Positions 1 to 38,954 of a stretch of DNA of 38,954 nt are shown in pieces. The notes under the pieces are model-generated. The model ran no database searches. It was not told where the DNA came from and saw only the letters and a list, made by a program, of their open reading frames with translations. The DNA lies in contig CALMYA010000035.1 of assembly GCA_937873535.1 (NCBI GenBank), positions 1-38,954 of the forward strand. The letters are read 5' to 3'. Position numbers and translations under genes: made by a program. Numbering within the stretch: position 1 is the stretch's first letter; each line of letters begins with the position of its first letter. The stretch comes from an uncultured bacterium (GTDB taxonomy: Bacteria > Patescibacteriota > Minisyncoccia > Phycocordibacterales > CAIZLB01).

Positions 1-1
1 G

Positions 2-697
2 GGAAGTAAAGGCGAATTACATCATGACGCCTCTAAAATTAAGTGGTTAATTGGTGTAGATGAAGTTGGCCGAGGCCCGCTAGCTGGCCCTGTAGCTGTC
101 TGTGCTTGCGCCATTCCTTACTACAAAAGCCCTGAAGAAAGCTATAAGAAATTCTTAAAAAAGTATGAAAAAGAGATAAAAACACGCAGTTTACCAAGCC
201 TTGTGGGGCGCGATTCAAAAAAGCTTTCAGAAGGGCAACGCGAAGAGTGGAAAAACTTCTTTACACAAGTTGTTCAATCAACCGATATTTTATTCATGTA
301 CTCCACCGCTTCTGCAAAAAATATAGATGACAAAGGCATAGCGAAGTGCATAAGAGGTTTGATAGATAAGAACTTGGAAGGAATGCTTAAGGCTGGAAAT
401 ACGAGCGAATTGAATACCCATGTTCTTCTCGACGGTGGCCTAAAAGCCCACACTGACTTCAAATTTCAAAACACAATAATAAAAGGGGATGAAAAGGAAA
501 TGGTCATATCGTTTGCATCTATTTTTGCGAAAGTCACGAGGGATGAGTATATGAAAAAAATATCTACAAAATCATCATACAGCGCATATCAATTTGACTT
601 GCATAAGGGCTACGGCACAAAGCTTCACAGAGATATGATACAAAAACATGGTAAATCTGATGTTCATCGCTTAAGCTTCTGTAGTAATATTAAGTAA
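2..697 (+). CDS. rnhB: Ribonuclease HII, 5'-truncated by the window edge
   Basis: The frame of ORF 203..697 stays open back to nt 2 with no stop. Upstream translation gives LIGVDEVGRGPLAGPVAVCA (RNase HII catalytic motif). The C-terminus has GYGT...H and HRLSF. No in-frame ATG precedes 203, so the true start lies outside the window. Confidence 0.9.
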   Translation, partial: GSKGELHHDASKIKWLIGVDEVGRGPLAGPVAVCACAIPYYKSPEESYKKFLKKYEKEIKTRSLPSLVGRDSKKLSEGQREEWKNFFTQVVQSTDILFMYSTASAKNIDDKGIAKCIRGLIDKNLEGMLKAGNTSELNTHVLLDGGLKAHTDFKFQNTIIKGDEKEMVISFASIFAKVTRDEYMKKISTKSSYSAYQFDLHKGYGTKLHRDMIQKHGKSDVHRLSFCSNIK

Positions 698-706
698 TAG
701 ACATGA

Positions 707-734
707 TTGACCCTTTAATGATTTTTGATACTAT
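707..734 (+). promoter_or_regulatory. Sigma70-like promoter TTGACC-N16-(TGa)TACTAT for ORF 813..1115
   Basis: TTGACC at 707-712 and TACTAT at 729-734, preceded by a TGn extended -10. It sits about 75 nt upstream of the SD-led ORF. Confidence 0.5.
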
Positions 735-812
735 GGGCATGATTTAAGAAGTGGCCTTCTTGAATCAAGAATTTAGTTCAACAACCATTCACTCAACGAA
801 GGAGACAACAAT

Positions 813-1115
813 ATGGGAATGAGGAAAAAGGGTTTTGCCGCTGAATCCAGCAACAAACTCAAGAAGCAACAGCATTCAGGAGGGGGCGGCGGACACGTCG
901 TTCATGTGGGCAACCACAAAAGTAGTTACAGGCAGAAACAGAAAGCCAAACAGAGGGGTGCGTGGATACCTCCAAACGAGCGCCCCGATGCCAAGCCTCC
1001 AGTGGAAAAACCGCGCGTCAGCTATGGCCGGCCCATTGAGTGGGTACCCGATCCTTGGGACAAGGAAAAACATGGCTACACCAAGAAGGGTGTGATGGCT
1101 GTCAGATCATGGTAA
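813..1115 (+). CDS. Hypothetical small basic Gly/Lys/Pro-rich protein (100 aa)
   Basis: Strong SD (AAGGAGA) 8 nt before the ATG, its own promoter and a clean terminator. No recognisable domain. Contains a GGGGG run and is likely disordered. Confidence 0.55.
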   Translation: MGMRKKGFAAESSNKLKKQQHSGGGGGHVVHVGNHKSSYRQKQKAKQRGAWIPPNERPDAKPPVEKPRVSYGRPIEWVPDPWDKEKHGYTKKGVMAVRSW

Positions 1116-1161
1116 GGCAAAAGGGTCACTCGCGACACTGCCACCAATCTGACACTGAATC

Positions 1162-1192
1162 GGCGGCCAGAACAACCTGGCCGCCTTTTTTC
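1162..1192 (+). terminator. Rho-independent terminator
   Basis: GGCGGCCAG-aacaac-CTGGCCGCC (9-bp GC stem) followed by TTTTTTC. Confidence 0.8.
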
Positions 1193-1229
1193 TTGCCAAT
1201 CTTTATAAAATAGGTATACTAAATGCCTT

Positions 1230-1451
1230 ATGGTAAATCATATGCGACACACCCGGGGTCATACCCGGAACCGACGAAGCCACCATGCCCTTACAGCAGC
1301 AGGCGTGGTTCTCTGCGTAAATTGCGGCCAGCCAAAGGCAAAACACGTAACTTGCGCTAATTGCGGCAAGTACAAAGGCAAAGATATTCTCCTCCTTCAG
1401 GTAAAAGCCGACAAAAAAGAAGCGCGAAAGAAAGCAGCTAAGGTTAAATAA
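1230..1451 (+). CDS. rpmF: 50S ribosomal protein L32
   Basis: [17 protein letters not shown] plus a CxxC...CxxC zinc ribbon (CVNCG...CANCG), typical of L32. TATACT lies 9 nt upstream of the ATG at 1230. ATG 1242 is an alternative start. Confidence 0.9.
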
Positions 1452-1488
1452 AGGAAAATAGGGAAGCCATCATTTAAATAAGCCATCA

Positions 1489-1515
1489 AAAAAGCCTTAT
1501 AAATAGGGCTTTTTT
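1489..1515 (+). terminator. Probable rpmF terminator
   Basis: AAAAAGCCTTAT...ATAGGGCTTTTTT: a short stem flanked by an A-tract and a T-tract. Confidence 0.5.
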
Positions 1516-1529
1516 GTAGTGAGGACTAC

Positions 1530-1688
1530 GTATAACTCAGGCGATAAAGAGATGGGGGCGGACAGAACATCCTGTGGGGAGACTTGCGAGCTGCAGCGAG
1601 CACGAGGAATTTTTCAGCAGAAAAATATCCGTGCTCCCCACAGGATGTTCTGGTAGCCTCTTGAATCTCTTTATCGCCTGAGTTATAC
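1530..1688. repeat. Family-A nested palindromic element, copy 1
   Basis: Outer perfect 23-bp inverted repeat (1530-1552 / 1666-1688) and inner perfect 18-bp inverted repeat (1563-1580 / 1635-1652). The enclosed core is near-identical to the reverse complement of 22022-22090. Confidence 0.75.
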
Positions 1689-1689
1689 T
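1661..1689 (+). promoter_or_regulatory. Candidate nusB promoter TTGAAT-N17-TATACT, embedded in the right arm of the family-A element
   Basis: TTGAAT at 1661-1666 and TATACT at 1684-1689, exactly 17 nt apart. The nusB ATG at 1709 is 19 nt downstream of the -10. Confidence 0.45.
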
Positions 1690-1708
1690 TAATCCGAACA
1701 ACTTTGAT

Positions 1709-2629
1709 ATGGCAAACAGGCACTTATCCAGATCTATAGTCTTGCAGTCTTTATTCGAATGGGATTTCAGAAATCTCAGCGATGCTTCTATTGCCGATAT
1801 CCTCCAACGTAATGTAGACGAGTTCGCTCCTGGTATGGGCGATTTTTCATTTGTGAAGAATTTGGGTGACGGAATCCTCAAAAAAAGAAAAGACATAGAC
1901 ACCATAATTGAAAAGGCCGCGCCCGAGTGGCCTCTTGATAAAATTGCCATGGTAGACAGAAACGTTTTGCGCCTAGGCCTTTATGAGCTAATTTTCGGCG
2001 ACAGAAAAGAAGTGCCGGCGAAGGTGGCAATTAATGAAGCAATTGAATTGGCTAAGAGCTTTGGTGGTGATACATCTGGCAAATTCGTGAACGGCGTGCT
2101 CGGTGCTGTGTATAAAGAGATGGGCGAGCCGGGCAAAGACGAAACATCCCCGAGAAAAGACAAACAACATAAAAAAGAAGTGGCGTTTGAAGACATGCCT
2201 ATTAAAAAACTCGGCGGTGCGGTGGTATACACCATTCAAGATGGTGAAATATTTTTAGCACTCGTGCACGATGTTTTCGGCCACTGGACGCTCTCAAAAG
2301 GCAAGCTTGAAGCAGGTGAGAATGAACACGAAGGTACAATTCGTGAAATTAAAGAAGAAATGGGTGTTGATATTACAATTGAAGAAGAATTAGCACATAA
2401 CGAATATGTAGCTTCGCACCCAGAAGAAGGTAAGATGCGAAAGCAAGTTTCCTACTTTTTAGCTCGTACTGAATATACTCCCTTAACGCTCGGAACAAGT
2501 GGCGGCCTCGATGACGCGAAATGGTTTAATGTCAAAGATATACTCAATTTGAACTTTTATAACGACATTTTGCCAATTGTTACCAAGGCAATTCAAATCT
2601 TGATAAAAAAGGAAAGCGTGGTACTATAG
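1709..2629 (+). CDS. nusB: NusB antitermination factor fused to a C-terminal Nudix hydrolase domain (306 aa)
   Basis: The N-terminal ~140 aa are NusB-like (RSIVLQSLFEWDF..., VDRNVLRLGLYEL, INEAIELAK, FVNGVLG). The C-terminus carries a complete Nudix box GKLEAGENEHEGTIREIKEEMGV (Gx5Ex7REUxEExGU). No stop codon separates the two domains. Confidence 0.85.
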   Translation: MANRHLSRSIVLQSLFEWDFRNLSDASIADILQRNVDEFAPGMGDFSFVKNLGDGILKKRKDIDTIIEKAAPEWPLDKIAMVDRNVLRLGLYELIFGDRKEVPAKVAINEAIELAKSFGGDTSGKFVNGVLGAVYKEMGEPGKDETSPRKDKQHKKEVAFEDMPIKKLGGAVVYTIQDGEIFLALVHDVFGHWTLSKGKLEAGENEHEGTIREIKEEMGVDITIEEELAHNEYVASHPEEGKMRKQVSYFLARTEYTPLTLGTSGGLDDAKWFNVKDILNLNFYNDILPIVTKAIQILIKKESVVL

Positions 2630-2799
2630 GCCTATGAGCTTGGCAGATCGTGCGGAAGGCTCAAATAGGCTAAATTACTAGGTTTTAGGCCATATTTGAA
2701 CCGCTTTTCCTCATCATCTATCGCGCTCATGCCCTCATTAGCTCCAGTATTCACATTAAGTTACTCACTAATTTAGAAATTTTTTAACTTATTTTCACT

Positions 2800-3492
2800 A
2801 TGGATTTAAGCGTTTTCGAAGCCGCAGTCGGCGTCACATTTAAAGATAAAAACCTGCTCAAACAGGCGTTTATTCATCGTTCATATTTGAATGAGAACCG
2901 CTCTTCGAAACTTGAGCATAACGAGCGTATGGAATTTCTAGGTGACGCGGTACTTGAGCTTGTCATAACTGAATATTTGTATAAAAAATATCCTGAAAAA
3001 AATGAGGGTGACCTTACTGCGTATCGTTCATCGCTTGTTAACTCTGTAACACTTTCTCAGGTTGCCGAGAAAATAGGCATGAATTCATTTTTGCACTTAT
3101 CGAAGGGCGAAGCTAAAGACACCGGCCGTGCCCGCCAATTTATTCTTGCCAACACATTCGAGTCGTTCGTAGGTGCAGTATATTTAGACCAGGGCTACGA
3201 CGCTGCACAAGGGTTCATTTCACGCCAGCTTTTCGAACTTATTAACGACATTGTCGCCAACCGCGGCTTTATTGATTCTAAAAGCCTTTTTCAGGAAGAA
3301 GCTCAAGAGCGAGTTGGCATTACTCCGGCATACAAGCTTATGAAAGAAACCGGCCCCGACCACAACAAAATTTTCACTGTTGGTGTGTTTTTACGAGATG
3401 ATTTGGTTATAACAGGCGAAGGGAAGTCGAAGCAAGAAGCCGAGCAGGTTGCCGCCCAGAAGGCGCTTGAGAGCAAAAAGTGGACTGCATAA
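2800..3492 (+). CDS. rnc: Ribonuclease III
   Basis: NERMEFLGDAVLELV signature, plus a C-terminal dsRBD (GPDHNKIFTV...GEGKSKQEAEQVAA). Confidence 0.93.
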   Translation: MDLSVFEAAVGVTFKDKNLLKQAFIHRSYLNENRSSKLEHNERMEFLGDAVLELVITEYLYKKYPEKNEGDLTAYRSSLVNSVTLSQVAEKIGMNSFLHLSKGEAKDTGRARQFILANTFESFVGAVYLDQGYDAAQGFISRQLFELINDIVANRGFIDSKSLFQEEAQERVGITPAYKLMKETGPDHNKIFTVGVFLRDDLVITGEGKSKQEAEQVAAQKALESKKWTA

Positions 3493-3558
3493 AACACAAG
3501 TAGGCTGAACTTTTTATAAGAATCTGTTAGAATAAAGGGTATATAAAGCTCCGTACCC

Positions 3559-5886
3559 ATGTCCTCCATCTCCCGATTAAAATCTCTTGAAATTGCCGGC
3601 TTCAAGTCTTTTGCTAAGAAAGAAACGCTTACCTTCACTTCACCTATAACGGCCATTGTGGGGCCTAACGGTTCGGGTAAGTCGAATGTTGCTGAATCGT
3701 TCAGGTTCGTGCTCGGCGAGCAGTCTATTAAAAGCATGCGCGGCAAGAAGGGTGAAGACCTTATTTTTAACGGCGGAAAAGACAGCGCCCGAGCCAACCG
3801 CGCTTCGGTTAAGGTGGTATTCGACAATTCAAGTAAGATGTTCAATCTCGATTTCAGCGAGGTTTCAATTGAACGTGTGGTGCACCGCGACGGCGTCAAC
3901 GAATATTTTATAAACGGCTCACTCGTTCGCCTTAAAGATGTGGCTGAACTTTTGGCGCATGCCAATATTGGTTCGTCTGGTCATCATATAATTTCACAAG
4001 GCGAGGCCGACAGGTTACTTAGCGCCCAGCCGCGCGAACGCCGCGAGATGATAGAAGACGCGCTAGGCCTCAAGGTTTATCAATACAGAAAAGAAGAAAG
4101 CGAGAAGAAGCTTGAAAAGACGTCGAATCATATGAAAGAAGTTGAATCGCTCCGCCGTGAAATTGCGCCACATATTAAATTTCTGAAAAAGCAGGTTGAA
4201 AAGATAGAAAAAGCTGTGACATTGCGCGCCGAGCTTACGACAATGTATCAAGAATACTTCGTGCGCGAGGCGGCATATATTAAGGACGAAAAAGAAAAGC
4301 TTGCGGGCGAGAAAGCTGCTCCTTCAGCCGAAATTCATTCTATCGAAAAAGAATTGGCGCATCACAAAAGTGTGCTCGACGCAGCAAAAGCTGCTTCAGG
4401 CCAAAGTTCGAAAAGCGATGAGCTTATAAAACTTGAAGGCGAAATTCGCGAAACGCGCCAGAAAAAAGATTCTTGCATGCGCGAACTCGGCCGACTTGAA
4501 GGTGAAATTTCATATTTAAAACGCGTTATTGAAAAGAAGTTGAAAGAGGCGAGTGAGGCCAGCACAAAGCAGGTGTATTTACGCGAGGTTGAATCGGTGG
4601 CTACAGAAATAACAGGTAAAATTGCCGCTGCCCAAAATAGCCAAAATATTGAGGAAATACGCGCTCTTTTAACTGACATTGGCGAGACACTTAGCGGTTT
4701 CGTGCATCATCACAAGCATGGTGACGGAACTTCTTCGGCAGAAAGCACGGTTAAAGGCGAAGAAACTGACATGCAGCGCATTAGCGGCGAAATGAAGGCG
4801 CTTGAAGCACGACTTTCAGAATATTCTGTAGCTGAAACATCCGAGGCTAAAAGATACTCTGATATTAAAGCGCAAATTGATCAGGAAAAAGATAAAAACG
4901 TTGAAAGCGAGAAGGCAATTCTGCGAATTATGTCTCGGCAAAGCGAACTTCACGGCCAGCTTGAAGCAATTAAAGCCCGAGAAGAGCGCGTGCGACTTGA
5001 AGAAGATGAATACAAGCGCGAGCTTCATGAAGCCGGAAGCTTGCTTGGACGTGATGCAATTGACCATGAAAAGTTTAAGATTGATAAAAACGCACACGAA
5101 GAATCCGGCCGCCAGCCTCAGCTTGAACGCCGCAGAACAATAGAAAAAACAAAAATTCGCCTCGAAGAAATGGGCGGCGGCGGAGGTGATGAAATTATGC
5201 GTGAACACAAAGAAGCCGAAGAAAGAGACGCTTTTCTTATGCGTGAACTTGAAGACTTGATGAAATCTTCAGACTCTCTTCAGGCCTTAATTAAAGATTT
5301 GAACCAGAAACTCGATGAACTTTTCAAAGAAGGAATTCGCAAGATAAACAAAGAATTCGGCAATTTCTTCAGCTTAATGTTCGGCGGGGGCGCGGCTGAA
5401 CTCCAGGTTGTGGTTGAAGAGCGCAAGAAACGCAAAAAACTTTCTGCATTAATGGGTGACGATGAAGCTGAAAAGGCAGCAATGGCCGACAGCCGTTCTG
5501 GCGCCAGCGACGACGAAGACGAAGAGCCGGAAGAGGGAATTGAAATAAATGTTAACCTCCCTCACAAGCGCATTAAAGGCCTTACCATGCTTTCCGGTGG
5601 CGAGCGCGCTCTCACTTCTATCGCCCTGCTTTTTGCTATGTCGCAGGTAAACCCTCCACCTTTTGTAATTCTAGATGAAACAGACGCTGCGCTTGATGAA
5701 GCCAACTCACGCAAATACGGCGATATGATAGAGGCACTTTCAAAGCACTCACAACTTATTTTAATAACTCACAACCGCGAAACAATGTCTCGCGCCGGCG
5801 TAATTTACGGCGTTACCATGGGCAACAGCGGCTTCTCGAAACTCCTTTCAATTGCGTTTGATGAAGCGGTAATTGTGGCGAAATAA
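3559..5886 (+). CDS. smc: SMC-family chromosome partition ATPase, unusually short (775 aa), with no recognisable hinge domain
   Basis: N-terminal head FKSFA...GPNGSGKSN...VLGEQSIKSMRG. C-terminal head LSGGERALTSIALLFA and ILDETDAALD. The centre is heptad-like coiled coil interrupted only by FVHHHKHGDGTSS. Confidence 0.85.
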   Translation: MSSISRLKSLEIAGFKSFAKKETLTFTSPITAIVGPNGSGKSNVAESFRFVLGEQSIKSMRGKKGEDLIFNGGKDSARANRASVKVVFDNSSKMFNLDFSEVSIERVVHRDGVNEYFINGSLVRLKDVAELLAHANIGSSGHHIISQGEADRLLSAQPRERREMIEDALGLKVYQYRKEESEKKLEKTSNHMKEVESLRREIAPHIKFLKKQVEKIEKAVTLRAELTTMYQEYFVREAAYIKDEKEKLAGEKAAPSAEIHSIEKELAHHKSVLDAAKAASGQSSKSDELIKLEGEIRETRQKKDSCMRELGRLEGEISYLKRVIEKKLKEASEASTKQVYLREVESVATEITGKIAAAQNSQNIEEIRALLTDIGETLSGFVHHHKHGDGTSSAESTVKGEETDMQRISGEMKALEARLSEYSVAETSEAKRYSDIKAQIDQEKDKNVESEKAILRIMSRQSELHGQLEAIKAREERVRLEEDEYKRELHEAGSLLGRDAIDHEKFKIDKNAHEESGRQPQLERRRTIEKTKIRLEEMGGGGGDEIMREHKEAEERDAFLMRELEDLMKSSDSLQALIKDLNQKLDELFKEGIRKINKEFGNFFSLMFGGGAAELQVVVEERKKRKKLSALMGDDEAEKAAMADSRSGASDDEDEEPEEGIEINVNLPHKRIKGLTMLSGGERALTSIALLFAMSQVNPPPFVILDETDAALDEANSRKYGDMIEALSKHSQLILITHNRETMSRAGVIYGVTMGNSGFSKLLSIAFDEAVIVAK

Positions 5887-5940
5887 TATTTTTATAAAAA
5901 TTTTATCTTGTTTTCATGTCGACTTGCTAGAGTGTATTTT

Positions 5941-6384
5941 ATGAACAAGGAAGATGTCGATTTTGATGATTGGAATGATCTTAAAAAGAACATAGAAAGG
6001 GTGGCGAATTCGGCCCTCTTTCATGAAAGGGAAATTTGGTGGTGTTCACTTGGAATTAACCTAGGAGTAGAGACTGACGGCAAACACGAAAGATATGAGA
6101 GGCCCGTACTAATAATCAGAAAATTTAATCGTGACGTGGCTTGGGTTTTGCCAATGACATCAAAGGTAAAAGAATCGCCATTTCACCATTCATTTGAAAT
6201 GGGTAATAAGAAACGGTCTGTAATGCTTACTCAATTAAAAACTATAAGTACTAAAAGGCTATCACGAAAAATAGGAATGATGAGAATGGATGCATTTCTA
6301 GAAGTAAAGATCAAAACCGCAATGCATCTATTAAAAAACGAAACCCCGTCTTTCGACGAGGAATCTCGGAGGCCGAAGCCATAA
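5941..6384 (+). CDS. PemK/MazF-like toxin-fold protein
   Basis: REIWWCSLGINLGVETDG...RPVLIIRKF...VLPMTSK...SVMLTQLKTISTKRL matches the MazF/PemK SH3-like core pattern. ATG 5941 is preferred over the track's non-ATG start at 5908. Confidence 0.7.
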   Translation: MNKEDVDFDDWNDLKKNIERVANSALFHEREIWWCSLGINLGVETDGKHERYERPVLIIRKFNRDVAWVLPMTSKVKESPFHHSFEMGNKKRSVMLTQLKTISTKRLSRKIGMMRMDAFLEVKIKTAMHLLKNETPSFDEESRRPKP

Positions 6385-6465
6385 TGCAACAAGTATAGTC
6401 TTAAGTATTTTTTTTTGCAATATTGACAGGCTATTTCCAGTATTTCCTGACAATACTTCTAAAAT

Positions 6466-8568
6466 TTATACTACGAGTTGAAACTCCAGCATCTTGTTAT
6501 CCAAATCGGCAGCAATAAGCTTCACTTTCACTGGGTCGCCAATATTAAATTCCTTTTTAGTGTTCTGGCCGACAACTTTGTAGTTCTTTTTATCTACAGT
6601 GTAGAAGTCGTCAGGCTTCAAATCGCGTAAGCGAATAAGACCTTCGGCTTTGGCTTCGGGTTCTTCAATATACATGCCCCAGTCGGCAATGCCTGAAACT
6701 TTTGCATCAATAATTTGGCCTACTTTGTTCTGCATGTATTCAACCTGTTTGTATTTAATAGATGCGCGCTCGGCGTCGGCGGCCTCAACTTCACGACGCG
6801 ATGAGTCGAGGCATATTTTTTCAAGAGTGACGGCCATATGTGCCGGAACTGTTTTGCCTTCAAGTAAAATTGCAAGAATTCGATGCACCATGAGGTCGGG
6901 GTAGCGGCGAATTGGCGACGTAAACTGGGTGTAGAAGTCGAATGCCAAGCCGAAGTGGCCAGTGTTGGCGGTTGCGTATGTGGCTTTGGCCATCGAGCGA
7001 AGCGTGGCAATTTTAATAACAGCCTCTGCAGGTGAACCTTCAACCTGACGTAGTAAACTTTGTACATCTCGTGGGTTTATATTTTTTGTAGGATTGAAAT
7101 CGAAACCAAGAGCGCGTACAAAAATGCCGAGGTCTTGAAGGCGGTCGTAGTCGGGTTCGCTGTGAACGCGGTAGACACCGAGGCTCTGTGCCGAGCCGCT
7201 AGCCTTACCGTCGGCACCATGAGTTTTTGCAGCCAAATTCTTGCTTTTAGCATGAATGTATTCGGCAACTTCGCGGTTAGCAAGAAGCATATACTCTTCT
7301 ACAAGTTTGTGCGCATCGAGGCGCTCTTTTTTGTATACAGCAATAGGCTTGCCGGTCTCGTCGAGCTTAAATTTTATTTCTGTTGTTTCAAAGTCGATAG
7401 AACCAGCCTTCTGGCGTTCTTTGAGCATGAGCTTTGCGATGCGGTTCATTTCTTTGAGGCGTTCAGAGTACTGAGCAGCATCTGGCGCTTGCGATTTGTC
7501 ATCCAAAATTTCTTGAACTTCTTCGTATGTGAAGCGACGGTCAGAATGCATAATTGTGCGGCCGAACCATTCATCTAATATTTTGCCGTCTTTAGTAGTT
7601 TTAAAAATAGCAGAAAATGCAAAGCGATCTTCGTGCGGGTTCAAGCTGCACTGGCCGTTTGAAAGTACGTGGGGGAGCATAGGAATGGTTCTATCTACCA
7701 AATATACCGAGAAAGCACGCTTGCGAGCTTCAATATCGAGCGCGGTGCCTGGGCGAACAAAATGCGCTACATCGGCAATGTGTATGCCAATTTCGTAAAA
7801 TGCGTCAGGAAGGGGAGTGCCGGGCTTAATGCTGTCATCGATATGAACATTGTTGTCGGCACCGTTACCCTCTTTAATGCGCTCTTCTGGCGCAAGTTCA
7901 CGAATTGAAAGGGCATCGTCAAAGTCTTTAGCGTCGAATGGGTCGATGGTGCAGGTGAAGATGCCTCTTACATCGCGCCGTGAGGCGACTTCTTCAGGTG
8001 AAGGTGTCAGAGAACTAAACTCTTTAGCCGCTTCATCGGCTTCATCAAGCACTTCTTGCTCAAAGCCGGTGTCAAAACCTCGTTCAAGAACAATAGAGCG
8101 CATTTCAGCATCGTTATCGCCCTTCTCACCAATAATTTCTAAAAGATTACCTTTGGCATAGCGGCCGTCTTCAACTTCCCAGTCTGTAATTTTAGCGACA
8201 GCCTTCAGATTTTCTTTAAGGCTGCTTAAACCTTGGCCACCAGCTTGGCCGCTTTCATCACCAACAATGTCGATACTTATATTTAAACGTCTATCGTCGG
8301 GAAGAAGAATATATTCGGCACCTTGCGCTTCTGTATTTTTTATAATAGTACCCACGAACTGCAATTTCTTTCGTTCAACAATTTTAATAACCTTGCCGTA
8401 TGTATCGCCTTTAAAACCTGCGTATGTTTCAATTTCAACAGTGTCGCCTGGGAGGGCAATGTTGACGTCGTTAGGCTCAACAGGAATGCTTTCTTCTAAG
8501 CCTTCGATGTCTACGAAACCTTTGCCTTTTGAATTGAGGGAAATTACGCCCGTGCGGTGATTATGCAT
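6466..8568 (-). CDS. rnr: Ribonuclease R (RNB family 3'-5' exoribonuclease with a C-terminal S1 domain)
   Basis: RNB motifs DPFDAKDFDDALS, HIADVAHFV and TSPIRRYPDLMVHR. N-terminal cold-shock-like domain and C-terminal S1-like domain. Confidence 0.92.
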   Translation of the reverse strand: MHNHRTGVISLNSKGKGFVDIEGLEESIPVEPNDVNIALPGDTVEIETYAGFKGDTYGKVIKIVERKKLQFVGTIIKNTEAQGAEYILLPDDRRLNISIDIVGDESGQAGGQGLSSLKENLKAVAKITDWEVEDGRYAKGNLLEIIGEKGDNDAEMRSIVLERGFDTGFEQEVLDEADEAAKEFSSLTPSPEEVASRRDVRGIFTCTIDPFDAKDFDDALSIRELAPEERIKEGNGADNNVHIDDSIKPGTPLPDAFYEIGIHIADVAHFVRPGTALDIEARKRAFSVYLVDRTIPMLPHVLSNGQCSLNPHEDRFAFSAIFKTTKDGKILDEWFGRTIMHSDRRFTYEEVQEILDDKSQAPDAAQYSERLKEMNRIAKLMLKERQKAGSIDFETTEIKFKLDETGKPIAVYKKERLDAHKLVEEYMLLANREVAEYIHAKSKNLAAKTHGADGKASGSAQSLGVYRVHSEPDYDRLQDLGIFVRALGFDFNPTKNINPRDVQSLLRQVEGSPAEAVIKIATLRSMAKATYATANTGHFGLAFDFYTQFTSPIRRYPDLMVHRILAILLEGKTVPAHMAVTLEKICLDSSRREVEAADAERASIKYKQVEYMQNKVGQIIDAKVSGIADWGMYIEEPEAKAEGLIRLRDLKPDDFYTVDKKNYKVVGQNTKKEFNIGDPVKVKLIAADLDNKMLEFQLVV

Positions 8569-8575
8569 AATGTAA

Positions 8576-16790: not shown

Positions 16791-17770
16791 TGTACAGTTA
16801 ACCATATGGGGTGACAGTTCTGCTAGGATTGGGGTGACTAAGCTTAACCAACCTTAATTTAAAGCATATGGCAAACAAAAAGCAGATACCGGCATACCCA
16901 GCGAAGGTTAGGCAGAAGTGGTATTTTCTGGTCGACAAGGTCGGAAAGACAGTGGATGAAGTGTGTGACATATATATGATTCCAAGGAAGACCTACTACA
17001 AATGGAAGAAAATTGATTTAGGCAGCAGGAATCATATTCCAAAGAAAGAGCACCCTGACACAAAACTTAAAGGTGAAGTGAAAGAGTTTGTAATTAAAGA
17101 GAAATTGCGAATTAACTACGGACCGAGAAAAATGAAGCTCTTGTTGAAGCGCAGATTCAATATCACTGTTTCAACTACAGCAATCTACAACCTGTACCTC
17201 AAGAAAGAGTTAATACGAAGACCCCAGAAAAAGCTTCCTTGGTACAAACCAATCAAAGAGGTGGTGATACCAGAGATGCCGGGAGAGGTGGTGCAAATGG
17301 ATGCGAAGTATGTGTGGGAAAGCGGGACACGTCGATATCAACGTACATTCATTGACATATTCACAGGCAGACAGTTTGCCACTGTTACAAACTCAATGAC
17401 TTCTGAAGATACGGTGAATGCTTTTTTGGAAGCAGAACGATATTTTCCTTTCAAAATTTTAGGTGTACAGAGTGACAACGGATCTGAAAACCGAGGAGAG
17501 TTTCATCAACATGTAGGTCAGAAAGGCATCGCTCACTACTTCATCCCGAAATCATCTCCGACATGGGATGGAGCAGTTGAAAGAGCACATGGAGTGATTG
17601 ATCAGGAATATTACCTTAATCCTACGAGACCTTGGAAAACATTGTCAGAGTATTTAGAGTTCTACAATTACGAAAGAATACATCTCGGCAAGTATTTGAA
17701 CGGAATGACACCACAAGAAAAATGGCAGCAGTGGCTATCCACAGTGTCACCCTTGAAGGTTAACTAAACA
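16791..17770 (+). mobile_element. IS481/IS3-superfamily-like insertion sequence (~980 bp) with a 5-bp target duplication
   Basis: Imperfect terminal IRs: TGTACAGTTAACCatatgGGGTGACA (16791-) and the reverse complement of 17742-17770, TGTTTAGTTAACCttcaaGGGTGACA. TGT...ACA termini. GTTTT direct repeats at 16786-16790 and 17771-17775. One DDE transposase ORF fills the element. Confidence 0.8.
16868..17767 (+). CDS. DDE (rve / integrase-core) transposase
   Basis: N-terminal HTH. Catalytic region VVQMDAKYV...QSDNGSENRGEF...WDGAVERAH (D, D, E). The ORF ends inside the right IR. Confidence 0.88.
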   Translation: MANKKQIPAYPAKVRQKWYFLVDKVGKTVDEVCDIYMIPRKTYYKWKKIDLGSRNHIPKKEHPDTKLKGEVKEFVIKEKLRINYGPRKMKLLLKRRFNITVSTTAIYNLYLKKELIRRPQKKLPWYKPIKEVVIPEMPGEVVQMDAKYVWESGTRRYQRTFIDIFTGRQFATVTNSMTSEDTVNAFLEAERYFPFKILGVQSDNGSENRGEFHQHVGQKGIAHYFIPKSSPTWDGAVERAHGVIDQEYYLNPTRPWKTLSEYLEFYNYERIHLGKYLNGMTPQEKWQQWLSTVSPLKVN

Positions 17771-17776
17771 GTTTTG

Positions 17777-17848
17777 TGACCCTACCGGGAGTCGAACCCG
17801 GCTTCTCTGCTTGAAAAGCAAATGTCCTAACCGATAGACGATAGGGCC
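17777..17848 (-). tRNA. tRNA-Glu (anticodon UUC), CCA not encoded
   Basis: Reverse complement folds as a cloverleaf: acceptor GGCCCTA/TAGGGTC, anticodon loop TTTTCAA, T-arm CCGGG-TTCGACT-CCCGG. 72 nt. Confidence 0.9.
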
Positions 17849-17923
17849 GATGACCGTGATAATAACATTCTTTTGAAGAAATGCCAAAAAATGCTATGAT
17901 GCAGGCCATATTCTAGAAAGTAC

Positions 17924-18013
17924 GGAGAGATGGCTGAGTGGTTGAAGGCACCAGTTTCGAAAACTGGCATGGGGGAAACCCTATCGGGAGTTCAAATCTC
18001 CCTCTCTCCGCCA
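17924..18013 (+). tRNA. tRNA-Ser (anticodon CGA), long variable arm, CCA encoded
   Basis: Acceptor GGAGAGA/TCTCTCC, anticodon arm CCAGT-TTCGAAA-ACTGG, variable arm CATGGGGGAAACCCTATC, T-arm GGGAG-TTCAAAT-CTCCC, then G-CCA. Confidence 0.92.
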
Positions 18014-18084
18014 ATACGGGTTAGCTCGGGAATAGTTGCTACGAGTCTATCTAGTGCAGTTATTGCATGTTATAATTACTACGT

Positions 18085-18504
18085 ATGATGAAATATTTTA
18101 AATACGGATTTGGCCTAGGTTTTATTATTGTATTCTTAAATCCTTGGTCTTTTGAACCTATTTACTTGTGTGGAGAAAGCTGTAATTCTTGGGTAAACAT
18201 GACAAAGAGGTTTTATGGTTTTAGTGACACTTTCCCTTTCAATTGGGTAGTACCCCTTGCTTTTATGGTCACGCTCGGTCTTTTAACTGTTTTATTTCGA
18301 TATGTATTTCTTAAAATTACGGGGCGACACAAGTTAACTACTGTCGCGAGTAATGTTGAGAATTCTTTAGATAGAATACTGGTTAGTTGCCTTCTGGTTG
18401 TAGTCTTGTGTATTATGATTACTAAATTTTTTATTATGCCAACACCAGACAGACTTCCGGCAGCACCCGGAATATTTGAAGCAAGTTCCACTATAGCTAG
18501 ATAA
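18085..18504 (+). CDS. Hypothetical integral membrane protein (139 aa)
   Basis: Three to four hydrophobic segments. TATAAT lies 8 nt upstream of the ATG. AT-rich. No recognisable domain. Confidence 0.55.
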   Translation: MMKYFKYGFGLGFIIVFLNPWSFEPIYLCGESCNSWVNMTKRFYGFSDTFPFNWVVPLAFMVTLGLLTVLFRYVFLKITGRHKLTTVASNVENSLDRILVSCLLVVVLCIMITKFFIMPTPDRLPAAPGIFEASSTIAR

Positions 18505-18609
18505 ATTTAAGGAGCCAATCCGATTTCCATGCAAAATAAGGAGTATAATTAAAGTTAGACAAAATCAACCGCACAAAACACAAAACAATTCACCACGGAA
18601 GGAGACAAC

Positions 18610-19056
18610 ATGAGCAACCATCAAATTGGGTGGGAAGCCTTTACCCACATGATAGAGAAGCAGCACCACTTTAAAGGAGGGCTGGTCACGCAGAGAATTA
18701 CGCACGGTATGGAAGAGTTCATAGGGCCTGTCTCAGACATCTTTGTTGATGACGCCGGAGCGTCAATTTATACAGGTACCTGTATCTGTACCGGCAGCCT
18801 AAGGCCAGAACCTCGCCATGTCGAGCCTCATGCTTTTGCGGTTATCGACGCTGGAGGATTCAACGACTTCTACCTGTATGCGGACCACGAAATACTGGTC
18901 TGTGTTATGGGAGAACATGTCGGCAAAAAGACTCTTGTCCACCTGTATCCATCGGGCCATCCGCGCGAAATAATACTTCGTCGCGAACTCGAAAGAGCAC
19001 GGGTAGCTTCTGTCGAACAATCCACCGAACCTGCCCTCAAACACGCAATTGCCTGA
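18610..19056 (+). CDS. Hypothetical protein (148 aa), SD-led orphan
   Basis: GGAAGGAGACAAC-ATG leader, nearly identical to that of ORF 813..1115. Terminator-like CCGC...GCGGGCTTTTGTTTT follows. No recognisable domain. Confidence 0.6.
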   Translation: MSNHQIGWEAFTHMIEKQHHFKGGLVTQRITHGMEEFIGPVSDIFVDDAGASIYTGTCICTGSLRPEPRHVEPHAFAVIDAGGFNDFYLYADHEILVCVMGEHVGKKTLVHLYPSGHPREIILRRELERARVASVEQSTEPALKHAIA

Positions 19057-19155
19057 ACCGCGTGAGTGGGGCGGGCTTTTGTTTTCATCGTGACACACGC
19101 AGTGCCAATTCGTCGCAATTCCCATACGGCTTCATCTTTGCTAGAATAACGGAAC

Positions 19156-20154
19156 ATGCCACATTCCTCGCAAGGCACATCTAAAAAAATTCTTCTCTCG
19201 GGCGTAAAGTCGACCGGGCGGCCTCATATTGGTAACTATTTCGGGGCGATGAAGCAGTTTGTCGACCTTCAGGATGAATACGAGTCGCGTATTTTTATTG
19301 CTGACCTGCATTCAATGACCACCATGCAGAACGGGGCTGAATTGGCTAAGTCGACGCTCGACCTCGCTATCGATTATCTCGCTATCGGCCTCGACCCGAA
19401 AAAAGTGCTCATTTTTAAGCAGTCAGACTTGCCTGAAGTAACCGAGCTCGCATGGATGTTCAATTGCCTCACGACAATGCCGTATCTAATGAGAGCCCAT
19501 GCATTTAAAGACGCAGAGGCTAAGAATAAAGAAATAAATGTCGGCTTGTTCAATTATCCAATGCTTATGGCAGCCGATATTCTCATTCATAACCCAGATA
19601 TTGTTCCGGTTGGCCGCGACCAAAAGCAGCATATTGAAATTACGCGCGACACCGCCGAAAAATTCAACCGCACATACTGCGCAAACTACGACCCTAAAGA
19701 CGAAACATCCGGCATATTTAAAATTCCAGAAGGTCTTATTTTAGAAAGTGTCGAAACTGTTCCAGGTGTCGATGGCCGCAAGATGAGCAAAAGCTATAAT
19801 AATCATATTCCGCTTTTCGCTTCCGATGAAGAAATTCGAAAGCTTGTGATGTCTATTGTCACCGACTCAACTGGCGGCATTCCTCAAAACGTATACAACA
19901 TTCACAAACTGCTCCGAGATGAAGAATCGCTGAAGAAAATATATGCAGAACATGAAGGGAAGTACAAAGAGCTCAAAGAAGCTCTCATTACGGACCTTAT
20001 TGCATTTATAACCCCGCTTCGAGAACGCCGCGAAAAAATAGCCGCCGACCCAGACCACGTACGCAAAATGTTGGCCAGAAACGGCGAGCTTATTCGCGAA
20101 ACTGCACATGCTCTGATGTATGAAGTACGCAAAGCAACAGGGTTAATAGTGTAA
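19156..20154 (+). CDS. trpS: Tryptophan--tRNA ligase
   Basis: SGVKSTGRPHIGNYFGA (HIGH-type), KMSKS, and 332 aa, typical of class Ic TrpRS. Confidence 0.92.
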   Translation: MPHSSQGTSKKILLSGVKSTGRPHIGNYFGAMKQFVDLQDEYESRIFIADLHSMTTMQNGAELAKSTLDLAIDYLAIGLDPKKVLIFKQSDLPEVTELAWMFNCLTTMPYLMRAHAFKDAEAKNKEINVGLFNYPMLMAADILIHNPDIVPVGRDQKQHIEITRDTAEKFNRTYCANYDPKDETSGIFKIPEGLILESVETVPGVDGRKMSKSYNNHIPLFASDEEIRKLVMSIVTDSTGGIPQNVYNIHKLLRDEESLKKIYAEHEGKYKELKEALITDLIAFITPLRERREKIAADPDHVRKMLARNGELIRETAHALMYEVRKATGLIV

Positions 20155-20174
20155 AAAACGCTGAACTTTTTATA

Positions 20175-21998
20175 ATGGTACAAAAAATCATCGAGTCTAC
20201 TTACTCTAGAAGCAAAGACTTCATGGCAATGTTCGTATACGCCGTGCGATTTTGCTATTTCAAGCCTGCTCGCAAGCTTTTTTGGGGGCTTATTGTTTTT
20301 GCTGCCGGTGTTGCCTCGCTTCCTCTTATAAGCGCTAAAGTTACCGGAGTAATAGTAGATACACTCACCGAAAAGCTTCAGCTTGGATCATTCGATACGG
20401 CCACGTTCAACTATGTGATTTTACTTACCGTGCTTTGGGCGTTTATCGATAACTTCGACAGCATTTTCAATACGGCAAAACGATATATTCGAACGCTTTG
20501 GACGTATCGAACTCAAATTGAATACGAGCTTAAAATTCTGGAGAAACGAATTGAAATAGACAGCGCTACTAGAGAGCAGGAATCATACAGAAACCTGGAA
20601 CAGCATGCTTTCGAAAAGGGCCCTTTTGTTGCTTGGAATTTGGCGCAAGGGTTTTTTAGGTATTGGGAAATATCTGTAGGATTTTTGGTGGCCGCTTTCA
20701 TTTTGGGTTTTAGTAATTTTTGGGTGCTTATTATTCTGGTAATGACGGCTCTGCCGCAGCTTGTCATCAATATAAAATTCGGCGAGAAAACATACGGTAT
20801 TTGGACGAGGAAGGGAGGCAAGGTCCAACGACTTTATTACTATTTCAGAAGCCTAATCGGTACAGAAACACTTGAATTAAACAACACAAGTAGAGTATTT
20901 TACGATAAAGTTGAAGGAATTCACCGCGACACTCAAGGAAGAATTCACGCCGAAGAAAAACGCCGTCTCGCATATACCTTTGCCAGCGACTTCATAAGTC
21001 TTCTGGGTGTTTTAGCATCTTTTTTGCTTATTGTGCTATCTGTACTTTCAGGTGCTGCAACCATTGGCGCCCTCATATTCCTGCGCGCATCAATCTACAA
21101 GTTTTCAAGCGCCTTGGAGCAGCTCATTGAGGAAGTAACGAACGACTACGAATATGTTTTGTACACCAAAGACCTCAAAGAGTGGTTTGCCATCAAACCG
21201 TTTGTAAGCGCTAAAACGGGCGACCCGTTTCCATTGCAAAAGGCCGCGCCCCTTATTGAGTTCAAGAATGTATCTTTTTCATACCCGGGTGAGAGAAATA
21301 AAGTGCTCAAAAATGTAAATCTTACAATTCAGAGCGGTGAGCGAATTGCTCTCATCGGCAACAACGGGGCAGGGAAGTCATCCCTCATTAAATTGTTGCT
21401 GAGAATTTACGACCCTACTGAAGGCGAAGTTACCGTTAACGGCAAAGATATAAAAACTATAAAAGTACGCGATTGGCGCGCGAATATTTCAGCATTATTG
21501 CAGGAATATCTGGTATTTAACATGAAAACAAAAGAGTCTATTTGGGCAAAAGTGAACCCCGACAAAGGCAGTAAAGCCGGCGCAATTGAGGCAGCCACAG
21601 CCAGCACCGCCTCAGACTTCATCGATAGATGGGACGACAAATATGAAGAGCAGATCGGCAAGGAATTCGGCGGCAAAGAGCTTTCTCGCGGCCAAAAACA
21701 GAAACTTTCGCTTGCCAGCACCCTGTACCGCGACACACCAATACTTATTCTCGACGAACCTACATCCGCCATCGACTCCGAATCTGAACTCTCAATTTTC
21801 AAAGCACTCGAGAAACTGCCAAAGTCGAAAACAATTGTATTCGTATCGCACGACATGGCCGTAGTAAGAAACGCCGATAGAATCATCGTGCTCAAAGACG
21901 GCGTATTAATAGAAGACGGCAGCCATGCTGAATTATTCGAAAAGAAGGGCTACTACAGCCGAATTTACAGCGAGCAGGTGGAGGCGATGACGAAGTAA
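20175..21998 (+). CDS. ABC exporter, fused permease/ATPase (MsbA-like half transporter)
   Basis: N-terminal 6-TM domain. Walker A GNNGAGKSS, signature LSRGQKQKLSLA, Walker B ILILDEPTSAID, H-loop VSHD. The start is uncertain (ATG 20175 overlaps a TATAAT). Confidence 0.88.
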   Translation: MVQKIIESTYSRSKDFMAMFVYAVRFCYFKPARKLFWGLIVFAAGVASLPLISAKVTGVIVDTLTEKLQLGSFDTATFNYVILLTVLWAFIDNFDSIFNTAKRYIRTLWTYRTQIEYELKILEKRIEIDSATREQESYRNLEQHAFEKGPFVAWNLAQGFFRYWEISVGFLVAAFILGFSNFWVLIILVMTALPQLVINIKFGEKTYGIWTRKGGKVQRLYYYFRSLIGTETLELNNTSRVFYDKVEGIHRDTQGRIHAEEKRRLAYTFASDFISLLGVLASFLLIVLSVLSGAATIGALIFLRASIYKFSSALEQLIEEVTNDYEYVLYTKDLKEWFAIKPFVSAKTGDPFPLQKAAPLIEFKNVSFSYPGERNKVLKNVNLTIQSGERIALIGNNGAGKSSLIKLLLRIYDPTEGEVTVNGKDIKTIKVRDWRANISALLQEYLVFNMKTKESIWAKVNPDKGSKAGAIEAATASTASDFIDRWDDKYEEQIGKEFGGKELSRGQKQKLSLASTLYRDTPILILDEPTSAIDSESELSIFKALEKLPKSKTIVFVSHDMAVVRNADRIIVLKDGVLIEDGSHAELFEKKGYYSRIYSEQVEAMTK

Positions 21999-22115
21999 AG
22001 GGTGCATTTCCTGCGTGTATTTGGGAGCACGGATATTTTCCTGCTGGAAAATTCCTCGTGCTTGCTCCGTCGAGTCTCGCAAGTCTCCCAAATACACGCA
22101 GGAAATGCACCCTTT
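21997..22115. repeat. Family-A palindromic element, copy 2 (core inverted relative to copy 1)
   Basis: Perfect 31-bp arms 21997-22027 / 22085-22115. The left arm starts within the ABC gene's TAA stop. The core matches the reverse complement of 1576-1640. Confidence 0.75.
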
Positions 22116-22156
22116 ATCTACGCCAGCATTTTTGATACACTAGCTTCTACAACTAT

Positions 22157-23464
22157 ATGAGCAATCTCAAAAACCGCGTTCACGCCAAAGACATCTCCCA
22201 ATATGCCGGGAAAGATATTTTAATTGCCGGTTTTGTGCACACTTTGCGCGTTCAGAGCAAGATCATCTTCCTTATTCTTCGTGATGCATCAGGAACAGTT
22301 CAAAACATCATTGAAGCTAAAGATGAAGCAACCTTTGAATTGGCAAAAGGGCTTTCAGCAGAATCTGTTGTTTCTATATTAGGAATCGTGAAGGAAGCAC
22401 CTCAGGCTCCGGGCGGTTTTGAAATTGCTGTATCTAAAATTACAGTTCTTTCGGTGGCAAACCCAGAACTGCCTATTCCTATAATTATAAAGGGTGGCGA
22501 TGAAGAGACAGAAGCCCCTACGCGTTTCGACTACCGCTGGATAGACTTGCGAAAGCCAGAAAAAGCTAAAATTTTCAAGGTATGGACGGAGCTCGAAAAA
22601 GGCTTCCGTACATATTGGGATGAAAACAAATTTGTGCAGCTTTACAGCCCGTCGTTTATGTCGACACCGTCAGAAACTGGTGCTGAAGTCTTTGAAGTAA
22701 AATATTTCGACAAAAAAGCTTATCTCGCACAGTCACCACAGTTTTATAAGCAGATGGCCATTGCCTCCGGTTATGAGCGAGTGTTCATGGCTGGGCCGGT
22801 TTTTCGCGCAGAAGAATCGTTTACGGCGCGCCACCTTACAGAATTCAGCGGCTGGGACTTTGAAATAGGCTATATAGATGACCATCATGACATTATGAAC
22901 GCAGAAGAGGGGATGCTTGTTTCGGGATTCAAAGCGGTAGCTGAAGCTTTTCCTGATATGAATGTGCAAATTCCTACTATACCGTTCCCGCGCATCACAA
23001 TGCTTAAAGCTAAAGAAATTCTCAAGAAAGAAGGTGTACCAAGCGGCGAACCGCACGATCTTTCACCAGAAGAAGAGCGTGCCATGTGTGAATATGTAAA
23101 AAAAGAGTACGACCATGACTTCGTATTTATAACCGACTATCACAAGTCAAAGAGCGCTTTCTACCACATGCGCCACCCAGAAAACCCCGACTACTCACGT
23201 CGTGCTGACCTTTTGTATAGAGGAATTGAAGTTACGACGCTTGCCCAGCGCGAACACCGAATTGATATTCTTGAGAAACAAGCTATTGAAAAAGGCATGA
23301 GCCTTGATGCTTTGAAAGACTACTTGAACTTCTTCCGTTGGGGCTGCCCTCCGCACGGTGGCGCCGGCATTGGCCCGGGCAGGCTTATTATGAAGCTTCT
23401 CGACCTGCCGAACGTGCGCGAGGCAACATATGTGCCGCGCGACGTGAAGAGGCTGAATCCTTAA
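22157..23464 (+). CDS. aspS: Aspartate--tRNA ligase, archaeal/eukaryal type (class IIb, 435 aa)
   Basis: OB-fold N-terminus (FLILRDASGTVQNI), motif 2 FRAEESFTARHLTEF, motif 3 HGGAGIGPGRLIM. The ELPIPI...RWIDLRKP pattern favours AspRS over AsnRS. Confidence 0.82.
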   Translation: MSNLKNRVHAKDISQYAGKDILIAGFVHTLRVQSKIIFLILRDASGTVQNIIEAKDEATFELAKGLSAESVVSILGIVKEAPQAPGGFEIAVSKITVLSVANPELPIPIIIKGGDEETEAPTRFDYRWIDLRKPEKAKIFKVWTELEKGFRTYWDENKFVQLYSPSFMSTPSETGAEVFEVKYFDKKAYLAQSPQFYKQMAIASGYERVFMAGPVFRAEESFTARHLTEFSGWDFEIGYIDDHHDIMNAEEGMLVSGFKAVAEAFPDMNVQIPTIPFPRITMLKAKEILKKEGVPSGEPHDLSPEEERAMCEYVKKEYDHDFVFITDYHKSKSAFYHMRHPENPDYSRRADLLYRGIEVTTLAQREHRIDILEKQAIEKGMSLDALKDYLNFFRWGCPPHGGAGIGPGRLIMKLLDLPNVREATYVPRDVKRLNP

Positions 23465-23488
23465 TCTGGCAATTAATTCCTATTCAAC

Positions 23489-23851
23489 ATGAACCTACGA
23501 GAAGACATTCCACAACTAGAGTTGCCGCCCGATGAAAACGCTCCAATAGGTGAAAAAGTTCGTTGGGCAATTGATATTGGTCTTGCTTCTCCGAACGACT
23601 TTACACGAGAACAGGCGGCAGCGATACTTGATACTTCGGATGAAATACTTAAATCTGAAGATCTGGCACAATTGGAAAGTCGGATGGAAACAGACATGGA
23701 TAAAACTGTACAATTTCGAATTGCTTATGCTTTGTATAAATGCGGATACCGCACGCAGGAAGTGGAGGAAAAACTAGAAGATGCTTTGAATGCCGGAACT
23801 GACGCAGAGCTCATCAAGCTCATAAAAGCAGTCTATCGCCCTGCTAAATAA
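23489..23851 (+). CDS. Small HEAT-like protein (120 aa), paralog of 8576..9013
   Basis: VRWAIDIGLASPND...TSDEIL...VQFRIAYALYKCG aligns with LEWALDMGLSSDDQ...MSDMPL...VRIRAAMALRKRG of the other ORF. Confidence 0.6.
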   Translation: MNLREDIPQLELPPDENAPIGEKVRWAIDIGLASPNDFTREQAAAILDTSDEILKSEDLAQLESRMETDMDKTVQFRIAYALYKCGYRTQEVEEKLEDALNAGTDAELIKLIKAVYRPAK

Positions 23852-23865
23852 AATTTATATTTGAT

Positions 23866-24660
23866 ATGTCAGATTCCGCATCCTTCACAATTAAAACAGA
23901 AGTTTTTGAAGGGCCGCTCGACCTCCTTCTTACACTTATTGAAAAACGCAAGCTTTTTATAAGCGATATTTCAATTGCGAAAGTAACCGACGAATATATA
24001 GAATACGTTAACCGCCTGGCCGACTACTCGCTCGGCGACCGCACGCAATTCATATATCTTGCCTCAACGCTCCTTCTTATAAAGGCAAAGTCGCTCCTTC
24101 CTAACCTTGAACTTACTGAAGAAGAGCAGAGTGACATCGGCCTACTTGAACAGCGCCTCAAAGAGCTGGCTGTTATGCGAAAAGCCGGGGCTGAAATACA
24201 GAGACAGTTCGGCATGCATATTCTATATCCTCGGGGTGATCTTCATACCGAAATTCACGTCTTTGCGCCGAGCAAAGACGCTTCCATGCAAAGTCTTTCC
24301 GAAGCTATGAACCGTGTCATCGGCGCATTGCCTAAAAAAGTTGAGCGTCCGAAAATTATGGTGCAGAAAACTGTAAGCCTTGAAGAAACAATTGAGAAGC
24401 TTACGGAGAGAATCAAAACTGCCGTGCGTATGAGTTTTGCCGAATTCAGCGGTAAACACAGTAAAACTGGCAATGGCGGCGGAAAAACCGATCCCGGCCG
24501 AACCCTTGAAGAACATCGAGGCGCCCGCGTCGAAGTCATAGTCAGCTTTCTTGCCATGTTAGAACTGGTAAAACAAGGAGTGCTCGATGCAAAGCAGGAA
24601 GGTCTCTTTGATGAAATTCACATGGAAAGCCAAGATTTGGGAGTTCCAAGGTATAATTAA
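23866..24660 (+). CDS. scpA: Segregation and condensation protein A (kleisin)
   Basis: FEGPLDLLLTLIEKRKLFISDISIAKVTDEY is the ScpA signature N-terminus. Confidence 0.9.
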   Translation: MSDSASFTIKTEVFEGPLDLLLTLIEKRKLFISDISIAKVTDEYIEYVNRLADYSLGDRTQFIYLASTLLLIKAKSLLPNLELTEEEQSDIGLLEQRLKELAVMRKAGAEIQRQFGMHILYPRGDLHTEIHVFAPSKDASMQSLSEAMNRVIGALPKKVERPKIMVQKTVSLEETIEKLTERIKTAVRMSFAEFSGKHSKTGNGGGKTDPGRTLEEHRGARVEVIVSFLAMLELVKQGVLDAKQEGLFDEIHMESQDLGVPRYN

Positions 24661-24666
24661 ACTCAC

Positions 24667-25308
24667 ATGCAACCAGAACATTCAAATTCAAATCTCGAGC
24701 ACATTGTAGAAGCCCTGCTTTTCTGGAAAGGGGAGCCGCTTTCAATAAAAGAGATTGCCAAAAGCCTTGCTGTAAAAGAAGACGACGTCGTCGCGGCAGC
24801 CGACGCGCTTGAACAATCGCTTTCAACTCGCGGCATTACGCTTTTACGTAAAAACACTATCGACAAACAAGGGAACGTGAACATGAGCGACCAAGAGTTG
24901 ATGTTAGCCACCTCAAAAGAGGCGAGTGCGCTCATTGAAAAGCTCACCAAGGAAGAACTTTCAAAAGATCTCGGCAAAGCGTCGCTTGAAACTTTGGCTA
25001 TTGTACTCTACAAGGGGCCGGTAAAGCGAAGCGAAATAGACAATATCCGCGGCGTTAATTCTACTTTTATTTTAAGAAACTTACTTATTCGCGGGCTTGT
25101 AGACAAACGCCCCGACCCGCGCGACAGCCGCGCATCGCTGTACAGTGCCTCATTCGATCTTATGTCGCACCTCGGTGTTTCAAAAATTGAAGACCTGCCA
25201 AATTTCGCCGAAGTTAAGGAAGAAATACAAAAGTTCAATGAGCATTCAGCTGAACTGCAAAAACCTGAGGCGGCCTCTGAAGAGATGGCACAGGAATCTT
25301 CCAGTTAA
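24667..25308 (+). CDS. scpB: Segregation and condensation protein B
   Basis: VEALLFWKGEPLSIKEIAKSL and ETLAIVLYKGPVKRSEIDNIRGV (tandem winged helix). TATAAT lies 9 nt upstream of the ATG. Confidence 0.9.
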   Translation: MQPEHSNSNLEHIVEALLFWKGEPLSIKEIAKSLAVKEDDVVAAADALEQSLSTRGITLLRKNTIDKQGNVNMSDQELMLATSKEASALIEKLTKEELSKDLGKASLETLAIVLYKGPVKRSEIDNIRGVNSTFILRNLLIRGLVDKRPDPRDSRASLYSASFDLMSHLGVSKIEDLPNFAEVKEEIQKFNEHSAELQKPEAASEEMAQESSS

Positions 25309-25348
25309 AAAAACCTAATAAATGGCATATCGCTCAAGTTAAGGTATA

Positions 25349-26341
25349 ATGACGGACATGCATACAAAATTAACTCGAAAAACATCTATAAAAACCCTTA
25401 TAGCAGCGTCTTTTTTCACTTTTGCCGTACTCGCGGGCGCTCCATCTGCGGCCCAGGCAGAAACCCTGCGTTACGACGGGCCAGCAATTTCTTGGCCTAC
25501 TGTTATTGCGGCTTCAGCCATCGTGTACGACCCAGTTTCAAATTTTACATTTTATGAAAAGGATGCCGATACCGTGCGCCCACTGGCTTCACTTTCCAAA
25601 CTCATGACCGCGGCAGTAGTCGACGACCTTATTTCAAACAACCCGAATCTTGCCAAGAAACTTATTACAATAAAAAGCACGGCGAACGAGAACCCTGCCG
25701 ACGCTAAGCTCATTAAAGGCAGCCAGTGGCTTCCAACAGACCTGCTCAAATACATGCTCATCGGTTCATCTAATAAGGCTGCACAAAACTTGGCCAGCCA
25801 GCTAATTCCTGAATCGAGCTTTATTTCACTTATGAACTTCAAGGCTAAAGCGTGGGGGCTCACGAGCACATCATTTAAAAATGCCAGCGGCCTTTCAACA
25901 GAAGTTAAAACTGTAGTTAAAGGAAAGGTTGTAAAAACTGAAGTGCCGAGCGGCCTTTCAACTGCACGGCAGGCAGCGCACCTTCTATGGAATGTACTAG
26001 AAAAGCATCCGACAATTCTTGACATCACAAATGAAAAAATAGGTCTCTTTACTTCAAGCGCCGATGTTATCCGCATAGAAAATACCGATAAAATTCTTGA
26101 CGAGCTTCCTATTATTGCAGGAAAGACCGGCTACACCGATCTCGCCGGCGCAAACCTTGCCGTCGTCGTTCAGCCTAAGCTCGAGGCTCACCCGCATGTT
26201 ATCGTAGTGTTGAATTCGACCATTGCCGACCGTTTCAAAGATGTTATTGCTTTGGCCTCTTCAACTCCGTATATTCTGAACATTACGAGCACTTCTACTG
26301 TTTCCGTAACTTCAACCGCTTCTTCAACGCTGTCAATATAG
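25349..26341 (+). CDS. Serine-type D-Ala-D-Ala carboxypeptidase (S11 / PBP5-like)
   Basis: Signal/TM segment, SxxK (ASLSKLM), SxN (GSSNKA), KTG (GKTGYT). The start may be ATG 25358 (7 nt after TATAAT). Confidence 0.85.
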   Translation: MTDMHTKLTRKTSIKTLIAASFFTFAVLAGAPSAAQAETLRYDGPAISWPTVIAASAIVYDPVSNFTFYEKDADTVRPLASLSKLMTAAVVDDLISNNPNLAKKLITIKSTANENPADAKLIKGSQWLPTDLLKYMLIGSSNKAAQNLASQLIPESSFISLMNFKAKAWGLTSTSFKNASGLSTEVKTVVKGKVVKTEVPSGLSTARQAAHLLWNVLEKHPTILDITNEKIGLFTSSADVIRIENTDKILDELPIIAGKTGYTDLAGANLAVVVQPKLEAHPHVIVVLNSTIADRFKDVIALASSTPYILNITSTSTVSVTSTASSTLSI

Positions 26342-26360
26342 ACGCACAAGAACATCGAAC

Positions 26361-27428
26361 ATGAATAACCTGACATTTGACGCCATTAAAATTCTCTTGC
26401 CGGCGGTGCTCGCTTTCATGGTAGGAATTGGCCTGACGCCTATGCTTAGCGACTTTATGTATAAGCACAAGCTTTGGCGCCGCTCTTCACGAAGCAAGGT
26501 GAACACCGAGGCTATGTCTCCCGATTTTCAGCGCATCCATAACCAGAACGGAGAGAACTCAACACCGCGTGTTGGCGGCGTCATTGTCTGGATATCTATT
26601 ATCATCACCATTGCGCTCGTCTTCTTGCTCTCGGTATTCTTTCCGAGCGAAACTACAGAAAAGCTGAACTTCCTGAGCCGTAACCAGACACTTCTGCCGC
26701 TGGCCGCGCTTCTATTCGCTTCACTAGTCGGCCTTTTTGATGACTTCATTCAAATTTATGGAACTAAAAATGTCGCCAAAGCGGGGGATGGCCTTCCGCG
26801 ATATTTCCGAATTCTTGTGGTTCTTTTCATAGGCGCTGTCGGCGCATGGTGGTTCTACACAAAGCTCGACTTCGGCATACATGTGCCGTTTTACGGCGAC
26901 GTGAACATGGGCCTCCTGTTCATACCGTTCTTCATGCTCGTGGTGCTCGGCGTATTTTCGGGTTCGGTCATCGACGGCATCGACGGCCTGGCAGCAGGCG
27001 TCATGTGCGCCGCATACGCCTCATTTTTAGTCATCGCACTTTCACAAAACCAAATCGACCTCGCAGCTTTCTGCGCGGTGGTCATCGGAGGCCTTCTGGC
27101 ATTTCTTTGGTTCAATATTCCACCGGCTCGCTTTTACTTAGGAGAAACTGGCATGCTCGGCCTTACCGTGGCGCTTGCTGTTGTAGCCTTTCTTACACGC
27201 GAGGCGCTACTCCTTCCTATAATTGCGTTTCCTCTTTTCATAACTTCAGTTTCCTCAAGCGTCCAAATGTTTTCAAAAAAGTTTTTAGGAAGGAAGGTGT
27301 TTTTGGTTGCGCCGCTTCATCATCATTTCGAAGCACTCGGCTGGCCTTCATATAAAGTGACGATGCGCTATTGGATTATTGCGGTTGTTATGGCTATTTT
27401 TGGGGCGATTATTGCGATTGTTGGATAA
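26361..27428 (+). CDS. mraY: Phospho-N-acetylmuramoyl-pentapeptide transferase
   Basis: GLFDDFIQI, DGIDGLAAG, PLHHHFE. Polytopic membrane protein. Confidence 0.93.
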   Translation: MNNLTFDAIKILLPAVLAFMVGIGLTPMLSDFMYKHKLWRRSSRSKVNTEAMSPDFQRIHNQNGENSTPRVGGVIVWISIIITIALVFLLSVFFPSETTEKLNFLSRNQTLLPLAALLFASLVGLFDDFIQIYGTKNVAKAGDGLPRYFRILVVLFIGAVGAWWFYTKLDFGIHVPFYGDVNMGLLFIPFFMLVVLGVFSGSVIDGIDGLAAGVMCAAYASFLVIALSQNQIDLAAFCAVVIGGLLAFLWFNIPPARFYLGETGMLGLTVALAVVAFLTREALLLPIIAFPLFITSVSSSVQMFSKKFLGRKVFLVAPLHHHFEALGWPSYKVTMRYWIIAVVMAIFGAIIAIVG

Positions 27429-27528
27429 ATTGTTTTTCACATAAAATATGTTATGGTATTGCCATCGGTAAAGCCTCGCTGCTTGATCGATATTAGTTCC
27501 AAACAATCAAACCTAGAAACCCTGACTA

Positions 27529-27771
27529 ATGAATAAGTTTTTAGTTTCGTGCATACTGCTGTTCTTCGTACTTGATACAGCGGTTACACTGTTGCTCTTC
27601 AGCCGGGTCAAGATGGCCTTTATGGAGGGTATTGAGTACCAGAAAAAAGTGCAGGTCCAGGAGGCCCGCATAGCAAAGGAAAGCGAAGCTAAAGCCGCCG
27701 AATCGGCGACTGACAAACTTCGCATACTGGAAGGAACAAGTCCCACGGGCGCGCCACCTGAAAAGCCCTGA
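27529..27771 (+). CDS. Hypothetical small membrane-anchored coiled-coil protein (80 aa)
   Basis: One N-terminal TM segment plus a charged helix. It occupies the dcw-cluster slot between mraY and ftsW. TAGAAA lies 9 nt upstream of the ATG. Function unknown. Confidence 0.45.
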   Translation: MNKFLVSCILLFFVLDTAVTLLLFSRVKMAFMEGIEYQKKVQVQEARIAKESEAKAAESATDKLRILEGTSPTGAPPEKP

Positions 27772-27811
27772 CAAAGCAAAGAACAAAACCACCTGCTATA
27801 ACTCACTAAAG

Positions 27812-27856
27812 AGCGCCGGGCAACTTCCGCAAGAAATCCGGCGCTTTTCAATTTTT
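27812..27856 (+). terminator. Rho-independent terminator
   Basis: AGCGCCGG-N18-CCGGCGCT followed by TTTTCAATTTTT. Confidence 0.7.
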
Positions 27857-27915
27857 ATCTTCATATAAGCAATTTTAGATAAAGCGACATCTTAGGAAGA
27901 ACTATTTAATGTATA

Positions 27916-29025
27916 ATGCACGTAATGACTCCAAAAAAAGTAGACCGTCCGTTCCTCATACTCACATCAATTCTTGTTGTTTTGGGCTATTTAATTTTTT
28001 CTTCTGCAGCGCTAGGGCTTGTCACCAGAAATGCAGGGCTTTTTCAGGCGGTTACGTTCAACCAGGTAGTGCTCGGGCTTATATGCGGCAGCATCGCCGC
28101 GTTTATTTTTTCAAAAATTAGCTACCAGCATTGGCGAACATACGCATTTTATATTTTTCTTTTTTCAGCCCTGATGATGGTTCTTGTTTTCATCCCGCAT
28201 GTCGGCCAATTTCATGGCGGCGCACGGCGCTGGATAGGCATAGGCTCATTCAGCTTTCAGCCGGCCGAATTTTTTAAGATTGGTTTTGTGATGTATGCCG
28301 CAGCATGGTATGCGTCTGTAAAGGCCAAAGCTGCAACCTTGAAATTCGGCGCAGCGCCTTTTCTTGTTCTTATTGCCATTGCCGGTGCCCTCATCTTGGC
28401 GCAGCCTGATACCGACACTTTTCTAGTTATTGCCGTAGCCGGCCTGGCCATATATTTTGCCGCGGGCGCTCGTTGGCGAGACATTCTCATAATGGGTTTG
28501 CTTGGCGCTGTTTTAATTACAGGAATTGCCATGACTCGGCCCTACGTGATGCAGCGCATTCAAACATTCGTTGACCCTTCAAAAGACCCTACAGGCAGCG
28601 GCTATCAAATTCAGCAGTCGCTCATCGCCATCGGTTCAGGCGGCTTATTCGGCCGCGGCTTCGGGCAGAGCATTCAAAAATTTAATTATCTTCCCGAACC
28701 GATAGGGGATTCAATATTCGCTGTAGCCTCAGAAGAATTTGGTTTTCTAGGCTCGGTTTCCATTATTCTTTTATATATTTTGTTCGCATTCCAAGGCTTC
28801 CGCATCGCCCTTCGCGCCCCCGACGCCTTCGGCACATATTTGGTTCTCGGCTTGGTCATTCTTATTACAGTGCAATCATTTTTAAATATTTCAGCCATGC
28901 TCGGTATTACGCCACTTTCAGGTACGCCGTTATTATTCATTTCGCATGGAGGAACCGCGCTGTTCTTTGCGCTGTCGTCGGTTGGAATTATTTTAAATGT
29001 TTCGAGGTATCAGAAGAAGAAATAA
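27916..29025 (+). CDS. ftsW: SEDS-family peptidoglycan glycosyltransferase FtsW/RodA
   Basis: FQPAEFFKI, QPDTDT, GYQIQQSLIAIGSGGLFGRGFGQS, LPEPIGDSIFA. The start may be ATG 27925 (7 nt after TATAAT). Confidence 0.9.
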   Translation: MHVMTPKKVDRPFLILTSILVVLGYLIFSSAALGLVTRNAGLFQAVTFNQVVLGLICGSIAAFIFSKISYQHWRTYAFYIFLFSALMMVLVFIPHVGQFHGGARRWIGIGSFSFQPAEFFKIGFVMYAAAWYASVKAKAATLKFGAAPFLVLIAIAGALILAQPDTDTFLVIAVAGLAIYFAAGARWRDILIMGLLGAVLITGIAMTRPYVMQRIQTFVDPSKDPTGSGYQIQQSLIAIGSGGLFGRGFGQSIQKFNYLPEPIGDSIFAVASEEFGFLGSVSIILLYILFAFQGFRIALRAPDAFGTYLVLGLVILITVQSFLNISAMLGITPLSGTPLLFISHGGTALFFALSSVGIILNVSRYQKKK

Positions 29026-29095
29026 CAAATACCCCATATTCATGAGCATGCGTATCTGCGATATGCTCATGAATATGGGGTATTTGTTATTTCTT
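29017..29095. repeat. Family-B palindromic element (33-bp perfect stem, 13-nt loop), doubling as the ftsW 3' hairpin
   Basis: Arms 29017-29049 / 29063-29095 are perfectly complementary. The loop is GCGTATCTGCGAT. The left arm contains the last ftsW codons and the TAA stop (29023-29025). Confidence 0.75.
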
Positions 29096-29113
29096 TCTAG
29101 TAATTTATAAAAG

Positions 29114-29147
29114 AAAACCCCTCCGCTGTCACTACGGAAGGGTTTTT
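29114..29147. terminator. Terminator of the antisense ORF 29201..29653 (bidirectional geometry)
   Basis: AAAACCCCTCCG-N9-CGGAAGGGTTTTT with one mismatch. T-runs follow on both strands. Confidence 0.6.
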
Positions 29148-29200
29148 CGTTTGTTGAGGGTTGTATTGGGTGACGGAGTGCAGAATAATGACTTAGTACA

Positions 29201-29653
29201 TCATGTATTCCACTCGAACCATAGGGCGCAAGCGGAACCGTTAGTGTACAGATTCAACTGATCGGCGCGGCTTAATGTTTGACGCGGGTTCTTCAAATCG
29301 TAAAAGACTCGCGTTTTCTCATTGAAACCGACCAAACACTTCTTTCTTATGCGAAGCCGTTCATTAGGCAACTCACCCTCCGCTACAAGCCTGCCTGTGG
29401 CTTCTGCTTTCGATATGTAATTCGAGCGGCAAATTACATCAGGCATTGCTGCTGCATTGGGGTTGAAGACGACGTCAATCAAGACGCCGCAAAGGAAACG
29501 ACGTGTTGTCCCAGTTCGGCCGTGGTTCGGAACGAACCATATAGCCATGTCAGGTACGCGCCGCACTGCGACACGCTCAGTAGGTAATACTATTCCATTC
29601 ATAAGACTGTTGCTGTTTAAGTTTTTGGTTAAGGAAGACAGGCCTGCAGACAC
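29201..29653 (-). CDS. Hypothetical protein (150 aa), SD-led orphan, antisense within the mraY-ftsW-murG cluster
   Basis: AAGGAGG lies 11 nt before the ATG, and the gene has its own terminator. No recognisable domain. Confidence 0.55.
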   Translation of the reverse strand: MSAGLSSLTKNLNSNSLMNGIVLPTERVAVRRVPDMAIWFVPNHGRTGTTRRFLCGVLIDVVFNPNAAAMPDVICRSNYISKAEATGRLVAEGELPNERLRIRKKCLVGFNEKTRVFYDLKNPRQTLSRADQLNLYTNGSACALWFEWNT

Positions 29654-29760
29654 ATTCAGAACTATCCTCCTTAACCAAAATCTGTGTAAAGTGCTTCTAT
29701 CTAATAGGTATATTTGTACATTTATTGCCTTCCGTCAATGGTATATGGTATTTGTTTAGA

Positions 29761-29831
29761 AGTCTTAACACAGAGCAGAGGAGGGATATTCTTGAGCATA
29801 TCGCACAGATACCCATGTTCCAAAAAGTCTT
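29761..29831. repeat. Degenerate family-B core flanked by 7-bp direct repeats
   Basis: GAGCATATCGCAcAGATACcCATGtTC (29793-29819) versus the family core GAGCATATCGCAGATACGCATGCTC. AGTCTTA occurs at 29761-29767 and again at 29825-29831. Confidence 0.4.
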
Positions 29832-29859
29832 AGTTTTCCTGTGATATACTTGGATTCAT

Positions 29860-30999
29860 ATGAAGATTTTGATGACAGGCGGCGGCTCGGGCGGCCATTT
29901 TTACCCGATAATTGCCATAGCCGAAGAAATACGCGAAATATGCAAAAAAGAGAGAATTCTCGACCCCGAGATTCTTTTCATGTCGCCGAACAAATACAAC
30001 CCAAAAGAGCTTTTTGATCACGATATAGAGTTCGTACCGGTGGCGGCAGGGAAGCGGCGGGTCAGCCCTTCAGGCGCGAGTAAAATACTCAATTTTATAG
30101 ACATGTTCAAGATGGGCATTGGCGTCATCTCGGCGCTTTTCAAGCTCTATTCTATTTTCCCCGACGTCGTTTTCGCCAAAGGCGGATACACCAGCTTCCC
30201 GGCATTAATGGCTGCACGAATTTTGGGTATTCCAGTTATTATTCATGAATCAGACAGCGTGCCTGGCCGGGTTAACCTTTGGGCAGGGAAGTTCGCACAA
30301 CGAATTGCACTTTCGTACAAAGAAGCTGCACAATTTTTTCCTGCCGGCAAAACTGCTTACACAGGCAACCCGGTTCGCCGCGACCTTCGCCAGCCGCTTA
30401 CCACAGGCGCTCTTGAATATCTTCATCTTGAAACAAATGTTCCAACCGTGCTCATTCTCGGCGGGTCACAGGGCGCACGAGTCATAAACGACGCCGTTCT
30501 TACAGCATTGCCGAGACTTGTCGAGAAATATCAAATACTGCATCAAACAGGCCGAACGAATTTTGAAGAATGCTCACGAACTGCCAACGTGGTGCTGAGC
30601 GAAAACCCGCTTATAGGCCGCTACCATCCGTTCGACTACTTCAACACTTTGGCCATGCGTATGGCCGCGGGCGTTTCATCTCTTGTTATTTCTCGCGGCG
30701 GTTCGCAAATTTTTGAAATTGCATTGTGGGGGCTGCCGAGTATTCTGGTACCAATTACCGATTCAAACGGCGATCATCAGCGAAAAAATTCATATAACTA
30801 TGCCCGCGAAGGAGCGGCAGTTGTCATTGAAGAGGCAAACTTGAGCCCCGAAATCATCATGAATGAAATAAGCAGAATAATGGATAACCCGAAAGTGCTT
30901 GAACGCATGCGAGCTGGTACCAAAAACTTCGCCCGCGAAGATTCAGCGGCGCTCATAGCTCATGAAGTATTAAAAATTGCCCTCAAGCACGAGGTTTAA
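29860..30999 (+). CDS. murG: UDP-N-acetylglucosamine--N-acetylmuramyl-(pentapeptide) pyrophosphoryl-undecaprenol GlcNAc transferase
   Basis: MKILMTGGGSGGHFYPIIAIAEE, HESDSVPG, GGSQGA. An extended -10 (TGaTATACT) lies 9 nt upstream of the ATG. Confidence 0.93.
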   Translation: MKILMTGGGSGGHFYPIIAIAEEIREICKKERILDPEILFMSPNKYNPKELFDHDIEFVPVAAGKRRVSPSGASKILNFIDMFKMGIGVISALFKLYSIFPDVVFAKGGYTSFPALMAARILGIPVIIHESDSVPGRVNLWAGKFAQRIALSYKEAAQFFPAGKTAYTGNPVRRDLRQPLTTGALEYLHLETNVPTVLILGGSQGARVINDAVLTALPRLVEKYQILHQTGRTNFEECSRTANVVLSENPLIGRYHPFDYFNTLAMRMAAGVSSLVISRGGSQIFEIALWGLPSILVPITDSNGDHQRKNSYNYAREGAAVVIEEANLSPEIIMNEISRIMDNPKVLERMRAGTKNFAREDSAALIAHEVLKIALKHEV

Positions 31000-31014
31000 G
31001 AGTAGAACAGAATC

Positions 31015-32562
31015 ATGTCAAATCAAAATAATTCAGAAAACAATGAGCCTAAAAAAGTAGTGACGCGTTTTGCTCCTTCGCCGACAGGCTTCATGCATAT
31101 TGGCGGCGTTCGAACTGCCTTATACGCATGGGCCTTCGCGCGAAAACATGGCGGCGTTTTTATATTGAGAATAGAAGATACAGACAAAGCCCGAGAAGTT
31201 GAGGGTTCAATTGAGCATATTATTGAATCATTAAAGTGGCTCGGCATAGAATGGAATGAAGGGCCTGACATTGGCGGCCCTAATGCACCATACCTTCAGT
31301 CGCAACGCCTTGAAAGCTACAAACAATACGCGAATATTCTTATTGATAAAGGTTTGGCTTATGCCGACCCGTACAGCAAAGAGCAGCTTGAAGATTTCAG
31401 GAAAAAAGCCGAGGTAGAAAAACGCCCATTCTTATACCGAGATCATCGTCCTGAAAACATTGAATCTTTGCCTCGATGGGACGGAACCACAGCCCTTCGC
31501 TTTAAAGTGCCTGAGGTCAAAACATATGAATGGCATGATGAAGTGAGAGGAACGCTTAGCGCCGGCCCGGAAGCACTTGATGACTTCATACTTATAAAAA
31601 GCGACGGCTACCCGACGTATAACTTTGCGCACATAATAGATGACCTTTTGATGGGTACAACCCATATTTTTCGCGGTGACGAATTTATTTCTTCTACGCC
31701 GAAATTTCTTTCAGTATATGACGCTCTTGAAATTGAGTACCCGAAGTTCATAAGCCTTTCTCCCATTCTTGGAGCTGAAGGAACAAAAAAACTTGGCAAG
31801 CGCGACGGTTCAAAAGACATTCTCGACTACAAGCGTGAAGGCTACCTACCTGAAGCCATGATGAATTACCTCGCATTCATAGGCTGGAACCCGGGAGGAG
31901 AAAAAGAAATATTCAGCAAGGAAGAATTTTTGCAGGCCTTTAGCCTTTCGGGCGTCCATACCTCAGGCGGCAAAGCCAGCGAAGAAAAGCTAAACTGGTT
32001 TAACAAAAAGCATCTTGACCTCTTAAGCGATGACGACTTTTATTCTAAGGCAGAGCCTTTTGTTTCGGAAAAGTTACGTTCACAACCATCCTTTGCATCA
32101 AGGTTTCGAAAAATAGTAAGCAACGGCCCAGATGGAGTTCCCGTGCTTCGTGAACGAATTACGCATTTTGGCGATATCTCCAGACTTGAAGAAGAGGGAA
32201 ACTTGTCTTTTTACTTTGAGACTCCATCATATGATGTAAACCTGCTTTTATGCCCTGAGAAGCAGAGAAAAGGCAAAGAGAACATTACGCTGCAAGACTT
32301 GGTACCCGTTCTTGAAGAGCTCAAGAATATAATTTCAAACGCCGACGATGCAACTATTAGCACAATTTCCATAACAGACATCATTATGCCTTACGCCGAC
32401 AAAGAGGGTAGGGGCTTTGTACTATGGCCGCTTCGCATTGCTCTATACGGAAAGGAAGTTTCCCCCGACCCTTTCACTATGATTTCCATTATAGGCAAAG
32501 AAGAAGCTTTGGCACGCCTAATTGCCGCGATTGAAAAAATAACTAATGCTTCAAAAATATAA
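31015..32562 (+). CDS. gltX: Glutamate--tRNA ligase
   Basis: VVTRFAPSPTGFMHIGGVRTALY (HIGH) and KLGKRDG (KMSKS variant). Confidence 0.92.
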   Translation: MSNQNNSENNEPKKVVTRFAPSPTGFMHIGGVRTALYAWAFARKHGGVFILRIEDTDKAREVEGSIEHIIESLKWLGIEWNEGPDIGGPNAPYLQSQRLESYKQYANILIDKGLAYADPYSKEQLEDFRKKAEVEKRPFLYRDHRPENIESLPRWDGTTALRFKVPEVKTYEWHDEVRGTLSAGPEALDDFILIKSDGYPTYNFAHIIDDLLMGTTHIFRGDEFISSTPKFLSVYDALEIEYPKFISLSPILGAEGTKKLGKRDGSKDILDYKREGYLPEAMMNYLAFIGWNPGGEKEIFSKEEFLQAFSLSGVHTSGGKASEEKLNWFNKKHLDLLSDDDFYSKAEPFVSEKLRSQPSFASRFRKIVSNGPDGVPVLRERITHFGDISRLEEEGNLSFYFETPSYDVNLLLCPEKQRKGKENITLQDLVPVLEELKNIISNADDATISTISITDIIMPYADKEGRGFVLWPLRIALYGKEVSPDPFTMISIIGKEEALARLIAAIEKITNASKI

Positions 32563-33874
32563 CAGCAAAAAATCAGTCGTAGCATTAGGCCTGACGCTGA
32601 CACTGGCATTTACTTTTGCAATTTTTGCCGTTCCTCAATTTGCAGGTACAAGTTTCGCTCTCACAAATGAAGAGGAGCTTCAGCAGAAGATTGACGAACG
32701 CAACAGGAACATAGCGGAGCTCAACAAGGAAATTCAGCAATATTCAGAGCTCGTTGATAAAACCGGTAAAGAAGCGCAGACCCTGCAAAACCGCATCAAA
32801 CAACTTGAAGCGAACGCTAAGGCAATAAATGCCGACATTCAAAAAACCCAAAAAAAAATAGACGTGGCAAACCTGACAATTCAGAAACTTGGCATGAATA
32901 TTCAGGCATCGCAAAGCAAAATTGGAGCACTTCAGAACGGCCTTGAAAAAAGCGTACGTGACATTTACGCTGCCGACAATACAAGCATTGTCGAACAGAT
33001 TCTTGCCGGTAAAAGCTTCGGCGAACTTCTGTTTGCTATAGACAGCCAGTTTAGCTTCAACGACAGCATGCAAAATACCATCATGCAGGTAAGGGAGGAA
33101 AAAAAGAAAATAGAAACAAGTAAAACTGAAACCGAATCGCAGAAGAAGGATCTTGTAGCCCTTCAAACAGAGCTTTCAAGCAAAAAGAAAGCCGTCGACT
33201 ATACCAAAAACGAAGAAAACCAGACGCTCAAATCTACGAAGAATCAAGAACAAAATTATCAAAAAATTCTTCAAGATAAGCAGGCGCTAAAGGCCGCTTT
33301 TGAAAAAGAAATTTTCGATTATGAATCACGGTTGAAATATACCGGCAACAAAGGCACATTGCCTGCGGCAGGAACGAGCGCTCTTTCATGGCCTCTCGAC
33401 AATGTGCGCATCACTCAATTTTTCGGCAAATCGGTTGCGGCCTCGAGGCTATATGTTTCTGGTTCGCATAACGGCGTAGACTTCGGCGTACCAATAGGCA
33501 CAACAGTAAAGGCGGCCGGCAGCGGGGTAGTGGCAGGCGCAGGTGACACCGATATTACCTGTAAAGGAGCCTCATTTGGCCGCTGGGTGCTTCTAAAATA
33601 CGATAACGGTCTCGCCACCACATACGGCCATTTGTCTGTGATAAGCGTTACCAAGGGCCAGCAGGTAAAGGTAGGCGACGTTATCGGCCTTTCAGGAAAT
33701 ACAGGCTATTCTACGGGCCCGCATCTTCATATATCTGCCTACGCCGCCGACTCAGTTCAGGTATTAGACCGCCCAAGTGTCTCGTGCGGCGGAAAGGTTT
33801 ATACAATGCCGATATCGCCGGTCGAGGCCTATCTTGATCCTATGTTATACTTTCCGCCATATAACAAGAAGTAA
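32546..33874 (+). CDS. M23-family peptidoglycan metalloendopeptidase with an N-terminal coiled coil (EnvC-like architecture)
   Basis: Signal/TM segment, long coiled coil, HNGVDFGVPIGTTVKAAGSGVV and GNTGYSTGPHLHI. Overlaps the gltX end by 17 nt. Confidence 0.88.
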   Translation: MLQKYNSKKSVVALGLTLTLAFTFAIFAVPQFAGTSFALTNEEELQQKIDERNRNIAELNKEIQQYSELVDKTGKEAQTLQNRIKQLEANAKAINADIQKTQKKIDVANLTIQKLGMNIQASQSKIGALQNGLEKSVRDIYAADNTSIVEQILAGKSFGELLFAIDSQFSFNDSMQNTIMQVREEKKKIETSKTETESQKKDLVALQTELSSKKKAVDYTKNEENQTLKSTKNQEQNYQKILQDKQALKAAFEKEIFDYESRLKYTGNKGTLPAAGTSALSWPLDNVRITQFFGKSVAASRLYVSGSHNGVDFGVPIGTTVKAAGSGVVAGAGDTDITCKGASFGRWVLLKYDNGLATTYGHLSVISVTKGQQVKVGDVIGLSGNTGYSTGPHLHISAYAADSVQVLDRPSVSCGGKVYTMPISPVEAYLDPMLYFPPYNKK

Positions 33875-33912
33875 AAAACCTCTATCACCACTAACTCTTC
33901 AACGAAATATTT

Positions 33913-36210
33913 ATGTGCGGCATTGCAGGAATAATCGGAAAACCGGAAAAGACAAAAGAGGTCATCGAACGGATGGTCGACATAATAACTCACCGCGGCC
34001 CTGACGATCGCGGCGTACTTGTCGAAGAGAGCTTCGCTTTCGGCATGCGCAGGCTTTCAATTATAGACATAAACCGGGGTCATCAACCTATTTCAAATGA
34101 AGACGGAACAGTTACTGTAGTTTTTAACGGCGAAATTTATAACCACAGAGAACTTCGGCCAAACCTCATAGCCCTCGGCCATCATTTTAAAACAGATAGC
34201 GACACCGAAGGCCTCGTTCACTTGTATGAACAATACGGCCACGACATGCTACGCAAACTTCGCGGCATGTTCGGCTTTTGCATATTCGATAGAGGCAGGA
34301 ACCAGTTGTTTATCGCTCGCGATTTCTTTGGAATTAAGCCAATATATTATCGCGTAGTAGACGGCACATGCATCGGTTTCGCTTCCGAAATAAAAAGCCT
34401 GCTCGAAGACCATTCCTATAAAAAAAGCGTAAACGATGCGGCTGTTTACAACTATTTGGCATATCAGTACAACCCGCTTGAAGAAACCATGTTTAAGGGC
34501 ATTTATAAGCTTTTGCCCGGCCATTATATGGTCATTAATTTGGAAGACGGCTCGTACACCACAGAACCTTATTGGCATTATCATTTCGATGACAAGGCGG
34601 CAAAGAAAGGCATCAAAGACAAAAATCTTCTTGCGGAAGAATACGTGCAAAGCAAGGTGCAAAGCGAAAGCTATGAACAAGAACTGGCGAAAGAAGTGCG
34701 CAAGGTAGTTGAAGACTCAGTTGAGCATCACCTTATAAGCGATGTACCCGTCGGCTCATTTCTTTCCGGCGGGGTAGACAGCGGTATCATCGTCACCACC
34801 ATGCAGAACTTGCGCAAGAAGGCCAATACTGCGCCGGTTTCAACATTCACTATAGGATTTAAACACGTGAGCGAACACAGCGAGGCGCGGCAAGTGGCTG
34901 AAAATGTCGGTTCAGACCATAACGAAATAACTGTAGACTTTGACGAATACTTCAACGAACTGCCTAAAATTGCCTGGCATTTCGACGAGCCCGTTGCCGA
35001 CCCATCAGCCGTTGCATTGTATTTCTTGGCGCGCGAAGCGCGTAAGAAAGTCAAAGTGGTGCTTTCTGGCGAAGGCGCCGACGAGCTCTTCGGCGGCTAC
35101 AATATTTACCGCGAGCCGTTCGACCTTGCCCATGTTTCAAAATTTTCCTCAGTTTTCAAAACTATTTTTATCAAACCGCTCACAAAAATTCCTTTGCCGT
35201 TTTTTGGAAAAAATTATTTGAGCCGTGCACTCATGAGCGTCGAGGAACGCTACATAGGCAACGCGCATATCTTCAGGCCTGCTGAGCAAGAAAAGATATG
35301 GGCCGGCCCTAAGCAGGAACGCTTCAGCCTCAAGTCGTACTACAGCGCAGTTAAGAACGAAACCGACTCCCGCAAAATGCAGTATATAGACATCAACTTC
35401 TGGCTTCCTGGCGACATTCTGGCCAAAGCCGACAAGATGACCATGGCGCATTCACTTGAACTTCGCGTGCCGTTTCTCGACGTCGAAGTCGGCCGGATTT
35501 CCGCTAAAATTCCCGACTATCTGAAATACAAGGAAGGGAAGACCAAGTACATCCTGCGAAAGGCTTTTGAATCTATATTGCCGGCTGAAACTGCCGCGAG
35601 AAAGAAACTAGGCTTTCCGACACCGCTTCGTTTATGGCTCAAGGAACGTCCTGAAGAAATTATGGATATTATTCGAAAAAATTCTTATATACAGAAAAAA
35701 TTCGACATGGATGCCGTCGAGACCCTCATGATTTCTCATCGGCGGGGAAGAGCCGACAATTCAAGAAAGCTTTACATCCTTCTCATGCTGGCCTTGTGGT
35801 ATAATGTTTACATGAAAAGCTCTTCAGGTTACGGAATAAGCGCGCATGCTGAACATTCATCTGATGCATTGGGCGCACATGCCGGCTCCTCAAATCCTCT
35901 AATTAAAAAAACTAGCAGGGAAGACTCCCCTGCTAAAAGCCGCGAAAGGCATTCGGTAAAGATAAGCCGAAAACTAGGTCAACATGGGTCTCATGGGCAT
36001 CATAGCTCCCAAAAAGGCTTTCTTGAGCTTATAGTCGTGGTCATAATTGCTTTGGTTCTTCTTCATGTGCTTGGCATCGACATTAGAGATATTTTGGCAA
36101 AACCTTGGGTAAAAGAATTCGCCGTTTTCATATGGAATCTTTTAAAACTAGTTTGGGCAGATATTCTACAGATTGTAGCGTTCGTTAAAGACTTGGTGGC
36201 CTCAAATTAG
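33913..36210 (+). CDS. asnB: Asparagine synthase (glutamine-hydrolysing) with a ~130-aa C-terminal His/Ser-rich linker and hydrophobic tail
   Basis: MCGIAGIIG (Ntn Cys2), SGGVDSG PP-loop, and the canonical end ...LYILLMLALWYNVYM. The ORF then continues in frame through GSHGHHSS and ELIVVVIIALVLLHVLGI. Confidence 0.88.
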   Translation: MCGIAGIIGKPEKTKEVIERMVDIITHRGPDDRGVLVEESFAFGMRRLSIIDINRGHQPISNEDGTVTVVFNGEIYNHRELRPNLIALGHHFKTDSDTEGLVHLYEQYGHDMLRKLRGMFGFCIFDRGRNQLFIARDFFGIKPIYYRVVDGTCIGFASEIKSLLEDHSYKKSVNDAAVYNYLAYQYNPLEETMFKGIYKLLPGHYMVINLEDGSYTTEPYWHYHFDDKAAKKGIKDKNLLAEEYVQSKVQSESYEQELAKEVRKVVEDSVEHHLISDVPVGSFLSGGVDSGIIVTTMQNLRKKANTAPVSTFTIGFKHVSEHSEARQVAENVGSDHNEITVDFDEYFNELPKIAWHFDEPVADPSAVALYFLAREARKKVKVVLSGEGADELFGGYNIYREPFDLAHVSKFSSVFKTIFIKPLTKIPLPFFGKNYLSRALMSVEERYIGNAHIFRPAEQEKIWAGPKQERFSLKSYYSAVKNETDSRKMQYIDINFWLPGDILAKADKMTMAHSLELRVPFLDVEVGRISAKIPDYLKYKEGKTKYILRKAFESILPAETAARKKLGFPTPLRLWLKERPEEIMDIIRKNSYIQKKFDMDAVETLMISHRRGRADNSRKLYILLMLALWYNVYMKSSSGYGISAHAEHSSDALGAHAGSSNPLIKKTSREDSPAKSRERHSVKISRKLGQHGSHGHHSSQKGFLELIVVVIIALVLLHVLGIDIRDILAKPWVKEFAVFIWNLLKLVWADILQIVAFVKDLVASN

Positions 36211-36249
36211 CCTGTGCTTAGCCTGTGCACAGGCAGGGTAGAGTTTTTC
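36210..36249 (+). terminator. Possible asnB terminator built on an 11-bp tandem duplication
   Basis: TTAGCCTGTGC occurs twice in tandem, followed by ACAGGC. GCCTGTGC/GCACAGGC can pair. The T-run begins only 9 nt after the stem. Confidence 0.4.
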
Positions 36250-36292
36250 TATAAATAAGGCGTATACTTTATATTGAAGGAGGAATTAGTTC

Positions 36293-36436
36293 ATGGGTAC
36301 GCTAAGGATGTTCATCAGAATCGTATGCAGCCACTGCGGTACCGTCATCCATTTCGGTCAAATATGGATACAAAAAGGCAAAAAAGATTTCTGCTCGGAT
36401 GGCTGCAGCGACAAATCAAACAAGAAAGGCAATTAG
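36293..36436 (+). CDS. TRASH/YHS-like zinc-ribbon miniprotein (47 aa), absent from the ORF track
   Basis: GAAGGAGG lies 8 nt before ATG 36293. Translation is MGTLRMFIRIVCSHCGTVIHFGQIWIQKGKKDFCSDGCSDKSNKKGN (CxxC...FCSxxC). A strong terminator follows. Confidence 0.65.
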   Translation: MGTLRMFIRIVCSHCGTVIHFGQIWIQKGKKDFCSDGCSDKSNKKGN

Positions 36437-36442
36437 CGCCAA

Positions 36443-36482
36443 CCCCCGGTTTCCAACAAAGGAGCCGGGGGATTGTTGTTTT
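36443..36482 (+). terminator. Rho-independent terminator
   Basis: CCCCCGG-N15-CCGGGGG followed by ATTGTTGTTTT. Confidence 0.75.
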
Positions 36483-36674
36483 AAAGAGGACCCAAGGTAG
36501 CTATAGCGTATTGTCGCAAAAGATATATTCTGCGACATGCCTATAAGGGCGGCCGGGGGGCAAAACCCCTTCTTCCCTACAGACCTTCAACTCATATCCG
36601 AGGTTTAAAGTTATCAACATATCTTTTTAAAAAATGCATCTTAAAATTTTAATTTGATTCACTAAAATAAAATC

Positions 36675-37304
36675 GTGGCAAAAGTTAAATGCGATTTTAA
36701 TACTGTAAAAAATGGCTTCGAAAGATTTTATCGTGAAAACGGCAGGCATCCGTCTGTGTTCGATATTGATTCATGTCTCTACCTGCCCTCTTCTAGGCAA
36801 ATCCAAAGAATCTGGCCTGGAGGAGTCAAAGAAGTGCGCAAGCTATTAGGTATAGAAATTACAGACTTTACTACAGGAAACACAAGGTCCACCGTCGCAA
36901 GAAATATGAGCAAGCGGGGTCGTGAGATAGAAAGGCAAGTTCAAGCGATGCTTGTAAGTAAATTTGGTGAGGTCTTTGTTCATGAGCAAAAGCCTTTTGA
37001 TGACTATTCCGGAAGATTTGACTTTGTCGTCTACTCTAAAACTAATAAGTTTGCTGTTGATGTTTTTTACGCAACAGATAAAGCTAGCTTTACGGGTTGC
37101 TTAAACAGTAAGATAAACACATACAGAAAAATTACATTCCCTGTTTATCTACTGCAGGTAAATACCGACATATTCAGTGCCTTCAACGTTAATAGCTTTA
37201 TTGCCAGAAAGAGAAATACGCTGCCCGCGCATATTACATTACTTTCTTTAGAGGATTTCCAATCATTTATTACATCAATGGATGCGTACTCTTTTAAACT
37301 TTAG
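36675..37304 (+). CDS. Hypothetical protein, possible restriction-endonuclease-like (PD-(D/E)xK / Vsr-DUF559-like) fold
   Basis: GREIERQVQAML...GRFDFVVYSKTNKFAVDVFY resembles an E...D...(D/E)x core. The N-terminal GFERFYRENGRHPSVFDID resembles homing-endonuclease-associated repeats. GTG start lies 6 nt after TAAAAT. Assignment is by eye only. Confidence 0.45.
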   Translation: MAKVKCDFNTVKNGFERFYRENGRHPSVFDIDSCLYLPSSRQIQRIWPGGVKEVRKLLGIEITDFTTGNTRSTVARNMSKRGREIERQVQAMLVSKFGEVFVHEQKPFDDYSGRFDFVVYSKTNKFAVDVFYATDKASFTGCLNSKINTYRKITFPVYLLQVNTDIFSAFNVNSFIARKRNTLPAHITLLSLEDFQSFITSMDAYSFKL

Positions 37305-37326
37305 CCTTCTACCCTTCCTTACAACA

Positions 37327-37363
37327 CAAAAACCGCACCTACATTTCGTAGGTGCGGTTTTTG
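37327..37363. terminator. Bidirectional rho-independent terminator
   Basis: AAAAACCGCACCTAC-atttc-GTAGGTGCGGTTTTT, sitting between convergent genes. Confidence 0.8.
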
Positions 37364-37428
37364 TATATCTTGTTTGTGCTTATCTTTTCTAGTGATTTAG
37401 CGATACCTAGAACCTTAGTGGCTCTATT

Positions 37429-37959
37429 TTACTTCTCGGCCAATTTGGCGCCGGAGCTGAACATTGCCTTGGCAACGTCAGATTTGATCCAGCAAGGGCG
37501 AGACGAGACCCATGGCGCTGTTCCCTCTTCTGTATAAAGAAGACGGGCGTATGACATGTTTCCGTCTAGCGTTCGAAGGTCAACATTGAGCTTAGAGGCA
37601 CGCTTGCCGTGATAGTAGTCGTTGACCTGCATGACGCCGAGGTCTTTGCTGTTAACCACGCCGCGAAAGACAGTTCCGTCGGCATTGAACTGTCTGTACT
37701 GAGATTCGCACTTGGCGATTTCAGCCATGATAGGAAGGTCTGAGAAATATTCTCGTACCCTGCTTTCAACGTCTTTGTTCAAACTGGTCTTTTTTGAAAC
37801 AGTTTTAGCAGTAGATGTTGCAGTTGTAGCGACCGTTGTCGTGGCAGCCACCGTAGTGGTTGCCGCCGATGTTGTTCCTGTTTCTGCCTTGGCTTCGTAG
37901 TTCTGACCTGACATTGTCTGAATGTCTGTGAGCCCTGATGCGAGCCCGGATGTTAGCAT
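37429..37959 (-). CDS. Lysozyme-like / SLT-type lytic transglycosylase domain protein with a Thr/Ala/Val-rich linker
   Basis: IAKCESQYRQFNADG...DLGVMQVNDYYH...NMSYARLLYTEEGTAPW (catalytic E-S, then GxMQxN). The N-terminal boundary is uncertain (see findings). Confidence 0.8.
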   Translation of the reverse strand: MLTSGLASGLTDIQTMSGQNYEAKAETGTTSAATTTVAATTTVATTATSTAKTVSKKTSLNKDVESRVREYFSDLPIMAEIAKCESQYRQFNADGTVFRGVVNSKDLGVMQVNDYYHGKRASKLNVDLRTLDGNMSYARLLYTEEGTAPWVSSRPCWIKSDVAKAMFSSGAKLAEK

Positions 37960-38008
37960 TGCGAGACCGATAGTGAATTGTAAGATAAGCCTTTTCTAAG
38001 CTGGTAAT

Positions 38009-38121
38009 ACGCGTGTCGATGACGGGCTGGCCTTTACAGAGCGCCTGGATAAACTCTTAAGCTTGTTCCCTTTCGGGTACTCGCCCTGTTTCTCGCGGGT
38101 CTGACTGGCCTTTCGACGCGT
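38009..38121 (-). promoter_or_regulatory. GC-rich structured leader upstream of the transglycosylase gene (candidate cis-regulatory RNA, class unassigned)
   Basis: On the minus strand, ACGCGTCGA (38113-38121) pairs with TCGAC-AC-GCGT (38009-38019). Inside are a CCC-GAAA-GGG hairpin and two direct copies of AAAGGCCAG...CCCG. The region is clearly more GC-rich than its AT-rich surroundings. Confidence 0.4.
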
Positions 38122-38130
38122 TTGCACAAA

Positions 38131-38155
38131 TTAAAAAAGCACAAGATATGTGCTT
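38131..38155 (-). terminator. Minus-strand terminator upstream of the leader
   Basis: The minus strand reads AGCACA-tatct-TGTGCT followed by TTTTTT. Confidence 0.55.
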
Positions 38156-38527
38156 TATGCCCATATGCTAGCATATTTAGACCCCCAAAGTCAACCATCT
38201 TTCTTAAAAATGGGGATATCGTTTGATTATTATATGGCTTATTATATAGATATTCTCGCTTATATACCCTTCACAAATACATACTTATATTGTACTATTT
38301 TTAGCATGTCTAACTTTCTTCATGCTTCCCTCACCCGCTACCCTGCCGAGTCTGTCTTTTGACCTGATTCTGCCACGTTTTCACACATAATTTCTACCGG
38401 TTTTGCTGCTTTATATGTTGAAATTGCCCAAAAATTCATGGCAAAACAGCAAAGTGACAGGAATAATGATAGCCAGCAGACAAAATACGATAAGCTGGGT
38501 AAATTGCCGCTCTTTGGGCTATCGGTC

Positions 38528-38556
38528 TTGAAATTTATAGGCATGTCGTGTATACT
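38528..38556 (+). promoter_or_regulatory. Near-consensus promoter TTGAAA-N17-TATACT in an AT-rich gap
   Basis: TTGAAA at 38528-38533 and TATACT at 38551-38556. It lies ~125 nt upstream of rpmA, which also has its own TAATAT 6 nt before the ATG. Confidence 0.45.
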
Positions 38557-38683
38557 CGCTAAGTTACTAAAGGGCCCCTCAGGGCTATTCCAAAGGCTAC
38601 CAAAGCCGCATGAAGACAACTTCAATTTAGTCTCAAATTTAAGTAAAACTTACATAAACCCTAAAACCTCTTAATATAATTCC

Positions 38684-38954
38684 ATGGCAACCAAAAAAGC
38701 AGCCGGCTCCGCAAAAAACCTCCGCGACTCAAATCCTAAGTATTTGGGTATCAAGCTCTACGCCGGCGAAAGAGCATCTTCAGGCTCCATCATTGTCCGC
38801 CAGCGCGGCACGGTAGTTCTTGCAGGCAAGAACGTCAGCATGGGCAAAGACCACACTCTCTACGCTGCCAAAGAAGGCCTCGTAAAGTTTGGTAAGAAAC
38901 GAGTTATCGGTTTTGATAACCGAATTGCTTCGAAGAAAGTTGTTTCTGTAGAGT
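38684..38954 (+). CDS. rpmA: 50S ribosomal protein L27, running to the window edge (3' partial)
   Basis: [61 protein letters not shown] matches the L27 consensus. No stop codon before nt 38954. Confidence 0.9.

Follow-up and report, generated by a model that had tools for sequence, protein, structure and literature searches.

What is the long palindrome that fills the spacer between rpmF and nusB in this bacterium, and how did its arms come to be perfect? The window, the whole stretch of DNA that was analysed (38,954 nucleotides from an uncultured bacterium, GCA_937873535.1 CALMYA010000035.1:1-38954), carries a nested palindrome between the rpmF terminator (1487-1516) and the nusB ATG (1709). 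The first-pass annotation had given its outer inverted repeat as 23 bp and its inner one as 18 bp, with arms free of G-U pairs and mismatches. Both repeats are indeed perfect, but they measure 24 bp (1530-1553/1665-1688) and 19 bp (1563-1581/1634-1652), and the lack of G.U pairs holds only inside these blocks: the 6-bp stem in the mid-segment, GGGGGC (1554-1559) with GCCTCT (1656-1661), includes two G.U pairs, and internal loops of 3 nt each intervene (1560-1562, 1653-1655 and 1662-1664). The features of this copy (copy 1) and of the second copy found in the window (copy 2) are:

1487-1516, plus strand: intrinsic terminator of rpmF, AAAAAAGCCTTAT-AA-ATAGGGCTTTTTT, an inverted repeat and then a T run, outside the element
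1530-1553, plus strand: outer left arm, 24 nt, a perfect inverted copy of 1665-1688, beyond the family-typical unit length
1554-1661, plus strand: family-typical unit of copy 1, 108 nt, helix P1 plus the three-way-junction core
1554-1581, plus strand: 5' strand of P1 (1554-1559 paired with two G.U; loop 1560-1562; perfect 19 nt 1563-1581)
1582-1634, plus strand: conserved core of copy 1, delimited by the alignment, pair counts, model alignment and, for the register of helix P3, divergent copies
1582-1589, plus strand: junction strand ACUUGCGA of the core
1590-1597, plus strand: helix P2, shortened to GC-UGCA-GC as against the consensus GNNN-GAC(N)G-NNNC
1598-1600, plus strand: junction GAG
1601-1633, plus strand: helix P3 (GA bulge; stem rich in U and A; loop AGCA, 1616-1619)
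1634, plus strand: C, closing base of P1 in copy 1
1634-1661, plus strand: 3' strand of P1 (perfect 19 nt 1634-1652; loop 1653-1655; 1656-1661 pairs with 1554-1559)
1661-1689, plus strand: promoter-like site of nusB (TTGAAT 1661-1666, N17, TATACT 1684-1689), native DNA overlapping the outer right arm
1665-1688, plus strand: outer right arm of 24 nt, made up of the promoter spacer and most of the -10, probable template of an inverted duplication
21996-22116, minus strand: copy 2, with core 22027-22084 and unrelated perfect 32-bp arms 21996-22027/22085-22116

An rpmF terminator equivalent to that of the window lies at the same position in a relative (L100), and the nusB promoter that had been proposed within the right arm was located at 1661-1689. 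The stem of copy 1 comprises 49 pairs, about twice the family norm, and its predicted fold (-105.3 kcal/mol, z = -14.5) was equalled by 0 of 200 shuffled sequences; a covariance model of the family scored this copy at 86.4 bits (E = 4e-23). The core had been reported to recur elsewhere in the window between unrelated arms, and this is borne out by copy 2, which lies on the minus strand and has 32-bp perfect arms of its own. These begin at the TAA stop codon of the upstream ABC-transporter gene, a weaker, decayed complementarity extends about 11 nt into the coding end, and the copy is antisense to both of its neighbours (the ABC-transporter gene and aspS). Its fold (-78.5 kcal/mol, z = -12.5) was again matched by 0 of 200 shuffles. 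Exact matches to the core 14-mers GGGAGACTTGCGAG and GCACGAGGAATTTT are confined, within the whole window, to these two copies, and a covariance model scan, also with its filters off, returned exactly two copies.

Palindromes of this kind could in principle be produced by assemblers, which break or mis-join at hairpins, and Logan contigs do end inside both copies. However, the sequence of 1487-1720 is identical in two further assemblies from other samples and that of 21981-22160 in one further assembly from another sample, and more than 100 homologous copies are present in unrelated MAG projects, so that an assembly artefact can practically be dismissed. Look-ups for strain variants returned only the same strain for aspS, and the L32 protein was absent from the record.

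A lack of further copies would have spoken against the first-pass annotation, but they were found in number. When a loose core pattern (ACTTGC-N8-30-GCACGAGGAA-N10-30-ATCCGTGC) was run against a single genome for each GTDB species, it revealed 91 loci in about 50 species-level MAGs, all but two of them labelled as Patescibacteria (Paceibacterota, Nomurabacteria, Taylorbacteria, Minisyncoccia and 'Saccharibacteria'-labelled bins); one of the two exceptions (L077) was set aside as a chance match, as its stem is absent. A covariance model trained on 92 copies and run over 653 kb of fetched sequence identified 112 copies, about 20 of them divergent, with up to three within 2-6 kb, and additional copies are present in the window's community. 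A scan of viral contigs gave zero matches. The assumption that the element belongs to no known Rfam family also held: with Rfam 15 the window yielded two tRNAs only, and at E-values of up to 10 the matches were limited to terminator-like noise outside the element for copy 1 and, for a consensus-like copy, to generic miRNA-hairpin matches far below threshold. No published description of the element came up when the literature was searched by topic or by core sequence; the TIGR arrays that these searches brought up are tandem arrays with Tas genes and were judged unrelated. It is therefore well supported that the element represents an uncatalogued, interspersed hairpin family of about 110 bases that is widespread in Patescibacteria MAGs.

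The family unit (median 111 nt, interquartile range 102-117, in 86 distinct copies) consists of a 57-nt three-way junction placed on a P1 helix of about 27 bp (26 P1 pairs at the median). Variation in the junction strands ACUUGCGA and GAG is almost absent; this invariance is partly a matter of ascertainment, since the search pattern fixed 24 positions and divergent subfamilies exist; positions outside the pattern (G10, G17, A18, A45 and loop letters) are also 90-100% conserved. A GAC(N)G loop closes the short, G+C-rich P2 hairpin; P3 is interrupted by a GA bulge and terminates in an A/U-rich hairpin with an AGCA loop; and both helices accept insertions or extra hairpins. The register of P3 was read from divergent copies (C47-G80, A48-U79, C49-G78, the GA bulge, G52-C77 and G53-C76), in which C47:G80 and G53:C76 covary by C:G to U:A and G:C to C:G exchanges; this register implies that P3 stacks on P1, and an initial P2/P3 register with U14-A48 and G15-C47 was dropped on the strength of the same two covarying pairs. 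In the alignment 96.1% of the cells were paired (77% when shuffled, 32-61% in slid-partner controls) and 478 cells carried double changes (130 in shuffles), with many compensatory changes in each of P1, the inner P2 stem and the distal P3 stem.

Across the family, also at orthologous sites, P1 includes G.U pairs as well as tandem G.A mismatches and has undergone compensatory changes, and 60 of 96 copies have a perfect run beside the core of under 10 bp, with a tail of 25-32 bp in several genomes. The initial treatment of the arms as a DNA-level feature, apart from any constraint of the RNA type, is thus not supported for P1. As template switching within palindromes can itself yield changes that look compensatory, covariation is weaker here as proof of selection, and the argument rests on the asymmetry between the strands instead.

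This asymmetry is pronounced. On the strand that reads ACTTGC in the core, P1 holds 65 G.U pairs against 16 A.C mismatches, in 87 of 92 copies the RNA of this strand has the lower minimum free energy (p = 3e-16), and the arms taken alone favour it by 77 to 12 in RNA stability. Strand-asymmetric deamination, judged from established mutation asymmetries, would push in the opposite direction to the G.U bias. Selection acts on the single-stranded fold of the ACTTGC strand. From its G.U pairs and tandem G.A mismatches, together with its bulges and with peripheral helices that can be extended, we infer that RNA is the working form.

This bears directly on the very unlikely alternative that the element acts as its reverse complement, a hairpin in the sense 3'-UTR of the upstream mRNA that ends or stabilises the transcript in the manner of REP, ERIC or Correia sequences. 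With its stop codon in contact with the stem, the upstream gene is bound to be transcribed into most copies, and the reverse-complement hairpin is still very stable. Selection nevertheless favours the other strand, by the pair counts and by the energies just given, and deamination of the non-transcribed strand would be expected to act the opposite way; moreover, a U-tract is absent and a stabiliser needs no conserved, asymmetric three-way junction.

How the arms became perfect is suggested by the right side of copy 1. Equally far from the nusB ATG, an element-free relative (L096) carries TTGAAC-N16-TATACT and, directly after it, TAAT, the homology of its -35 to that of the window being deduced from position only, and the family-typical unit of copy 1 ends at 1661, which is the start of the -35. 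With native promoter DNA on the right and the unit ending at 1661, the outer left arm (1530-1553) is probably the derived inverted copy, made by DNA-level inverted duplication of the spacer and -10 of the nusB promoter. In copy 2 and nine other copies the pairing likewise reaches 8-16 nt into the end of the adjacent ORF. A further hairpin of the window (10368-10486) belongs to an unrelated family (family B), and its right arm covers the last seven codons and the stop of an HSP20 gene; the C-terminus KLRIKSI* is the same in relatives, which marks it as native sequence, and the left arm repeats it in inverted, diverged form. In the window's community both families have unique, perfect arms of 19-33 bp, and the recurrence of such arms in two unrelated families suggests that they reflect the organisms and not a single element.

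Template switching is known to create, perfect and expand hairpin arms (PMC8794818, PMC13100816, PMC5453318). A nascent strand that folds back at a hairpin would copy its own flank (intrastrand template switching), and stems in this organism may in this way be re-made and lengthened at the DNA level, giving perfect, locus-specific arms; at copy 1 such a switch would have added the inverted nusB promoter spacer and -10 as the outer 24-bp arm. From the anatomy of the arms, template switching probably accounts for their perfection in this lineage, and the data support a DNA-level extension of stems that is layered on an RNA-type constraint. The earlier proposal that the arms were generated at the DNA level is accordingly supported for the outer arm, which overlaps a native promoter; arms of other copies overlap native coding ends.

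The converse, that strong selection produced the arms by compensatory evolution of RNA alone and that no DNA was duplicated, draws on the covariation of P1 at orthologous sites and on the G.U pairs and mismatches that are common family-wide. It is hard to reconcile with unrelated perfect arms of 24-33 bp beside near-identical cores in one genome and in two unrelated families, with arms that match constrained native coding ends and a promoter over 8-25 nt, or with a copy 1 stem of about double the usual length, and we regard it as very improbable.

The first-pass annotation had also raised the insertion of the core into hairpin loops. In its general form, a small mobile or convertible module would land in the loops of pre-existing hairpins, such as long terminator stems, and the arms would be the older part. 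Positions directly after stop codons and tRNA 3' ends would suit this, as would terminator-like arms in the window's community (e.g. AAAAACAAAA...TTTTGTTTTT in L104 and L117), the A-rich 5' side and T-rich 3' side of the family B arms, and a slight enrichment of A/T tracts at the bases of the arms. The inner P1, however, is common to copies in several genomes and hence travels with the core as part of the family unit, so that loop insertion is not supported as a general rule. Besides, T-tracts after P1 are no commoner than in controls (19 of 91 copies vs 11-20), a median of 26 P1 pairs is far beyond ordinary terminator stems, the promoter DNA that makes up the outer right arm of copy 1 has no hairpin partner in the element-free relative (L096), and the G.U bias lies on the strand opposite to the terminator strand of the adjacent gene. 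This alternative is accordingly judged improbable.

Is the element gained and lost like a mobile repeat? Relatives at 81-82% NusB identity have a plain rpmF-nusB spacer of 86-96 nt that is free of the element, the kind of empty site that the first-pass annotation had proposed to look for in sister genomes. No orthologous empty site showing the pre-insertion sequence was found, the nearest relatives (81-89% NusB identity) being too diverged in their intergenic DNA. Arms are common to several copies within the CAZAOU and DATEUR genomes and are unrelated between copies in the window and in JBAXUB. Direct repeats of at least 10 nt flank 9.3% of the copies against 1.8% for shuffled flanks (about fivefold), and in one lineage repeats of 9-15 nt lie 0-7 nt from the stem base, beside a TGTGGA-like, AT-rich target; neither copy in the window has a flanking direct repeat. 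The element had been called the opposite of a MITE, and a conserved centre between differing arms is indeed what was found, but the phrase is too strong given the genomes with shared arms and direct repeats.

Other sites indicate retention. Between rpmE and prfA the element is present in four genomes (an apparent conserved RNA gene beside it turned out to be rpmE itself), and between the YqeY and exonuclease genes in five. The arms are homologous and compensated at both sites, and the cores have hardly changed even where the neighbouring genes share as little as 65-79% identity. Unchanged cores and compensated arms at such diverged sites are unlike a decaying selfish insert. The family thus behaves partly like a non-autonomous mobile repeat and partly like a maintained functional RNA.

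The genomic context of the copies is highly regular. Between co-directional neighbours the element is antisense (-,-) in 32 cases and sense (+,+) in 6, and among copies with long perfect arms the ratio is 10 to 1. Of the 43 copies that have the stop codon of an antisense gene no more than 150 nt away, 28 have a P1 whose 3' arm ends at most 10 nt from that stop or overlaps it, and tRNA 3' ends are abutted in the same way. The neighbours are housekeeping genes, i.e. those for L25, L31, EF-G, PrfA, PNPase, SecA, GyrB, YqeY and similar proteins; none of them emerged as a partner protein linked to the element. A run of at least four T follows P1 in 15 of 92 copies, and the tract counts compared with controls above amount to no U-tract excess. 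An upstream promoter at constant spacing was sought with TANNNT histograms and with position profiles aligned to the core or to the stem base, and nothing beyond base composition emerged. Some of the conserved copies are found where neither neighbour transcribes the spacer. At the YqeY/exonuclease site the element, kept in five genomes, is located between divergent leaderless promoters, and copy 1 itself sits between the rpmF terminator and the nusB promoter, a spacer transcribed by neither neighbour. A DNA-level role or a tolerated element fits such copies better than an antisense-RNA role does.

These observations give weight to the main rival, which we consider rather unlikely: a selfish element that moves as single-stranded DNA, like those of the REP/RAYT or IS200/IS605-PATE type, in which an HUH/Y1 enzyme would recognise the junction hairpin, the orientation would reflect strand-specific integration at the fork, and there would be no host function. 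The copies are multiple, intergenic and placed at gene ends; they have neither promoter nor terminator, and some occupy untranscribed spacers. Direct repeats and shared arms exist in some lineages, relatives have empty sites, copies with long perfect arms already show the orientation bias, and G.T is also the best-tolerated mismatch of a DNA hairpin. Against this, clustering and Pfam comparison of the proteins encoded within 2.5 kb of 95 copies brought up no transposase (Y1 transposases included) and no reverse transcriptase, and no transposase-like gene was enriched over that distance. If highly expressed neighbours are co-oriented with replication, the folding strand would be the leading-strand template, which is the least exposed as single-stranded DNA; the GC skew of the window was too noisy for its direction of replication to be read. 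The two window copies are oppositely oriented among genes of the same strand, the near-unchanged cores at diverged orthologous sites speak for maintenance, and transposition of the IS200/IS605 type leaves no target duplication.

The joint best explanation, for which we put the chances at about even, is that the window copies belong to an interspersed structured element whose selected strand folds and whose stems are locally remade. A putative function, offered tentatively and with less confidence, is that the element limits antisense RNA over the upstream gene, a guess suggested by its usual position antisense to a gene and tight against the 3' end of that gene. A transcript running backwards from the region of the next promoter, towards the 3' end of the upstream gene, would let the element RNA fold into a rod of about 27 bp of the RNase III type, capped by a protein-binding junction, and formation of the rod would confine the antisense RNA. 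Substrates of RNase III are continuous double-stranded RNAs of about 20 bp or more, which the enzyme cleaves. The stems are long enough for this (median of 26 pairs, 49 in copy 1) and the genome encodes rnc; the proximity of that gene (2800-3492) to copy 1, which had been cited in favour of an RNase III-processed small RNA, is not evidence in the matter, as the copies are dispersed genome-wide. Bolder, and decidedly unlikely, is the idea that the junction represents a new class of functional RNA in the CPR (protein-recruiting or self-processing, ribozyme-like) whose stem is built from its target by hairpin-primed template switching, which, once the element has arrived, would copy the neighbouring gene end or promoter as an inverted sequence. 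If true, this would be a mobile or structural element with arms that are made locally and not carried.

To our knowledge, Patescibacteria (CPR), with their tiny genomes, have very few known regulatory RNAs or repeat families. The element fills a sizeable share of the intergenic spacers beside housekeeping genes, and its antisense placement at gene 3' ends would point either to unrecognised transcription or RNA handling or to an unknown, strand-specific mechanism of insertion. The window, moreover, appears to offer natural examples of arms copied from native promoter and coding DNA, which bears on the origin and upkeep of long RNA stems. On a practical note, the hairpins of this family break short-read assemblies of these organisms.

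To which known systems does the element come closest? The first-pass annotation recognised in it neither a REP sequence nor an attC site nor a retron, and the defining features of each are absent here. A retron ncRNA has an adjacent reverse transcriptase gene and an msr/msd organisation with a1/a2 repeats; no such gene lies beside the window copies and none is enriched near the others. An attC site has conserved outer R''/R' boxes (RYYYAAC/GTTRRRY) around a variable middle and is associated with an integrase and cassette arrays. The element resembles it in that the folded strand is complementary to the coding strand, abuts a stop codon and is conserved in structure over sequence, but its outer ends differ between copies (GTATAAC/GTTATAC in copy 1, TAAAGGG/CCCTTTA in copy 2), the window copies are flanked by rpmF/nusB and by the ABC-transporter gene/aspS, and there are no arrays. 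An intrinsic terminator was rejected as well, as the U-tract is absent family-wide and copy 1 follows a separate, canonical terminator.

With three-way-junction aptamers and small ribozymes the element shares near-invariant junction strands, extensible helices, G.U pairs and tandem G.A mismatches. It differs from structured-RNA motifs in a P1 of about 27 bp, too long for a switch, in the lack of a consistent 5'-UTR position, in its dozens of copies per genome and in having no Rfam match; its junction also reads differently from the hammerhead core, and no Rfam ribozyme was matched. Template-switch mutation explains the perfect arms, the inverted copies of native flank and the one-step compensatory changes, but it is a mutational process and leaves the conserved core and the spread aside.

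MITEs are defined by conserved terminal inverted repeats, a target duplication of fixed length and a related autonomous element or transposase. Here the arms are shared in some genomes and unrelated in others, direct repeats are in excess yet vary from 9 to 15 nt, and the neighbours include no related transposase. REP sequences are simple hairpins, 20-40 nt long and marked by a 5' GTAG-type tetranucleotide; they co-evolve with a RAYT (Y1) species by species. Like REP/BIME sequences, the element is extragenic at gene 3' ends, and recognition as a folded single strand, compensatory stem changes and host exaptation complete the parallel; unlike them, it is about 111 nt long, forms a branched three-way junction and has no GTAG-type motif.

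In its way of working, the element seems closest to the small palindromic repeats (Correia/NEMIS, ERIC, RUP and REP), although by their defining features it would belong to none of them. The CREE/NEMIS of Neisseria and the similar ERIC, RUP, BOX and SMAG are interspersed, intergenic long hairpins of 100-150 nt; they lie beside gene ends, may overlap or create promoters, have stems that are RNase III substrates, and are non-autonomous, with presence or absence varying between strains (PMC2649163, PMC2229807, PMC10969869, PMC3049150). In these families, however, the terminal inverted repeats are the conserved part and each family is specific to a species or genus, whereas here it is the apex that is conserved across about 50 species while the stem varies. 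Also unlike them, the element has three covarying helices, one selected strand, an antisense orientation bias and stems that can be built from local flanking DNA.

A second hairpin family (B), separate from family A, the intergenic hairpin repeat built on a three-way-junction core, is characterized by a conserved apex, GCATATCGCAGATACGCATGC, and is represented in the window by two hairpins:

10368-10486, family B hairpin (left arm 10368-10420, right arm 10434-10486)
29017-29095, family B hairpin

Altogether, 19 distinct copies were distinguished in the window and in the related metagenome contigs OFQY01, OFRM01 and OFRG01 (loci L103-L122), most of them with perfect, unique arms of 19-33 bp. 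These arms are rich in A on their 5' side and in T on their 3' side, a composition that looks terminator-like.

The right arm of the first hairpin (10434-10486) overlaps the final 7 codons and the stop codon of the HSP20 gene (KLRIKSI*). This C-terminus is native, since two relatives, L098 and L100, carry near-identical ones (KLRIKSI* and KLRVKSV*). A diverged, inverted copy of the same end codons is located in the left arm (10368-10420), and this constitutes direct evidence of an inverted duplication of a gene end.

Further family A copies occur at other loci. A divergent copy (L087, 7723-7806) has a tRNA gene on either side, all on the same strand. Another (L084, 7070-7145) precedes tRNA-Phe by 27 nt and shares its strand; both show the rare sense orientation and might be co-transcribed with the tRNAs. 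Pairs within 200 nt were found in tandem (L017, 1534-1610 and 1655-1729) and back-to-back (L076, 5231-5306 and 5338-5414). In L098/L099, a relative of the window's organism, the spacer separating smc from the RNase R gene contains a degenerate copy (46 bits; 15235-15305); the same site carries no family A copy in the window.

In the window, a small palindrome, GTAGT-GAGG-ACTAC (1516-1529), separates the outer left arm of copy 1 from the rpmF terminator. The nusB gene (1709-2629) encodes NusB with a C-terminal NUDIX hydrolase domain as one fused protein, and this fusion is kept in thousands of patescibacterial homologues. Downstream of the family A element in five other loci (L020, L053, L061, L072 and L080), an RNase T/ExoX-like gene has a conserved -10 box, TGnTAAAAT, 6-7 nt ahead of its ATG. 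The arrangement at YqeY is similar, which suggests that leaderless mRNAs are common in these organisms.

CPR assemblies are fragmented by family A elements. At both copies in the window, Logan short-read assemblies (L002, L004 and L102) stop within the P3 hairpin (a core helix) or the stem:

1608, 1611 and 22087, Logan contig ends

Direct repeats of 9-15 nt flank the family A copies in L018, L019, L023, L041, L052, L091 and L035, separated from the stem base by 0-7 nt. The left-hand repeats share a motif, TGTGGA or TGTGTA, together with AT-rich sequence. A DDE transposase would not usually leave repeats of such variable length.

Follow-up and report, generated by a model that had tools for sequence, protein, structure and literature searches.

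SMC proteins are commonly defined by their hinge, which forms the constitutive dimer interface and is a proposed DNA gate and DNA-binding site. The stretch of DNA analyzed here (38,954 nucleotides; hereafter, the window) carries an smc gene with canonical head motifs that encodes only 775 aa and has no hinge, which raises the questions of what this protein is and how two of its chains could be held together. The first-pass annotation recognized the short, hinge-less architecture and proposed that a His cluster at the apex of the coiled coil forms a metal hook resembling that of Rad50. Our analysis supports the former observation and not the latter proposal. At a probability of roughly 0.6, we regard the gene as the ordinary Smc orthologue found in a bacterium of the Paceibacteria (Parcubacteria, candidate phyla radiation), in a hinge-less, short-armed and lineage-wide form that has no metal hook and whose mode of dimerization we infer.

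Identity of the gene and its partners

The gene, its head regions and the neighboring genes that bear on its identity are as follows.

2800..3492, + strand: rnc (RNase III), assigned by Pfam, directly upstream of smc
3559..5886, + strand: smc, hinge-less Smc of 775 aa, assigned by ORF translation, SMC_N, TIGR02168, and PDB and Foldseek matches
3559..4071, + strand: N-terminal half of the ATPase head (aa 1-171), with Walker A GPNGSGKS at aa 35 and Q-loop SQG at aa 146, both in invariant alignment columns
5383..5886, + strand: C-terminal half of the ATPase head (aa 609-775), with signature LSGGE at aa 678, Walker B FVILDE at aa 702, D-loop DAALD at aa 709 and H-loop THN at aa 737
5413..5532, + strand: disordered insertion in the head (aa 619-658), with a basic start and an acidic end (ERKKRKK...SDDEDEEPEE), following the GGGxAxL strand and preceding the signature motif, pLDDT below 50
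23866..24660, + strand: scpA (kleisin), PF02616 at 3.6e-22, full-length (profile positions 1-228 of 232)
24667..25308, + strand: scpB, PF04079 at 1.5e-33

The product was matched by Pfam SMC_N over aa 7-760 (1.2e-63). TIGR02168 (SMC_prok_B) was by far the top-scoring family with 531.6 bits, although this value is below its cutoff of 567.35. The RecN model TIGR00634 gave 45.9 bits against a cutoff of 407.85, and the Rad50 models gave 39-48 bits against cutoffs of 700-1087. The best matches in a PDB sequence search were the Smc heads of B. subtilis and Geobacillus (4.8e-107), and the best Foldseek match was 5xei, comprising the Smc head, coiled coil and joint of Pyrococcus (6e-22). As the first-pass annotation had stated, all of the canonical head motifs are present (Walker A, Q-loop, signature, Walker B, D-loop and H-loop), and the six are invariant in relatives. 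In the full-length AlphaFold2 model, the pLDDT of the head was low (36-55 for aa 1-70). The acidic run SDDEDEEPEE, also noticed at the first pass, occupies aa 649-658 within the 40-residue disordered insertion ahead of the signature motif. This insertion is a family-wide feature with a median length of 34 residues, and the medians are 6 K/R in its first 14 residues and 7 D/E in its last 14.

The gene neighborhood was surveyed with a 4 kb flank around each smc locus. In 64 of 80 related loci, Rnc lies upstream of smc and on its strand, and the order nusB-rnc-smc is conserved among them. The rnc-smc order of the window is the same as that in B. subtilis. The presence of both ScpA and ScpB in the window, as stated at the first pass, was confirmed by the Pfam matches listed above. 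A 120-aa ORF directly upstream of scpA (23489..23851) was considered as a family-wide trans-acting subunit and was rejected, as it had no Pfam match and a single homologue in 5.8 billion proteins. No Mre11/SbcD-type gene was found among the window ORFs scanned.

A hinge was sought in the protein itself and across its relatives. The Pfam search found no SMC_hinge (PF06470) match in the window Smc even at E<=10, and none was listed for 37 scanned relatives. Likewise, none of about 240 database homologues had PF06470 listed among its precomputed domains; these proteins were 646-841 or 698-793 aa in length. The best 150 cluster representatives at 50% identity ranged from 643 to 782 aa, and none had a hinge. 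Relatives of the window Smc were found in at least 585 GTDB species representatives, and the best 80 of these matches align over aa 7-775 within 2.2-2.4 kb. The survey of SMC length in related genomes suggested at the first pass thus yielded hinge-less proteins of about 640-850 aa among the database homologues, cluster representatives and GTDB matches inspected. The names of the homologues place them in Paceibacterota/Parcubacteria. A search for a hinge-bearing relative that started from a distant member (P0247, 42% identical) returned 698-793 aa hinge-less proteins as its best 120 matches, and the boundary to canonical Smc was not reached among these or among the best 150 cluster representatives. 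The first-pass annotation had considered that the ORF might be a misassembled or collapsed version of a full-length smc. This is excluded, since the intact short ORF recurs in hundreds of independent assemblies, some of them on 0.5-1.0 Mb contigs. The whole lineage appears to have lost the hinge domain together with roughly one third of each arm.

The SMC_N and TIGR02168 scores, the PDB and Foldseek matches, the Smc-type joint described below, the rnc-smc synteny, ScpAB and the intact ATPase motifs together identify the protein as Smc. A length of 775 aa and the lack of a hinge are reminiscent of RecN or SbcC, the TIGR02168 score is sub-cutoff, and NCBI names the relatives “AAA family ATPase”; these features could be taken to indicate an SMC-like paralogue with a role in repair, of the RecN or SbcC kind, or an artefact of assembly or pseudogenization. 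However, the best scores of RecN (45.9 bits) and Rad50 (48 bits) are far from the 531.6 bits of Smc, the joint, synteny and ScpAB all favor Smc, no Mre11/SbcD-type partner accompanies the gene among the ORFs scanned, and hundreds of assemblies share the intact ORF. We therefore consider this explanation scarcely credible.

Arms and apex

The region between the two head halves contains the following features.

4072..4719, + strand: N-terminal arm helix (aa 172-387; AlphaFold2), with short breaks at aa 282-283, 335-340 and 361-363
4741..5382, + strand: C-terminal arm helix (aa 395-608; AlphaFold2), continuous over aa 395-496, with breaks at aa 497-517 and 539-542
5110..5256, + strand: joint region (aa 518-566), RRRxIEKxKIRLEEMGGGGGDE...EAEERDAFL, conserved and aligning to the B. 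subtilis Smc joint KLAIEELGTVNLGSIDEFERVNERYKFL
4699..4719, + strand: apex motif F381-V-H-H-H-K-H387, last turn of the N-arm helix (AlphaFold2), with the family consensus F-[ILV]-x-x-[H/N]-[K/R]
4720..4740, + strand: apex loop GDGTSSA (aa 388-394), pLDDT below 50, length-variable and of low complexity among relatives

The first-pass annotation had read the region between the heads as continuous coiled coil, and the AlphaFold2 model agrees, as aa 172-608 are helical with short breaks only. The two arm helices are nearly equal in length (216 and 214 residues, or about 215) and would form an antiparallel coiled-coil arm of roughly 32 nm, compared with about 47-49 nm in B. subtilis. The published modes of arm length are 163, 238 and 341 aa (PMC5344682); an arm of about 215 residues falls between these modes, a value that depends on how the boundaries are defined. 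The joint was aligned by phmmer against residues 216-301 of 5xg3. When the arms only (aa 172-608) were searched against PDB sequences, the only matches were to the joint of B. subtilis Smc (E 0.8) and, by chance, to an S-layer protein; no hinge, Rad50 hook or RecN was matched.

At the far end of the arm, the AlphaFold2 models, both full-length and fragment, contain no globular domain, and the apex is a plain antiparallel alpha-helical hairpin. The turn lies at aa 388-394 in the full-length model and at aa 389-390 in the fragment model (pLDDT 88.5). A Foldseek search with the high-confidence arm fragment gave nothing at E<=0.001 and found generic antiparallel coiled coils only (best E 0.04). 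The length of the apex window in the family has a median of 22 residues and reaches 50.

A hairpin with equal arms and a variable apex loop would also be compatible with a domain-swapped dimer, in which the N-arm helix pairs with the C-arm helix of the partner and the two apex loops cross centrally, acting as the hinge of a two-armed molecule. Such an arrangement would provide constitutive dimerization without a hinge domain. On the other hand, the arms of canonical SMC proteins are established to be intramolecular (likewise the background in PMC5344682), and AlphaFold2 predicts a confident intrachain hairpin, although a monomer run cannot show a swap. We consider a swap very improbable.

The His cluster flagged at the first pass (4695-4770) corresponds to aa 380-404 and lies, as claimed, at the midpoint of the arm, where the sequence FVHHHKH occupies aa 381-387. 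F381 is encoded by 4699-4701, H383-H387 (HHHKH) by 4705-4719, and E401-E402, on the returning helix, by 4759-4764. In shuffles of the window Smc (21 His in 775 aa), four His within five residues arose in 0.13% of cases, and the cluster is therefore compositionally non-random in this protein.

The proposal that this cluster serves as a Rad50-like dimerizer was examined in 341 family members. No apex His is present in 137 of them and a single one in 93; an HHH run occurs in 10, and CxxC in none. The sole Cys of the window Smc is C306. The HHHKH sequence is confined to the window Smc and a few of its closest relatives (P0002, P0003 and P0022). Because the histidines are not conserved in orthologs, which the first-pass annotation had itself named as a refutation, the hook reading fails as a feature of the family. 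As judged from the aligned sequences, the cluster at the tip is a local quirk and not a conserved metal hook.

A narrower version would restrict the hook to the sublineage of the window, with H385 and H387 of two chains, with or without H383 and H384, coordinating Zn or Ni and joining the arm tips as the Rad50 CxxC does. The non-random clustering (p about 0.001 by shuffling), its position exactly at the hairpin tip in the AlphaFold2 model and the recurrence of H385-K-H387 in roughly 30 closest relatives (as FVQYHKH or FVHHHKH) are consistent with this version. In addition, the Smc hinge can be exchanged for a zinc hook without loss of function: an engineered B. subtilis Smc(Zh), in which the zinc hook of P. 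furiosus Rad50 takes the place of the hinge, was functional (Burmann et al. 2017, PMC5344682). However, the family-wide counts given above argue against it, as does position 385, which is N in 52 and a gap in 50 of the 341 members, and neither the PDB search with the arms nor Foldseek detected sequence or structural similarity to Rad50 hooks. A His device of a small subclade is also not a general answer, since a dimerizer would be needed family-wide. We regard a sublineage hook as unlikely.

Three features of the tip do recur in the family: F381, which occupies a core d position, the hydrophobic character of residue 382, and the polar pair [H/N]385-[K/R]386. F381 is invariant in 116 close relatives; across the 341 members, 284 have F at this position and 31 have L. 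Residue 382 is I, L or V in 90% of members. His is found at position 385 in 145 members, and position 386 carries K in 160 and R in 50. Apex His is moderately enriched family-wide (about 5% versus 2% in the arms), suggesting that His at position 385 is likely to have some role. These recurring residues may plug the core of the hairpin and cap its helix, and conserved acidic residues of the returning helix (401-404) may clasp them.

Mid-arm surface and joining of two chains

Two segments halfway along the arm carry conserved residues.

4444..4509, + strand: mid-arm module, N-arm side (aa 296-317), with R300, K303, D304, R308, G311, R312, E314 and G315
4879..4962, + strand: mid-arm module, C-arm side (aa 441-468), with E451, K452, L455, I457, E463 and L464

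Among the 341 members, G311 is found in 318, G315 in 319, R308 in 296 and E314 in 305. A heptad assignment made from hydrophobic periodicity, not from coordinates, places the G311xxxG315 stripe on the outer (b/f) face. At the site of L455, a large hydrophobic residue occupies an outer b position in 96% of members. Conservation of the outer face (b/c/f) was 0.43 on the N-arm side and 0.45 on the C-arm side of the mid-arm, and 0.66 at the kleisin-binding N-arm neck. The distal hairpin is the least conserved part of the arm (0.25 in the N-arm and 0.21 in the C-arm). On conservation, then, the best-preserved outward-facing surface of the arm is the mid-arm (R300...G311xxxG315 and E441-L468), not the tip. 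This module could instead bind another partner or stabilize the arm.

We propose the following arrangement for the window Smc. Each chain is predicted to fold back on itself, and both termini together form a complete ABC ATPase head. The protein would work with the ScpA and ScpB that the window encodes. At the heads, two Smc chains would be joined by ATP and an asymmetric ScpA bridge. Far from the heads, any contact between the chains would be a lateral one between the arms, made by R300-D304-R308-G311xxxG315 and E441-L468, to which the small hydrophobic tip may add; no metal hook would be involved. Dimerization would thus depend on ATP-engaged heads, ScpA and possibly lateral arm contacts.

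The arms might also have no distal contact at all. The chains would then be joined by ATP-dependent head engagement and the ScpA bridge only, and the complex would be an open-ended clamp rather than a closed tripartite ring. The poor conservation of the distal hairpin surface (b/c/f 0.21-0.25), the wide variation of the apex loop in length and composition, and the presence of full-length ScpA together with ScpB to bridge the heads are consistent with open arms. However, the tip shows hardly any variation at F381 or in the hydrophobic nature of residue 382, the outer face of the mid-arm is conserved, and every functional B. subtilis construct reported keeps constitutive dimerization by a hinge or hook (PMC5344682). 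Entirely open arms therefore seem doubtful to us.

More broadly, we tentatively suggest that the Paceibacterial Smc-ScpAB is a natural minimal condensin without a hinge- or hook-type dimerizer. Its arms would either be joined laterally at the mid-arm, with R300-D304-R308-G311xxxG315 packed against L455 and M458 of the partner in a previously undescribed module, or be open-ended and form no closed tripartite ring. If true, either version would be a natural test of the need for a hinge in DNA loading and loop extrusion.

Comparison with known SMC systems

The window Smc shares with B. subtilis-type Smc-ScpAB the head sequence and fold, the ATPase motifs, the neck and joint, the antiparallel arm, the rnc-smc order, and ScpA and ScpB. 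In contrast, B. subtilis-type Smc has a hinge and arms of about 340 residues instead of about 215 (PMC5344682), and the window Smc has a basic-acidic insertion of about 30 residues in the C-terminal half of the head and a sub-cutoff TIGR02168 score. A B. subtilis Mini-Smc with shortened arms is functional (Burmann et al. 2017, PMC5344682). The Paceibacterial Smc family looks like a natural counterpart of Mini-Smc and of the zinc-hook chimera Smc(Zh), an analogy to be drawn with the reservation that a dedicated dimerizer, hinge or CxxC hook, is retained in the engineered proteins, whereas the natural family has neither.

Rad50/SbcC resembles the window Smc in its SMC-like head, antiparallel coiled coil and apex without a globular hinge. 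It differs in having a CxxC hook (0 of 341 here) and in its conserved metal ligands, which are unconserved in this family; moreover, head similarity is weak (48 bits) and the window ORFs scanned include no Mre11/SbcD partner. RecN is likewise a hinge-less SMC-like ATPase, and in the Deinococcus RecN structure it dimerizes through the end of the coiled coil. The arms of RecN are far shorter, however, and the window Smc has a Smc-type joint and ScpAB partners and scores only 45.9 bits with TIGR00634.

A “hinge-less” SMC clade from ocean metagenomes, annotated as Actinomycetes and COG1196/SMC, has been read as a lineage-specific loss of the hinge, according to the accessible part of the report (Sussfeld et al. 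2025, PMC12153180). As described there, the oceanic proteins share with the window Smc an SMC head, an antiparallel coiled coil, and the lack of both a hinge and CxxC. The same text places them in a marine, monophyletic clade that branches near Actinobacteria, whereas the family of the window Smc is named Paceibacterota/Parcubacteria, a comparison made by description only; the accessible part reports no ScpAB or synteny context for the clade (PMC12153180). We found no description of hinge-less SMC or Smc-ScpAB in Patescibacteria, CPR or Parcubacteria in the literature.

This form is found in at least 585 GTDB species representatives and in at least 150 protein clusters at 50% identity, and a very large radiation of bacteria appears to run its only recognizable Smc-ScpAB without a hinge and with arms one third shorter. 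A compact Smc of 750 aa should suit structural and single-molecule work. These proteins score below the TIGR02168 cutoff and are named “AAA family ATPase” or “hypothetical protein” by NCBI; annotation of candidate phyla radiation genomes may therefore miss some Smc genes.

A hinge-less Smc orthologue

The protein under study and its partners are encoded as follows.

Coding regions and ATPase motifs of the window Smc
3559..5886, + strand: smc, 775 aa (ORF translation)
aa 35, GPNGSGKS; aa 146, SQG: ABC/SMC ATPase motifs
aa 678, LSGGE; aa 702, FVILDE; aa 709, DAALD; aa 737, THN: ABC/SMC ATPase motifs
23866..24660: ScpA
24667..25308: ScpB

The motif search recovered the full ABC/SMC ATPase motif set, and Pfam SMC_N covers aa 7-760 (1.2e-63). 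Of the NCBIfam families, Smc (TIGR02168) scores highest, with 531.6 bits, slightly below the cutoff of 567.35. The RecN and Rad50 models reach just 39-48 bits, against 531.6 for Smc, and a Rad50, SbcC or RecN identity was rejected. No SMC_hinge match was found in the Pfam search even with a threshold as loose as E<=10, and the full-length AlphaFold2 model contains no globular domain between the arms; the absence of a hinge claimed in the first-pass annotation is thus borne out, as is the presence of both ScpA and ScpB in the window. Its head, arm and joint, its partners and its synteny are those of a bacterial Smc, and it lacks the hinge and a score above the equivalog cutoff; we therefore class the protein as an Smc orthologue that represents a hinge-less variant.

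The short architecture is shared by a large family. The best 120 database homologues are 57-81% identical and 646-841 aa long, with query coverage of 97-100% for nearly all and 79-92% for a few shorter entries; PF06470 is listed for none of them, and several lie on 0.4-0.8 Mb contigs. Their source names are Paceibacterota, Parcubacteria, Taylorbacteria and Patescibacteria. The best 150 representatives at 50% identity are 643-782 aa long (42-57% identical), and the best 120 matches to a distant homologue, P0247, are all hinge-less proteins of 698-793 aa, one on a 1.0-Mb contig. The GTDB species collection contains at least 585 stretches that encode a relative, and the best 80 of these all align aa 7-775 inside 2.2-2.4 kb; names among the matches include Taylor-, Kaiser- and Zambryskibacteria and Minisyncoccia. 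SMC_hinge is absent from the Pfam families listed for the 37 relatives scanned. Misassembly or collapse of a full-length gene is excluded by this recurrence across hundreds of relatives, some on 0.4-1.0 Mb contigs, and the hinge-less mini-Smc is real and clade-wide.

Among the 80 related loci, NusB (63/80) and Rnc (64/80) lie upstream on the same strand as smc, and RNase R (49/80) lies downstream on the opposite strand. The rnc-smc order agrees with the B. subtilis arrangement, which argues that the window gene sits at the canonical smc locus.

A 2025 paper describes an abundant oceanic “hinge-less” SMC clade, annotated as Actinomycetes and without CxxC, and reads it as a lineage-specific loss of the hinge (PMC12153180); the concept of a hinge-less SMC therefore has a precedent. 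Under the 80% mutual-coverage rule of that study, CPR proteins of 750 aa would probably not have clustered with seeds of 1,180 aa. Our literature search found no description of a hinge-less Smc family in Patescibacteria. For research on SMC proteins, the hinge-less mini-Smc is of real interest.

Many GTDB MAGs with a Paceibacteria-type Smc (related loci L001, L005, L007, L010 and others), from a single submission series, are titled “uncultured Candidatus Saccharibacteria”, which may be a generic placeholder, not a sign of true Saccharibacteria. NCBI names such orthologues “AAA family ATPase” or “hypothetical protein” (homologues P0016-P0018, P0037, P0051, P0065, P0066, P0074, P0105, P0109 and others), and JGI names them chromosome segregation protein. 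Smc is likely under-annotated across Paceibacteria genomes, since NCBI uses generic names and the window protein falls under the TIGR02168 cutoff.

The arm, the apex and the His cluster

The full-length AlphaFold2 model (116-sequence alignment, mean pLDDT 73) predicts the following elements.

Predicted elements of the arm
aa 172-281, 284-334, 341-360 and 364-387: N-arm helices
aa 388-394: apex loop, low confidence
aa 395-496, short elements, 518-538, GGGG break at 539-542, and 543-608: C-arm helices

Modelled alone, aa 284-500 give a confident (pLDDT 88.5) simple helical hairpin, with a turn at aa 389-390 and an unbroken returning helix of 109 residues. The hairpin models place the His cluster in the predicted last turn of the N-arm helix. 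At the coiled-coil rise of ~0.148 nm per residue, the arms of 216 and 214 residues are ~32 nm long. The B. subtilis Smc arm is 47-49 nm (PMC5344682; PMC5526789). The best Foldseek matches of the whole model were Smc head/coiled-coil/joint structures (5xei, 6e-22), and the arm fragment retrieved nothing significant, only generic antiparallel coiled coils. An arms-only sequence search recovered the B. subtilis Smc joint, with KIRLEEMGGGGGDEIMREHKEAEERDAFL aligned with KLAIEELGTVNLGSIDEFERVNERYKFL.

The N-arm helix breaks at aa 358-363 (window 4630-4647), where many relatives among homologues P0004-P0044 have insertions of up to ~20-30 residues, e.g. LDGSGEYGGVDIAERIS. The facing C-arm helix is unbroken and has a near-invariant Glu (E426) at the core position opposite.

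The first-pass annotation had proposed that the apical His cluster is a Rad50-like metal hook for dimerisation. Its coordinates are right: F381 is encoded by bases 4699-4701, HHHKH (aa 383-387) by 4705-4719 and E401-E402 by 4759-4764, and no opposite-strand ORF of at least 60 aa overlaps 4695-4770 (the flanking ones stop at 4679 and begin at 4816). A cluster of four His within five residues is unlikely from the composition of the protein, being reached by 0.13% of shuffles. The hook itself fails on conservation among 341 non-identical family members.

Residues at the apex in the 341-member alignment
Position 381: F 284, L 31
Position 382: I/L/V in 90%
Position 383: most commonly E, S or Q
Position 384: gap 56, H 55, Y 40
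Position 385: H 145, N 52, gap 50
Position 386: K 160, R 50

The apex window contains no His in 137 members, one in 93 and at least four in 13; HHH occurs in 10/341 and CxxC in 0/341. HHHKH is limited to the window protein and homologues P0002, P0003 and P0022, FVQYHKH occurs in a somewhat bigger subclade, and more distant members have FLEHHKN, FIETHSSH, FISKNK, FVESNR or FISEKK. The loop past the motif is of low complexity (apex-window median 22 residues, up to 50). What is conserved is the hairpin cap, which the His cluster decorates in a lineage-specific manner; the analogy with a zinc hook finds no support, and a metal bridge restricted to the window sublineage is improbable.

Regular heptads place a/d residues at 364, 367, 371, 374, 378, 381 and (385) in the N-arm and at 405, 408, 412, 415, 419 and 422 in the returning helix. 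This pattern assigns F381 to a d position in the core and residue 385 to a terminal a position. F381 and residue 382 would form a plug where the coiled coil ends, and [H/N]385-[K/R]386 would cap the helix and clasp the acidic turn of the partner helix, where acidic residues 401-404 are conserved opposite the motif.

A conserved mid-arm module and the distal connection

Conservation was averaged over the outward-facing heptad positions (b, c, f) of each arm segment.

Mean b/c/f conservation
N-arm neck, known to bind ScpA in canonical Smc: 0.66
C-arm neck: 0.47
Mid-arm module (aa 284-334 / 441-496): 0.43 / 0.45
Segment from neck to mid-arm module: 0.30
Distal hairpin (aa 341-387 / 395-440): 0.25 / 0.21
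Window 4444-4509 and 4879-4962 (aa 296-317 and 441-468): part of the mid-arm module, the best-conserved stretch of the arm away from the necks

The module includes R300, K303, D304, R308, G311 (318/341), R312, E314 and G315 (319/341). The hydrophobic register 296a-299d-303a-306d-310a-313d-317a puts the D304-R308-G311-G315 stripe opposite the core face. On the partner helix, L455, a b position with a large hydrophobic residue in 96% of members, adjoins E451 (306/341). Judged from sequence, an outer-face glycine stripe with an exposed hydrophobic residue suggests tight packing on something beyond the paired helices. Of the candidates, the other Smc arm would be the most economical, and a different partner could serve equally well. 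The R-D-R-GxxxG stripe and L455 form a candidate arm-arm or partner-binding site.

The analysis shows that the Smc ATPase head is complete, that neck and joint are of the Smc type and that the short antiparallel arm ends in a hairpin; ScpA and ScpB are both present. The complex would be a 2:1:2 Smc-ScpAB assembly, with heads joined by ATP and an asymmetric ScpA bridge. Beyond the heads, arms without any distal connection seem unlikely, and a domain swap very improbable. Within this overall picture we tentatively prefer, at a probability of about 0.4, a lateral arm contact through the mid-arm module together with a small hydrophobic tip. Burmann et al. (2017) found B. subtilis Smc to tolerate arms shortened to particular lengths, and a Rad50 zinc hook instead of the hinge (PMC5344682). 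Thus, hinge-specific functions are dispensable in B. subtilis, though a dimeriser was kept (PMC5344682).

The head insertion and neighbouring genes

The C-terminal half of the head carries a further family feature.

Head insertion
Window 5413-5532: disordered insertion, Smc aa 619-658, from the GGGxAxL strand to the signature motif

A basic cluster, ERKKRKK, opens it, and the acidic run SDDEDEEPEE, whose earlier identification was correct, closes it. The insertion occurs throughout the family at a median length of 34 residues; its first 14 residues contain a median of 6 K/R and its last 14 a median of 7 D/E. B. subtilis Smc has just ~11 residues at this site. DNA contact or auto-inhibition would be guesses at its role.

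In the ORF at 1709-2629 (306 aa), a NusB domain (aa 7-136) is joined to a NUDIX hydrolase domain (aa 177-285). In 63/80 loci, tblastn places a homologue of one or both domains upstream of rnc-smc and in the same orientation. A PemK/MazF-like toxin ORF (5908-6384, 158 aa, TTG start) directly follows smc and looks like a recent insertion, because only 1/80 related loci has a homologue there. An acidic 120-aa ORF (23489-23851) directly upstream of scpA has no Pfam match and only one homologue (72% identical) in a database of 5.8 billion proteins; as an orphan, it was rejected as a family-wide condensin subunit. The ORF at 16868-17767 combines an rve integrase core with an IS630-like HTH and is probably an insertion-sequence transposase, and the two small ORFs that follow (18085-18504 and 18610-19056) have no Pfam match. 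A TsaD/Kae1-family ORF (14105-15412, - strand, 435 aa) matches Pfam in three stretches; it seems long for a TsaD and may thus contain insertions or be extended at its N-terminus.

Follow-up and report, generated by a model that had tools for sequence, protein, structure and literature searches.

The long hairpin lying between an ABC exporter gene and the aspartyl-tRNA synthetase gene in the 38,954-nt stretch of DNA analysed here (the window) belongs to a previously undescribed family of palindromic repeats that occurs across the ultra-small Patescibacteria, referred to below as family A. The family itself, its fold, selection specific to one strand, tolerance of the element in reading frames, its inversion at orthologous sites and, in one genome, the copying of arms and core as a block were all observed; the molecular function of the family is not established. 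The preferred interpretation, which takes the hairpin as a member of a non-autonomous repeat family whose behaviour is nearest to that of Rickettsia palindromic elements (RPEs) and MITEs, is given about an even chance of being correct. Patescibacteria account for a large part of bacterial diversity, and to our knowledge almost nothing is known of their non-coding RNA and mobile DNA.

The hairpin, hereafter copy 2, spans 121 bases (21996-22116) and contains no ORF of its own. Its arms (21996-22027 and 22085-22116), which an earlier note on this DNA had given as perfect over 31 bp, are in fact one pair longer, being 100% complementary over 32 nt each and separated by a 57-nt core. The core is read on the minus strand, on which 22085-22116 forms the 5′ arm and 21996-22027 the 3′ arm of the outer helix P1. 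The latter overlaps the TAA stop codon of the ABC exporter gene (20175-21998, plus strand; Pfam ABC_tran, 9.9e-33), and the end of this ORF at 21998 agrees with the placement of the left arm in the note. Between the arms, on the same strand, helix P3 (22028-22060) reads CACG-A-GGAAUUUUCC-AGCA-GGAAAAU-A-UCC-GUG, with a bulged A and an AGCA loop, and matches the search pattern exactly, while 22061-22084 holds the junction ACUUG followed by the short hairpin P2 (CUC-GACG-GAG), with GA and AA on the flanks. The core strand of copy 2 has a folding energy of −78.5 kcal/mol (z = −12.5 against shuffles). The aspS gene (22157-23464, plus strand), identified by the Pfam tRNA-synt_2 domain, an OB-fold anticodon-binding domain and the source names of homologues, begins 40 nt downstream. 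No flanking direct repeats were seen at copy 2.

The window contains a second element, copy 1, on the plus strand (1563-1652), composed of perfect 19-bp inner arms (1563-1581 and 1634-1652), the junction with P2 (1582-1600) and P3 (1601-1633). These inner arms are nested within an outer pair that had previously been missed, namely an inverted repeat on the plus strand at 1516-1702 (38 nt at 87% overall) that is perfect over 23 bp (1531-1553 and 1665-1687). The right outer arm includes a promoter-like site (1661-1689), 20 nt ahead of nusB. The inversion of the copy 2 core relative to that of copy 1, claimed earlier, is confirmed by the reverse-complement match of 1595-1638 to 22023-22066 (44 nt, 93%), and the 33-nt hairpin pattern has exactly two matches in the window, 1601-1633 on the plus strand and 22028-22060 on the minus strand, with 0.00 expected from 100 shuffles. 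The compensatory change previously described was also recovered: the sole two differences in the 39-nt block fall at one predicted pair, which is U-A in copy 1 but C-G in copy 2, and the bulged A is preserved in both copies. Model R1 scores copy 1 at 88.9 bits on the plus strand and copy 2 at 87.7 bits on the minus strand, compared with 14.8 bits on the plus strand. The arm sequences of the two copies are unrelated, save for GGGAG adjoining the core.

At least 115 further copies were obtained from one pattern scan, nearly all of them in MAGs labelled Patescibacteria, and a covariance-model search added more diverged copies beyond this set. Since the pattern fixed 23 core bases, apparent conservation within the collected family is inflated, and eight of the 13 P3 pairs were unable to vary. 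Conservation of the family core extends over several candidate phyla of Patescibacteria; viral contigs yielded no copy. Searches of Rfam 15 at the gathering threshold identified only two tRNAs in the whole window, while the element with its arms included matched only generic miRNA-type hairpin models, far below threshold, and the core alone gave no match at E ≤ 10. No description of the family emerged from full-text literature searches, whether these used the core sequence or targeted palindromic and in-frame repeats of Patescibacteria.

The core (approximately 57 nt) folds as a three-way junction formed by the long P1, the short P2 and the bulged P3 with its AGCA loop. In the family alignment, paired cells amount to 92.6%, compared with 73.0% in shuffles, and controls with a slid alignment gave pairing of 31-56%. 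The observed covariation score of 0.506, which none of 500 shuffles reached, compares with 0.147 in shuffles. Over 106 sequences, pairing is 100% at the five P3 pairs that vary, with UA, AU, CG and GC types represented; P2 pairs covary among GC, CG, UA and AU types, and in diverged copies C-G replaces G-C at P3 pair 46-68. The single compensatory change from which the earlier note had inferred selection on the internal hairpin thus generalises to covariation of P3 throughout the family. The centre is highly conserved and the P1 arm sequence varies from locus to locus.

The selection is also specific to one strand. Under symmetric scoring, P1 mismatches comprise 71 G.U versus 13 A.C (p = 8e-11) and 70 G.A versus seven C.T, and this asymmetry also holds where a copy runs antisense to its host gene. 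Because the P1 mismatches are strand-specific even in antisense copies, one strand, either as RNA or as single-stranded DNA, is concluded to be under selection. Model R1 discriminates accordingly, with scores of approximately 88 bits for the core strand and 14 bits for the other. Orientation had been proposed to be independent of the flanking genes, and the 117 copies, which are found in sense, antisense, divergent and convergent contexts, support this, as do inversions at two orthologous sites. In RsmE, loci of two species (L103 and L082) carry the element at the same site with homologous arms and the whole unit flipped, the U.G wobble moving with the core, and at one IscS site the core is inverted between species.

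The rival explanation that survives best is that of a structured non-coding RNA, present in many copies and serving the cell, in which the long stem would act as a handle for processing or stabilisation (for example by RNase III), the junction core would bind a protein or ligand, and copies within ORFs would be merely tolerated. It is supported by the strong covariation, by conserved unpaired bases in the core, by the persistence of the G.U and G.A bias in antisense copies and by a tandem G.A motif that recurs in P1 of many copies with constant spacing to the junction. Moreover, nucleotide identity among six PheT genes is 95% in the core, compared with 62-67% in the flanking coding DNA of this essential gene, and RNase III is encoded in the window (2800-3492). 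However, promoter-like sites upstream of the element are not in excess over the opposite direction, copies inside ORFs have no room for a promoter or terminator of their own, and there are no expression data. The existence of decayed, truncated, tandem and nested copies, together with an expansion in one MAG that is accompanied by flanking duplications, indicates habits that are repeat-like rather than gene-like. This explanation remains possible but is considered rather unlikely.

The tolerance of the element in coding sequences is evident from 27 of the 117 copies, which lie in frame within long housekeeping ORFs, in either orientation and in five frames. The host genes encode PheT, TsaD, IscS, RsmE, DnaE, Dus, UvrD, RseP, PyrD, GlmM and RNase HII, among others, and the intragenic copies are located at surface linkers of essential proteins. 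Five of the six core frames are open in 81-100% of cores, versus 45% in shuffled cores. The core is read in five frames, so no single conserved peptide is encoded. The PheT linker contains family A (in three states of frame or orientation), one of several other types of inserted peptide, or nothing recognised, with at least five insert types in all. If translated, the insert would give peptides such as HGYFSAEKFLVLAPSR in PheT or IscS. The TsaD of the window lacks the insert that other genomes carry there. When concatenated core translations served as a protein query, only 15 weak hits were obtained, from which no database-wide in-frame count was derived. Outer arms common to different PheT insert families, which would imply core swapping within one palindrome, were considered, and the DNA gives no clear support for them.

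The clearest evidence of movement comes from MAG C24_metabat.bin.140, in which five copies with common arms of approximately 34 nt are set in unrelated flanks, three of the five being bounded by direct repeats of 8-9 bp; orientation differs between paralogous copies. Three copies in this MAG have the same G.U in their arms, on which ground the regeneration of one arm from the other during copying was rejected. Flanking direct repeats showed no excess in 111 copies over a shuffled-flank control, although the calling of ends was imperfect. No enrichment of transposase, reverse transcriptase or nuclease genes was detected within 3.5 kb of the 117 copies, and neighbour clustering gave host genes only. 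Within the loci examined, as opposed to whole genomes, the arm ends of the MAG family occurred only at the elements themselves, with no full-length relative having the same ends. Among the nearest relatives, aspS identity reaches only 76-78%; the aspS loci there lack the element and are too diverged to align, so that no empty site is available for copy 2. A candidate T-box leader upstream of aspS in these relatives was not confirmed by Rfam at the gathering threshold.

According to the preferred reading, that of a non-autonomous repeat, the element would be mobilised as an intact double-stranded unit by an enzyme acting in trans; this enzyme is inferred and has not been identified. Following insertion, it presumably persists for long periods, during which the arms would drift under pairing constraint via G.U intermediates. 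The centre may remain almost unchanged since a protein, whose existence is likewise inferred, would recognise the folded strand, most likely as a transcript and less likely as single-stranded DNA. The perfect arms of copy 2 would suggest either recent insertion or recent correction of the arms against each other, and copy 2 is not expected to exert specific termination or regulation of the ABC or aspS genes. Several observations count against this reading: besides the lack of an enriched mobility gene near the copies and of a general excess of flanking repeats, the conserved centre and the excess of G.U over A.C even in old orthologous copies point to selection in place, to which a purely selfish, now immobile repeat would not be subject. 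Family A also departs from a classical MITE, whose ends are conserved around a centre free to vary; here the reverse is the case.

A bolder proposal is that the 57-nt junction constitutes a new functional RNA class confined to Patescibacteria, either protein-binding or catalytic, of which each genome would hold tens of copies on double-stranded stems particular to each locus, some of them antisense within essential genes, and which selection would keep intact at each locus. Alternatively, it would serve an undescribed transposition system as its recognition handle, the folded centre being read and not the ends. Such a proposal can be advanced only tentatively and is doubtful at present.

A role in intrinsic termination or mRNA stabilisation at the 3′ end of the ABC exporter gene could be suspected from the start of the hairpin within the stop codon, from its high stability on the plus strand (−77.1 kcal/mol) and from the A-run and T-run flanks, resembling those of bidirectional terminators, of some members (L123) and of all hairpins of a second family, family B. 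However, no U-run follows the stem on either strand (the plus strand continues with UAUCUACGCC and the minus strand with CUUCGUCAUC), a scan for terminators gave none for the full hairpin, and copy 1 already has a canonical terminator (1487-1516) just upstream. Convergent gene ends are the rarest context (eight of 117 copies, versus 24 divergent), 27 copies are located in ORFs, and a terminator would have no need for a conserved, covarying 57-nt three-way junction usable either way round. These observations make termination highly improbable and support the view of the earlier note that a DNA element or an independent RNA fits better, although independent transcription of the core has not been shown.

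Even less credence is given to an invertible DNA switch, in which the arms would serve as recombination sites and flipping of the core would alter local expression. The arms are perfect inverted repeats and the segment is present in both orientations in the window, as well as at the orthologous RsmE and IscS sites and among the paralogues of one MAG. Nevertheless, the arms differ at every locus and thus could not be recognised by a site-specific invertase; the window contains no serine or tyrosine recombinase, its sole candidate being an ORF with an rve domain approximately 4 kb away; the core has no promoter-like site; and no flipped allele of the copy 2 locus was found in metagenome contigs. 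A double-stranded switch would also leave the covariation of P2 and P3 without a function. Another possibility, an intervening sequence that is excised from the mRNA or bypassed during translation, with the long stem joining the exon ends, would suit the juxtaposition of the flanks by P1 and the location of copies at surface linkers, but it is scarcely tenable given that ORF copies occur in both orientations with a conserved fold on one strand only, that all 27 intragenic copies keep the frame without a stop and never use the sole closed frame, and that the two apparent PheT splits that were checked are scaffold gaps (runs of N) and not elements.

Family A is widespread, has a well-supported fold and is absent from RNA databases. 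Its unusual traits are a conserved centre with free ends, selection on the fold of one strand regardless of host-gene direction, and in-frame, flippable insertion in essential enzymes. It is a concrete candidate for a new functional RNA or a new DNA-moving mechanism. The covariance model is ready for use in the annotation of Patescibacteria genomes, and the family explains some odd insertions in their housekeeping proteins. It also calls for caution in gene calling and assembly, as one contig (L002) breaks inside the palindrome.

RPEs are palindromic repeats of approximately 100-150 bp in a reduced genome, many of which lie in frame in unrelated housekeeping genes and are read through as an extra peptide (PMC10969869). 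Family A is similarly palindromic and in frame within unrelated protein-coding genes, several distinct insert families coexist, as in the PheT linker, and the means of movement is unknown. In contrast to RPEs, its core is used in both orientations and five frames without a single conserved peptide, its conserved part is a central covarying three-way junction with strand-specific wobbles between locus-variable arms, and its hosts are Patescibacteria rather than Rickettsiales; the likeness is behavioural, no RPE sequences having been compared. MITEs (<500 bp; for example QMITE, Correia and ERIC) are small, non-coding, multi-copy elements with stable stem-loops, mostly intergenic and sometimes forming in-frame ORF fusions, and are defined by terminal inverted repeats conserved within the family and matching a parent IS (PMC10969869). 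Family A resembles them in its small size, many copies and lack of its own transposase gene, as well as in the common arms and 8-9 bp flanking duplications of one MAG. It differs in that its terminal arms are variable and common only within some genomes while the centre is conserved, and in that neither a parent IS nor a general flanking-duplication signal was found. REP and REPIN sequences are extragenic palindromes forming long single-strand hairpins, with conserved arms of 20-40 bp and GTAG or CGTC heads, recognised by RAYT transposases, and we know of no REPs in frame inside genes. Family A shares with them long hairpins, a structure that matters on one strand and tens of dispersed copies; unlike in REPs, the arms are not the conserved part, and no RAYT-like gene cluster was present among the neighbours.

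In the same window, the two family-B hairpins (10368-10486 and 29017-29095) have the apex GAGCAU-AUCGCAGAUACGC-AUGCUC and resemble family A in having locus-specific, mostly perfect long arms around an apex that is conserved in both orientations. Unlike the family A core, this apex is only 25 nt long and forms a simple hairpin without a three-way junction, its known range is narrow, and the arms resemble bidirectional terminators between convergent genes. Twenty further stretches with the family-B apex, each with its own arms, were found in metagenome contigs (three related assemblies).

Copy 2 of family A, a palindromic repeat with locus-specific arms and a conserved core, lies at 21996-22116 on the minus strand and comprises two 32-nt arms (21996-22027 and 22085-22116) that form a perfect inverted repeat with a spacing of 57 nt; the element has a folding energy of -78.5 kcal/mol (z = -12.5). 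As the earlier note had described, the arms are perfect and the left one starts inside the TAA stop of the ABC exporter ORF (20175-21998), while the aspartyl-tRNA synthetase gene (aspS) begins 40 nt past the right arm. The 57-nt centre matches that of copy 1 (hairpin 1563-1652, plus strand) in reverse complement, and a 33-nt hairpin, CACGAGGAAUUUUYCAGCAGRAAAAUAUCCGUG, has two exact matches in the window, one on each strand, where none is expected, which bears out the inverted orientation of the core. The sole difference between the copies within this hairpin is one pair, U-A versus C-G, and the proposed compensatory change is thereby confirmed. Arms perfect over at least 20 bp occur in only 10 of the 117 family-A copies, and the perfect 32-bp arms of copy 2 thus indicate either a recent insertion or a recent mutual correction of the arms. 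Nothing points to the regulation of the ABC or aspS genes by copy 2.

On the core strand, whose core folds into a three-way junction, the consensus consists in order of P1, the junction (A/C)CUUG, an N-GA step, P2, GA-G, P3 and the return strand of P1. P1 is a long stem of locus-specific sequence, P2 has 4 bp with the loop GACG or GACUG, and P3 reads CACG-A-GGAA-NNNNN-C-AGCA-G-NNNNN-U-A-UCC-GUG. In a 106-sequence alignment, standard pairs were found in 92.6 % of cells compared with 73.0 % after shuffling, the covariation score was 0.506 compared with 0.147, and none of 500 shuffles matched the observed value for any measure; as a control, shifting the paired columns by 1-3 positions lowered pairing to 31-56 %. 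The five free pairs of P3 are paired in all 106 sequences, being of the UA, AU, CG and GC types, while P2 includes GC, CG, UA and AU pairs and all 13 scored pairs of P1 vary on both sides. A caveat is that 23 core bases were fixed by the search pattern, so that eight P3 pairs could not vary in this set. Diverged copies recovered by the covariance model include a change from G-C to C-G at pair 46-68, which supports the pairing of GGAA with UAUCC around a bulged A. The suggestion that the hairpin itself is under selection had rested on a single pair change, and this change generalises to copies beyond the window, the five free P3 pairs being 100 % paired (covariation score reached by 0/500 shuffles).

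The P1 arms, whose ends were called with equal scoring for all non-Watson-Crick pairs, contain 71 G.U but 13 A.C mismatches (p = 8e-11) and 70 G.A but 7 C.T mismatches; in many copies, G.A and A.G follow each other as a tandem step, five to seven pairs away from the junction. The asymmetry persists where the core is antisense to the host gene (17 versus 4 within ORFs, 15 versus 1 intergenic). Mutation bias was rejected as its cause, since the element strand is the local C-rich strand at 69 of 103 loci (p = 5e-4), a composition that favours the opposite kind of mismatch. The excess of G.U and G.A, also present in antisense copies, therefore indicates that the ACUUG...CCGUG strand folds as RNA or single-stranded DNA, between which the data do not discriminate, and that this fold is under selection. 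At 104 family-A loci (L003-L117 and the window), the folded-core strand is antisense to neighbouring genes more often than sense; this orientation bias of the core strand (C-rich, antisense) has no explanation.

A single pattern scan of species-representative genomes, in which the middle of the hairpin was left free, matched at least 115 stretches, nearly all labelled Patescibacteria. Among the matches listed, labels include Paceibacteria, Nomura-, Taylor-, Giovannoni-, Wildermuth-, Zambryski- and Nealsonbacteria, Minisyncoccia and a generic 'Saccharibacteria', and three to five copies come from each of several genomes; the window is itself a Patescibacteria metagenome contig, with an identical counterpart in ENA, whose homologues carry the names Paceibacteria and Nomurabacteria. 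No copy was found in viral contigs. The covariance model, built from 106 copies, gave core-strand scores of 88.9 bits for copy 1 and 87.7 bits for copy 2 versus ~14 bits on the other strand, revealed no third copy in the window, and recovered further diverged, tandem and truncated copies in the fetched loci (up to three per 8 kb). One such locus, L023 (1531-1733), holds a tandem pair of cores, each preceded by a ~50-nt direct repeat, and the 5' arm of the first core is complementary to the 3' arm of the second.

The gene families recurring near family-A copies are hosts only, with no transposase, reverse transcriptase or nuclease. Their contexts vary: 41 copies carry the core antisense to both flanking genes and 26 carry it sense, whilst the flanking genes are divergent in 24 cases and convergent in 8. 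A further feature is the presence of 27 of the 117 copies in frame within long ORFs of conserved housekeeping genes, namely PheT (six genomes, same linker), IscS/NifS (four), TsaD (three), RsmE (two), as well as DnaE, Dus, UvrD/PcrA, RseP, PyrD, GlmM, RNase HII and a methyltransferase. These copies occur in both orientations and five reading frames; between 81 and 100 % of cores keep the five used frames open, compared with 45 % of shuffled cores, and the sixth, open in 18 %, is never used. A PheT survey with the insert taken out of the query identified family A in the linker of at least 9 of 105 orthologues, with three states of frame or orientation, other recurrent peptide inserts of at least four types in 26 and no recognised insert in 70. 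This insertion hot spot (P0136-P0253; L142, L143, L144) precedes the C-terminal FDX-ACB domain, and the other peptides are ..LLQPxAGTFRLQN.., ..AFALGDxGQGTH.., ..AQVLGSP..HSQKHTG.. and ..FLNGLAGVG..NRGPEK... Long hairpins form in the DNA of three of these types as well, which suggests that several in-frame palindromic repeat families exist in these bacteria.

Nucleotide identity among the six PheT genes is 95 % for the core, ~70 % for the arms and 62-67 % for the flanking coding DNA. In RsmE (L103 versus L082), the whole unit is flipped at one site with homologous arms, a U.G wobble beside the core moving with it, and IscS exhibits the same inversion pattern (L075 versus L087, L089 and L114). 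Insertion differences are also observed: no family-A element is present at aspS in the nearest relatives (76-78 % identity), and the window TsaD lacks the insert present in TsaD elsewhere. In the MAG C24_metabat.bin.140, five copies with unrelated flanks share ~34-nt arms, three of the five are bounded by 8-9 bp direct repeats, and in one the core is flipped with respect to the asymmetric arm ends; an identical G.U in the arms of three copies implies that both arms were copied together as one block. No signal of flanking duplications was detected across the whole family, with element ends that could be called only imperfectly. Cores within a genome are closer than those between genomes (4.5 versus 7.9 differences, p = 2e-4), even with unrelated arms, as would be seen if variants were lineage-specific or if copies exchanged sequence.

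Family A is most likely a palindromic repeat that is non-autonomous and resembles Rickettsia palindromic elements and MITEs in its behaviour (as reviewed in PMC10969869), although it is built on a conserved strand-specific three-way junction rather than on conserved ends. The whole unit is inferred to move via an enzyme supplied in trans and its copies to be long-lived after insertion; the arms would then drift under a pairing constraint, the unit would now and then be inverted by recombination between them, and recognition of the folded strand by a protein would conserve the centre. The leading alternative, in which the centre itself acts as a host RNA, is favoured by core conservation in place and the G.U wobble bias; decayed, nested, tandem and lineage-expanded copies speak against it, as does the lack of an excess of promoter-like sites upstream. 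A known RNA family was rejected, Rfam giving no match at the gathering threshold and the core alone none at E <= 10. A canonical terminator is contradicted by the lack of a U-run after the stem, by the real terminator already ahead of copy 1 and by the avoidance of convergent gene ends. Locus-unique arms and the absence of an encoded serine or tyrosine recombinase in the window exclude a recombinase-driven switch, and an intron or bypass element is ruled out by the occurrence of both orientations and the frame always being kept. No published description of family A was found, though literature coverage was incomplete.

Several minor observations concern the two window copies. Copy 1 is nested in an outer inverted repeat (1516-1702) with 23 perfect bp (1531-1553/1665-1687) and asymmetric internal loops; directly upstream is a hairpin of the canonical terminator type (1487-1516), and the right outer arm contains a promoter-like site, TTGAAT-17-TATACT (1661-1689), 20 nt before nusB. 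An RNase III gene (2800-3492) is located 1.1 kb downstream of copy 1, past the nusB-NUDIX fusion gene, and RNase R is also encoded nearby (6466-8568); RNase III would act on the long perfect stems if these were transcribed. The same organism's independent assembly (Logan contig L002) breaks at its position 1 inside copy 2, at the start of the right arm, and contigs can end at such long perfect palindromes. In the nearest relatives (L119, 2641-3000; L121, 2763-3000), aspS is preceded by a 240-360 nt leader containing GGTGGTACCGCG and a terminator-like hairpin, which is reminiscent of a T-box and has no Rfam match at the gathering threshold; the window genome has no long leader and instead carries the family-A element only 40 nt before aspS.

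Family-B hairpins (10368-10486 and 29017-29095) share a conserved 25-nt apex, GAGCAT-ATCGCAGATACGC-ATGCTC, in opposite orientations, and their long locus-specific arms, placed between convergent genes and ending in A-runs and T-runs, resemble bidirectional terminators. Scanning of metagenomes located the apex in 20 more stretches (L122-L141) from three related assemblies, with mostly perfect arms individual to each copy. At 37326-37364, a hairpin of 17 perfect bp around a 5-nt loop, flanked by an A-run and a T-run (ACAAAAACCGCACCTAC/GTAGGTGCGGTTTTTGT), looks like the ordinary bidirectional terminator type of this genome, without the conserved apex. The ORF at 16868-17767, whose product has an integrase-core (rve, DDE) domain, neighbours a divergent pair of tRNA genes (17777-17848 and 17924-18010) and may be an IS or integrated element; neither inverted repeats around it nor a link to the hairpin families were seen. 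Finally, imperfect direct repeats with a 12-nt phase (GAAGC.GCTCCTGC.CC..) at 9450-9637, within overlapping ORFs, look like a low-complexity Ala/Pro/Glu-rich coding repeat.

Follow-up and report, generated by a model that had tools for sequence, protein, structure and literature searches.

Proteobacteria are well known to carry short, dispersed, extragenic palindromes at gene 3' ends, whereas for the Patescibacteria (CPR) we found no account of dispersed palindromic repeats at gene ends in the literature searched. The REP/BIME/REPIN elements of Proteobacteria, which are mobilised by RAYT, a Y1 HUH transposase, often lie between convergent genes, form hairpins in RNA and in DNA, show no target-site duplication and contribute to termination and mRNA stability. 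The Correia elements (NEMIS/CREE) of Neisseria and MITEs such as RUP and ERIC are small non-coding dispersed repeats with long RNA hairpins, which serve as terminators and often abut or overlap gene ends. Correia-type elements are cleaved by RNase III. In the uptake-sequence terminators (Neisseria DUS, Pasteurellaceae USS) a short exact word, independent of orientation, occurs in the terminator hairpins of one lineage. Hairpin-targeting insertion sequences (IS1272/TnSha1, IS1182 family, PMC4923244; IS1397, which inserts into REP loops, PMC1525189) are a precedent for mobile DNA that finds terminator hairpins by their structure and not by their sequence. Finally, template switching is a process by which hairpins arise or persist, the arms of inverted repeats are homogenised and spacers become inverted (PMC8604942, PMC8794818).

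The window analysed here, a stretch of 38,954 nucleotides from an uncultured member of the Patescibacteriota, carries at the end of its ftsW gene a palindrome of a family, termed family B, which has likenesses to each of these systems. The features of the locus and the second family B copy of the window are:

27916-29025, + strand: ftsW (FtsW/RodA/SpoVE family; Pfam FTSW_RODA_SPOVE, E=1.6e-92), stop codon inside the left arm of the palindrome
29017-29049, no strand assigned: left arm of the family B palindrome, its first 9 nt being ftsW AAG AAA and the stop TAA
29044-29068, + strand: conserved 25-nt apex (closing pairs GAGCAT/ATGCTC and loop); elsewhere the closing pairs change only with compensation
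29050-29062, + strand: asymmetric, invariant 13-nt loop or spacer GCGTATCTGCGAT; 21 exact copies, one with 1 mismatch
29063-29095, no strand assigned: right arm, reverse-complementary to the left one at every position, ending in the T-rich TATTTGTTATTTCTT
29114-29146, no strand assigned: ordinary bidirectional terminator hairpin (12-nt arms, 9-nt loop), which serves the antisense ORFan
29201-29653, - strand: antisense ORFan of 150 aa, no family match, no homologue
29860-30999, + strand: murG (Pfam scan)
10387-10467, - strand: second family B copy, 34-nt perfect arms, loop in the opposite orientation

A repeat search of the window paired the two arms of the ftsW palindrome at 33 of 33 positions (100% complementarity), so the stem is as perfect as the earlier note had read it. 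The ORF ends at 29025, and the left arm does consist of the last ftsW codons (two Lys codons and the stop) followed by 24 non-coding nucleotides. The arm described as partly coding is coding only to this extent, i. e. over 9 nt, six of them sense. Outside the arms complementarity ends, the first flanking pair being G/T and the second A/C. The GGGG-containing stem runs into TATTTGTTATTTCTT, and the mirror tract AAGAAATAACAAATA lies upstream. The RNA fold of the region has an energy of -72.8 kcal/mol, compared with -32.3 +/- 4.1 for 200 shuffles (z = -9.9). The 25-nt apex, GAGCAT-GCGTATCTGCGAT-ATGCTC, occurs twice in the window, at 29044-29068 (+) and 10415-10439 (-), with no occurrence expected from shuffles.

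A structure of this kind could be an assembly fold-back artefact, and two Logan unitigs (SRR6158310) are indeed broken at the palindrome. Both end symmetrically, 3 nt before the inner end of the respective arm is reached, as k-mer assemblers do at genuine palindromes. ENA SPAdes contigs of three other samples (ERZ1749587, locus L001; ERZ1749613 and ERZ1749656, loci L136 and L138) contain the identical 79-nt element with the same surroundings. The artefact would thus have to recur in four independent assemblies of different samples, the same architecture is present at twenty further loci from another project, and normal sequence flanks the palindrome on either side. We regard the chance of an artefact as negligible; the palindrome is genuine DNA, as the earlier note had supposed. 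All near-identical contigs found carry the element at the ftsW end, and the metagenome duplicates are 100% identical to each other.

The FtsW proteins of relatives terminate in ...RYQKK[K/A/G]*. In one relative (L003, 86% identical) ftsW has the same CAG AAG AAG AAA TAA end but no palindrome. The 3' end of the gene is therefore conserved without the hairpin, and the coding end within the left arm appears to be ancestral. The closest relatives of differing sequence are about 74% identical in ftsW DNA; their intergenic DNA is not alignable. An independently terminated antisense orphan gene had been noted between ftsW and murG. It is a true ORFan with its own terminator: among 5.8e9 proteins it matched only itself, it has no match in Pfam, PHROG or NCBIfam, and it shares no homology with those ORFs that occupy the ftsW-murG gap of L003 and L004. 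The gap is variable, and relatives have other, unrelated ORFs there without the hairpin; no link between ORFan and hairpin is demonstrated.

The family B set comprises at least 21 distinct copies from the window and 20 metagenome loci. A 21-nt apex pattern gave 22 matches across these 20 loci, and three further copies lie in their flanks; a comparison of the window with the metagenome loci found no orthologous regions. The proposal that a conserved apex marks a family held: 21 distinct copies have exactly this loop, a further one (L007:985) differs by 1 nt, and no genuine copy has two or three mismatches. The arms covary. They are Watson-Crick paired at 92% of positions out to d=27 (21 copies), and all four pair types are present at nearly every arm position from d=5 outward; G/T makes up only 12 of the 567 cells, and most of these belong to decayed copies. 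From d=32 to d=35 the pairing is lost abruptly; the elements measure about 77-80 nt, with arms of about 32 nt (range 27-37 nt).

This distinguishes family B from REPs, in which the stem is conserved (including a 5' GTAG) and the loop free; in family B it is the loop that is invariant, and the stems, though perfect, are hypervariable. A GTAG-type tetranucleotide is absent from family B stems, whose sequence is not conserved. The hosts differ as well (Patescibacteria instead of Proteobacteria). Pfam scans of the window ORFs, which cover only 39 kb of the genome, revealed neither a RAYT gene nor any other candidate for a mobilising enzyme. MITEs possess the terminal inverted repeats of a parent IS, TA or another target-site duplication and 100-400 nt of internal sequence, whereas family B is a pure palindrome of about 80 nt. 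At the arm boundaries of the 21 copies there is no direct repeat or constant dinucleotide that would represent a target-site duplication. The sole IS of the window (rve, 16791-17770, 26-nt terminal repeats) shares with subfamily arms only a 10-mer in the wrong orientation, and we rejected the MITE model on these two grounds. In DUS and USS the stem itself is made by an inverted pair of the word, there is about one per kb, and many lie within genes; the family B word is present as a single copy and in the loop only. In about 203 kb neither the word nor a near-exact variant turned up in coding sequence or anywhere else outside a hairpin, and its density of about 2 per 39 kb in the window is also unlike that of a DNA uptake sequence. 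Hairpin-targeting insertion sequences would leave a conserved insert between locus-specific inverted repeats, which resembles family B. However, they are full-length elements with a transposase and delete part of their target, whereas the family B insert would be only 13-25 nt; neither half-sites nor a full-length IS relative were found in 224 kb. As no half-apex is present in these 224 kb, the apex was also rejected as the joined ends or attachment site of a larger element.

Nearly all family B copies lie at -14 to +18 nt from a stop codon, as judged from heuristic ORF calls. About 8 are located between convergent genes and one is found after a tRNA gene; of 17 arms, about 7 include a stop codon. 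The second copy of the window sits between a 116-aa ORF and a convergent HSP20 gene, the stop codon of which is included in its right arm. In the outer arms (d=19-30) 11-15 of the 21 copies have A on the 5' side and T on the 3' side, and the reverse is found in 1-4; clear A/T tracts are absent from several copies (L005a, L007, L015/L024). A transcript of either strand would accordingly consist of an A-tract, a long stem, the loop, the stem again and a U-tract. With a T-tract after the stem on both strands and a location at 3' ends, bidirectional intrinsic termination is, judged from this anatomy, the most likely function. No second perfect-stem hairpin lies within 160 nt of about 15 of the 21 copies. 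At ftsW itself an ordinary terminator begins 18 nt past the palindrome, and hence the hairpin is dispensable for termination at its own locus. The long perfect RNA duplex would also be a potential substrate of RNase III, whose gene rnc is present in the window (2800-3492), and we infer that such processing may occur.

Could the hairpin be simply an ordinary bidirectional terminator, sharing its loop with others by common descent or chance and requiring no special copying? Polarity and position would fit, and other terminators of this genome have perfectly complementary A/T tracts (e. g. 37326-37364). But the loop of 13 nt and the stem of 33 bp at ftsW lie outside the usual dimensions of such terminators (loop of 3-8 nt, stem of about 5-15 bp), and a consensus terminator scan made no call for the ftsW hairpin though it called 29114-29146. 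Moreover, the arms of family B are about twice as long as ordinary arms in this genome (12-20 nt) and stay perfect despite extensive divergence, and an identical 13-nt loop is shared by 21 copies at unrelated loci in at least two genomes, with 0 expected by chance. This makes a plain terminator very improbable. Of the refuting alternative offered in the earlier note, a conventional terminator without a conserved apex, the A-tract/T-tract polarity is there, yet so is the conserved apex, and neither pure alternative holds.

The second point to be explained is the perfection of the arms. The right arm at ftsW is complementary even to the ancestral codons AAG AAA TAA; for this outer 9-nt complementarity composition alone gives P = 4e-4, and the overlap with ancestral coding sequence is not chance. 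Together with arms that stay perfect although all four pair types occur, it follows that copying or homogenisation between the arms at the DNA level is needed. To this extent the copy mechanism suggested from the sequence was correct. It does not extend to the other half of the suggestion, that one arm is an inverted copy of local sequence. The inner ~24 nt of the arms of the ftsW copy (ACCCCATATTC..GAGCAT) recur at non-homologous loci of another genome (L006, L009, L021, L011), and the L009 copy contains AAGAAATAA in its outer arm. The entire arms of two other copies (L011_5256 and L021_10013) likewise recur at non-homologous loci, so that there is a subfamily of copies with arms in common. 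Because the inner ~24 nt are found at unrelated loci, the arms at ftsW seem to be mostly element-borne and not just local DNA around a mobile apex, and the whole hairpin appears to behave as a dispersed unit with a defined arm of ~32 nt.

Our preferred interpretation, to which we assign a probability of about 0.55, is therefore that the ftsW hairpin is a copy of a lineage-restricted, dispersed, palindromic bidirectional terminator, the arms of which are kept perfect by DNA copying within the palindrome. During replication, intra-strand template switching or quasipalindrome correction would copy a change in one arm onto the other; it could also lengthen the pairing outward and flip the spacer. 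The complement of the ancestral ftsW end in the right arm may have arisen by such a switch, or through microhomology of the A-rich ends when the hairpin was copied in. We infer template switching from features that family B shares with quasipalindrome mutagenesis (PMC8794818, PMC8604942, PMC7202029): perfect arms with near-absent G-T intermediates, concerted change of both arms, pairing that extends into flanking (here the ftsW coding) sequence, and both spacer orientations. In co-directional contexts the loop orientations relative to transcription stand at ~6:4 by heuristic ORF calls, without evident bias, as would be expected if the spacer flips. Template switching is, however, a mutational process and not an element family, and it leaves the shared loop and the dispersal to unrelated loci unaccounted for; it accounts for the perfect arms and not for the invariant loop.

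A different origin of the arms is that only the apex of ~25 nt is mobile or seeded beside a gene end, where its hairpin primes fold-back copying of ~30 nt of local sequence, with one arm being the original DNA and the other its new, inverted copy. The ancestral ftsW end within the left arm and its non-random complement would be expected on this account. Most arm pairs between loci are no more similar than composition-matched shuffles (observed mean 5.0, null 4.1), the arms have a sharp length, as if copied by a ruler, and some of them lack terminator character. There is also one copy without arms (L011:4698), which consists of the apex and keeps the 6-bp closing stem around the loop word. Against this stand the inner and whole arms that recur at non-homologous loci and the consistent polarity, which would not be expected of random local sequence. 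In addition, neither a half-apex or apex donor elsewhere in the 224 kb nor a candidate enzyme was found. We consider this account unlikely, though it deserves to be kept in mind.

The preferred interpretation leaves the loop to be explained, and the invariance of the loop implies either a trans-acting recognition factor or a very recent spread. It is conceivable that recognition is the main function, i. e. that family B is an RNA or single-stranded DNA hairpin whose loop binds a lineage-specific protein, while termination is secondary and stems may vary as long as they pair. The loop could then direct stabilisation or processing of mRNA 3' ends, be an HUH-type nicking site or bind a cruciform factor. 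An invariant loop with compensated closing pairs and variable stems is the classic signature of such recognition, the only loop mutant (L007:985) is also decayed in its arms, and the family is confined to a narrow lineage. The apex is without a match in 185,579 GTDB species genomes, and 808 kb of other Patescibacteria loci yielded not even a near-match; family B thus appears restricted to a narrow group of Paceibacteria-like Patescibacteria, at an overall density of about 1 per 5-20 kb. Yet both loop orientations relative to transcription occur, and therefore a single RNA loop sequence cannot be what is recognised in every copy; orientation would be irrelevant only if double-stranded or cruciform DNA were recognised. 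With selection at the RNA level alone, G-U pairs and the odd mismatch would also be permitted, but hardly any are seen, and neither a candidate protein nor an Rfam match was obtained. Recognition as the primary function seems rather improbable to us.

The window contains two elements of another family, family A, which have the same architecture of a module on a long perfect helix:

21996-22116, - strand: family A element, 57-nt conserved structured core on 32-nt perfect arms that start at the TAA of an ABC-ATPase gene
1516-1702, + strand: family A element, 52-nt core, 19-nt perfect inner arms and 38-nt outer arms, immediately 5' of nusB

The core of family A is unrelated to family B. It is a covarying structured motif found at more than 100 loci of Patescibacteria genomes and is missing from Rfam. 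An Rfam scan of the window at gathering threshold gave two tRNAs only, and a permissive scan of 28980-29160 and of family A yielded only sub-threshold, generic hairpins resembling miRNA precursors; membership of either family in a known RNA family was rejected accordingly. A phage or mobile origin was rejected too, as neither the family B apex nor the family A core is present in IMG/VR. Other Patescibacteria have few long perfect hairpins (4 in 791 kb), and the closing helices of family A measure 20-34 nt in genomes with family B, compared with a median of 14 elsewhere (p=0.0017), which points to an effect of the lineage.

It could be speculated that family B, and in this lineage family A, is a self-propagating hairpin element, of which each copying event passes on only one arm and the loop, the other arm being rebuilt by hairpin-primed fold-back synthesis. 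In such a "rolling-hairpin"-like process a lineage-specific enzyme would read the 13-nt loop in extruded DNA. This we hold to be doubtful. If true, it would explain the perfect arms, their concerted divergence, the flip-flop of the loop, the arm of ~32 nt, the capture of coding sequence and the invariance of the loop together.

Family B inverts the rule usual for dispersed gene-end palindromes, combining an invariant loop with free yet perfect stems. It offers a clean natural case for how long perfect hairpins originate and are maintained in a tiny genome, be it through template switching or some dedicated mechanism. The palindromes break k-mer assemblies such as the Logan unitigs and embed stop codons, which matters for the assembly and annotation of MAGs. 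The core of family A may be more important than the ftsW hairpin itself. For family B, the invariant loop predicts a trans-acting partner.

The hairpin at the end of ftsW and its surroundings are made up as follows:

27916..29025, FtsW ORF (Pfam FTSW_RODA_SPOVE, E=1.6e-92), ending within the left arm
29017-29095, perfect inverted repeat with arms 29017-29049 and 29063-29095, 33 nt each and 100% complementary
13 nt between the 33-nt arms, spacer or loop of the palindrome, GCGTATCTGCGAT
29114-29146, ordinary bidirectional terminator 18 nt past the palindrome, which serves the ORFan
29201..29653 (-), ORFan of 150 aa between ftsW and murG

The perfect 33-bp stem at the ftsW stop codon described in the earlier note was borne out, and the arm boundaries are the exact limits of pairing. 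The left arm opens with AAG AAA TAA, the end of ftsW. The RNA of the region folds with -72.8 kcal/mol, compared to -32.3 +/- 4.1 in shuffles (z=-9.9). An assembly artefact was rejected. The 369-aa FtsW of the window has no entry in the contig index; a 366-aa version (P0001) is present, and its contig (ENA ERZ1749587, SPAdes) carries a palindrome and downstream DNA identical to the window. ERZ1749613 and ERZ1749656, ENA assemblies from other samples, span ftsW, palindrome, ORFan and murG with all 79 nt identical. Two Logan unitigs of SRR6158310 (ends of contigs L002 and L137; window 29046 and 29066) stop symmetrically, each 3 nt before the inner end of its arm, as k-mer assemblers are expected to do where a palindrome is genuine. 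The dispersed palindromes with 13-nt loop to which this copy belongs (family B) break up the k-mer assemblies of the window's genome in these unitigs.

The earlier note interpreted the arms as copies of local sequence. The closest relatives of differing sequence are the database contigs L003 (FtsW 86% identical) and L004 (80%). In L003 ftsW has the same end, CAG AAG AAG AAA TAA, and no palindrome; the 3' end is thus conserved without the hairpin, as had been considered. Since the FtsW proteins of relatives also end alike (RYQKK, then K, A or G, then stop), the coding end in the left arm is ancestral. The chance of complementarity at the nine outer positions is 4e-4, given the outer right-arm composition of the family; some process copied or homogenised sequence between the two arms. 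To this extent local copying stands. Against purely local arms, the inner ~24 nt of the arms (ACCCCATATTC..GAGCAT) form a subfamily that is also found at the loci L006, L009, L021 and L011, whose flanks are homologous neither to the window nor to one another. The outer arm of L009 contains AAGAAATAA, and the whole arm is common to L011_5256 and L021_10013. Subfamily arms at non-homologous loci mean that the hairpin behaves as a dispersed unit in its entirety. Similarity between most other arm pairs does not exceed that of composition-matched shuffles. Both arm observations would be reconciled if the hairpin had been copied in at A-rich microhomology and then homogenised within the palindrome.

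The window holds another, oppositely oriented occurrence of the 25-nt apex, GAGCAT-GCGTATCTGCGAT-ATGCTC:

10387-10467, second family-B copy, 34-nt perfect arms with the apex central, between convergent genes

A 21-nt apex pattern had no match in 185,579 GTDB species genomes, and a 19-nt version had none in IMG/VR. The 21-nt pattern gave 22 matches at 20 metagenome loci (contigs OFQY, OFRM, OFRG), the flanks of which held three extra copies. Once 100%-identical inter-assembly duplicates were dropped, 21 distinct copies were counted; family B matches no Rfam family. All 21 copies have the exact 13-nt loop. No genuine copy with two or three loop mismatches was present in ~203 kb, where the sole near-miss loop belongs to a decayed extra copy (L007:960-1025) with one loop substitution (ATCGCATATACGC) and short, mismatched arms. 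Of the closing pairs, the innermost two never vary, and CAT/ATG is found in 20/21 copies. GAGCAT is the commonest closing sequence; its variants (CAGCAT, CTGCAT, CGGCAT, CCGTAT, GAACAT) are always compensated in the opposite arm. Nearly every arm position shows all four pair types across the family, and over the first 27 nt, 92% of positions in each copy's own arms are Watson-Crick paired (G/T in 12 of 567 cells). Pairing breaks down from position 32 to 35, which gives the unit a defined size of ~77-80 nt. No target-site duplication was detected at the copies. An apex-only copy (L011:4692-4716; GAGCAT, loop, ATGCTC), in which pairing is limited to the 6-bp closing stem, lies between divergent gene starts and not at a gene end.

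According to heuristic ORF calls, nearly all copies lie -14 to +18 nt from a stop codon, ~8 of them between convergent genes and one directly 3' of a tRNA gene, and loop orientation relative to transcription is ~6:4 in co-directional contexts, with no evident bias. About 7/17 arms extend over the stop codon and as many as three codons; thus the overlap with ftsW is a habit of the family. No second perfect-stem hairpin lies within 160 nt of ~15/21 copies, which leaves the element as the sole candidate for a terminator at most loci. At positions 19-30 the 5' arm has A and the 3' arm T in 11-15 of 21 copies versus 1-4 reversed, a polarity characteristic of a bidirectional intrinsic terminator. 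Position and polarity are thus those of such a terminator, whereas loop and stem size are not. Like REP/BIME or Correia-type repeats, family B consists of extragenic palindromes dispersed at gene ends, likely terminators and likely RNase III substrates; unlike those repeats, it has no conserved stems, no GTAG, no target-site duplication and no matching IS. We consider it somewhat better than an even bet (roughly 0.55) that the ftsW palindrome is a terminator/palindromic-repeat element. It is unusual but of a recognisable kind; the observation of the earlier note is confirmed and its interpretation partly supported. RNA hairpins of ~30 bp perfect pairing would be RNase III substrates, and rnc is present in the window:

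1709-2629 and 2800-3492, NusB-NUDIX fusion ORF, then RNase III (rnc)

The independently terminated antisense orphan gene also held up. The terminator at 29114-29146 is its own, no protein family matched, and among 5.8 billion proteins its sole match was itself; judged by these searches, the predicted ORF is a true ORFan. The ftsW-murG gaps of L003 and L004 lack the palindrome and contain ORFs related neither to the ORFan nor to each other, and so ftsW and murG are separated by a variable spot that does not depend on the hairpin. In the ORFan-murG spacer, the start of the ORFan is overlapped by an imperfect inverted repeat at 29620-29683 (27-nt arms, 81% complementary, 10-nt spacer). FtsW homologues were found in Paceibacteria, Taylorbacteria and other Patescibacteria MAGs. 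Housekeeping genes of the window include aminoacyl-tRNA synthetases, SMC/ScpAB, mraY, ftsW, murG, RNase III, RNase R, RNase HII and the NusB-NUDIX fusion; a PemK/MazF-like toxin ORF (5908-6384; Pfam PF02452, E=1.9e-12) immediately follows the SMC gene.

Inverted repeats are known to be perfected and lengthened, and their spacers inverted, by intra-strand template switching at quasipalindromes, a well-established type of mutation (PMC7202029, PMC8604942, PMC8794818). This process would account for arms that stay perfect although they diverge, for the scarcity of G/T, for the loop in both orientations and for pairing that runs into coding sequence. It leaves the invariance of the asymmetric 13-nt loop unaccounted for, which calls for either very recent spread or selection by a loop-recognising factor. 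Given the unbiased orientation, the most plausible target of such a putative factor would be double-stranded or cruciform DNA. No candidate enzyme, half-sites or parent IS was found for family B. The window contains one IS-like unit:

16791-17770, 299-aa rve (integrase-core) transposase with N-terminal HTH; 26-nt imperfect terminal inverted repeats
17777-17848 (-) and 17924-18010 (+), adjoining tRNA genes

One of its terminal repeats holds ATATGGGGTG, a 10-mer common to the subfamily arms; as this is in the wrong orientation, the unit was rejected as the parent of a family-B MITE. Structure-directed insertion into terminator hairpins is known for IS1272/TnSha1 (PMC4923244), and IS elements are known inside REP sequences (PMC1525189), but the inserts in these precedents are complete, full-length ISs.

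Family A is a separate type of element, a conserved structured core on long helices:

1516-1702 and 21996-22116, family-A elements; first core 1563-1652

The core of ~56 nt consists of ACUUGCGAG, a hairpin, GAGCACGAGGAA, a hairpin with CAGCAG loop, and UAUCCGUG. It matched >111 loci in MAGs of Paceibacteria and other Patescibacteria (L025-L135 listed), is multi-copy and intergenic, and can face either way with respect to its neighbours. RNAalifold on 43 copies gave a three-way junction with compensatory changes in 20/28 pairs; a long-range pair covaries (U-A/A-U 35 versus 8, none broken), and G-U pairs are confined to one strand. In the lineage bearing family B the core sits on near-perfect arms of 20-34 nt starting at stop codons, and its closing helices measure 20-34 nt, whereas 107 copies from other Patescibacteria have a median of 14 nt (p=0.0017). 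These long helices, the rarity of long perfect hairpins elsewhere (4 in 791 kb) and the lack of any family-B-like loop in 808 kb of other Patescibacteria support a lineage-level effect. Rfam has no match for the family-A core, which seems to be a structured motif not yet described and could merit a separate study.
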